Assembly: GCA_041082215.1 (NCBI GenBank)
Contig: JBDOIF010000111.1
Coordinates: forward strand, 62,001-102,175
Length of the DNA: 40,175 nt
Reading direction: 5' to 3'
Source: Anaerolineae bacterium
Lineage (GTDB): Bacteria > Chloroflexota > Anaerolineae > B4-G1 > DUEL01
In this document: one piece after another, positions 1-40,175 of the stretch
Position numbering within the stretch: the first letter of the stretch is position 1
Layout of the letters: every line of letters starts with the position of its first letter
Notes under the pieces: generated by a model
What the model saw: the letters and a program-made list of their open reading frames with translations, nothing else
Told to the model about the DNA's origin: nothing
The model's database searches: none
Position numbers and translations under genes: made by a program

Positions 1-921
1 CCCCCCCAGGTCCAGCCCCACCGGCCCGTGGATGCGGGCCATCTCCTCCTCGGAGAGACCACGCTCCGCCAATGCCGCCCGCCGTCTGGCCTGTGTCTTG
101 CGGGAGCCCAGGAGGCCGACGTACCCCACAGGGCTTTTCAGCGCCACCTCCAGCGCCGGGACGTCGAATTTCGGGTCGTGGGTGAGGATCACCACTGCGT
201 CCTGAGATCGGAGGTGCTCCGGCCCCAGCGCCTCCTGGGGCCAGGCGACCACCAGCTCGTCCGCCGTGGGGAAACGCTCCCGGGAGGCGAAGGCCCGCCG
301 CCCGTCCACGACCCGCACCCGAAAGCCTATCACCTGGGCCAGACGGACGAGGGGCTGGGCCAGGTGGACCGCGCCGACGATGGTGAGGGTCGGTGGGGCA
401 GAGAAGACCTGGACAAAAAGATCGCCCCTGGCCCGCTGGCGCAGCTCCACCACCGGCCCCGAAAAGACCCCCGCCATCTCGGCGGCCAGGTCGGCCACAC
501 CTTCCCACCGCCCGTCAGGCCAGGCCAGGAGGTGACCGTCCCCTCCCAGATGGGTGATCAGCGCCACCGTCTCGTCCTTCTCCAGCGTGGCGAGAAGCCG
601 CCGATGGATTGGGGCCAGCGGCTCCAGGTAGATCTCGATCGTGCCGCCACAGGCCAGCCCCACCTCCCAACCGCCTTCGTCCACCACCCCGTATTGCAGC
701 CTCCTGGGCCGCCCGCTGTCGAGGACCTCCTGGGCTTCCTGATAGACCGCTCCCTCCACACATCCCCCGCTCACCGAGCCGGCCATCCCCCCATCATCGG
801 TCACCGCCATCTGGGCGCCAACAGGACGTGGAGAAGGCCCCGCCGCCCGGATCACCGTTGCCAGCGCGATGCGGCGGCCTTCGGCAAGCCAGCGATTCAA
901 ATCCTCTGAAAGCTCTCTCAT
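1..921 (-). CDS. xdhC: XdhC/CoxI family molybdenum-hydroxylase accessory (maturation) factor, 3' end runs off the window
   Basis: Not in the ORF track. Manual translation from ATG 921 gives MRELSEDLNRWLAEGRRIALATVIRAAGPSPRPVGAQMAVTDDGGMAGSVSGGCVEGAV and ends ...EEMARIHGPVGLDLGG at the window edge. Both are XdhC hallmarks. Confidence 0.9.
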   Translation of the reverse strand, partial: MRELSEDLNRWLAEGRRIALATVIRAAGPSPRPVGAQMAVTDDGGMAGSVSGGCVEGAVYQEAQEVLDSGRPRRLQYGVVDEGGWEVGLACGGTIEIYLEPLAPIHRRLLATLEKDETVALITHLGGDGHLLAWPDGRWEGVADLAAEMAGVFSGPVVELRQRARGDLFVQVFSAPPTLTIVGAVHLAQPLVRLAQVIGFRVRVVDGRRAFASRERFPTADELVVAWPQEALGPEHLRSQDAVVILTHDPKFDVPALEVALKSPVGYVGLLGSRKTQARRRAALAERGLSEEEMARIHGPVGLDLGG

Positions 922-956
922 CTCTGTACCTGGAATGGGGTGAGCGCCTCGATAGC

Positions 957-1143
957 AGGTGTATTTCGGTCTGGGGGCGAGATGTCCCTGGCCGGACCTG
1001 GGGAAACACGAATGGCGCGAATGGAAACGAATACCGCGAATGGAGCAGGTATCCATCTTATTCGCTGTATTCGGGCCATTCGTGGGATTCGCGATCCACC
1101 GGCGGGCGAGAGGACCACTCGCCCCGGAATTGAAATACGCCCT
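957..1143. mobile_element. MITE-like element, copy 1 (terminal inverted repeats AGGTGTATTTC...GAAATACGCCCT, internal CGAAT/ATTCG palindromic repeats)
   Basis: Near-identical inverted copy at 13740-13948. TIRs plus sub-terminal GGGGCGAG/CTCGCCCC. Flanked by the direct repeat TCGATAGC (949-956 and 1144-1151). Confidence 0.8.
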
Positions 1144-1150
1144 TCGATAG

Positions 1151-1669
1151 CTAGAGCGGCTCGATGACGGCGAGCGTCTCCCCCTGGGCTACTTCCCGAT
1201 CCGCACTGGCGAAAAGGGCGCGCACCACACCGGTTCGGGGTGCGCGGAGCTCCAGATGCATCTTCATGGACTCCAGAACCGCCACCACATCCCCCTCGGC
1301 TACCCGCTCACCCGGCCTCACCCGCACCTCCACCAGCAGCCCCGGCAGAGGAGCTCTGATCTCCTGCGGGTGCGGGTCTTCGGACCCCGCGCCCTTTCTG
1401 CGGGGGGCAAATGGCAATGCGGATAAACATCCCTCTTCCAGGCGGGCCCTGTAGGGCCGGCCGGCTACTATTATCTGGCTTTCCCCATCCTCTGTCAACT
1501 CCACCTGCGCCTCGTAGGAGCGGTGCTCGACCAGCAGGGAGCAGAGGGAATTTCCGTCCATCCCCTCCAGATCCACCCGGACCGGCCGCCGGTCCACCCA
1601 CACCTGCCCCTCCGGCCCCACCTCGATCTCATAGGTCCGCCCCTCGACGACGACCCGGTATCTCACCAT
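1151..1669 (-). CDS. accB: Biotin carboxyl carrier protein (biotin/lipoyl attachment domain)
   Basis: IRAPLPG...VLESMKMHLELRAP biotinylation motif. Start placed at ATG 1669, after a GGGGAGGAG RBS and overlapping the accC stop. Confidence 0.88.
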   Translation of the reverse strand: MVRYRVVVEGRTYEIEVGPEGQVWVDRRPVRVDLEGMDGNSLCSLLVEHRSYEAQVELTEDGESQIIVAGRPYRARLEEGCLSALPFAPRRKGAGSEDPHPQEIRAPLPGLLVEVRVRPGERVAEGDVVAVLESMKMHLELRAPRTGVVRALFASADREVAQGETLAVIEPL

Positions 1670-3156
1670 TCTCCTCCCCGCAACTGCTCCCACCGTCCCA
1701 GCATCTTCCACCGGCTGACGGGCTGCCTTTCCGCCAGCAGTCCTCCCGTCCGTCTCCGCCAGTCCATCAGCGCCGCCGTCAGCGCTGCGGCCAGGCAGGC
1801 CTCCTCTTCCGGCTCCGGTGGTGCGAACTGCTCCTCCAGAAAACGAGTGTGGAACTGCCCCCCGAAGAAGCGATGGCTATTCAGAAGCGCCCGGTGAAGG
1901 TCCAGGTTGGTTGTGACGCCGAGGATCATGTACTCCTCCAGCGCCCGTCGCATGCGGACGATGGTCACCCCTCGCGTCTCCCCCCAGGCCACCAGCTTCG
2001 CCAGCAGTGAATCGTAGTAGGGGGTGATCGTCAATCCCTCGCAGATGCCGCTATCTACCCGGATGCCCGGTCCGCCCGGCTCCCGCAGACGGGTGATCCG
2101 CCCCACACAGGGGGCAAAGCCCCGAAAGGGGTCCTCCGCCAGGATACGGCACTCCATCGCCCAGCCGCGGGGCCGTATCTCCTCCTGGGTATACCGCAGC
2201 TCCCGCCCTGCCGCGATCCGAAGCTGCTCCTTGACAATGTCCACGCCGGTGACCGCCTCGGTGACGGTATGCTCCACCTGAAGGCGGGGATTCATCTCTA
2301 TGAAATAAAAATTCCCCTCCGGGTCAAGCAGGAATTCCACCGTCCCCGCGCCCACATACCCAACGGCCTGTCCGACGCGGACGGCAGCCCGGCAGATTCG
2401 GTCCCGGAGCGCCGGGTCCAGCGCCCGCGAAGGGGCCTCCTCGATCAGCTTCTGGTGCCTCCGCTGGATGGAACACTCCCGCTCCCCCAGATGGATCATA
2501 TGGCCATGCCCGTCGGCCAGCAGTTGGACCTCGATGTGGCGTGCTCTTTCGATCATCCGCTCCAGATAAAGCGAGCCATCGCCAAAGGCCGCCTGGGCTT
2601 CTTTATGGGCCAGAGGGATGGCCGTCTCCAACTCATGCCGGGAGCGGGCGAGGCGGATGCCCATTCCTCCGCCCCCGGCTGCTGCTTTGACCAGCAACGG
2701 ATACCCGATCTGCTCCCCGGCCTCCAGCAGCTCCGCGTCGTTCAACGCCCGGTCGGTCCCGGGGAGCAGGGGGAGGCCCAGGTCCTGCGCCAGCAGGCGG
2801 GCTGCGGCCTTATCCCCCAGCAGTTCCAGCGTCTCCGGCCTGGGGCCGACGAAGATCAGGCCTGCGCCGACGCAGGCGCGGGCGAAGGCGGGCGACTCGG
2901 CCAGGAACCCATAGCCCGGATGGATCGCCTGTGCGCCGGCCTTCAGTGCGGCCTCAATGATCCGCTCTCCCCGCAGGTAGCTCTCCTGGGCGGGCGGAGG
3001 GCCGATGCAGTACGCCTCGTCGGCGTAGCGGACGTGGGGAGCGCCCCGGTCCGCTTCGGAAAAGACCGCCACCGTCTCCAGCCCCAGCTCCCTGCAGGTG
3101 CGCAGCACCCGCACGGCGATCTCACCCCGGTTGGCGACCAGGACTTTGGTGATCAT
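1663..3156 (-). CDS. accC: Biotin carboxylase subunit of acyl-CoA carboxylase
   Basis: KVLVANRGEIAVR, HPGYGFLAE, GGGGMG, ERECSIQRRHQK, EMNPRLQVEH, YYDSLLAKL motifs. Confidence 0.95.
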   Translation of the reverse strand: MITKVLVANRGEIAVRVLRTCRELGLETVAVFSEADRGAPHVRYADEAYCIGPPPAQESYLRGERIIEAALKAGAQAIHPGYGFLAESPAFARACVGAGLIFVGPRPETLELLGDKAAARLLAQDLGLPLLPGTDRALNDAELLEAGEQIGYPLLVKAAAGGGGMGIRLARSRHELETAIPLAHKEAQAAFGDGSLYLERMIERARHIEVQLLADGHGHMIHLGERECSIQRRHQKLIEEAPSRALDPALRDRICRAAVRVGQAVGYVGAGTVEFLLDPEGNFYFIEMNPRLQVEHTVTEAVTGVDIVKEQLRIAAGRELRYTQEEIRPRGWAMECRILAEDPFRGFAPCVGRITRLREPGGPGIRVDSGICEGLTITPYYDSLLAKLVAWGETRGVTIVRMRRALEEYMILGVTTNLDLHRALLNSHRFFGGQFHTRFLEEQFAPPEPEEEACLAAALTAALMDWRRRTGGLLAERQPVSRWKMLGRWEQLRGGEW

Positions 3157-3187
3157 GGGTCCATCGTCAGGCGTCAGACGTCAGGCG

Positions 3188-4756
3188 TCAGAGCGGGATG
3201 TTGCCGTGCTTCCTCGGCGGCCGACGCGCCCGCTTGTCCCGAAGCATCCGCAGAGCGCGGATCAGAAGGGGACGCGTCCAGGAAGGGCGGATCACCCCGT
3301 CCACATATCCCCGTGAGGCGGCAACGTAGGGATTGGCGAACCGATCCCGGTACTCCTGCACCAGCCGGGCCCGCTCTGCCTTCGGGTCCCCGGCATCGGC
3401 CAGCTCCCGCCGGAAGACCACGTTCACCGCCCCCTCCGGCCCCATCACTGCGATCTCCGCCCCTGGCCAGGCCAGGCAGAGATCCCCCCGCAGGTGTCTG
3501 GAGCTCATCACGATGTAGGCCCCGCCGTAGGCCTTGCGGGTGATGACGGAAAGCCTGGGCACTGTGGCCTCAGCGTAAGCGTAGATCATCTTCGCCCCGT
3601 GGCGGATAATGCCGCCGTGTTCCTGGGCGACGCCGGGCATAAAGCCGGGGGTGTCCACGAAGGTGACGAGAGGGATGTTGAAGCTGTCGCAGAACCGGAT
3701 AAAACGGGCCCCCTTGTCGGAGGCGTTGATGTCCAGCACGCCAGCCAGCACCGCTGGCTGTTGCGCCACCACCCCCACCGCGTACCCTCCCAGCCGGGCA
3801 AAGCCCACCACCAGGTTGGGCGCAAACCCCCGCTGCACTTCCAGGAACTTCCCATCGTCCACCACGCGGGAGATCACCTCCCCCATATCGTACGGCTGGG
3901 CCGGATCCTCCGGCACCAGCCGGTCCAGCTCCTCGTCTGCCCGGTCCGGCGGATCAGTGGAGGGGAAGAAAGGGGGGTCCTCAGCATTGTTGGAGGGGAG
4001 GTAGGAAAGCAGTTGTCGCACCAGGTTCAGCGCCTCGATGTCCCCCCCGGCCGTGAAGTGGGCCACGCCGCTGGTACGGAGATGGACATCTGCCCCGCCC
4101 AGCCCCTCAGGAGTGACCTCCTCCCGTGTGACAGCGCGGACCACATCCGGGCCGGTAATGAACATCCGCGCCGTCCCCTCGACCATCACGATGAAATCGG
4201 TCAGGGCGGGGGAGTAAACGGCGCCGCCGGCGCAGGGTCCCATGATGACAGAGATCTGGGGGATCACGCCGGAGGCCAGGACGTTGCGGTAGAAGATCTC
4301 GCCATAGGCGGCCAGCGCGTCCACCCCCTCCTGGATGCGGGCGCCGCCCGAATCGTTCAGGCCGATCACCGGCGCCCCGTTCTCCAGGGCCAGGTCGAGC
4401 AGCTTGCAGATTTTGCGCCCGTGGGCCTCCCCAACCGAACCGCCCAGGACGGTGAAATCCTGGGCGAAGACGTAGACCGGTCGGCCATCCACCTCTCCCC
4501 AACCGGTGACCACCCCGTCTCCCGGAGGGTGGCTTTCCTCCAGCCCGAAGCCGGTCGCCCGGTGGGTGACGAAGGCGTCTATCTCGACGAAGGAGCCAGG
4601 ATCGAGCAGTACCTCCAGCCGCTCCCGGGCGGTCAGTTTGCCCTGGGCGTGCTGCCGTTCGACCCGCTCAGGGCCGCCCCCCTGGCGGGCCTGCGCTTCC
4701 ATCTCCTCCAGGCGTGCCAGCGCCATTTCTCTCACCCTGTAGCCTCCTTCACTCAA
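3188..4756 (-). CDS. Single-chain acyl-CoA carboxylase carboxyltransferase beta subunit (PccB/AccD-like)
   Basis: [62 protein letters not shown]. Confidence 0.93.
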
Positions 4757-5867
4757 CCCGCCGCGACCAGAGGGCAGCCAGCCTGCGCAACAGCCGACGC
4801 AGCCGGGAGCGAAGCGCTGCCAGCAGGTAATAGAGACGGCGCAGCAATCGGCGCCAGCGGGGCCTCTCCTCCACTGCCGGACGGGACCAGCGGATAGCGA
4901 CAGCCCCCCACGTCAGCCCCGCGCCGAAGCCCGCCAGCACCACCAGGTCGCCCGGCCGGACCCGCCCCTGCTCCGCCGCCTCGCTCAGCGCGATGGGGAT
5001 GGAGGCAGCAGAGGTATTCCCATACCACTCCAGGTCGCTGTAAACCTTCTCGGGGGGGATGCCGAGGGCCCGGCCAGCCGCCTCGATGATGCGCTGGTTG
5101 GCCTGATGGGGGATCAGCAGGCTCACCTCGTCCAGCGTCAGGCCGGCCTTCTCCACCACCTCCCGGGTGACCTCAGGCAGGGTCTTCACAGCGAAGCGGA
5201 ACACCTCCCGCCCCTTCATCTGGATAAAATGCAGCCCCTCGGACACCGTTTTATGGGAGGCGGGCATCCGGCTTCCGCCCGCTGGCAGGCAGAGCAGGTC
5301 CCCTCCGGAGCCGTCGGCCCTCAGGACCGAGGCAAGCACCCCGCCTTCCTGCTCCTTCGCCTGGAGGACCACCGCCCCGGCCCCGTCGCCGAAGAGGACA
5401 CAGGTAGCCCGGTCCGTCCAGTCGGTGATGCGGGAGAGGGTTTCCGCGCCGATCACCAGCGCGGTCCGGTAGGCCCCGACCTCCAGGAGGTGAGCCCCGA
5501 TGCCGAGGCCGTAGACAAAGCCGGAGCAGCCAGCGGAGAGGTCGAAGGCAGCGGCCCGGTCGGCTCCCAGCCCGTCCTGAACCAGGCAGGCGGTGGCAGG
5601 GAAGAGGTAGTCGGGCGTGACGGTGGCGACGATGATCAGCTCGACCTGGGCGGGGCTGATCCCCGCCACTTCCAGCGCCTGTCGCGCGGCCTGGATTGCC
5701 ATGCTCGCCGTCGTCTCCCCCTCCCCTGCCAGCCGCCGCTCCCGGATGCCGGACCGTGTACGGATCCACTCGTCGGAGGTTTCCACCATCCGCGAGAGGT
5801 CCTCATTGGTCAGCACCCGCTCCGGGACGTACTGGCCCCAGCCGACGATATGGGCATGGAGCGTCAT
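4749..5867 (-). CDS. fabH: 3-oxoacyl-ACP synthase III with basic C-terminal extension
   Basis: AGCSGF (catalytic Cys), [38 protein letters not shown] 5867 overlaps the fabF stop (ATGA). Confidence 0.95.
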
Positions 5868-7111
5868 TCCTCCGCCTCCCACCGCCGGAAGATGAGGCAG
5901 CCGTTGTGGCCGCCGAAGCCGAAAGAGTTGGAAAGGACCACCCGGGGCCCCAGCCGTCGAGCCTGGTTGGGCACGTAGTCCAGGTCGCATTCCGGATCAG
6001 GGTGTTCGTAGTTGATGGTGGGATGGACCCATCCGGTCTCCAGGCTCTTGACGCAGGCGATCGCCTCCACTGCCCCGGCAGCCCCCATCAGATGGCCGAT
6101 CATGGACTTGGTGGAGCTGACGGCCAGCCGGTCGGCGTGGGCGCCGAAGACGGCCCGGATCGCCCGGGTTTCGATCCGGTCGTTGAGGGGGGTGCTGGTG
6201 CCGTGGGCGTTGATGTAGTCCACCGCCTCCGGCGACAGCCCCGCCCTCCGGAGCGCCCATTTCATCGCAAGCATCGCCCCTTCCCCGCTCTCCTCCGGCG
6301 CAGTGATGTGGTAGGCATCCGAAGAAGCGCCATAGCCGACCAGTTCGCAGTAAATGCGGGCGCCGCGTCGGAGGGCATGATCCAGGCTCTCCAGCACCAG
6401 CACCCCGGCCCCCTCGCCGAGCACAAACCCATCCCGCCCGGCATCGAAGGGGCGGCTGGCCCGCTCCGGCTCCTCGTTGCGGGTCGAGAGCGCCCCCATG
6501 TTCTTAAAAGCAGAGATGGAAAGGGGATGGATGGCCGCCTCGCTCCCGCCGCAGAGCATCACCCGGGCGTTCCCCCGCCGGATGACCTCTGCCGCCTCGC
6601 CGATGGCGTGGGAGCCGGTGGCGCAGGCGGAGACCAGGGAGAGGTTGGGGCCCCGCAGCCCGTAGGCGATGGCGACGGCAGCAGAAGCGGCATTCGGCAT
6701 CATCATCGGCACCATGAATGGGCTGATCCGCCGGTGGCCGGAGCGGAGAAAGGCGTCGTAGTTATCCAGGAGGGTGAGGACCCCGCCGATGCCGGTGCCG
6801 ATCAGCACTCCGGTCTCCCTCCTGTCCTGCTCCTCGAACCGGAGGCCGGCATCTTCCACCGCCTGACGTGCGGCCTCCATCGCCATCAGGGCGAAACGGT
6901 CATGCCGACGGGCATCCCGGTGCCCGAAAAGGGCCACGGGATCGAACCCCCTGACCTCCGCAGCGATCCGCACCTCGATCTCCGAGACATCGCACTGGGT
7001 GATGGGTCCAACACCGCTTCGGCCCGCCAGCAGGTTATCCCACAGTGTGGGCACATCGTTGCCCAAAGGGGTGACGGCACCCAGGCCGGTGATGACTACA
7101 CGATTCTTCAT
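5864..7111 (-). CDS. fabF: 3-oxoacyl-ACP synthase II
   Basis: RVVITGLG, SACATG, DAYHITAP, NAHGTST, KSMIGHLMGAAG, SNSFGFGGHN. Start at MKNRVV (7111) after AGAGG. Confidence 0.95.
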   Translation of the reverse strand: MKNRVVITGLGAVTPLGNDVPTLWDNLLAGRSGVGPITQCDVSEIEVRIAAEVRGFDPVALFGHRDARRHDRFALMAMEAARQAVEDAGLRFEEQDRRETGVLIGTGIGGVLTLLDNYDAFLRSGHRRISPFMVPMMMPNAASAAVAIAYGLRGPNLSLVSACATGSHAIGEAAEVIRRGNARVMLCGGSEAAIHPLSISAFKNMGALSTRNEEPERASRPFDAGRDGFVLGEGAGVLVLESLDHALRRGARIYCELVGYGASSDAYHITAPEESGEGAMLAMKWALRRAGLSPEAVDYINAHGTSTPLNDRIETRAIRAVFGAHADRLAVSSTKSMIGHLMGAAGAVEAIACVKSLETGWVHPTINYEHPDPECDLDYVPNQARRLGPRVVLSNSFGFGGHNGCLIFRRWEAEE

Positions 7112-7140
7112 TTGCCCACCTCTGGCAGGTTTATAGCTTG

Positions 7141-7202
7141 CGTAACGTGGCGCAGGCCGCCAGGCCTGTCTCTCGCAGGCCAACAGCCTGCACCACGCTA
7201 CG
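7141..7202. repeat. REP-like long imperfect palindrome upstream of fabF
   Basis: CGTAACGTGGCGCAGGC ... GCCTGCACCACGCTACG arms. Confidence 0.55.
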
Positions 7203-7215
7203 CTTGCTGGCTTTT

Positions 7216-7241
7216 CTCTGTGCCCTCTGTGTCTCCGTAGT
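7216..7241. repeat. Dispersed CTCTGTGCCCTCYGTGYCTC repeat
   Basis: Related copies at 8258-8284, 27530-27555 and (inverted) 39713-39740. Confidence 0.7.
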
Positions 7242-7360
7242 TTTCCACCATCGCAGGCGCGTAACTTCTATCACTGAAAGAAACACCGGGGCGTGCCTGA
7301 GGTGACGGAATGCCTGCTGTCGCGCCAGAGGCGACCGGAATCCTTTACGCTTCCCTTTTA

Positions 7361-7369
7361 TGGTATAAT
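7361..7369 (+). promoter_or_regulatory. Extended -10 promoter (TGnTATAAT) for recO
   Basis: TGGTATAAT about 20 nt upstream of the recO GTG, with a GGAGG RBS in between. Confidence 0.6.
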
Positions 7370-7389
7370 GCCCTCACGGAGGGACTTCC

Positions 7390-8256
7390 GTGAAGACGGA
7401 CCGCCTTTATCAGACCGAAGCGATCGTCGTTCACCGGCGGGATCAGGGGGAGGCCGACCGGGTCCTCACCCTCTGCACCCCCCTGGGCAAACTCACGGCC
7501 ATCGCCAAAGGGGTCCGCAGGGTCCGCAGCCGCAAAGCCGGACATCTGGAACTCTTCGTCCACACCCGCCTGGTCCTGGCCCGCAGCCGATCGTCGTGGG
7601 ATGTGATCACACAGGCGGAGACGGTGGAGCCGCATGTCGAGCTGCGGGGAGAGCTGGTGCGGGGCAGCTACGCCCGCTACCTGGTCGAGCTATACGACCG
7701 GTTCGTGGCCGAAGGGGAAGGTGGGGAAGGGGTATTCGACCTCCTGAGGCGGGCGCTGGGTTATCTGTGCCGGGTCGAAGGAGAGGCCGCCCTCTCCCTG
7801 CTGGCGCGGGCCTACGAGCAGCGGTTGCTGACCCTGGTGGGTTTCCGTCCGGAATGGGGGCGTTGTGTGGGAGAACGGGAAGGCCGGGTCTGCGGACAGC
7901 CTCTGACATCCCGAAGGGCGATTCCCTTTGGGCTGGACCCGGAACGGGGGGGGGCGTTGTGTCCCAAATGCTACCAGGCCGCCCAGGGGCAACGGGAGGT
8001 GCTTTCCCTCTCCCCGGCAGCGCTGCGGCTGCTCCGGGCCTGCCAGCAGGAGCCATTCTCCCGGCTGCAGGCCCACCCGACGACATCCGCCCTGCTGGCC
8101 GAGGTCGAACGGGCGGCCCGCCACTACATCGCCTACCATCTGGAGCGAGAGGTGCGGAGCGGGGTCTTCCTGCGCCGGATCAGACAAAGAGCATACAATC
8201 CGGAAGAGACTTCCCAGAAACACGAGGTACATGGAGAGGAGTCGGTGGACCTGTAA
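7390..8256 (+). CDS. recO: DNA repair protein RecO
   Basis: TEAIV...GEADRVLTL...GKLTAIAKGVRRVRSRKAGHLE OB-fold start, CxxC...CxxC-like zinc region, and recO-glyQS synteny. Confidence 0.93.
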   Translation: MKTDRLYQTEAIVVHRRDQGEADRVLTLCTPLGKLTAIAKGVRRVRSRKAGHLELFVHTRLVLARSRSSWDVITQAETVEPHVELRGELVRGSYARYLVELYDRFVAEGEGGEGVFDLLRRALGYLCRVEGEAALSLLARAYEQRLLTLVGFRPEWGRCVGEREGRVCGQPLTSRRAIPFGLDPERGGALCPKCYQAAQGQREVLSLSPAALRLLRACQQEPFSRLQAHPTTSALLAEVERAARHYIAYHLEREVRSGVFLRRIRQRAYNPEETSQKHEVHGEESVDL

Positions 8257-8257
8257 A

Positions 8258-8284
8258 CTCTGTGCCCTCCGTGCCTCCACAGTG
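8258..8284. repeat. Dispersed CTCTGTGCCCTCCGTGCCTC repeat (right arm of a palindrome whose left arm lies in the recO 3' end)
   Basis: Matches the 7216 and 27530 copies. Partially complementary to AAACACGAGGTACATGGAGAG near 8218-8238. Confidence 0.6.
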
Positions 8285-8325
8285 AAAATGAACGACCCTG
8301 AACTTTCAGGAGGAGCACCCATCAG

Positions 8326-11343
<3,018 letters not shown>

Positions 11344-11375
11344 ACCTCCCTGCGACAGGGAAACGAGGGCCTTCT

Positions 11376-11426
11376 GACCTCACCCCCACCCCCAACCGGA
11401 GGGGGCAAGGGGGTGGGGGTAAGGTC
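11376..11426. terminator. GC-rich hairpin between convergent genes (bidirectional terminator or REP)
   Basis: GACCTCACCCCCACCCCC pairs with GGGGGTGGGGGTAAGGTC. No clear U-tract. Confidence 0.5.
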
Positions 11427-11468
11427 GGCTCTCCCACCCTGTCCCAACTCCTGCCCGAAGCCCAGGCT

Positions 11469-11780
11469 CTAACGGGTTGCCTTCTGGAACTCCTCTTCGG
11501 TAATGAACTCCCCTCCCTCGATCTCCCGCGAGAGGATGCGGTAGTTCTCGTCGAAGCGCACGGTGGCGTACATCAGCGAGAAACAGGTCCCGTCCATCAT
11601 CTCCTTATGCAGCACGTAGCCACCCTGTTCAAAGTCGGACATCAGGTCGAAGCGCCGGCTGGCCCGGACCCGCAGCGCCTGTCCACACCGACCGCAGCGA
11701 ACGTAGAAGTAGATGCCGTCGGGGTCGTCCGTCTGTTCTCTCGTGGCAGTCAACCGCCGCAAACATTCCCGTAGCTTCAT
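11469..11780 (-). CDS. Small hypothetical protein with CxxC motif (possible zinc ribbon)
   Basis: YFYVRCGRCGQ...KEMMDGTCF. GAGGAGG RBS; ATGA-like coupling to the upstream ORF. Confidence 0.75.
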   Translation of the reverse strand: MKLRECLRRLTATREQTDDPDGIYFYVRCGRCGQALRVRASRRFDLMSDFEQGGYVLHKEMMDGTCFSLMYATVRFDENYRILSREIEGGEFITEEEFQKATR

Positions 11781-12199
11781 CCCTTAACCTCCTCGAGGAA
11801 TCGAACGACCCGCTCCAGGACCTCCAGAGGAAGCAGCGAGTCGGTTTGCACTCTCAGGTCGGCGTGGGCGTGGGCGTGGGCCAGCCGCTTTTCCACCTCT
11901 GCCCACCATTGTGCGGGCAGTTTCTGCCCCAGGCGGCGCTGGGCTGTCTCGCGGGAGACCTCCAGGAAGATCAGGATGTCGGGGCGGGCAATCCGTCGCC
12001 ACATCGCCGGCACGTAAGAATGCTCCTGCGCCACCTCACGGGCGCGGACCCCTCGGGCGCGCAGGCCGGCGACGAGCGTGCTCTTCCCCGCCCCGCACGG
12101 GCCGACGACCCCCACCAGCGGGCCACCGCCTACTGTCTGCGCTTTTTCCTCCGCAGCCGATCCACCCAGCCGCGAAGGCCCTGCTCCGGAGCCGGGCAT
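11777..12199 (-). CDS. Small P-loop NTPase / nucleotide-kinase-like protein (start uncertain)
   Basis: VGVVGPCGAGKSTL Walker A; PDILIFLEVSRETAQRR kinase-like segment. Confidence 0.72.
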   Translation of the reverse strand: MPGSGAGPSRLGGSAAEEKAQTVGGGPLVGVVGPCGAGKSTLVAGLRARGVRAREVAQEHSYVPAMWRRIARPDILIFLEVSRETAQRRLGQKLPAQWWAEVEKRLAHAHAHADLRVQTDSLLPLEVLERVVRFLEEVKG

Positions 12200-13311
12200 C
12201 TTTCTTCCCCCACATTCATCCGGTTGAGACAGGCAAGGGCCTCCAGTGTGGCGAACACCACGATCTGATCCCCTCCCTGCAACACCAGACTTCCAGCCGG
12301 ATGGAAGTCAACCCCTTCGGAGCCCCGGTGAAGGATGATCGAAAGGTCCAGCTCCTGCTCCACCTCTTCCACCCGCTTTCCTGCCAGCGACGATCCGGGG
12401 GCCACCACCACCCGGCTGACGTTCAGCAACACATCGTCCACATAGAAGGAGTACTCGATCGCAGCACGAGTGGCGGCAGCGGCAAAGGCAGGAGCGGCCA
12501 GCGCCGAGGTGCTGAAAGCGGTCTGGATGCCGAAACCCCGGCGGACCCGTTCCGCCAGTTGCTGATCGAACATCCGCATCACAACCTTCACCTGCGGGTT
12601 AAGGTCCCGGGCCTCCAGGGCGATCTCCAGGTTGGTCAGGTCGCTCTCCGTGCACGCCACCACGGCCGAGGCCACCCCGACCCCTGCCTTCTGCAGGAGG
12701 TCCCGGTTACGGGCATCTCCGATCAGCACAGGTACTCCTTCCTGGCGGACACGGTTCACAAAGAGCGCTTCCGGGTCCTGCTCGATGCCCACCACTTCCT
12801 GCTCCATCCTGAGCAGTTCAAGGGTAACCCGGTAGCCCACCTTGCCCATCCCGCAGACAACAACATGGTTTCGGTAAGTTGACGCCAGGGCCACCTGCCA
12901 GGCCTCCCTTCGTTCATGTCGGTTGAAGAGGGCGGTACCAAACCTCACCACCCCGTTGACGACCAGTACACCTCCCAGGATCGGCCACAGGACGAAGACC
13001 GCCTGGGCCAAAGGGTGGAAAGGATAGTCCCCCACCACCTCAAAGAACATCAGATTGAGAACGATGTAGAAAGCCGCGTCCCAGCGGAGGGGGTGAGCAG
13101 GGTCACAGGTGAGGCAGAGGATCAGGGTGCCGAGGAGGAGCAGGAGGATAAAGATGAGGAGAGTATGACGGAACTGGCCGATCAGGACGCGGGTATCCCG
13201 CCAGTAGGCGCGAGCGGCTCGCCGGACCTGCCGGAGCTTCTTCTCTCTATCCGAACTGCCCGGCTGTAGAAGCCCGACCGGGTTTCCCCCCCGTCCCTGT
13301 GTCCTTTCCAT
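12130..13311 (-). CDS. Membrane protein with TrkA_N/TrkA_C (RCK) domains, potassium-channel-like
   Basis: Hydrophobic N-terminal helices, HVVVCGMGKVG Rossmann motif, GDARNRDLL, TESDLTNL, and a C-terminal TrkA_C (GSSLAGKRV...LQGGDQIVV). Start at 13311 is approximate. Confidence 0.85.
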   Translation of the reverse strand: MERTQGRGGNPVGLLQPGSSDREKKLRQVRRAARAYWRDTRVLIGQFRHTLLIFILLLLLGTLILCLTCDPAHPLRWDAAFYIVLNLMFFEVVGDYPFHPLAQAVFVLWPILGGVLVVNGVVRFGTALFNRHERREAWQVALASTYRNHVVVCGMGKVGYRVTLELLRMEQEVVGIEQDPEALFVNRVRQEGVPVLIGDARNRDLLQKAGVGVASAVVACTESDLTNLEIALEARDLNPQVKVVMRMFDQQLAERVRRGFGIQTAFSTSALAAPAFAAAATRAAIEYSFYVDDVLLNVSRVVVAPGSSLAGKRVEEVEQELDLSIILHRGSEGVDFHPAGSLVLQGGDQIVVFATLEALACLNRMNVGEERCPAPEQGLRGWVDRLRRKKRRQ

Positions 13312-13321
13312 AAGCTGAAGC

Positions 13322-13684
13322 TCAGGGCTCGGGGGGGCATCCCCGGGCCTCCCACTCCCTCCACTCCTCCTCCATCCGCATCTCGGCCGACACCCACTCC
13401 CCATGGACGCGGCGCACCAGATAGCTGGAGACGCAGTCATGCCACTCCGCGTGGGGGCAGCTCCAGCAGCGGTATCCGACCCGGACGCACCAGATCTGCT
13501 CCACTCCGGCTGTCTCGTCCTCGGGCAGCAGGTCGGCTTTGCGGGCGGAGAGGATATAGGGCTGCTCCTCGGAGGGAAAGGAGGCCAGCACCGCCTCTCT
13601 GGCCTCCCTGGGCAAAGAGGAACAGGCGACGAGAAAGACCAGCAGCAACAGACCCCCGCCGCAGCAAATCGAACGGCCCTTCAT
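13322..13684 (-). CDS. Cys/Trp-rich putative lipoprotein
   Basis: LLLLVFLVAC lipobox; mature part has five further Cys; GGAGGGG RBS upstream. Confidence 0.7.
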   Translation of the reverse strand: MKGRSICCGGGLLLLVFLVACSSLPREAREAVLASFPSEEQPYILSARKADLLPEDETAGVEQIWCVRVGYRCWSCPHAEWHDCVSSYLVRRVHGEWVSAEMRMEEEWREWEARGCPPEP

Positions 13685-13739
13685 CACACCACCCCTCCAC
13701 TATGGAGTATAGACCGACAGGGTGAAGCTGTCAATCTTG

Positions 13740-13948
13740 AGGGGTGTATTTCAATTTCGGGGCGAGTAGTCCTCCCGCTCGCCGGTGGATCGCGAATCCC
13801 ACGAATGGCCCGAATACAGCGAACACGAATACAGCGAACAGGAGGGATCCCTGCTCCATTCGCGGTATTCGTTTCCATTCGCGCCATTCGTGTTTCCCCA
13901 GGTCCAGCCCGGGCCAGGGGTATCTCGCCCCCCAACTGAAATACACCT
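13740..13948. mobile_element. MITE-like element, copy 2 (inverted relative to 957-1143)
   Basis: GGTGTATTTCA...TGAAATACACC TIRs. Internal sequence is the reverse complement of copy 1, with an extra CGAATACAGCGAACA unit. Confidence 0.8.
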
Positions 13949-13969
13949 ATGGTGAACTTCAGCCTTTTG

Positions 13970-13978
13970 TGGTACAAT
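13970..13978 (+). promoter_or_regulatory. Extended -10 promoter (TGnTACAAT) of the selenoprotein-PrsW operon
   Basis: TGGTACAAT about 30 nt before ATG 14008, with a GAGGAGG RBS in between. Confidence 0.55.
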
Positions 13979-14007
13979 GAAATTCAGCCCGATCGAGGAG
14001 GTTTAGA

Positions 14008-15249
14008 ATGCGAAAGACCTGGTTCCCGCTGGCTGTGGGGGCCTTGCTGATGATGGCTGTCGGGTGTGGTGGTGGGCAGACCACTCCTACCAGCAATGTC
14101 CCCACGCTGGAGACCACTGCCACGGCAGAGGCCTCGCCCCCGCCGACAAGCTCGCCCGGGCAGGCCGCCTGTCGGGCCGTCTCCCCCGTCGGCTATCCCG
14201 TTGACGACGTTCCCCCGGTCACCGACCAGGATTGGTCCATCGGCCCCGCCGACGCGCCGGTCACTCTGATCGAGTACGCGGACTTCCAGTGACCGGGCTG
14301 CGCAGGGATGCATCCCCTGCTGGCGCGTCTGGTAGACGTGCACGGAGACAATCTGCGGTTCGTATACCGGCACTTTCCGTTGAGCTTTCACGATAAATCC
14401 ATGATCACCGCCGAGGCAGCAGAGGCCGCCGGGGCCCAGGGCCACTTCTGGGAAATGCACGATCTGCTGTACGAACGATACCAGGAATGGATCCAGTTCT
14501 CCGCTGACCAGATGCCTCAGGTACTGGCCGGCTACGCCCGGGAGCTTGGGCTGGACGTGGACCGATTTATGCGGGACCTGGAGAACCATACGTTCCAGGA
14601 GAAGGCGCAGGCCCAATACGAGGAGGCGGTGAGGTTGCAACTGCCCGGCACCCCCACTTTCATCGTCAACGGTCGAATGTATCCCGCCGACCAGTGGGGT
14701 CTTTCCTATCTGGGCGTGGACGCTTTCATCCGGCTGGCGACGCTGAAGCAGTACGACGCCCCACCGCCCCAGGTGATCGAGCCTGGAAAGCAGTACCGGG
14801 CCACCATCCGCACGGCGAAAGGGGACATCGTGATCGAACTCTACGCCGACCAGGCACCGGTCAACGTCAACAGCTTTGTCTTCCTGGCCCGGGATGGGTG
14901 GTACGACGGCATTATCTTCCACCGCGTCATCCCGGAGTTCGTCGCCCAATCCGGCGACCCCACCGGCACAGGGGCTGGCGGGCCGGGCTATCAGTGCGAC
15001 GATGAGATCGGCGGGCTGTCGTTCGATCAGGCCGGCATCGTGGGGATCGCCAACGCTGGCCCCAACACCGGCGGCAGTCAGTTCTTCATCACCCTTTCCC
15101 CTCAGCCTGGCCTGGACGGGCGCTATACGATCATCGGCAAGGTGGTGAAGGGGATGGACGTGCTCCAGAGCCTTGCCCCCCGCGATCCCGGCGACCCGGA
15201 AGCTCCGGCCGGGGACGTGATCGAGACCATCCTCATCGAAGAACAATGA
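14008..15249 (+). CDS. Lipoprotein: DsbA/thioredoxin-like domain with selenocysteine (U95-P-G-C98; TGA at 14290-14292) fused to a cyclophilin-type peptidyl-prolyl isomerase, 413 aa
   Basis: ORFs 14008-14292 and 14308-15249 are in the same frame. The read is [22 protein letters not shown], so TGA occupies the first Cys of the CxxC. Also [28 protein letters not shown], and cyclophilin motifs [19 protein letters not shown] and [15 protein letters not shown]. Lipobox MAVGC. Confidence 0.88.
14302..14341 (+). promoter_or_regulatory. Candidate bacterial SECIS stem-loop(s) immediately 3' of the Sec codon
   Basis: GCAGGGATGCATCCCCTGC hairpin (14302-14320) and GCGCGTCT-GGT-AGACGTGC hairpin (14323-14341). 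Confidence 0.5.
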
Positions 15250-16499
15250 CGGAGATCGAGGCAGGCCCAGGAGGACTGTTGGGACCAGAGGGGAGCGGGA
15301 GGGTGGGGGCGTCCTCCCCTCCCTCCCTCCGCCAGCTCTTAGGGCTGGCAGGGGCAGTGGTGGGGCTATCTGTGGCCTTCGCCTCCTGTGTCTGCGGCCC
15401 TGCGATGACCGTGCTGGTTGAGCTGGGCAGCGAGATCGCTCTGGACGAGATGGCCGTCCAGCAGACGCTGGCTCTGTCGGTGCTCGGAGGCGGACTGGGG
15501 CTGGCTGTGGCGCTGGAGGGCTGGCGGGTCTGGCAAAGACGTCCCTCTCCCCCCTTCCACCCTCAAAGGACCTGGGTGCTGTGGCTGATCCTTCTGCCCC
15601 TCCTGATGACCGGCTTCCTGGTCTCCACGATGGACCTGGCCCCTGCATACCTCCTCCCCTTCATCAATACCCTTACAATGTTGCTGTTGCCAGCCCTGGT
15701 CCTCGGTATGGTGGGGCGGGCGCTGGGCGGAGCCGGCGGAAGCTGGCGGGATGTGCTGGGAGGGGTGGTAAGCGGTGCCTCTCTGGGCACCGGCCTGGCC
15801 GTCGTCCTCGAGATCGGCCTGCTGGCCTTTCTCGTCGCTGGCGCGCTGGTGATGGGGCTGCTCCCTGCGGATTTGACCAGCCTGGAGTCGTGGGAAGGGC
15901 AGCTCAATGACCCCAGCCTCCTCTACGATCCTGAAACCCTGCTTGAGCTCCTCAGCCCGACTGTGATCGCGGCGGTCTTCCTCTTCGTCGCCGTGCTGAC
16001 CCCCCTGGCGGAGGAGATGACGAAGACCCTGGGAGTGGGGATTGCGGGGGCGTGGCTGCGCCCTGCCCCCGCGCGCGCCTTTCTGTTGGGGGCAGCCTCC
16101 GGGGCGGGGTTTGCCCTGGCGGAGAACCTGCTGAACGGCGCCATCATCGGCAGCCTGTGGGGGCCGGGGACCCTGAGCCGGCTGGCGGCGACGCTGATGC
16201 ACTGCGCTACCGGCGGGCTGATGGGCTGGGGCTGGGGAGAGCTATGGGGTGGGAAACACCCGTGGCGGCTGGTGTTGAGCTTCACCGGGGCGGTGATGGT
16301 CCACGGAGTGTGGAACGGCCTGGCCGTAGGGGCCGCTGTTGGAGGGCTGATGGCCTCCGCCAGTGAGGCCGATCCGGCTCAGGCCGCCGCTGCTGGCCTG
16401 GCGGTGGCGGTGCTGGTGGTCCTGCTGATGCTGATCGCTATCGCAGCTCTGGTCGGGATCGTGTGGGCAGCGCGGAGGTTGGGACAGAAGACCGTCTAA
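15246..16499 (+). CDS. PrsW family glutamic-type intramembrane protease
   Basis: Multiple TM helices; [19 protein letters not shown] and HGVWN motifs; ATGA overlap with the upstream gene. Confidence 0.88.
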
Positions 16500-17659
16500 C
16501 GGCCAACTCCGCGCGCTACCTCCTGCTCCCACCGCTCCACTGCCCCCTCCAGGTTGTACTGCTGCTGCACGAACCGTCGGCCTGCCTGTCCCAGCCGTTC
16601 CCGCTCCGCTGGCTCCTCCAGCAGCCGCACCACCGCTTCGGCGAAACTCGCCGGGTCGTCTGCCACCAGCAGATGTTCCCCGGGCACCCCCCCCACCCCG
16701 TGGTTGCTCACCGACGTCGCCACCACCGGCACCCCCATCGCCAGCGCGTCCACCACCTTCTGCAACAGCCCGCCGGCCACCAGAAGCGGCGAGACAAAGA
16801 CCGCCGCCGCCCGATACCACGGGGCCAGGTCCTCCACAAAACCAGAGACAAAGACCCGCTCCCCGTCGTGGAGGGCCTGAACCTCCGGTGGGGGGCCATA
16901 CCCCACCACGTAGAAGCGAGCCTGGGCGACCCGCGCCACCACCTGTGGCCACACCTCCTCCACGAACCACCGCACCCCCTGCACGTTGAAGCTCCGGTAC
17001 ATCGCCCCCACGAACAGCACGTTCGGTCCCGGAGGAACGGCAGGCGGGACCGATTCGTCGGCGGAGAAGGCGGGAGCCAGCGGCAGGACGAGGACAGGAC
17101 GCGGGCGGCAGTGGGGGGCCAGCAGCCGCCGGTCCCCCTCAGAGATGGCACAGATCAGGTCGTAGCGGCGGCAGAGCCAATATTCGACGGGGCGCAACAG
17201 GCGGGAAAGGACCAGGAGCCCAGCCCGGCTCGGGCCGGGCCGCCTGGCTGCCTGCTGCTCCAGCAGAAACCAGTTGACGTCCAGTGGGCGGAAAGAGGAG
17301 AAGGGCTGACGCAGCCCCAGGAGAGCAAAGGCCGTCTGCGTTACCTCTACGTGCAACAGGTCGGGCTGCACCTCCCGCAGCAAGCGGGCAGCAGCCCGTC
17401 GCAGGGCCAGGTAGGAGCGAATGAAGGCCACCGGAAAGGGGCCGGGCAGGGCCCGGTGGTGGGGGACCGTTACGATCCGCTCGCAGTAAGGGACGGTCTC
17501 CCCCACCAGTTCCGCCTCTTCCCGTCGCAGGCGGGCCACCAGGAAGAGGCGATGGCCCCGCCGGTGAAGGGATTCTATAAACCGAAAAACCGCCCGCCCC
17601 CCGGCGTGGCCCACCGAAGGGGCGGGAAACTCTTTGTAGACGATCAGAACCCGTGCCAC
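16496..17659 (-). CDS. Glycosyltransferase family 4 (GT-B)
   Basis: VLFVGAM...NVQGVRWF, SGFVEDL, KVVDALAMGVPVVATS. GTG start 17659 after the rnj stop. Confidence 0.88.
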   Translation of the reverse strand: MARVLIVYKEFPAPSVGHAGGRAVFRFIESLHRRGHRLFLVARLRREEAELVGETVPYCERIVTVPHHRALPGPFPVAFIRSYLALRRAAARLLREVQPDLLHVEVTQTAFALLGLRQPFSSFRPLDVNWFLLEQQAARRPGPSRAGLLVLSRLLRPVEYWLCRRYDLICAISEGDRRLLAPHCRPRPVLVLPLAPAFSADESVPPAVPPGPNVLFVGAMYRSFNVQGVRWFVEEVWPQVVARVAQARFYVVGYGPPPEVQALHDGERVFVSGFVEDLAPWYRAAAVFVSPLLVAGGLLQKVVDALAMGVPVVATSVSNHGVGGVPGEHLLVADDPASFAEAVVRLLEEPAERERLGQAGRRFVQQQYNLEGAVERWEQEVARGVGR

Positions 17660-17663
17660 ACCC

Positions 17664-19319
17664 CTATTCCTCCACCGGCACGACGATGATCTCCGGCCGG
17701 TTCTTGCTCCGTCCGTAGAAAAAGTCGGAAAGGGCGCGCTGAAGCGCCAGCTCCAGGTCCGCCAGTGCCGTTCCTGGCTGGACCCCCCGTATCGTCCGGC
17801 GGGCCACCTCCTGAGCATCGCCCAGCATCTTCTCGGCCATGCCCGGCGAGGCGAAGCCGCGGAGGATGAGCCGGACGGTCCCGACAGCCTCTCTCCGGTG
17901 GGAGTCGTATCGGAAGACGACGACACATACACCTGCCGTCGCCAGCGTCTCCCGCTCCCGGATGACCGACGGGTCCACCGCCTCCCCCACCCAGATGCCG
18001 TCTACGAAGACGTAACCGCCCGGAACGCGCTCGCCCACCTGGACCTGATCGTTTTCAAAGGTGAGCACATATCCGTTCTCAACCACCGCAATCCGGTCCT
18101 CGGGGATCCCCAGCTCTAAAGCCAGACGGGCATGCTGTTTGAGATGGCGAAGCTCGCCGTGGATCGGCAGGAAGTTGCGCGGCCGGAGGATGTTCAGGAG
18201 CAGCTTCTGTTCCTCCTGGCTGGCATGGCCAGAGACATGGACCGGGGCGAGGGGATGGTAGATCACGTCCGCCCCCTTCTGGAAGAGGCGGTTGATGACC
18301 CGGTGGGTCATTTCCTCATTGCCTGGGATAGTATGGGAGGAGAGGATCACCGTATCCCCCGGCTGGATGCGCAGGGAGCGGTGTTGCCCTGTGGAAAGCC
18401 GGCTCAGGACGGCGGTCGGCTCACCCTGCGCACCGGTGGCCAGGATCATTAACTGCTGGGGTGGGATGTGCTCGATCTCCCCCAGCGCCACCTGCATCCC
18501 CTCTGGAACCTGGAGGTAGCCCAGCTTCTGCGCCATTTTCACGTTCTCTGCCATTGTGCTGCCGGCGATGGCAAACCTGCGGCCATATCGGGCCGCCACA
18601 TCTATGGCCTGCTGGATGCGGGAGATGAGGGAGGCAAAGGTGGCGATGATCACCCGCCCTTTCGCCCTGCGCATCGCCGCGTCCAGCGCTTCGGTGACCA
18701 CCTGCTCCGAGGGCGTGGTCCCGGGTTCGACGGCGTTGGTGCTATCGGCCATCAGGAGCAACACCCCTCTTCCGGCGAACTCCGCCAGCTTGGCAAAGTC
18801 GGTGGGCCGGCCGTCTACGGGCGTGTGGTCGAACTTGAAATCGCCGGAATGGACGATCAGGCCGGCAGGGGTGGTGATCCCCAGCCCCACCGTGTCCGGG
18901 ATCGAGTGGCAGACATGGAACGGCTCGACGATGAACGGCCCGATCCGAACCTCGTCGCCCGGCGCGTAGGTGTGGAGCGTGACATCCTGAAGCAGGTGGG
19001 CAGCTCGCAGTTTGACCTCGATGAGGCCCCGGGTCAGTCGGGTGGCGTAGATGGGAACATTGAACTCTCGCAGAAAGTAGGGAAGGGCTCCCACGTGGTC
19101 CTCGTGGCCGTGGGTGATGACAATAGCGCGCACCAGCTCTTTCTTATCCCGCAGATAGCCGTAGTCGGGGATGATAAAATCCACACCGTGCATATCGGAC
19201 TCGGGGAACATCAGCCCCGCGTCCACAACCAGGATATTGCGGCCGTACTCGATGGCCATCATATTCTTCCCTACCTCCCCCAAACCACCCAGGGGGACAA
19301 TCCGCAACTGCTCGGCCAT
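17664..19319 (-). CDS. rnj: Ribonuclease J
   Basis: PLGGLGEVGKNM, THGHEDHVG, HSIPD, SGDFKFD, HVSGHAS, PIHGE. Confidence 0.96.
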   Translation of the reverse strand: MAEQLRIVPLGGLGEVGKNMMAIEYGRNILVVDAGLMFPESDMHGVDFIIPDYGYLRDKKELVRAIVITHGHEDHVGALPYFLREFNVPIYATRLTRGLIEVKLRAAHLLQDVTLHTYAPGDEVRIGPFIVEPFHVCHSIPDTVGLGITTPAGLIVHSGDFKFDHTPVDGRPTDFAKLAEFAGRGVLLLMADSTNAVEPGTTPSEQVVTEALDAAMRRAKGRVIIATFASLISRIQQAIDVAARYGRRFAIAGSTMAENVKMAQKLGYLQVPEGMQVALGEIEHIPPQQLMILATGAQGEPTAVLSRLSTGQHRSLRIQPGDTVILSSHTIPGNEEMTHRVINRLFQKGADVIYHPLAPVHVSGHASQEEQKLLLNILRPRNFLPIHGELRHLKQHARLALELGIPEDRIAVVENGYVLTFENDQVQVGERVPGGYVFVDGIWVGEAVDPSVIRERETLATAGVCVVVFRYDSHRREAVGTVRLILRGFASPGMAEKMLGDAQEVARRTIRGVQPGTALADLELALQRALSDFFYGRSKNRPEIIVVPVEE

Positions 19320-19363
19320 GCTGCTCCTCCCTCGCTCACCCAATTACCCAATCACCCAGTCAC

Positions 19364-20158
19364 TTAGTCACCCATCCCCCCTCCCCTTCGCCGCTGCCGC
19401 GCCGCCTCGAAGAGGATCACCGCTGCTGCCACCACCGCATTGAGGGACTCCACTCCCCCCGCCAGCGGGATCGCGACCCCGGCATCGGCCAGAGCACGGG
19501 CCTGCTCCCCTGCCCCTGCTCCCTCCGTGCCCACAATCAACGCCGCCGGCTCCGTCCAATCCACCTCGGTGTAGATGAGCTCCGCACGGGCGGCGGCCAG
19601 ATAGACCCGGCTGCCTGCCACGGCCTGAGGGATGCGCTCCCAATCCATTGCCGCAATTGGAAGATAGAAGTGGGCTCCCATCGCTGCCCGCACCGCCCTG
19701 GGGTTGGAGGCATCCGCTGTCCCCGGCGGCAGGATGACCCATTCCACACCTGCTGCCAGCGCCGTGCGCAGAAGCGCCCCCAGATCACCGGGGGCCCTTA
19801 ACCGGTCGGGGATCAGCGTCAGCGTGGGCCGCTCCGGGAGAGGAAGGTCCGGCATCGGCACCACTGCCAGCATCTCCTGGGGGACCTCCGTATCGGAGCA
19901 GGCCTCCATCACAGCGGGGCTTACCTCCAGGCAGGGGACCCCCGCTTCTCTCCACGCCTCGAGCAGGGCGGCTCCCCTTTCGATTGTCTGGGCCTTTGCC
20001 GTATAGAAGACGAAATGGGGCTCCACACCGGCGCGGGCAGCCTCCTCGCAGAGCCGCACCCCCTCGATCACAAAGCGGCGCTCCCGCTGGCGGACCCGTC
20101 GCCGTTCCTGGAGTGCTCTTACCAGGCGGACCCGGTCGTTTTTCAGGCTGGTGATCAT
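19364..20158 (-). CDS. TrmH/SpoU family RNA 2'-O-methyltransferase
   Basis: MITSLKN..FVIEG N-terminal domain; PGDLGALLRTA, VRAAMGA, GTEGAG, IPLAGGVESLNA. Confidence 0.9.
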   Translation of the reverse strand: MITSLKNDRVRLVRALQERRRVRQRERRFVIEGVRLCEEAARAGVEPHFVFYTAKAQTIERGAALLEAWREAGVPCLEVSPAVMEACSDTEVPQEMLAVVPMPDLPLPERPTLTLIPDRLRAPGDLGALLRTALAAGVEWVILPPGTADASNPRAVRAAMGAHFYLPIAAMDWERIPQAVAGSRVYLAAARAELIYTEVDWTEPAALIVGTEGAGAGEQARALADAGVAIPLAGGVESLNAVVAAAVILFEAARQRRRGGGMGD

Positions 20159-20179
20159 ACCTTACCCCGATAAGAGACA

Positions 20180-20208
20180 AAGGGGCCGGCAGGAGGCCCC
20201 GGCCCCTT
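20180..20208 (-). terminator. Intrinsic terminator after the LysM gene
   Basis: AAGGGGCCGG/CCGGCCCCTT stem followed on the minus strand by TGTCTCTT. Confidence 0.6.
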
Positions 20209-20232
20209 GTGCGTCGCACCTCAGCCTGCGGC

Positions 20233-20916
20233 CTATGGTGTGGCAGGGATACGGATGACCTGACCCACGTAGATGCGGTGGGGGTTGGCGATCCCGTTAT
20301 AGGCAGCCAGATACAGGTAGTTCAGGTTGTATCGAAGAGCGATGCGGAAGAGATTATCCCCCGGCTGGACCGTGTAGAGCGTCTCACCACCGGTCACCGG
20401 CGGGGTCGGCGTCCCCGTTCCACGGCCAGGGATACGGATCACCTGCCCCACGTAGATCTGGTGCGGATTGACTATATTGTTGTAGGCCGCCAGCTCTTCA
20501 TACCGCATTCCAAACCGCAGGGCGATGCGGAAGAGGTTATCCCCCGGCTGGACTATGTAGGTTGTCTCCTGGGAAGGAGTCGCTGTTGTGGGGACAGGCG
20601 TTGGCTGGACAGGAGGCGGCGTGGGGGTGGGAGCGGGAGGGGAGGTGGGCACGACAGTGGGCTGAGCCGTCGGGATTGAGGTGGGCTGAGCTGTCGGCTC
20701 CACGGTCGGTGTCGCTAGGGGGGACTCGGCGATCGCCGTCAGCGTGGCGCTGTATCCGGCCGCCTCCATGCCGAGCTGCTCCATTCCCTCCTCGATCAGC
20801 TCCTGTTCCGAAGGAGTGGGGGTGACGTCGGGCGCAGCGGGCATATAACACCCTGCCAGCAGTACGACCATCACCATCAGGCCAGCCACCACCGGGAACG
20901 CAATGGTCCCTTTCAT
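20233..20916 (-). CDS. Lipoprotein with Pro/Thr linker and two LysM peptidoglycan-binding domains
   Basis: LLAGC lipobox; PT-rich linker; two YxVQPGDNLFRIALR...IYVGQVIRIP repeats. Confidence 0.92.
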   Translation of the reverse strand: MKGTIAFPVVAGLMVMVVLLAGCYMPAAPDVTPTPSEQELIEEGMEQLGMEAAGYSATLTAIAESPLATPTVEPTAQPTSIPTAQPTVVPTSPPAPTPTPPPVQPTPVPTTATPSQETTYIVQPGDNLFRIALRFGMRYEELAAYNNIVNPHQIYVGQVIRIPGRGTGTPTPPVTGGETLYTVQPGDNLFRIALRYNLNYLYLAAYNGIANPHRIYVGQVIRIPATP

Positions 20917-20963
20917 TTCGAGCCTCCTTCTATTGAGCCGCCGGGCCGGCTTGCACATCTTTC

Positions 20964-20992
20964 ATATTACCATAATGTGAAAGGGGCGTCAA
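20964..20992 (-). promoter_or_regulatory. Sigma70-type promoter for the LysM gene
   Basis: Minus strand TTGACG-17 nt-TAATAT. Confidence 0.6.
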
Positions 20993-21038
20993 GCAAGACA
21001 ACGAGCTGCAGTCAGCGTCTGAATAGTTATAATTGACG

Positions 21039-21524
21039 ATGCGCAGAACATATAAGGTTTATTTCGCCCTTGTAGCATTGCTCTCTCTATTACCACTTTC
21101 TGTCGTTTCCAAAAGCCTTGCCTTGCAGAGCTACTACACCGGCACGCACGATTCTATGTGGGGATGGCGACAGGCTGACAGGTTTTATTATGACAATAAT
21201 TGCCCAGGCTCTGTCTATCTTGAGCGTGTCCGACAAACTGTCTACAATTACTCTGGCTCAAAGATTGATTGCAGTTGGACAAGTGTCGTGGATGGCACTC
21301 AGACTGAGAAGGAGTGGCGATATTTGGACTTGGACATTCTACCAGGTGGTTCAAGGCAGTATTATATGACCCTTGGAAGCACAACTTATACAACAAAAAG
21401 TCCAGGAGAGGTGGTCGTAGTCACGGCTGGAGCATCTAGGCATAGCATGTGCTTAGGATACACCGGGGCCTGGGAAGTCTGGTTCTGGAGCAATGGTTCG
21501 ATCACCAGGAACTGGGTCGAGTAA
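21039..21524 (+). CDS. Secreted hypothetical protein (AT-richer, aromatic-rich, signal peptide)
   Basis: MRRTYKVYFALVALLSLLPLSVVSKSLA signal peptide; GC clearly lower than flanks; TATAAT (21028-21033) just before the ATG. Confidence 0.7.
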   Translation: MRRTYKVYFALVALLSLLPLSVVSKSLALQSYYTGTHDSMWGWRQADRFYYDNNCPGSVYLERVRQTVYNYSGSKIDCSWTSVVDGTQTEKEWRYLDLDILPGGSRQYYMTLGSTTYTTKSPGEVVVVTAGASRHSMCLGYTGAWEVWFWSNGSITRNWVE

Positions 21525-21558
21525 GCACGGACCGGCTTTAAGTTTGGATGGGGGAAAA

Positions 21559-22642
21559 ATGAGCGCAAAAGCCAGGTTCTTGATCGGCGGTGATACGACT
21601 TTGCGGTTGATCAACGTGGTGCCCACTGCTTCCCACACGGTGGTTGAACTGATGATCGAAGACCCGGCGATCACCGGGGCAAAAAGCGCGGCCCAACGCC
21701 TGTATGCGCCTTTGCGTGAATCGGACCTGCACCTGGAGGGCTTTGCTGACCAGACCATTCGTTCTTATGCTATCCGCCCCGCGCTGGGGTGTGAGCACCA
21801 TATCTTGGAACTGGCCCCATTGATTGAACAGGACGCAGCCGTCGTTTTCGAAGTCATTACCCTGCTCAAGCGGCAGCCCGACGGCACTTTCGAGCCGGTG
21901 CCGGGGCCGTGGCGTTTTGAGTTTCAACCGCAGGTGCCGGCCGAACAAATACGCAGCCGGCGCATTCTCTTGAAGCAGGTCGTGCGAACGGATGAGGTGG
22001 AGATCAGACTGGAAGAAATGCTCCTCTCCGCCGACCAAACGGTGCTCTACTACCGATTGGGGGAGCCACCTGAGAGGACGGTTTTCCCGGAAACTCCTCT
22101 GTTGCGCTGGGATGAGCAAGAGGTATGGGGCAGCGGTGGTGTTCCCGGCGCTGATGGTCGCTGGGAGGCCACCTTTCCACCCCTGCCGCCTGATGTGAGG
22201 CAAGTTGCGCTGGTTTTCCCCCCTTTACCGTACGCCAGGATCGGCAGGTCACCTTCAGCCTCACCCTGCCTGAAGTGCGAACGGGTTCGGCTGTGCCTCT
22301 GAACGAAAGTGTCCGGTTGGGGGGGCCACATTCCGTTGCACGTCTCTGGAATTGAAGGGGGAGCAATTTGAGGTGACCTGCGAGCCGACCAATGGGGCTG
22401 CCCGGCGGCAGTGGATGATTGATGGCCTGGGAGAAGCCGTGGACGACCTGGGGAACCGTTACGAGATGATCGGCTCGGGAGGAGGGGCGGTAGAAGGGCC
22501 TTACTACGGGACAATTCCCTCTCAGTTCTTCCTATTCACCGGACCGCTATCCGAAGGGGCGCGGAGGTTGACGATCTCAGGAGATGCTACGGGATATCTG
22601 ACCTCCAGGGTTGAGATCACGCTGTACATATCGTCGCAGTGA
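21559..22642 (+). pseudogene. Hypothetical beta-rich protein split by two homopolymer frameshifts (C6 at 22218-22223, G7 at 22319-22325)
   Basis: Adding one base to each run joins ORF 21559-22302, a middle frame (PFTVRQDRQVTFSLTLPEV...LNESVRLG) and ORF 22352-22642 (GATFRCTSLELKGEQFEV...) into one protein. Confidence 0.6.
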
Positions 22643-22694
22643 ATGAAAGGAGATCGCGAACCCCCGAATCGGGCGAATAGGACGGATTTTCTAC

Positions 22695-22723
22695 TTGCGC
22701 GTTTGGAGAAGCCGTGGTATAGT
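22695..22723 (+). promoter_or_regulatory. Sigma70 promoter of 6S RNA
   Basis: TTGCGC-17 nt-TATAGT with a TG extension. Confidence 0.7.
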
Positions 22724-22729
22724 ATAAAT

Positions 22730-22907
22730 GACCCTGCCGTGACCGTGATCGCTGAACAGGGTTTTGAGCCAACACCTAAAAGGACGGGAACTGTCTCTTC
22801 AGCGGGAATGCGGTAGCCTTCGGGCAAGGCAGACCCCCTGAGCAGGTTCCCACTTGCGAGAGCAGGTTCTCAAAACGAGACAGCACACGGCACGGCGGGG
22901 CACTTTT
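22730..22907 (+). ncRNA. ssrS: 6S RNA
   Basis: About 175 nt rod: CCCTGCCGTGACCGTG/CACGGCACGGCGGGG closing stem, GTTTTGAG/CTCAAAAC and GGGAAC/GTTCCC helices around a central bubble, TTCG apical loop. Has its own promoter and a 3' U-run. Confidence 0.85.
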
Positions 22908-22914
22908 TCCCCTT

Positions 22915-23157
22915 CTAGCCCCCGCCCACCGGCGGGAAGATACCCACCTCGTCGCCGTTCGTCAGAGGATGGCCATCTTCCCGTGCAACCCCGTTGACGA
23001 AGACAACCTTCACGTGGTCCGCCGGCAGCTCCAGCCGCTTCACCAGTTGCCCCACCGTCGCCCCGTCCGGCAGCTCGATCTCCATCGCCTCACCGATACC
23101 TAGTTCAGGATAATATCGGCGGAGCGTGGCGAAGAGCTTCACTCGAACTCTGACCAT
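22915..23157 (-). CDS. MoaD/ThiS family ubiquitin-like sulfur carrier
   Basis: VKLFATLR...VFVNG...GDEVGIFPPVGGG with C-terminal Gly-Gly. Confidence 0.92.
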   Translation of the reverse strand: MVRVRVKLFATLRRYYPELGIGEAMEIELPDGATVGQLVKRLELPADHVKVVFVNGVAREDGHPLTNGDEVGIFPPVGGG

Positions 23158-23170
23158 CGGTTTCCTTCCC

Positions 23171-24577
23171 TCACCTTTCCAGCTCGCTCCAGATTCGCAC
23201 CAGATGTCCGATATCCTCACACACCAGGTCCGGCTGTACCGGGGAGGCGATGAGGTCGGCCCGGGTGGTGATGCCGGAGAGGACCAGGATGGTGAACAGC
23301 CCCAGCCGGACCCCGCCGGCGATGTCCGTATCCAGCCGGTCCCCCAGGACGCCGGTGGTTTCCGGGACAGCGCCCATCCGTCGCATCGCCTCCCGATACA
23401 GCCAGGGTTCCGGCTTGCCGATGACCAGCGGCTCCGTACCGGTGGCGGCCCGGAGCGCGGCCAGCTCGGCTCCGGTCCCTGGCACCAGCCCCTCTTCGCT
23501 GGGGAAGCTCACGTCCGGGTTGGTGCCGATGAGCGCTGCCCCGCCCCGGATCAAGAGCGCCGCCCGGGCCAGCTTCTCCCACGTCAGCCCTCGATCCCAC
23601 CCGACGATCACGTAACGGGCCTCGTCCTCTGCGAGCCGGAACCCCCGCTCGGCCAGCGCAGCCCGCAGGCCCTCCTCACCGATGACGTAGACAGGCGTCC
23701 CCTCCGGTTCGCGGGAGGCCAGGTAGGCGGCAGTGGCCTGGGCCGAGGTCAGGATACACTCCAGCGGCACCTCTACCCCGAAGCGGGCCAGTTGCTCCAT
23801 ATATTGTTCTGCCCGCCTGCTGGCGTTGTTGGTCGCCATAATGAACCGGACCCCCCGTTGTTGCAGAAAGTCGAAGAACCCCTGGAGCCCGTCCATCGGC
23901 CGACCGCCCCGCCAGAGCACGCCGTCCATATCTATAATCAGGTGGCGGATATGGCGAAGAGCAGAGGGTTTCGAATCCGGGGAGGGAGGAAGGTACAGGG
24001 ACAGCCGCCGATAGTCCTCTGGTGTGTCCACGTCCATCAGGAGGGTGGAATCCTCCACTTCCACAGTCGCCACCTCTTCCGCATAGCGGGCGATGAGTTC
24101 CCTTCCCCCCGTATCCCCCTCCACACCGGCCAGCTCCGGGAAGAGGGAGCGGTGGAAGAGGACGGGGGTGGCCCGTCGCCCCCCGGCGACCGGGTGGACG
24201 ATCCGGGCCTTGCCTTCCTGGAAACGTTCGATCAGGCGGCGGAGCAGGCTGGCCGGGACCAGGGGCTGGTCGGCCTGGAGGAAGACGGCCCCTTCTACGT
24301 CGGGCGGGAGGACGGCCAGGCCAGCCTGGACGGAGGTGCTGAGCCCTTCCTCCCAGCGCCAGTTCATTACCAGCACAACGGGGCGGCCGGCTACGGCGGC
24401 ACGGACCTCCTCTGCCGCATGGCCCAGCACAACGGCGACCGGGTCAAGCCCTGCTGCCAGGGCCGCGTCCGCCGCACGGACGACGAAGGGTTTCCCTTCC
24501 CAATCCAGAAGCTGCTTGGGCCGGCCGAAGCGGGAGGAGCCGCCAGCAGCCAGCACAACCCCGGCAATCCGGCTCAT
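23171..24577 (-). CDS. Fusion of MocA/YgfJ-like molybdenum cofactor nucleotidyltransferase and HAD-IIA (NagD-like) phosphatase
   Basis: N-half: VVLAAGGSSRFGRPKQLL, GLSTSV, ADQP, GDTGGR, DVDTPEDY. C-half: IIDMDGVLW, TNNA, TNPD, GKP, GDRLDTDI, VLSG. ATGA overlap with yqeC. Confidence 0.88.
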   Translation of the reverse strand: MSRIAGVVLAAGGSSRFGRPKQLLDWEGKPFVVRAADAALAAGLDPVAVVLGHAAEEVRAAVAGRPVVLVMNWRWEEGLSTSVQAGLAVLPPDVEGAVFLQADQPLVPASLLRRLIERFQEGKARIVHPVAGGRRATPVLFHRSLFPELAGVEGDTGGRELIARYAEEVATVEVEDSTLLMDVDTPEDYRRLSLYLPPSPDSKPSALRHIRHLIIDMDGVLWRGGRPMDGLQGFFDFLQQRGVRFIMATNNASRRAEQYMEQLARFGVEVPLECILTSAQATAAYLASREPEGTPVYVIGEEGLRAALAERGFRLAEDEARYVIVGWDRGLTWEKLARAALLIRGGAALIGTNPDVSFPSEEGLVPGTGAELAALRAATGTEPLVIGKPEPWLYREAMRRMGAVPETTGVLGDRLDTDIAGGVRLGLFTILVLSGITTRADLIASPVQPDLVCEDIGHLVRIWSELER

Positions 24578-25356
24578 ATCCACACCTCCAGGACGGGATC
24601 GGTGCGGTGCAGGTCGGCCAGCACCACCCGGCGGATGCGCCGGCCCAGGAGCAGAAGCCGTGCGACGTCTGCCGCCTGGGGGTGGGGGGATGCGTCCTGC
24701 TGAGTAAGGAGGACGACCGCTTCGGCGCGGGCCGGAACGCCTTTCAGGCCGCCGGAGGCGTGGCCGACCAGGCTGGCGAAGAGATCGGGGGTGAGGGAGG
24801 TGGCGGGTGGGACGTGGAGCAACTGGGCGGCCGCTGGGGCGCTTTGAGGTACGGACTCCTCCAGCGGTCGGCCCAGGGCTGCCAGCCCTGCCAGAACCAC
24901 CACCCGGTTTGCGGCTGGCGGGATTCGAGGCTCCCCCGGCACTCTCAGCGGTTGCTCCTGTTCTGTGTCCGCTTCCACCACCCAGGTCACGCCGGGCAGC
25001 CTCCGCGCCAGCTCCCCCAGCAGCTCCGGTTGTATCCCCTGCAGCCGGACCGGCTCAGCCGGGTAGGGACTTTGGGCTACCAGGCGGGGATCGGTGTGTC
25101 CCACCCTTCCGGCGGCCAGGACCAGGGCCGGCGAATCGGCCAGAGCGGAGGCGATAGCAGCAGGCTCCGGCCGTGGGGAAAGGATCAGCGGAGCCCCTTT
25201 GGGCAGGAGGATTTCCGTGGTGGTGGTGAGGACAACGGGTGAATCCGCGGAGACCAGGAGCCGAAGTGTCTTCCAGGCCGCCCTTACCCGGCCTCTCCCT
25301 CCGACGAAAGCAACCAGCTCACCGGGCTGTATCCCAAGGGCCTCTTCCAGCTTCAT
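24574..25356 (-). CDS. yqeC: YqeC-like selenium-cofactor biosynthesis protein (degenerate P-loop)
   Basis: ELVAFVGGRGR, VVLTTTT, VVEAD..QPLRVP..EPRIP, GLAALGRPL, GGLKGVP; adjacent to a MocA-like gene. Confidence 0.72.
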   Translation of the reverse strand: MKLEEALGIQPGELVAFVGGRGRVRAAWKTLRLLVSADSPVVLTTTTEILLPKGAPLILSPRPEPAAIASALADSPALVLAAGRVGHTDPRLVAQSPYPAEPVRLQGIQPELLGELARRLPGVTWVVEADTEQEQPLRVPGEPRIPPAANRVVVLAGLAALGRPLEESVPQSAPAAAQLLHVPPATSLTPDLFASLVGHASGGLKGVPARAEAVVLLTQQDASPHPQAADVARLLLLGRRIRRVVLADLHRTDPVLEVWI

Positions 25357-25484
25357 CAGAGCCTATTGTAACAGAAAAGCGGGGAGGAGGCAAAGGGGAC
25401 CTGCAGGACGAGCCTGGCGGCCTGCCGCCAGGGATGACCGACCGGCGAGGCTCTGCGATGGCCCAGAAATCAGCGTTTTTTGGA

Positions 25485-25513
25485 TTGAAAAAAGGCAGGA
25501 GTTGGGGTATAAT
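25485..25513 (+). promoter_or_regulatory. Sigma70 promoter
   Basis: TTGAAA-17 nt-TATAAT upstream of the 25612/25627 ORF. Confidence 0.7.
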
Positions 25514-25611
25514 AAAGAAAGCGAAGCCCGACTTCCAAGGGGGTGATTGCGGGAAGAAAGAAATGGGGTAAAATGGGCATAGCTCATCATAAGCTGTTTT
25601 GAGAGACGCGA

Positions 25612-26643
25612 GTGAGGGGAGTGGTGATGAGAAGGTGTAGGGGATCGGTCTGTTCAGCTACTGGCATAGGGCTGGTCCTGCTGATCGTCGGCTTCCTCTT
25701 CGTCTCTCCGACAGCAGCGGCCCCGGGTGGGCAAACCCCTTTCCCGACGGGGGAGGAGGAATATTTCAATAGCACTGGCCATTATGTCAAGGGGCCGTTT
25801 CTCGATTTCTACCGCACCCGCGGTGGGGCACGCATTTTCGGCTACCCTCTGACGGAGGTCTTCTACGATCAACGGATCGGGCTCTGGGTGCAGTATTTCG
25901 ACAACGTGCGGATGGAGTGGCATCCTGAAAACCCGGAGCCGTACAGGGTTCAATTGGGGTTGCTGGCTGAACTGCTAGGCCATCGTTACCCGCCGATTCC
26001 CTCTTCTCAAATCCCCGGAGGCAATCCCTACCGCCGTTATTTTCCAGAAACAGGCCATGTGGTCTCCTTCGCTTTCCTGGTCTTTTACGACCAGAACGGG
26101 GGACTGGACATCTTCGGCTACCCCATCTCGGAGCCGATGGTGGAAAATGGGCGCATCGTCCAGTACTTCCAGCGCGCCCGGATGGAGTGGCACCCCGAGC
26201 GACCGAAGGAGGAGCGGGTGGTGCTGGGGGCCCTGGGGCAGGCCTACATCCAGCGGTTCGGAGTACCCGAGGAGTATCAGAGACGCCAGTCTCCTCCGGC
26301 CAGCCCTTCACGGGACGCCCTGACGTTTGAGGACAGCACCAGCATCAACGTGTGGGCTTTCGTGCGCAATGTGATTACCGGCCGTGAGGGGTATCAAACG
26401 GTCTACATCTATGTGACCGATGCCGCGCGGCGGCCGGCAAGCGGCGCTACCGCCACGGTGGCGGTCCATTTTCCTTCCGGAACCGTGCAGTACACTGCCG
26501 GGCCAACGGACAACCGGGGTATCGCCAGTGTGACCTTCCCCGTCCACGCCCTTCCGCCCGGTCAGAAGATCATTGTGGATGTGACCGTGCGGTTCGGGCA
26601 ACAGACCTGGACAACGCAGACCTTCTTCGTGCCCTGGTACTGA
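25612..26643 (+). CDS. Secreted protein with two Chloroflexota-type YFPETGH/FGYP(I/L)(S/T)E repeats and a C-terminal Ig-like domain
   Basis: Signal peptide; YFNSTGHYV..FGYPLTE..VQYF..RMEWHPE repeated twice; C-terminal TDNRGIASVTF. Start may be ATG 25627. Confidence 0.82.
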   Translation: MRGVVMRRCRGSVCSATGIGLVLLIVGFLFVSPTAAAPGGQTPFPTGEEEYFNSTGHYVKGPFLDFYRTRGGARIFGYPLTEVFYDQRIGLWVQYFDNVRMEWHPENPEPYRVQLGLLAELLGHRYPPIPSSQIPGGNPYRRYFPETGHVVSFAFLVFYDQNGGLDIFGYPISEPMVENGRIVQYFQRARMEWHPERPKEERVVLGALGQAYIQRFGVPEEYQRRQSPPASPSRDALTFEDSTSINVWAFVRNVITGREGYQTVYIYVTDAARRPASGATATVAVHFPSGTVQYTAGPTDNRGIASVTFPVHALPPGQKIIVDVTVRFGQQTWTTQTFFVPWY

Positions 26644-26694
26644 TGCCTGCGGACGACCTCCCTTTCGGGTGCGGAGCCTGTGGGGAGCCGTGCC

Positions 26695-26919
26695 CTAATG
26701 GGAGGTTTCCTGTTCCTCCTCTTCCCCCTCTTCCCAGCCGATGATCCAGACGCAGAGGCCGGCCAGGCCGATGGTCGCGACGATGAGCGCTGCCCATTGC
26801 CCTGGCTCCAACCCCACATCCCGGGCCGACCAGATCAGGATGGCGACCATCCCAACAGCCAGGACGAACCAGGCGGTCAGCCGGGGGTGGCGTTTCACAA
26901 AGGCGATCAATCCCGACAT
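26695..26919 (-). CDS. Small two-helix membrane protein with acidic tail
   Basis: Two hydrophobic segments; AGGAG RBS. Confidence 0.7.
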   Translation of the reverse strand: MSGLIAFVKRHPRLTAWFVLAVGMVAILIWSARDVGLEPGQWAALIVATIGLAGLCVWIIGWEEGEEEEQETSH

Positions 26920-26968
26920 CGTCTCTTCTCCTGCTCCTTACGCGGTCTTGGGATGGGCTAAGCGGCCC

Positions 26969-27472
26969 TCAGATCGGCCTCAACACCCGGTCCTCCCGGA
27001 GCTGCTTGAGGACGACCCAGTTCTCGTTGGGGTTGGCCTCTCGGGCTGCCTCCCGCCACGGCCTGGGCAGGGCAGCTACTTTCTGCGGGCCGTAGCCGAA
27101 GGTCTCCCAGTAGCTGAGCATGCCCAGCGACATGGGGGGAGGCAGAAAGAGGATCACCACCTCGCACTCAAGCTGGCGGGCTGCCTCTTCCATAGCGGAG
27201 AGGAGCGCGTGGCCGGCCGCGACGCGGAACCGGGCGGGAAAGATCAGGAAATCCGTCACCCGGGCGACCAGGTCCTCCACGTGCCATCCCAGCAGTCCTA
27301 CCAGCCCCTCGCCTGCTTCTGCCAGGAGGAAGCTGGTCGGACCGAAGCGCCGCAGCACCTCCTCGGGGGTCACCGGTCGCCCTGATGGCCGCGCCCTGTT
27401 GACAAAGGCGACGATCCGCTCCACGTCGGATGGACGGGCACGGTAGACTGCAAGCTCTGGTATCTGCTCCAT
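26969..27472 (-). CDS. GNAT-fold acetyltransferase-like protein
   Basis: RARPSDV, FLLAEAGEGLVG, GHALLSAMEEAARQLECE, YWETFGY. TATAAT just upstream on the minus strand. Confidence 0.75.
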   Translation of the reverse strand: MEQIPELAVYRARPSDVERIVAFVNRARPSGRPVTPEEVLRRFGPTSFLLAEAGEGLVGLLGWHVEDLVARVTDFLIFPARFRVAAGHALLSAMEEAARQLECEVVILFLPPPMSLGMLSYWETFGYGPQKVAALPRPWREAAREANPNENWVVLKQLREDRVLRPI

Positions 27473-27529
27473 CTGCCAGAAAATTATACCCCAATTCTCC
27501 GGTTCAACAACTTTCCCTACCCGGTGTTT

Positions 27530-27555
27530 CTCTGTGCCCTCCGTGCCTCTGCGGT
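27530..27555. repeat. Dispersed CTCTGTGCCCTCCGTGCCTC repeat
   Basis: Core identical to the 8258 copy. Confidence 0.7.
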
Positions 27556-27639
27556 TCTTCTCCTGGGACTCGGGGTGCTTTGACCCTCAACCCTCACCAG
27601 GATACAAAGGCGCGGAGCGTCCTCAAAGGGTAGAAAAAA

Positions 27640-27797
27640 CGTAACTGCCTGCCCCGGGGGTTAATCGCTCCGCCTGGCCCTCACCCCACCTCCGCCCGCC
27701 TGCGGCGGGCACCCCCTCCCCTCCACCGCGCGGCGGGAGAGGGGAGGGGGCAGGGGGAGGGGTGAGGGCCCAAACTATCACCAGGTAGGTAGTTACG
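27640..27797. mobile_element. MITE-like element with CGTAACT(G/A)CCT TIRs, AAAAAA flanking duplication and an internal CCCTCACCCC/GGGGTGAGGG REP-like hairpin
   Basis: CGTAACTGCCT (27640) / AGGTAGTTACG (27797); AAAAAA at 27634-27639 and 27798-27803; perfect 12-bp inverted repeat 27676-27687/27759-27770. Confidence 0.7.
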
Positions 27798-27918
27798 AAA
27801 AAACCTTCATCTCCTGGTGTCTTCTATCGGCGTTTGTCGCTTTCCTCCTATATGTTATAATTGAATCCGTGGTTCCTGTGAACACAAACGAGCCGAATCA
27901 GATAGGAGGGAACAGGCA

Positions 27919-28101
27919 GTGGCAGGGAGGTCGAAGTCGCATCGCAATCAGCGGCTCTTCTGGATCCTCAGTCTGATCGTGGTGCTCAGCATGGCGTTCG
28001 GGCTGGTGGTCTCCTTCACCCCCCGCCCGCCACAGGTCACGCCGACGGCTATCCCCAGCCCCACTCCCTTCCCAACCCGAACCCCCACGGCGGCCCCTTA
28101 G
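27919..28101 (+). CDS. Small single-TM protein with Pro/Thr tail
   Basis: GGAGG RBS; basic N-terminus, one TM helix, PT-rich tail; TGTTATAAT promoter at about 27853-27861. Confidence 0.6.
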   Translation: MAGRSKSHRNQRLFWILSLIVVLSMAFGLVVSFTPRPPQVTPTAIPSPTPFPTRTPTAAP

Positions 28102-28110
28102 GAGGAGACA

Positions 28111-29799
28111 ATGGCCCCCATAGGTGCGTTTACCTTTGTCCTCCACAGCCACCTGCCCTACTGCCGGAGGGCAGGCCGCTGGCCCCACGGTGAGGAGTGG
28201 CTGCACGAGGCGGCTGCGGAGACCTACGTCCCCCTCCTCAACGCCCTCACCGACCTGCATGAGGAGGGGGTCCCCATCCACCTCACCCTGGGCCTCACCC
28301 CCGTCCTCTGTGAGCAACTGGCCGATCCCCTGGTCCAGGACCACTTTGTGGCCTACGTCGAAGAGAAGATCGCCGCTGCCGGGGCGGACCTCCCCCGGTT
28401 TCAGGAAGAGGACAACCCCCACGCCGCCTATCTGGCGACCTTTTATCGGGACTGGTACGCGGGCATCCTGCGGTCGTTCCGCGAGCGGTACGGGAGGGAC
28501 ATCCTGGCTGGCTTCCGTCGGCTCCAGGATGCAGGGGTGATCGAGGTGGTCACCTCGGCGGCCACCCACGGTTATCTCCCCCTCCTGGGAAGCGACGGGG
28601 CGATCCGCGGCCAGTTGCGGACGGGGATCGCCTCCTACCGCCGTCACTTCGGCCGTGCCCCCCGCGCCATCTGGCTGCCGGAATGCGCCTACCGCCCCGC
28701 CTATATCGCCGACGACGGCGTTGTTCGCCCGGGCCTGGAGCGCTTCCTGGCCGAGGAGGGACTGGGCTGTTTCTTCGTCGAGACCCACACCGTTGAGGGG
28801 GGGCGGCCGGTGGGGAAGGCGGCAGGAGACGCCATCGGCCCTTATGGCGACATCAAACGCAACTACGTCGTCCCCCTGCAGCAGTTCGACCTGCCCGACC
28901 GGCCCCGCACCACCTACCGCCCCTACTACGTGATGGATACCACGCCGGGGGTGGCGGCGGAGCACTCCGGCGTGGCCGCCATCGGCCGCAACAACCGCAC
29001 CGGCATGCAGGTCTGGTCCGCCGACTGGGGTTACCCCGGCGACTACGACTACCGGGAGTTCCACAAAAAGGACCACATCTCTGGCCTCCAGTACTGGCGG
29101 GTGACAGGGGCACGGGTGGACCTGGGACAGAAGGACTGGTATCACCCCGATTGGGCCCGGTATAAGGTCGGTGAGCATGCCCGCCACTTCGCCTGGCTGG
29201 TGACCGATCTCCTGGAGCAGTACCATGCCGAGACGGGACGGTTCGGTCTCATCGCCTCCAACTACGATACGGAGCTTTTCGGCCACTGGTGGTTCGAGGG
29301 GGTGGACTGGATCCGGGAGGTGCTCCGCATCCTGGCCGGCTCCGAACGGGTGGAGCTGACCACTGCCAGCGGGTACCTGGAGGTCCATCCGCCGGACGAG
29401 GTGCTGGCCCTGCCGGAAAGCTCCTGGGGGCTGGGCGGTGGCCACTGGACCTGGGACAATCCGGAGACCCACTGGATGTGGAGGCCGGTCCACGAGGCGG
29501 AACGGCGAATGGCCGGGATCGTCCGGCGCAGGGCTGGGAGCGCGTCGCCGGATGAGGAGGCGGTGCTCAACCAGGCGGCGCGGGAGCTGTTGCTGCTGGA
29601 AGCGTCCGACTGGCCGTTTCTGGTGACCACCGGGCAGGCGCGGGAGTACGCCATCCAGCGGTTCACTGCCCACGTAGAGCGGTTCGAGCAGTTGGTCGGC
29701 TCTGTCGAGGCAGGCCGGCCCGACCGGGCGCTGGCGGAGGAGCTGTGGGAGCTGGATAAGCTCTTCCCCGATGTGGATTTCCGGTGGTGGGGAGAATGA
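28111..29799 (+). CDS. GH57 1,4-alpha-glucan branching enzyme (DUF1957 C-terminal)
   Basis: VLHSHLPY, EEWLHEAAAETYVP, ATHGYLPL, WLPECAY, YDTELFGHWWFEG, SSWG, ELLLLEASDWPF. Confidence 0.92.
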   Translation: MAPIGAFTFVLHSHLPYCRRAGRWPHGEEWLHEAAAETYVPLLNALTDLHEEGVPIHLTLGLTPVLCEQLADPLVQDHFVAYVEEKIAAAGADLPRFQEEDNPHAAYLATFYRDWYAGILRSFRERYGRDILAGFRRLQDAGVIEVVTSAATHGYLPLLGSDGAIRGQLRTGIASYRRHFGRAPRAIWLPECAYRPAYIADDGVVRPGLERFLAEEGLGCFFVETHTVEGGRPVGKAAGDAIGPYGDIKRNYVVPLQQFDLPDRPRTTYRPYYVMDTTPGVAAEHSGVAAIGRNNRTGMQVWSADWGYPGDYDYREFHKKDHISGLQYWRVTGARVDLGQKDWYHPDWARYKVGEHARHFAWLVTDLLEQYHAETGRFGLIASNYDTELFGHWWFEGVDWIREVLRILAGSERVELTTASGYLEVHPPDEVLALPESSWGLGGGHWTWDNPETHWMWRPVHEAERRMAGIVRRRAGSASPDEEAVLNQAARELLLLEASDWPFLVTTGQAREYAIQRFTAHVERFEQLVGSVEAGRPDRALAEELWELDKLFPDVDFRWWGE

Positions 29800-29966
29800 T
29801 TGAAGCAGGGGCTGTTGAGGAATATCGAAAGCGGTGGCAGGTGGTCGCCGCTCTGGAGGCCGCCGAGCGGCGGGATACGCCGATGGATGTACGCTGGCGG
29901 CAGAGGAGATCGAGCCACTCCTGTGGGCTTGGATCGCGTTTCCAGGTGATGGTCATCCTGTTGTAA
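29796..29966 (+). pseudogene. Short remnant ORF coupled to the branching enzyme stop; resembles small proteins found next to nucleotidyltransferase TA-like modules
   Basis: ATGA overlap; MIEAGAVEEYRKRWQVVAALEAAERRDTPMDVRWRQ, then an apparent break in frame. Family resemblance from memory only. Confidence 0.35.
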
Positions 29967-29978
29967 TGGGAGAGGAAA

Positions 29979-31433
29979 ATGGACGACGAACGGCTGAATA
30001 TCCTGTTCGTGGCCGCCGAGGCAGTTCCTTTCGCCAAGGTCGGCGGGCTGGCGGACGTGGCAGGGGCGCTGCCCAAGGCGTTGCGCAGCCTGGGCCACGA
30101 CGTCCGTCTGATGATTCCCCGCTACGGCTCTATCCCGTCCGATCAATTCCGTTTCGAGAAAGTAGGGAAGCCCATCCCTGTACCCTGTGGCCCTGGCGAG
30201 GAGCGCGTCCATCTGGTCCACACCATCACCGAGGACGGAGTGCCAGTCTATCTGGTGTGGGATGAGAAGTTCTTCTCCCCCCGGGAGCGGATCTACGGCT
30301 TCGACGACGACCCCCAGCGGTTCACCTTTTTCGGGCGGGCGGTTGTGGCGGCGCTGCCGCTTCTGGGCTGGATGCCGGATGTGATCCACGCCAACGACTG
30401 GCATACCGCTGTTATCCCCACCTGGCTGGCCTACGAGGGGCGTTACCTCAGCGAGTACCGTCACCTGGCTTCTCTTTTCACCATCCACAACCTCGCCTAT
30501 CAGGGGACCTCTGGCCGGCTCATCCTCACCTTTGCCCGGATGGAGTATGTGAAACATCTGGACGTGGAGCCACCCGGCCAGGTGAACTGGATGGCCCAGG
30601 GGATCGCCAACGCCGACCTGGTCAACACCGTCAGCCCCCAGTATGCCCGCGACATCGTGGAGACGGAGGCCGGGGCTGGCCTCAGCCCGCTCCTCAAGGC
30701 GCGGGAGGACCGGCTGGTGGGGGTGCTGAACGGCATAGATACCGACCTGTGGAACCCGGCCACCGACCCCCATATCCCGCAGCCGTTCGACCTTTCGACG
30801 CTGAAGATGCGGGCGGTGAATAAGGCCGCCCTCCAGCAGGAGGCCCGCCTGCCGGTCCGGTCCGATACGCCGCTGATCGGGATGGTCACCCGCCTGGATT
30901 ATGTCAAGGGGATTGACGTCCTGCAATCGGTGCTGGAGCCGCTGCTGACGGGCGACATTCAGTTCATCCTTCTCGGCTCCGGCCAGCCGGAGTATCAGGA
31001 GATGCTGGAAAGACTCCAGGCCCGCTTCCCGAACAAAGTGCGGGTCTTTCTCCGCTACGACGACCCGCTGGCCCGCCGTATCTATGCTGGCTGCGACATT
31101 TTCCTCATGCCCTCCCGCTTCGAGCCATGCGGCCTGGGCCAGATGATCGCCATGCGCTACGGCGCGGTCCCCGTGGTCCACAGGACCGGTGGCCTGGCGG
31201 ATACGGTGACCGATTACCACGAGCGGCCGGACAGGGCAACCGGATTCGCGTTTTCTCCCTTCACGCCGGAAGCCTGCCTGGACGGGTTGAGGCGGGCGCT
31301 GGGGGTCTTCCGCGACCGGGAGGCGTGGACTGCCCTTCAGACCCGGGGGATGAAGGCGGATTTCTCCTGGAAGGCTTCGGCGAAGCGGTATGTGGAGCTG
31401 TATCGGCGGGCGATAGAGTTGCATAACTCGTAG
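29979..31433 (+). CDS. glgA: Glycogen synthase (GT5)
   Basis: EAVPFAKVGGLADV, HANDWHTA, FTIHNLAYQG, GVLNGID, PSRFEPCGLGQMIAMRYG, TGGLADTV. Confidence 0.96.
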   Translation: MDDERLNILFVAAEAVPFAKVGGLADVAGALPKALRSLGHDVRLMIPRYGSIPSDQFRFEKVGKPIPVPCGPGEERVHLVHTITEDGVPVYLVWDEKFFSPRERIYGFDDDPQRFTFFGRAVVAALPLLGWMPDVIHANDWHTAVIPTWLAYEGRYLSEYRHLASLFTIHNLAYQGTSGRLILTFARMEYVKHLDVEPPGQVNWMAQGIANADLVNTVSPQYARDIVETEAGAGLSPLLKAREDRLVGVLNGIDTDLWNPATDPHIPQPFDLSTLKMRAVNKAALQQEARLPVRSDTPLIGMVTRLDYVKGIDVLQSVLEPLLTGDIQFILLGSGQPEYQEMLERLQARFPNKVRVFLRYDDPLARRIYAGCDIFLMPSRFEPCGLGQMIAMRYGAVPVVHRTGGLADTVTDYHERPDRATGFAFSPFTPEACLDGLRRALGVFRDREAWTALQTRGMKADFSWKASAKRYVELYRRAIELHNS

Positions 31434-31496
31434 GAATTGGCCGGCCCTGTGATAACTGGCACCGACAGTTTCCAGGTGGGGGAGGCCAGGGCCAGT

Positions 31497-31675
31497 AGGC
31501 TGCTGCTCGGGTGATGATTGGAAGCTAAAGTGGAGCGCTACACTGCCGGCTTATCCCTGGAGACGTTCCGGTCTGATGAGATGGTCGCCGACGCTGTGGT
31601 GCGAAACCTGGAGATTATTGGAGAGGCTGTCCGACAAATCCCTGGCAGATGCTCGCTGACCTGGAAGGTGGATGA
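31497..31675 (+). pseudogene. HepT/DUF86 (HEPN) toxin remnant with internal deletion
   Basis: KVERYTAGLSLETFRSDEMVADAVVRNLEIIGEAVRQIP (31527-31643), preceded by in-frame stops and followed in another frame by QMLADLEGG*. The RX4-6H segment is missing. Confidence 0.75.
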
Positions 31676-31744
31676 GCGACGCTGACTCCCTTGTCTTACC
31701 CGGCGTGTCAAGCAGTGAGCACATTGAACAAACGGGATGCCTCT

Positions 31745-33889
31745 ATGACTTGCTCCTTAATGCTTTCCCTCGTTATTCACAACCATCAGCCGGTGGGCAA
31801 CTTCGATTTCGTCTTCGCCCTTGCCACGGAGCGGGCCTACGACCCCATCCTGGCCCTCCTGGAGCGACACCCCACCGTCCGGCTCTCTCTCCACTATACC
31901 GGCCCCCTCTATGACTGGCTTGCCGCCCATCGGCCCGCCCACCTGGAACGGCTGCGGGCGCTGGTCGCGCGGGGACAGGTGGAGCTTCTCACTGGCGCTT
32001 ACTACGAGCCGGTCCTGGTCGCCATCCCGGATGCCGATAAGGTTGGCCAGGTCCGGAAGATGACCCGGTTCCTGCGGGAGACCTTCGGCTGCGAGCCGAC
32101 GGGCGCCTGGCTGGCAGAACGGGTCTGGGAGCCGCATCTCCCCAGGCCGCTGGCCGAGGCGGGGGTGCGGTACACGCTGCTGGACGACACCCCCTTCAAG
32201 ATGGCTGGCCTGACCGATGGCGACCTCTTCGGCCCCTACGTTACCGAGGAGCAGGGGCATGCGCTGACCGTCTTCGGCAATGTGATGTACCTGCGGTATG
32301 CTGTCCCCTGGCGGCCGGTGGAGGAGGTGATGGGCTGGCTGCGGGAGCAGGCCCACGCCCACCCTGGCGGGGTTGCGGTGATGGGGGACGACGGAGAGAA
32401 GTTCGGCCTCTGGCCCGGCACGTGGGAACACTGCTGGGGAGAGGGGGGCTGGATGGACCGGTTCTTTTCCGCCCTGGAGGCCAGCGCCGACTGGCTGGCC
32501 ACCCGTCCGTTGGGGGAGGTGGCCGCCGAGATGGAGCCGCTGGGACGGGTCTACCTGCCGTGCGCGTCCTATGAGGAAATGATGTACTGGGCCCTCCCGC
32601 CCAGCGACTTCACCGCCTACAGGCGGCTCCGGGAGGAGTTTGCCGACCGGCCCGACCTGCTCCGTTTCGTCAGAGGGGGCCACTGGCGCTCCTTCCTGGC
32701 CCGCTATGACGAGGTCAACCAGATGCACAAGAAGATGCTCTGGGTCAGCCGCAAGGTCCACCGGATGCCAGAGGGGCCGGAAAAGGAACAGGCGCTCGAC
32801 CAGGTCTGGGCGGCCCAGTGCAACTGCGGCTACTGGCACGGCCTCTTCGGCGGCATCTACCTATTCCACATCCGCGTCGCCAACTACGGCCACCTCATCG
32901 CCGCCGAAGAGCTGGCCGACCGCGCCGTCGGCCCGGCCGCGTGGGCGCGTGTGGAGCGGGGCGACCTGGACGCCGACGGGGCGGAGGAGGTCGTGCTCAA
33001 TACCGACCGGCAGGTGCTGACCTTCAAGCCCTCTTATGGCGGCGCGCTGGTGGAGTGGGACTGGCGGGCCCGTCGGTATAACCTGCTCAACACGATGACC
33101 CGCCGTCGGGAGGGCTACCATCAGGAGCTGCTGGTGGCGGCCGAGGAGGGTCGGCTCCTCCTGCCTGGCCAGGAGGAGCGGCCCGGCGGGGTGCGGGTCA
33201 AAGAGGCGGATGTCCACGCCCGCCTGTTCCACGACTGGTACCGGCGGGCTGCGCTTCTGGACCATTTCCTCCACCCGGAGACGAGGCCGGAGGGCTTCTA
33301 TCAGGCCCGGTATGGGGAGCAGGGGGACTTCGTGAACCGGCCCTACAGAGCAGAGATGGAGGAAGACGCCGGAAGGGCGGTTCTCCGGCTGTCCCGCGAG
33401 GGGAGGGTGTGGGTCGGCGATCGGCCGGTGCAGTTGCGGGTGGAGAAGAGGGTGGAGGCGAGGGCTGGTTCGGATGAACTGTCCATCCGCTACCGGCTCA
33501 CGAACCTCGGCGAGGCCCCCATCCCTGTGCGCTTCGGCGTCGAATGGAACTGGGGGATCGTCGGCGGGGGGAGCGAGCGTGGCTGGCTTCGGGTAGTGGC
33601 GGCGGGTTCGGCGCACCTCCACCGGCTGGCCGATTTCGGGGAGCGGCGGGAGGTCTCCGGCCTGGCAGTCGGCTCCTCCCTGCCCGATCTGGCAGGCGAG
33701 GTCGCCCTGACAGTGGACCGACCCGCCGTGCTCTGGCATTTCCCTCTGGAGGTGGTCTCCAACTCCGAAGCAGGCTACGAGCGGGTCTATCAGGGCACCT
33801 GCACCATCCTCTGGTGGGACCTCTCCCTCAGCCCCTCCATCCCCTGGGAGACCACCATAACCAGTAACCAGGTAACCAGTAACAGATGA
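31745..33889 (+). CDS. GH57 alpha-amylase / 4-alpha-glucanotransferase (DUF1925/DUF1926 type)
   Basis: HNHQPVGNF, YYEP, WLAERVWEP, GDDGEKFGLWPGT, SYEEM, QCNCGYWHGLFGGIY, SNSEAGYERVYQG. Confidence 0.92.
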   Translation: MTCSLMLSLVIHNHQPVGNFDFVFALATERAYDPILALLERHPTVRLSLHYTGPLYDWLAAHRPAHLERLRALVARGQVELLTGAYYEPVLVAIPDADKVGQVRKMTRFLRETFGCEPTGAWLAERVWEPHLPRPLAEAGVRYTLLDDTPFKMAGLTDGDLFGPYVTEEQGHALTVFGNVMYLRYAVPWRPVEEVMGWLREQAHAHPGGVAVMGDDGEKFGLWPGTWEHCWGEGGWMDRFFSALEASADWLATRPLGEVAAEMEPLGRVYLPCASYEEMMYWALPPSDFTAYRRLREEFADRPDLLRFVRGGHWRSFLARYDEVNQMHKKMLWVSRKVHRMPEGPEKEQALDQVWAAQCNCGYWHGLFGGIYLFHIRVANYGHLIAAEELADRAVGPAAWARVERGDLDADGAEEVVLNTDRQVLTFKPSYGGALVEWDWRARRYNLLNTMTRRREGYHQELLVAAEEGRLLLPGQEERPGGVRVKEADVHARLFHDWYRRAALLDHFLHPETRPEGFYQARYGEQGDFVNRPYRAEMEEDAGRAVLRLSREGRVWVGDRPVQLRVEKRVEARAGSDELSIRYRLTNLGEAPIPVRFGVEWNWGIVGGGSERGWLRVVAAGSAHLHRLADFGERREVSGLAVGSSLPDLAGEVALTVDRPAVLWHFPLEVVSNSEAGYERVYQGTCTILWWDLSLSPSIPWETTITSNQVTSNR

Positions 33890-35259
33890 CGTCCCAGCTC
33901 TGCATCCACGGTCACTTCTACCAGCCCCCCCGCGCCGACCCCTTCACCGGGCAGGTGGAGCAGGAGGCGGATGCCGCGCCGTATGCCAACTGGAACGAGC
34001 GGATCACCGCCGAGTGCTATGCGCCGCTGGCACAGCGAGGGCTGTTCGGCAGGATCAGCTTCAACCTCGGCGGGACCCTGGCCCGCTGGCTGGATCAGAA
34101 CGCCCATCTCACGTATGAACAGATCGTAGCCAGCGAGCGGGCCTACTGCCGGGCCCACGGGGTCGGCAATGGATTGGCCCAGCCAGTGCACCACACCATC
34201 CTGCCGCTGGCCCGCCGGAGGGATAAGATCTGTCAGGTCCGGTGGGGCATCGCCAGCTTCGTCCACCGCTTCGGCCATCGGCCCGTGGGGATGTGGCTGC
34301 CGGAGATGGCGGTGGACTACGAGACGCTGGAGGTCCTGACCGTCGAGGGGATCCGCTTCACCATCCTCTCCGAGGAGCAGGTGCGGGGCGAGCAGAAGGC
34401 CGGAGCCGGACCGTACCGGGTGCGGCTTCCCGGCGGAGGGGAGATCGGGGTCTTCGTGCGGGATCGGTCTCTCTCCGATGCCCTATCCTTTGCTATGCCG
34501 GAGCCGGACCGGGCGGGGGGGTGGCTGCGGGAGCAGATGGCGTTGCGCTCCCGGGCCGCGGCGCTTCTGCTGGTCGCCACCGACGGGGAGACCTTTGGCC
34601 ATCACCAGCGGCATGGGGTGGAGGTGCTGGAGCGCATCCTCTCCGGTGGGGCGGCCCACGGCTACGAGGTGACCACGCTGAGCCTCCATTTCCGGCAATG
34701 TCCTCCCCAAGCGGAGGTCGAGGTTATCGAAAACACGGCCTGGAGCTGCGCTCACCGACTGGACCGATGGGCTGTGGGCTGTGGCTGCACTTCCGGCGAC
34801 AGCCGGTGGAAGGGAGCGCTGCGGCGGGCGCTGGACAACCTGGCGTGTGACCTGGACGCTGTGTATGTGGACGAGACACGGCGGCTGGGTATTGACCCAT
34901 GGGAGCTGCGCGACGGGTACATCGCCGTAGTGCTGGGACAGATGGACGGTCCCGCTTTCCTGCGGGAGAGGGGGATGGGCCACCTCAAGAGTGAGGATAT
35001 GCAGCGGTTGCTCTGGCTGCTGGAGGCCCAGTTTCACCGGCAGCGGATGTACGTCAGTTGTACCTTTTTCTTTGACGACCTGGACCGGCTCGAGCCGCGC
35101 TACGCCATCGCCAACGCGGCCCGTGCCCTGGACCTTACCTATCGGGCCACCGGGGAGGACCTGGGCCACCGTTTTCGCCGTGACCTGGGGGTGGCGGTCA
35201 GTGGGCAGACGGGCCGGACGGGGGCGGATATCTTCGAAGAGCAGCTACAACGAAGGTAA
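33886..35259 (+). CDS. GH57 family protein, DUF3536 type
   Basis: CIHGHFYQPPR, NWNERITAECY, ISFNLG, HTILPL, MWLPEMAVD, ATDGETFGHH, AWSCAH, MYVSCTFFFDD. Confidence 0.88.
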   Translation: MTSQLCIHGHFYQPPRADPFTGQVEQEADAAPYANWNERITAECYAPLAQRGLFGRISFNLGGTLARWLDQNAHLTYEQIVASERAYCRAHGVGNGLAQPVHHTILPLARRRDKICQVRWGIASFVHRFGHRPVGMWLPEMAVDYETLEVLTVEGIRFTILSEEQVRGEQKAGAGPYRVRLPGGGEIGVFVRDRSLSDALSFAMPEPDRAGGWLREQMALRSRAAALLLVATDGETFGHHQRHGVEVLERILSGGAAHGYEVTTLSLHFRQCPPQAEVEVIENTAWSCAHRLDRWAVGCGCTSGDSRWKGALRRALDNLACDLDAVYVDETRRLGIDPWELRDGYIAVVLGQMDGPAFLRERGMGHLKSEDMQRLLWLLEAQFHRQRMYVSCTFFFDDLDRLEPRYAIANAARALDLTYRATGEDLGHRFRRDLGVAVSGQTGRTGADIFEEQLQRR

Positions 35260-35263
35260 CTGT

Positions 35264-35545
35264 ATGCCCAACCTTGTCCGTTTCATCGTTTGGATCACGG
35301 ATGACGGCGTTACGTCCCCGGCTGGTGTGTCGTTGGGCCGCATCGTCCAGGCCTTCAAATCCATCACCACTGTCGAATACACCCGGAGTGTCAGAGAACG
35401 CGGGTGGACGCCCTTCTCACGCCGTCTCTGGCAACGCAACTACTACGAACGGATCGTCCGCAACGAACGGGAACTGCGGGCCATTCGCCGCTACATACGT
35501 GCCAACCCGGACCGTTGGGCAGAAGATGGGGAATTCCGAAAATGA
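35264..35545 (+). pseudogene. C-terminal fragment of a REP-associated tyrosine transposase (RAYT, Y1 HUH family) with degenerate HUH motif
   Basis: MPNLVRFIV (vs MPNHxHxI), LGRIVQAFKSITT, LWQRNYYERIVRNEREL..IRRYIRANPDRW. The N-terminal half is absent. Confidence 0.8.
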
Positions 35546-36999
35546 AGGGCAAGCACAAACGGCTTCCCTATTCCGACATTGACCTCTCCCGCTGGCGGGA
35601 GTACGAACACATCTGGACCGATTCCCTCTGGCTCATCGAATCCCGCGACCGGACCGGCGGCCACGAGCTGGATTACCACGGCGGCTTTGTCCCCCAGATC
35701 GCCACACAGGTATTCCTGCGATATACCCGCAGGGACGACATCGTGCTGGACCTCTTCCTTGGCTCCGGCACGTCGGCCATAGAGGCGGTGCGTCTGGAGC
35801 GGCGCCTGATCGGCGTCGAGCTGAAGCCGGAGCTGGTTCAGAGAGTGCGGGAGAAGGTCCCGGCCGGGCTTCTGGACGACCGCATCCGCATCTTGCAGGG
35901 GGATAGCACACAGCCTCAGACCGCGGCCCGCATTCGGGAGGCGCTGGAGGAGATGGGGGCCCGGTTCGCCCATCTTCTGATCCTCCACCCTCCCTATCAC
36001 GACATCATCCGCTTCTCTGACGCTCCGGAAGACCTCTCCAATTCCCCTTCCCTGGAGGACTTTTTGCGCCGTTTCGAGACAGTCGCCCGCCTCGGCTTTG
36101 AACTGCTGGCGCCGGACCGGTTCGCCGTCCTGGTCATCGGGGACAAATACGCCGACGGCGAGCTGATCCCCCTTGGCTTTTACTGCCTGGAACGGATGCA
36201 GCGGGTGGGGTTTCGGCCCAAAGGGATTGTGGTCAAAAACATCACCGGCAACGAGCGGGGGAAGGGCCGGGCCAGCCACCTCTGGCGCTACCGCGCTCTC
36301 GCCGGCGGATACTACATCTTTAAGCACGAGTATGTCATCATCTTTCAAAAGCCCGCCGCGCCGACCGACATCCGCCGCGAACTGCACAGAGTGACCCGAA
36401 TGCCTCCCTGGGGTCGGCCCCAGGGGGATGAGTGGGACGGGGCCAGCGGTTTTATCTACACCGTCCGGGAACTGGATGAACTGCGCCGTCAGACCCGCCA
36501 GGCAGCCGTCGAGGCTGGCCTCCCCCTGCGCGAATTCGCCTCCTATGTCCTCCGTCGCTGGTACAACTTCCACACCCACCAGGTCGCCCTGGGAGTGATC
36601 CTGGACCACCCCCGCACATGCCCCGATCCCGACCCTTTCTCCCGCACGGTGGACTTTTACCTGGACGGGGAGGGGTTCGACCTCAAACTGACCGGGTTCC
36701 CACGCCAATATCCCCACGACCTGGCCTATGCCCGTGCCCACCCGGAAGACCTGGCCCGCTGGCTGTATCTCCATCAGTCCACTCAGCAGCGGTTCCACAC
36801 TGCCAACCGGCTCTTTGTCGTCTTCCACGATGCTCTGGAACCGGCCCGGACCTGGGAGCTGCGGCGGGATTTTCCACGGCTGGAAAGAGAGATCCGCGCC
36901 TTTCTGGACGACCCTCAACCGATCCCCATCGAATTTACCACCCCGGATGGAACACGCCACCGCGCCCTGGCCGGCGTCGTCTTCTGCGTCCGCGAATAG
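35542..36999 (+). CDS. SAM-dependent amino-DNA methyltransferase fused to a C-terminal putative PD-(D/E)XK nuclease domain
   Basis: YHGGFVPQI, VLDLFLGSGTS (motif I), GVEL, GDS, LHPPYHD (motif IV), HEYVIIFQK; then RRWYNF...VDFYLDGEGFDLK...WLYLHQS..NRLFVV. ATG 35542 overlaps the RAYT stop. Confidence 0.8.
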   Translation: MKGKHKRLPYSDIDLSRWREYEHIWTDSLWLIESRDRTGGHELDYHGGFVPQIATQVFLRYTRRDDIVLDLFLGSGTSAIEAVRLERRLIGVELKPELVQRVREKVPAGLLDDRIRILQGDSTQPQTAARIREALEEMGARFAHLLILHPPYHDIIRFSDAPEDLSNSPSLEDFLRRFETVARLGFELLAPDRFAVLVIGDKYADGELIPLGFYCLERMQRVGFRPKGIVVKNITGNERGKGRASHLWRYRALAGGYYIFKHEYVIIFQKPAAPTDIRRELHRVTRMPPWGRPQGDEWDGASGFIYTVRELDELRRQTRQAAVEAGLPLREFASYVLRRWYNFHTHQVALGVILDHPRTCPDPDPFSRTVDFYLDGEGFDLKLTGFPRQYPHDLAYARAHPEDLARWLYLHQSTQQRFHTANRLFVVFHDALEPARTWELRRDFPRLEREIRAFLDDPQPIPIEFTTPDGTRHRALAGVVFCVRE

Positions 37000-37000
37000 G

Positions 37001-37028
37001 TTGACACGGTTTATCGAAAAGGTATAAT
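37001..37028 (+). promoter_or_regulatory. Consensus sigma70 promoter
   Basis: TTGACA-16 nt-TATAAT directly after the MTase stop. Confidence 0.8.
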
Positions 37029-37087
37029 CCGACTGGCGGTCGGCTCCGTCCCTTTTTCGTCGCGGGTGTTCCCGCAAGGAGGTCGTG

Positions 37088-38350
37088 ATGGCCAAGTGGT
37101 CGTATCCCTATGTTGAACAGGGAAGCAAAATCGGCGTCCATTCCATCCTCCCCAATCGGGTCCAGCAGTATGCCCAAACCCTCGTCTCCGGCGGTGCGGC
37201 TTTTCCCGTGATCAAGGCTGTGGACGATGTGGGATGGCTGGCTGCAGCCAAAGCGGCCAGTCCCCGGACCATCATCCTTGCCCGCCTGACCAGCTCCCAC
37301 GAGGGCTGTGAGGGGCTCAGCAACCCCGCAGCCGACCTTGATCAGATGGCCAGGAGGCTGCTGGATGTCATCCTGCGGAAGATGGAGGGAAATCCGGCGC
37401 TGCGCGATGTGGTGGACTACTGGGAGATCGTCAACGAGCCGGATCCGCCGGGGGCGGATGGGTATCGGCGCCTGGCCCAACTGATGATCAAGTGTATGGA
37501 GAAGGCGGAGGAGCGCGGTCTCAAACTGGCCCTTTTTGCCTTCAACGCGGGGACACCGGAGTGGGATGAGATGGTCGCTGTGGTGGAGACGGGGGTCTTT
37601 GGCCGTGCCCGCCAGGGCGGCCACATCCTCACCCTGCACGAGGGGGTCTTTGGCAACGACCCGGTGGAGAAGTGGTGGGGCGACCCGATCCCTGGCGCGC
37701 CGCGGGTCCAGGGGGCCGGCGCTCTCTGTTTCCGCTACCGTTATCTCTACCATCTTCTGGAGAAAAGGGACGAGGTCATCCCTCTCGTGGTCTCCGAGTT
37801 CTATGCTGGCGGCGGGCGGGAGGGACAGATCTCTCCAGCCGAGGTGGTGCGCCGGATGCGCTGGTACGATGAGAAGGCGCGGGAGGACTACTGGGTGTGG
37901 GCTTTCTGTCCCTTTACCCTCGGTCCGGTAGGGCAATGGATGAGCCATGATTATGAATTCGCCTACCCGGCGCTGGTGGATTACATGCTCTCCATCCGGG
38001 GAGAGCAGAACAGCTCCCCGCCCGCTGAGGCGGAGATGCTCGCCCGTGGCAAGCCTCGTGAACAGTATGCGCGGGTCTACGTCCTCCTTCCGCCCGGCGC
38101 CGACCAGGCCTGGGCTTCGGCCGTTGTGCGTTCCACCTGGGATGCCCGTCGCTTCACCGTGGGCGGCAGCGCCGACGACGCCGGCATCGGCGACCTGGAT
38201 AACCGCACCGTGATCGCCGTCAATCCCTCCCGCTGGCCGGGTGACCTGCGGGCCTTTTTCCAGACCTACTACCCGGGGGTCCGCTACATCCCGGTGGAAG
38301 CGGCCACCCCGGAGGAGCTTGCCGCCCGCCTGCGAACGATCAATCTGTGA
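37088..38350 (+). CDS. Hypothetical protein with glycoside-hydrolase-like TIM-barrel (WEIVNEP) and a C-terminal domain
   Basis: AAGGAGG RBS; NEP acid/base-like motif, LHE, RYR, VVSEF; C-terminal REQYARVYVLLPP...SADDAGIGDL. Confidence 0.7.
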   Translation: MAKWSYPYVEQGSKIGVHSILPNRVQQYAQTLVSGGAAFPVIKAVDDVGWLAAAKAASPRTIILARLTSSHEGCEGLSNPAADLDQMARRLLDVILRKMEGNPALRDVVDYWEIVNEPDPPGADGYRRLAQLMIKCMEKAEERGLKLALFAFNAGTPEWDEMVAVVETGVFGRARQGGHILTLHEGVFGNDPVEKWWGDPIPGAPRVQGAGALCFRYRYLYHLLEKRDEVIPLVVSEFYAGGGREGQISPAEVVRRMRWYDEKAREDYWVWAFCPFTLGPVGQWMSHDYEFAYPALVDYMLSIRGEQNSSPPAEAEMLARGKPREQYARVYVLLPPGADQAWASAVVRSTWDARRFTVGGSADDAGIGDLDNRTVIAVNPSRWPGDLRAFFQTYYPGVRYIPVEAATPEELAARLRTINL

Positions 38351-39708
38351 ACACAGAAGCGACATCTCCCTGCGATGAGAAGGGGGCCCGGTGGCCGCTC
38401 CTGATCGCTCTGGCGATCGCGCTGGTGGCGATGGTGGCGATGGACCGGCCGCTGGCCCGAGGGGACGGGCTGGCCTACTTTATGTGGCTCGATTCCATCG
38501 CCGGCGATGGGGATATGGACCTGGGCAATCAGGCCCAGATGTTTGCCCCCATCAACGCCTATCAGGTCTACTGGAATGAGGAGACGGGCCACTGGGCGAC
38601 CGATTTCGCCTACGGGTCGGCGATCCTTCTGGCTCCCACCCACTGGCTGGCGCGGTGTTTGGAGAGGGCCGGCTGGCTGATGGCCAACCTGGACTACTTT
38701 CTTTCCCTGCAGGGCCGGCCTCTGCCCTACAGCCTGCTGGGGATGCTGGGGGTGAACCTCTACGGCCTGGGGAGCGTTGCCCTCGCCTATGCCTGTGCCC
38801 GATTCTACGTCCGCCCCTTGCCGGCGGCGGCCGCCGCTCTGCTGGTGTTCCTCGGCACGCCGATGCTTTATTACGCCACCGTCGAACCTTTTTACGTCCA
38901 CGTCCCCGCCGCTTTCCTCGCCGCGCTGGTCCTTTTCCTCCTGCTTTACTGGAAAGAACGGCGAGGCAGTCCTCTGCTGGTGCTGGCAGCGGGCCTGGCT
39001 GGCGGGCTGGCCACACTGGTCCGCTGGCAGATGGCCCTCCTGGTCTGGGGGCTGGCACTCTGGCTTCCCTTCCATCGGAAGTGGCGGGAGCTGGCTCTCT
39101 TCGGGCTGGGTTTCTGGGCCATCGCCTGGCACATCCTCTACACCTGGAACTGGATGTTTGGCCGGCCCCTCGTCGTCTCCGCCACCGAGAGCGGCTTTCT
39201 CCGGCTGCCGGTCCATCTTCCCCAGGTCCTCTTCTCCGACGAGCGGGGGCTGTTCGTCTGGTCGCCGGTGGCCCTGCTGGGGGCGTTCGGCTGGGTGGCG
39301 CTGGCCCGCCGTCGGGTGTGGGTGGCCGTCGGGCTGGCGGCCGCTTTCCTGCTGGAGGCCGTCATCAACGGCGGCGTCGCCGACTGGTGGGCCGGCTGGT
39401 CCTTCGGCGCCCGCCGGATGACAGAGCTCTACGCCCCCTTTGCCCTCGGGCTGGCCGTCCTCCTCGGCCGGGTCGGGGGCCGGCCGGTCCGGGCCGTCCT
39501 CTGGACGGTAGCTGTGGCCTGTGTCCTCTTCAGCCTGTTGCTCTTCCTTTCCCACCTCAATTTCATCAACACTGTGCTCGACCGGCCTCAGGGAGATCGG
39601 GCGACAGTGGAGGTCCGGTATCAACTGACCCAATCCAGCTTTGGCGTCACCTGGCAGGTGATCAGGGAGCACTACGGACCCTGGGCCTGGAGCCGCCCGG
39701 GGCCGTGA
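38347..39708 (+). CDS. Polytopic membrane protein, GT-C (GT39/PMT-like) glycosyltransferase
   Basis: DGLAYF..SIAGDGDMD first loop, many TM helices, RGLFVWSP, WWAGWSFGARRM; GTGA overlap with the upstream gene. Confidence 0.75.
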   Translation: MNTEATSPCDEKGARWPLLIALAIALVAMVAMDRPLARGDGLAYFMWLDSIAGDGDMDLGNQAQMFAPINAYQVYWNEETGHWATDFAYGSAILLAPTHWLARCLERAGWLMANLDYFLSLQGRPLPYSLLGMLGVNLYGLGSVALAYACARFYVRPLPAAAAALLVFLGTPMLYYATVEPFYVHVPAAFLAALVLFLLLYWKERRGSPLLVLAAGLAGGLATLVRWQMALLVWGLALWLPFHRKWRELALFGLGFWAIAWHILYTWNWMFGRPLVVSATESGFLRLPVHLPQVLFSDERGLFVWSPVALLGAFGWVALARRRVWVAVGLAAAFLLEAVINGGVADWWAGWSFGARRMTELYAPFALGLAVLLGRVGGRPVRAVLWTVAVACVLFSLLLFLSHLNFINTVLDRPQGDRATVEVRYQLTQSSFGVTWQVIREHYGPWAWSRPGP

Positions 39709-39712
39709 AAAG

Positions 39713-39782
39713 AACCACAGAGACACGGGGGGCACTGAAGGAGGTCGAGAGAAACGCCGTGTTCTCTGTGTCACCGCGGTGA
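39713..39782. repeat. Palindromic pair of the CACAGAG/CTCTGTG repeat family
   Basis: AACCACAGAGACACGGGGGGCAC ... GTGTTCTCTGTGTCACCGCGGTG. Confidence 0.6.
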
Positions 39783-39805
39783 GAACGGGATCAAGGAGAG
39801 AGGCT

Positions 39806-40175
39806 ATGCGGAAAGAAAGCTTGAGTCTGCGAGGTGTCTTTCCCGCGCTGGTGACCCCCTTCGACCCGAAGACGGAGGAGGTGGACGAGGAGGCGTTCCG
39901 GCGGCTGATCCGCCATGTCCTCCCCTATGTGGACGGAGTGGTCACCAGCGGCACGACGGGGGAGTTCCCCTATCTCACCCGTGAAGAGCAGCGCCGCCTG
40001 GTCGAGATCGCGCGGGAAGAAGTAGGGGCGCACGGCAGTGCGCCCAATGCAGGGGCGCACGGCGGTGCACCCAATGCAGGGGCGCACGGCAGTGCGCCCA
40101 ATGTAGGGGCGCACAGCAGTGCGCCCAATGCATGGGCGCACGGCAGTGCGCCCCTGGTCATCGCCGGATGCGGGG
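39806..40175 (+). CDS. Dihydrodipicolinate synthase (DapA/NanA) family protein, 5' part, with in-frame REP-derived insertion
   Basis: Not in the ORF track because it runs off the end. MRKESLSLRGVFPALVTPFD...VDEEAFRRLI..GVVTSGTTGEFPYLTREEQRRLVEIAREEV-[repeat]-LVIAGCG; AAGGAG RBS. Confidence 0.9.
   Translation, partial: MRKESLSLRGVFPALVTPFDPKTEEVDEEAFRRLIRHVLPYVDGVVTSGTTGEFPYLTREEQRRLVEIAREEVGAHGSAPNAGAHGGAPNAGAHGSAPNVGAHSSAPNAWAHGSAPLVIAGCG
40022..40155 (+). repeat. Five tandem 27-bp GTAG-type REP palindromes inside the DapA-family ORF
   Basis: Units start at 40022, 40049, 40076, 40103 and 40130. Consensus GYAGGGGCGCACGGCAGTGCGCCCAAT; each folds GGGCGCAC/GTGCGCCC. Confidence 0.92.

Follow-up and report, generated by a model that had tools for sequence, protein, structure and literature searches.

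The window analysed here, a stretch of 40,175 nucleotides from an Anaerolineae bacterium, carries on its plus strand a gene for a predicted exported selenoprotein in which a DsbA-like domain precedes a cyclophilin domain, and which is followed by a gene for a PrsW-like intramembrane protease (Table 1). Within the frame 14008-15249, the sole internal stop is the TGA at 14290-14292, in the context EYADFQ-TGA-PGC (U-P-G-C). Our frame check agrees with the first-pass annotation of this DNA, which had described two ORFs that share a frame and are interrupted only by a TGA at the first cysteine of the motif, and had expected gene callers to split the gene. Indeed, the ORF listing cuts it into two pieces of the same frame, 14008-14292 (94 aa) and 14308-15249 (313 aa), and the 313-aa piece is present in databases. 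GC3 is 0.81 upstream and 0.80 downstream of the TGA. A promoter scan found nothing on the plus strand.

Table 1 Features of the seleno-lipoprotein locus, in positions of the window.
Feature	Position	Strand	Basis
Seleno-lipoprotein gene, 413 aa: signal peptide, Pro/Thr-rich linker, BdbD/DsbA-like domain, cyclophilin domain	14008..15249	+	
Ribosome-binding site AGGAGG, 6 nt 5' of the ATG	13996..14001	+	seen in sequence
Predicted lipoprotein signal peptide ending at Cys20 (A-V-G-C; Ala at -3, a relaxed lipobox)	14008..14067	+	
Cys55, probable structural disulfide partner of Cys330	14170..14172	+	co-occurrence
Thioredoxin-fold DsbA class II (BdbD-like) domain, residues 74-226	14227..14685	+	PF13462, PF01323
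UGA codon 95, read as selenocysteine (U95)	14290..14292	+	TGA/Cys exchange; Sec machinery
Proximal hairpin H1, lying 3' of the UGA and 5' of the SECIS loop; candidate spacer-shortening element or alternative SECIS	14302..14320	+	
Distal hairpin H2, predicted SECIS: 8-bp stem, 3-nt loop GGU at 14331-14333, 38 nt past the UGA	14323..14341	+	
Cyclophilin domain, residues 266-413	14803..15246	+	PF00160, 139 bits
Cys330 (P-G-Y-Q-C, cyclophilin domain), which probably pairs with Cys55	14995..14997	+	
Gene for a PrsW-like intramembrane protease; it overlaps the stop codon (ATGA), and co-transcription is likely	15246..16499	+	PF13367, 36.7 bits

The PF13367 match of the downstream gene lay above the cut-off in a six-frame search and was missed by hmmscan. 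Among eight neighbouring ORFs tested, the PrsW-like gene was the only one to recur beside relatives of the fusion gene, together with a glycosyltransferase in one locus, flanks being short; a PrsW-type motif lies downstream in 31 of 87 relatives, and in 24 of the 48 loci with enough flank. Several other features of the window deserve mention. Many unrelated contigs match the intergenic segment 13900-13948 upstream of the gene, with high summed depth, which suggests a repeated element. On the minus strand, a sigma-70-like promoter (13706-13734, 11/12) lies upstream of a divergent ORF (13322-13687) for a Cys-rich, lipoprotein-like protein of 121 aa with no Pfam match. Further away, the alpha and beta subunits of glycyl-tRNA synthetase are fused in one ORF of 1005 aa (8326-11343), and a YqeC-like gene stands beside a MobA-like/HAD fusion on the minus strand (23171-25356). 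YqeC and MobA-like genes are often tied to selenium-dependent molybdenum hydroxylases.

Other assemblies bear on the identity of the codon. Thirteen public runs match the stretch wholly or partly, seven of them at half or more of its words, all seven being hot-spring metagenomes from two studies, of which one may be where this DNA came from. Contigs from four of the 13 runs (three DNA, one RNA) were compared, and none of the four listed another letter at 14290-14292, with neither TGC nor TGT in place of TGA. Two contigs that cover the whole stretch share the same four differences within the gene, all synonymous. A 154-nt contig of the RNA run also spans the TGA unchanged, which is weak evidence given a depth of 3.8 and possible carry-over of DNA. 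With differences confined to synonymous sites and GC3 even on both sides of the codon, the gene shows no sign of decay, and the TGA is not an assembly error.

To collect relatives, 301 genomes of the class were searched; 208 gave a match at E<=1e-40, and in many cases the cyclophilin part alone was matched. Named relatives were added by a GTDB contig scan, in which the full-length ones were Chloroflexota, mostly Anaerolineae. The sample for codon 95 comprised 30 loci of the class search (the gene itself among them), 40 further regions and 80 loci of the GTDB scan; 102 alignments reached codon 95, 90 of these were full-length fusions, and 87 remained after dropping three duplicates. In these 87 distinct relatives, codon 95 is TGA in 33 (including the gene itself), TGC or TGT in 48 and another codon in six, so that homologues carrying either Cys or TGA at this position do exist. 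Each of the 33 TGA alignments contains one stop only, at codon 95. Such recurrence of TGA at one position, always as the lone stop, is more than chance. The Sec label requires 15 changes on a quick tree (unrooted, and with the trait columns kept in the alignment), so that Sec and Cys have been exchanged repeatedly at codon 95, with no direction, gain or loss, implied.

Some relatives stand apart. Six loci of one family (f38; L125, L135, L136, L145, L147 and L151) have Ser, Thr, Ala or Asp for the first cysteine in genomes that have selA and selB, with the cyclophilin site intact in five of the six; their products may be a monothiol or redox-dead form. One locus (L121, G019 C16) holds a tandem pair in which a Sec lipoprotein copy precedes a Cys copy whose anchor is of the transmembrane type and whose cyclophilin is degenerate; a PrsW-like gene comes next.

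The host genome (96% complete) encodes SelA, SelB, SelD and tRNA-Sec, all above cut-offs, and the selD gene itself has an in-frame TGA; the machinery on which the Sec reading of the first-pass annotation depended is thus found elsewhere in the genome. Among the 68 carrier genomes tested, selB was present in 33 of 33 other TGA-carrying genomes and selA in 31 of them, and selB was also found in 28 of the 35 carriers without the TGA form. Five of the 68 genomes, one of them 64% complete, have neither selA nor selB, and none of these has the TGA form. The correlation with Sec machinery is one-sided, because most Cys forms also occur in Sec-capable genomes. Two genomes of family f27 (G071, L035 on C34; G112, C147) have the fusion gene immediately after selB. 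From the comparisons of codon and machinery, we regard 14008-15249 as one gene whose UGA codon 95 is decoded as selenocysteine, with a probability of about 0.97.

The host genome has further Sec candidates, whose loops lie at about 18-27 nt. These are at C7:64554-65096, C37:6392-6934, C83:46007-46549, C100:77503-77979, C14:19109-19531, C24:941-1348 and C29:40895-41278, and they comprise an HdrA-like CxxU protein, two FdhA-like UH proteins, an MvhD-like protein, an AhpC-like TxxU protein and another two genes of the redoxin family, each having one TGA (UxxC; CGU). We presume the HdrA-, FdhA-, MvhD- and AhpC-like names from motifs, which does not apply to the redoxin name. A coding-score scan for the selenoproteome missed both the fusion gene and selD, and the candidates are hence no census.

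In the gene's own sequence, the 56 nt from the TGA onward showed no unusual fold against shuffles (z -0.79), and the SECIS was therefore sought by comparison of relatives. The distal hairpin H2 has at least seven of its eight pairs in 25 of the 33 TGA genes, three of the 48 Cys genes and none of the six others, and its loop begins with G in all 25 TGA genes having at least seven pairs. Changes on both sides are seen in five of the eight pairs, and pairing holds in 96.5% of cells, far above slid controls. This covariation set held 18 of the 33 TGA rows, leaving out eight near-identical rows of one genus and seven rows without H2, a choice which favours structure; the 33-versus-48 count is free of that selection. 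Seven TGA genes have another hairpin instead, with its loop at 23-29 nt. Three Cys-codon genes (L020, L010 and L043) keep the full distal hairpin and probably represent recent Sec-to-Cys changes; L020 falls inside a genus that is otherwise all-TGA.

The proximal hairpin H1 was weak when counted in a fixed register (14/33 TGA versus 7/48 Cys genes), since registers differ among genes, and a synonymous-codon control was used instead. Relative to synonymous-codon resamplings, the H1 segment folded more stably in 25 of the 27 TGA genes with at least six H2 pairs (mean z -2.1; z -2.6 in the gene itself), in 18 of 48 Cys genes (mean z -0.5) and in none of the six remaining TGA genes. These figures are given without a p value, since the genes compared are related to one another and hence not independent. 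In two members of the DsbA-cyclophilin family (L128 and L146), H2 is decayed and the proximal hairpin carries the G-loop. A generic hairpin scan of the host genome returned 371 matches in 37,010 TGAs with flat spacing, which is background, and no hairpin sequence motif was shared with other Sec codons of that genome.

Compared with the published bacterial SECIS model, which places the apical loop 16-37 nt from the UGA (bSECISearch; PMC13188914), H2 has the same 3-nt loop starting with G, the same 8-bp stem and the same location within the coding region, whereas its spacing of 38 nt lies one base outside this range and a separate, selected hairpin stands in front of it. The miss is marginal, as the spacing becomes 37 nt if the closing U-A pair is counted as open. 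A structural paper puts the loop G at about 20 nt from the UGA (PMC4605307). A canonical SECIS is present in 87.4% and absent in 12.6% of BSepDB entries, and text searches found no paper on a two-hairpin bacterial SECIS.

A similar arrangement was seen in selD. A search of 30 genomes gave 27 selD matches, all with TGA, which makes 28 of 28 including the host's own copy (C139, L004). In these 28 sequences (L004, L170-L196), a distal hairpin with its loop about 32-33 nt past the UGA is present in 25 and a proximal hairpin at z<-1 in 20. The selD hairpins have mean z values of -1.9 and -1.5, weaker than in the fusion family, and selD offers no Cys control. In two sequences (L181 and L196), the distal hairpin is decayed and the G-loop lies on the proximal one; a worked example of BSepDB, for a Synergistota selD, assigns the SECIS to a proximal hairpin with a G-loop. 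The comparison points to two possible SECIS positions, and the proximal hairpin would serve as a folded spacer wherever the distal one is in use. SelB would then bind the distal hairpin, with its loop 38 nt downstream of the UGA, and the proximal hairpin would fold in between and bring the SelB-bound loop nearer to the ribosome.

Reading through codon 95 gives a 413-aa product in which residues 74-226 match Thioredoxin_4/DSBA and residues 266-400 match Pro_isomerase, with all matches above their Pfam cut-offs (PF13462, 82.1 bits; PF01323, 57.5 bits with a cut-off of 25.6) and with UxxC present. Landmarks of the DsbA domain are U95-P-G-C98 and Thr215-Pro216, a putative cis-Pro loop; C98 is kept in 85 of 87 relatives, P216 in 87 of 87 and U or C at position 95 in 81 of 87, the first cysteine being lost in six. 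An AlphaFold model of residues 43-413, built from 84 sequences, reached a pLDDT of 96 and a pTM of 0.89 for both domains together. Its DsbA half aligned with BdbD (3eu3) at Z 22.3 over 179 residues with an rmsd of 2.5, and its cyclophilin half matched cyclophilins at Z about 24. No solved chain spanning both domains was among the fold-search matches, which cannot show absence.

The N-terminal lipobox and the intact cyclophilin domain reported by the first-pass annotation both held up. Cys20 follows a hydrophobic leader, 84 of 87 relatives match a lipobox pattern, and the host genome encodes both Lgt and LspA, which suggests that the product is exported and lipidated at Cys20. The cyclophilin domain retains R306, F311, Q314, A348-N349, Q358, F360 and L369, so that the catalytic Arg/Phe/Gln set is complete; G368 and Y373 stand at what we take to be the positions of W121 and H126 in human CypA. 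This set is intact in the gene itself and in 52 of 87 relatives and degenerate in 35, including 12 of the 33 Sec forms. Five loci (L059, L066, L082, L092 and L156) in Thermoflexales-type genomes encode a longer form of about 600 aa in the order cyclophilin, DsbA and degenerate cyclophilin.

A cysteine near position 55 occurs in 50 of 87 relatives, and a second one in the cyclophilin domain or linker accompanies it in 45 of these 50 as against none of the 37 without it; at least two of the five rows counted as lacking a partner are pattern misses. From this co-occurrence, we infer a structural Cys55-Cys330 disulfide and an oxidising location.

The product is very probably an exported foldase. 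This part of the earlier proposal of a 413-aa membrane-anchored foldase stands; its further claim, that selenol chemistry is coupled to prolyl isomerisation, needs qualifying: the two sites are lost independently (35/87 and 6/87), and obligatory coupling of the disulfide and isomerase activities is not supported by the alignments. Comparison establishes the recoding signal, the domains and the family, while lipidation, disulfide, redox direction and substrates are predictions. The lipid at Cys20 and the Pro/Thr-rich linker would tether the enzyme to the outer face of the membrane, where U95-P-G-C98 of a monomeric BdbD-like domain would make and rearrange the disulfides of exported proteins. 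The cyclophilin, packed on the DsbA domain and probably stapled to it by Cys55-Cys330, would isomerise prolyl bonds of the same substrates or hold them. Failed recoding would release a 94-residue stub, and selenium supply may limit the enzyme, to judge from E. coli fdhF. Sec recoding efficiency in E. coli is put at 30-40% (PMC4513850).

As for the net direction of the redox reaction, an oxidase/isomerase is the best explanation, which we hold with little better than even confidence. The gene product is the only PF13462 match in the host genome. Neither DsbB nor VKOR was found in this genome (96% complete) or in six of six other genomes of its family. VKOR is present in 49 of the 68 carrier genomes and DsbB in seven, one a weak match with stops, and Sec use showed no link to VKOR presence (24/33 Sec genomes versus 25/35 others). 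In relatives with VKOR, VKOR would reoxidise the enzyme; in the host family, reoxidation by small molecules would take its place, as proposed for the DsbA of S. aureus and C. botulinum. DsbAs that act without a membrane partner are described (PMC12453122).

The lack of DsbB and VKOR in the host family, while a CcdA-type electron donor is present, speaks against the oxidase reading. The same lipoprotein would then be kept reduced by a CcdA-type protein and act as a disulfide isomerase, reductase or repair enzyme (DsbG/ScsC-like) in which Sec is advantageous, a reading that we consider unlikely though worth weighing. A CcdA-type gene lies elsewhere in the host genome (L158, G000 C16:19560-20960), followed by a molybdopterin oxidoreductase gene (PF00174) and a lipoprotein-like ORF without CxxC; DsbD, ScsB and CcdA are described as the reductants of isomerases (PMC5403849). 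VKOR is also missing in families f3, f5 and f27, the top NCBIfam match is the family that a review calls DsbG-like (PMC13188914), and ScsC-type folds also score high (Z 19-21). A reduced isomerase is at odds, however, with the absence of a dimerisation domain, with BdbD as the best thioredoxin-fold match, and with the probable Cys55-Cys330 bond, which needs an oxidant where the product is the sole PF13462 protein of the genome. Moreover, ccdA is unlinked to the gene, and other redoxin-family genes may be the partners of CcdA.

In general, Se-S bonds exceed S-S bonds in stability, which would weaken an oxidase. The product might also be mainly a chaperone or holdase at the membrane surface that serves envelope quality control together with the PrsW-like protease, its catalytic sites being secondary. 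Persistence of the fusion where the first cysteine (6/87) or the cyclophilin site (35/87) is gone fits this idea, as does the PrsW-like gene directly downstream in half of the loci with enough flank. Yet a UGA and its covarying SECIS are expensive to maintain, which points to selection acting on the redox residue, positions 95 (U or C) and 98 are kept in 81 and 85 of 87 relatives, and both catalytic sites are intact in the gene itself, which makes this reading improbable. That the TGA is a true stop, whether by nonsense mutation, by assembly error or in a split gene restarting at Met101, has a negligible chance: although an in-frame ATG at 14308 opens the 313-aa ORF present in databases (P0002) and the local fold 3' of the TGA is ordinary against shuffles, relatives with TGA at this codon span eight family codes, hairpin occurrence is tied to TGA genes, the codon is invariant in other assemblies whose other differences are synonymous only, and the 313-aa form would be without leader and CxxC and has no clear ribosome site 5' of Met101.

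Selenocysteine in DsbA- and DsbG-like UxxC proteins has been predicted since 2005-2006 (PMC1088965, PMC1794560), and a 2026 review lists both, including a lipoprotein family, in its Table 1 of 119 families, from which a cyclophilin fusion is absent (PMC13188914). The lipoprotein family is that of Rcas_1661 (NCBIfam NF041057), given there as 'DsbG-like protein, UxxC'. Its members likewise combine a lipoprotein with a thioredoxin/DsbA-type domain and UxxC, and 84 of 84 aligned fusion members match the model (best E 5e-39), but our protein scores 92.9, below the cut-off of 190, and the model spans 247 positions without a cyclophilin. No NCBIfam 20.0 model was above cut-off for the protein, and none of the seven models matching any of the 84 members is specific for the fusion. 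The DsbA-like selenoprotein form 1 from the Sargasso Sea (PMC1088965) shares UxxC and a PF01323 match above cut-off; it was assigned to COG2761, from which our protein is set apart by description, as its domain fits PF13462/BdbD better, is exported and is joined to a cyclophilin.

The DsbA class II oxidases BdbD (3eu3), corynebacterial DsbA/TsdA (4pwo, 4pwp, 7unn), which are closest by sequence, and S. aureus DsbA (3bci) match by fold at Z 22.3, 19.1 and 16.3, and share with the product the CxxC position, the Thr-Pro loop and a membrane anchor; Sec for the first cysteine, the fused cyclophilin and the lack of a detected DsbB or VKOR set it apart. Its cyclophilin has the fold and the catalytic Arg/Phe/Gln of PPIases (PF00160; M. 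tuberculosis PpiA, 1w74), but is the C-terminal domain of a lipoprotein, has no Trp121 equivalent and is degenerate in 35 of 87 relatives.

Text searches found no paper on a DsbA-cyclophilin selenoprotein fusion; the deep-Sep main text has no passage on DsbA, cyclophilin or Chloroflexi, and that of BSepDB nothing on DsbA or cyclophilin, a portion of its supplement giving species rows only. BSepDB covers Anaerolineae and may hold such genes under a DsbA/DsbG label. Among the best 120 database matches, 68 have Cys at position 95, 33 start downstream of codon 95 and 19 lack the DsbA part; U or X occurs in none of the 120. The fusion is already visible in annotation, since the JGI name for Cys forms is 'cyclophilin family peptidyl-prolyl cis-trans isomerase/protein-disulfide isomerase'. 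Several high-scoring database proteins of about 590-660 aa with cyclophilin matches only (P0027, P0043, P0044, P0051, P0057 and similar) are probably multi-cyclophilin proteins.

While Sec in UxxC DsbA/DsbG-like proteins is known, the cyclophilin fusion, the distant two-hairpin SECIS and the missing reoxidant are added here. We tentatively propose, at somewhat less than even confidence, that Anaerolineae use a tandem-hairpin, long-range SECIS. Selection on the proximal hairpin would act on its folding and not on its loop sequence; by spanning the intervening distance, this hairpin would allow a SelB-binding loop 33-38 nt from the UGA to function, and over evolution the binding loop could shift from one hairpin to the other, as seen in this family and in selD. 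On the same proposal, the locus encodes an uncatalogued exported Sec foldase, its UxxC domain and cyclophilin stapled together, without DsbB or VKOR in this lineage. The gene corrects a family-wide annotation error, in that 33 of the 120 best database matches start past the Sec codon and none has U, and it extends the selenoprotein catalogue by an exported enzyme with a fused domain. Close relatives with Sec in one and Cys in the other form natural pairs that offer a handle on the effect of selenium on the redox potential of DsbA-type proteins outside the cytoplasm. Two points rise above the routine: the lineage's missing reoxidant, and the distant two-hairpin SECIS, common to selD of the class, which lends itself to testing directly the distance from the UGA over which a bacterial SECIS can act.

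Follow-up and report, generated by a model that had tools for sequence, protein, structure and literature searches.

Palindromic repeats that are translated in frame within working proteins have been described in several bacteria, and an in-gene REP array taken alone is already of a known kind (Di Nocera, De Gregorio & Rocco 2013, PMC3733652). That survey describes GTAG-footed hairpins held in frame within genes, as at the locus presented here, with in-gene clusters of 43-82 aa in Thauera and R. conorii. It names UvrA as one target, notes that two Xanthomonas species carry different REPs at roughly one site of recB, and includes Chloroflexi among the bacteria with GTAG repeats. The Rickettsia palindromic elements (RPE; Ogata et al. 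2000, as cited in PMC3733652 and PMC3184786) are likewise palindromic DNA translated in frame in working proteins. According to the same sources, however, RPE-1 is a longer single element of up to ~146 bp and the short Rickettsia repeats belong to the CGTC class, whereas the repeat considered here is a 24-nt GTAG hairpin, arranged in tandem, in a genome with RAYT genes. A third close relative is the group of 'double-foot' REPs of TnpA-REP subclass 2.4 (Quentin et al. 2018, PMC6006769), which pair a GT[AG]G foot with a complementary 3' foot and can lie in frame within the RAYT gene itself, in the interval between the HuH and Tyr motifs. The subject is treated further by Delihas 2011 (PMC3184786) and Bertels & Rainey 2011 (PMC3116915). 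The accessible sections of PMC3733652 neither set empty alleles against filled ones nor test recurrence on a tree, and they follow no copy-number series within a species; a term search of four of its supplements returned no entry for DapA, GatA or ThrC. Beyond the recB remark, a literature search that left most subscription papers outside its reach found no report of recurrent REP filling of one codon site with empty-site controls. What is added here is a site that has been filled recurrently, with empty alleles to match and a copy number that is still changing.

The window analysed is a stretch of 40,175 nt from an Anaerolineae bacterium (GCA_041082215.1, contig JBDOIF010000111.1, positions 62,001-102,175, forward strand). 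Its last ORF (39806..40175, + strand) is the 5' part, 123 codons long, of a gene in which a DapA-family aldolase is joined with a Fae-like domain; the ORF runs off the contig end. Within this ORF an array of five GTAG-type hairpins of 27 nt (40022..40155, +) is read in frame, standing in place of the native V-G-D/E-K codons and limited 3' by the CT of the following Leu codon. Each unit consists of a foot, an 8-bp stem and a 4-nt loop. Unit 1 (40022..40048, VGAHGSAPN) has a GTAG foot and a perfect stem; unit 2 (40049..40075, AGAHGGAPN) has a GCAG foot and a single stem change; unit 3 (40076..40102, AGAHGSAPN) again has a GCAG foot; unit 4 (40103..40129, VGAHSSAPN) has a GTAG foot and an altered loop, with G at 40115 in other contigs from the same runs; and unit 5 (40130..40155, AWAHGSAP) has a GCAT foot and runs into the native L-V-I-A-G strand. 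All five lie on the + strand, and the feet comprise two GTAG, two GCAG and one GCAT. Tandem Repeats Finder (TRF) returns a period of 27, 4.8 copies and a score of 225, and the array strand folds as DNA at -67.4 kcal/mol (z = -10.2 against 200 shuffles). The original prediction, made from the letters of the window, described five stop-free in-frame units with this translation and classed them as GTAG REPs. Reading the ORF confirms the former, and the units agree with the definition of a GTAG REP (an unpaired 5' GTAG/GYRG foot and a short GC-rich stem-loop, 20-40 nt) in foot, stem and loop. The proposed loop of ~44 aa is indeed an insertion, its size now corrected to a net gain of 40 aa, and the GRVP-type native loop gives way in the orthologue alignment to a local empty loop of V-G-(D/E)-K-(L/R/K/P)-V. 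A separate hairpin just 5' of the gene (39716-39772) is a member of a second family of dispersed repeats, which has 64 strand-hits at ≤2 mismatches.

The gene continues on a second contig, C128 (locus L001:2-1339), where the frame stays open past the Tyr133 and Lys161 motifs and the Fae-like domain to a stop; the Schiff-base Lys expected beyond the window is found there. A pseudogene was considered and ruled out on this open frame and on a dN/dS of ~0.1 (0.10-0.13 pairwise with four relatives; 0.06-0.10 for other pairs of the family). Whole orthologues were matched in 36 of 60 relatives, and most homologues whose source is named come from Anaerolineae, Chloroflexota. The original prediction of a DapA-family enzyme stands as to the family. 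Like dihydrodipicolinate synthase (DHDPS; DapA, TIGR00674), the protein has the barrel fold and retains the equivalents of Thr44/Thr45, Tyr133 and Lys161, residues whose roles, with those of Tyr107 and Arg138, are taken from PMC3188589. It departs from DHDPS in several respects: the Tyr107 position is invariably Phe, at least 90% of 71 sequences have Val in place of Arg138, the C terminus carries a Fae-like domain, a paralogue lies in tandem, and no DapB_N match above cut-off was found in a genome that is 96% complete. Tyr107 is presumably the second Tyr of the TPYY motif. The enzyme is a DapA-family Schiff-base aldolase with a Fae-like domain and, because the Tyr107 and Arg138 equivalents are absent, probably not the lysine-pathway DapA; it should not be called 'essential' or 'lysine-biosynthetic'. 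Against TIGR00674 the split gene scores below cut-off and the whole orthologue in G001 just above it (207.9 vs 206.15), and the Fae-like domain scores 109.6 bits, the cut-off for Fae being 118. The two DapA-like/Fae-like fusion genes lie in tandem (L001:2-1339 and L001:1363-2835), are ~40% identical and are conserved in two Anaerolineae families. No paper on a DapA-Fae fusion was found, most subscription papers being outside the search.

The end of the window is the end of its contig, C78. C128 starts with no fewer than five units, alike in type but different in sequence, and has only the last 30 nt in common with C78. As the assembled genome contains a single N-terminal and a single C-terminal piece of the DapA-like gene, along with one whole paralogue next to it, and the orthologues examined join both halves in one frame, C78 and C128 represent two versions of one locus. 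An arrangement of their units in series as one long array was rejected, since an identical unique flank ends both versions. Runs X2 and X5 contain a third array end, and at least three different ends occur among the hot-spring runs. Neither a read nor a contig bridging the whole array was found in the runs compared; with the array unbridged and two versions assembled, five units is the count for this assembled path only and does not fix the copy number per cell. A metagenome pattern scan for the filled left junction identified one locus. RNA run X7 yielded one contig of 191 nt (L001:449-639, depth 2.4), which lies outside the array junctions and may be DNA carry-over, and so is not evidence of expression.

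Comparison with relatives shows that the loop is usually empty. The plain form V-G-(D/E)-K-(L/R/K)-V, or a close variant, is present at 26 of the 29 genome loci examined. From 120 database homologues 118 were parsed, 98 with the standard loop and 20 with a longer one; of the latter three are REP-like and 17 not recognisably REP, as assessed at the peptide level only. Among GTDB loci (77 of 80 parsed) three are filled, with the same loop peptides as the filled genome loci, and are therefore not independent of the 29. Another recurring insert, ending in S-T-E-L-A-E-V or similar, occupies the same loop in P0060, P0064, P0079 and P0090, and possibly derives from another repeat family. In G011 one unit of the window's subtype is present, while its congeners G013 and G001 are empty; the hairpin takes the place of their D/E-K codons between a shared GTRGGG and the Leu codon, with 17 nt replacing 5, a net gain of 12 nt and no duplication. 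In G003 a REP of another subtype replaces five codons from foot to foot, and this unit occurs 20 times in the G003 genome, including this copy. G002 carries an eroded insert of 6 aa, in which the peptide length is retained and the palindrome decayed; G002 and G003 are sisters (support 100/97). In a tree of 26 rows built from residues C-terminal to the loop, following an earlier quick tree, the six REP-type alleles, of which P0002 and P0011 are REP-like by peptide only and that of G002 is eroded, require five changes. A single clade of these alleles is rejected with a p-AU of 0.0014, a value weakened by the choice of the group after the first tree had been seen. The suggestion that the palindrome had been recruited as a loop finds no support here, given that 98 of the 118 scored orthologues have no insert, that the insert sequence differs between lineages, and that the 27-nt period also occurs outside genes.

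Once present, the inserts vary in whole units. The G003-type allele has two, three or four copies of a 24-nt unit in proteins that are otherwise identical or nearly so, and an alignment of L064 with L018 shows one 48-nt gap and no mismatches elsewhere over 2.9 kb. P0011 and P0144 have one and two units, respectively, with a period of 9 aa. Together with the several array ends in the runs, these series corroborate the tandem amplification and variable length proposed originally. A period of 27 nt is the commonest among REP arrays in the window's genome, both within and outside genes. Array periods are divisible by 3 in 7/7 cases in genes and 12/18 outside, a comparison in which the classes were set by hand, two non-REP rows were dropped and the halves of the DapA-like gene were counted apart; at p = 0.14 the difference falls short of significance, and selection for frame acting on the array period was not retained as an explanation.

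The position of the insert in a helix-to-strand loop, as originally proposed, is supported by a structural model, the loop being that between helix 2 and strand 3. Since the window gene is split over two contigs, a relative with four units (P0129) was modeled: the mean pLDDT is 82 and the barrel is kept, with values below 50 for residues 79-106, between the helix at 59-78 and the strand at 111-117. In such barrels the helix-to-strand loops are on the face away from catalysis. The 120 homologues have 18 internal insertions of at least 3 aa, and 16 of these are in this loop. The same loop of the adjacent paralogue is insert-free in 24/24 genomes, so general loop tolerance is not the whole story. 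In this frame a REP begins with V-G and ends with P-L, resembling the residues replaced, and its 3' junction is CT, the site cut by TnpA-REP in vitro (PMC8266576). The same junction is expected from filtering at the protein level and from targeting at the DNA level, and these data do not separate the two.

The DapA-like gene is not singular, as similar in-frame arrays are found in GatA, PriA, ThrC and a RAYT gene. GatA, a core gene and a stronger case, holds six 27-nt REP units in frame, or ~54 aa (C45:29316-29477, L065). An array scan of the window's genome (G000) also detected three in-frame 27-nt units in PriA, an array of 24-nt period in a ThrC-like gene and one of 15-nt period in an unnamed gene, and single in-frame REPs were found in UvrA and NAD kinase. 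In relatives, the GatA loop has a GTAG-headed hairpin in 4/14, with several more apparently eroded and other REPs in the same loop; the ThrC loop has a REP in 3 of 20 parsed (23 matched); and the UvrA loop is filled in 2/24, one of them eroded, and empty in 22/24. More single in-frame REPs were seen in large genes at C52:2286, C90:577, C154:4379, C66:52664-53676, C65:27117 and C7:121718-121846.

A search of the genome with a generic pattern for GTAG hairpins yields 112 strand-hits, compared with 8-10 in three shuffles. With a looser pattern and our own rough gene calls, 60 of 102 REP clusters are intergenic or lie over a gene end and 42 are inside called genes, some of them by chance. A count of genome-wide copies of the unit, inside and outside ORFs, had been proposed with the original prediction: the wider GTAG family proves abundant, including outside genes, but the exact window unit has no second copy in the assembled genome, where the nearest sequence has two mismatches and there are 11 strand-hits at ≤4 mismatches. 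Further copies of this subtype may be hidden, since the assembly breaks at REP arrays. In G003, with 24 strand-hits, it forms a dispersed family, and G011 holds one further copy.

The same genome contains several RAYT genes. One, on C135, exceeds the NF047646 cut-off and has inverted GTAG hairpins on its flanks. A second, split by the assembly between C95:139722-140208 and the end of C141, carries a 27-nt array in frame, placed between the HUH and Tyr motifs, with ~11 units on C95 and ~9 on C141 in stretches that may overlap. A partial RAYT on C22 has an in-frame REP in the same interval. In the window, a 5'-truncated RAYT (TnpA-REP) remnant (35264..35545, +) lies 4.3 kb upstream of the array gene; at its position G011 has a whole RAYT carrying its own in-frame REP (L227:1533-2108, reversed strand), and only pieces were matched in G001 and G013. 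The neighbours of the remnant are putatively, by reading of the sequence, a glycoside-hydrolase-like gene and a DNA methyltransferase-like gene. None of the RAYT genes found is flanked by the window's REP subtype, their REPs having other stems. The in-frame REPs of C95/C141, C22 and G011 lie in the HuH-Tyr interval, as in subclass 2.4 (PMC6006769), and assignment to this subclass is by these features, not by a tree with the sequences of that study. The window array differs from that subclass in its place within a metabolic enzyme and in units that lack the full CTAC foot.

Our analysis suggests that a RAYT placed a GTAG REP in the loop joining helix 2 to strand 3 in an otherwise intact DapA-like/Fae gene, and that the REP grew in 27-nt steps and persists as a tolerated, disordered surface loop with no function of its own; we regard this account as probable. 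Relatives differ at this spot: some have no copy, some one and others several, of different repeats within the same family. The loop is therefore likely a landing site where selfish DNA is tolerated, and the insert is unlikely to be a useful new protein part. The comparison of alleles shows that the REP first replaced the native V-G-D/E-K(-L) codons without target duplication, one unit adding a net 12 nt. The joint was probably made by the RAYT (TnpA-REP) transposase, to which the CT at the 3' junction and the RAYT genes in the genome point. Units would then have been copied head to tail, presumably by slippage or unequal recombination, with the frame kept because the repeat is 27 nt long (24 nt in another lineage). 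Selection would act as a filter only. Repeated filling of the site by different REP subtypes would follow from a loop that takes nearly all insertions in the family and from a REP that reads V-G...P-L like the residues it replaces. A tentative extension, possible yet well short of probable, is that REPs overwrite look-alike sites: the RAYT would join the 3' end at CT, homology in GTRGGG would fix the 5' end, and Val-Gly...(Pro)-Leu loops would be preferred targets.

Other readings of the locus carry less weight. That a single old REP entered the loop once, and was later overwritten by each lineage's current REP, exchanged between species by recombination, or lost, seems unlikely to us, though several observations agree with it: the eroded allele of G002 and the fresh, genome-typical REP of its sister G003, separated by a dS of 0.39, are consistent with replacement; the 9-aa period and the A-P-N linker are common to P0144 and the window array; and the ThrC alleles of G000, G001, G013 and G009 have similar flanks and different stems. 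The empty alleles near G011 and in the clade beside G000 argue otherwise, because they retain the family-wide ancestral V-G-D/E-K, and several exact restorations would be needed. The within-species length variation, the strong hairpins and the convergence of several lineages on one site could instead be taken to mean that the array is a selected tunable element, in which loop length or mRNA hairpins adjust activity, assembly or expression. We find this quite improbable: most orthologues lack the insert, the inserts are alike only at the REP ends, G002 has lost the palindrome at unchanged peptide length, and unrelated genes, as well as DNA outside genes, hold the same arrays.

Compared with these, the notion that assembly produced the five-unit array, by collapsing or chimerically joining a repeat where the contig ends, is very improbable. 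The contig does break here, the unit sequence does differ between C78 and C128, and in run X1 the depth drops from 17-18 on the flanks to 3.9 at the window's 3' end (5.1 at the C128 3' end). Against this, run X1, possibly the source sample, has independently assembled contigs that match 39400-40053, 40029-40103 and 40074-40175 with zero differences, related units are present at the junction in other runs, and fully assembled arrays occupy this site in other species. The doubt is limited to the exact number and order of units.

The mechanisms by which REPs are disseminated to new sites are poorly understood (PMC8266576), and coding DNA offers empty and filled alleles that can be aligned cleanly. 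In these alleles REPs replace target sequence without duplicating it, different REP subtypes reuse the same codons, and growth follows in whole units; the alleles constitute defined substrates for in vitro work on RAYTs. Should overwriting of look-alike sites be correct, the DapA-Fae, GatA, ThrC and UvrA allele pairs would record the integration step of REP spread. Such arrays also interrupt genes in metagenome assemblies, as happened here to the DapA-like gene and to a RAYT gene. Overall, they highlight a route by which selfish DNA can add 4 to 50 or more residues to conserved enzymes.
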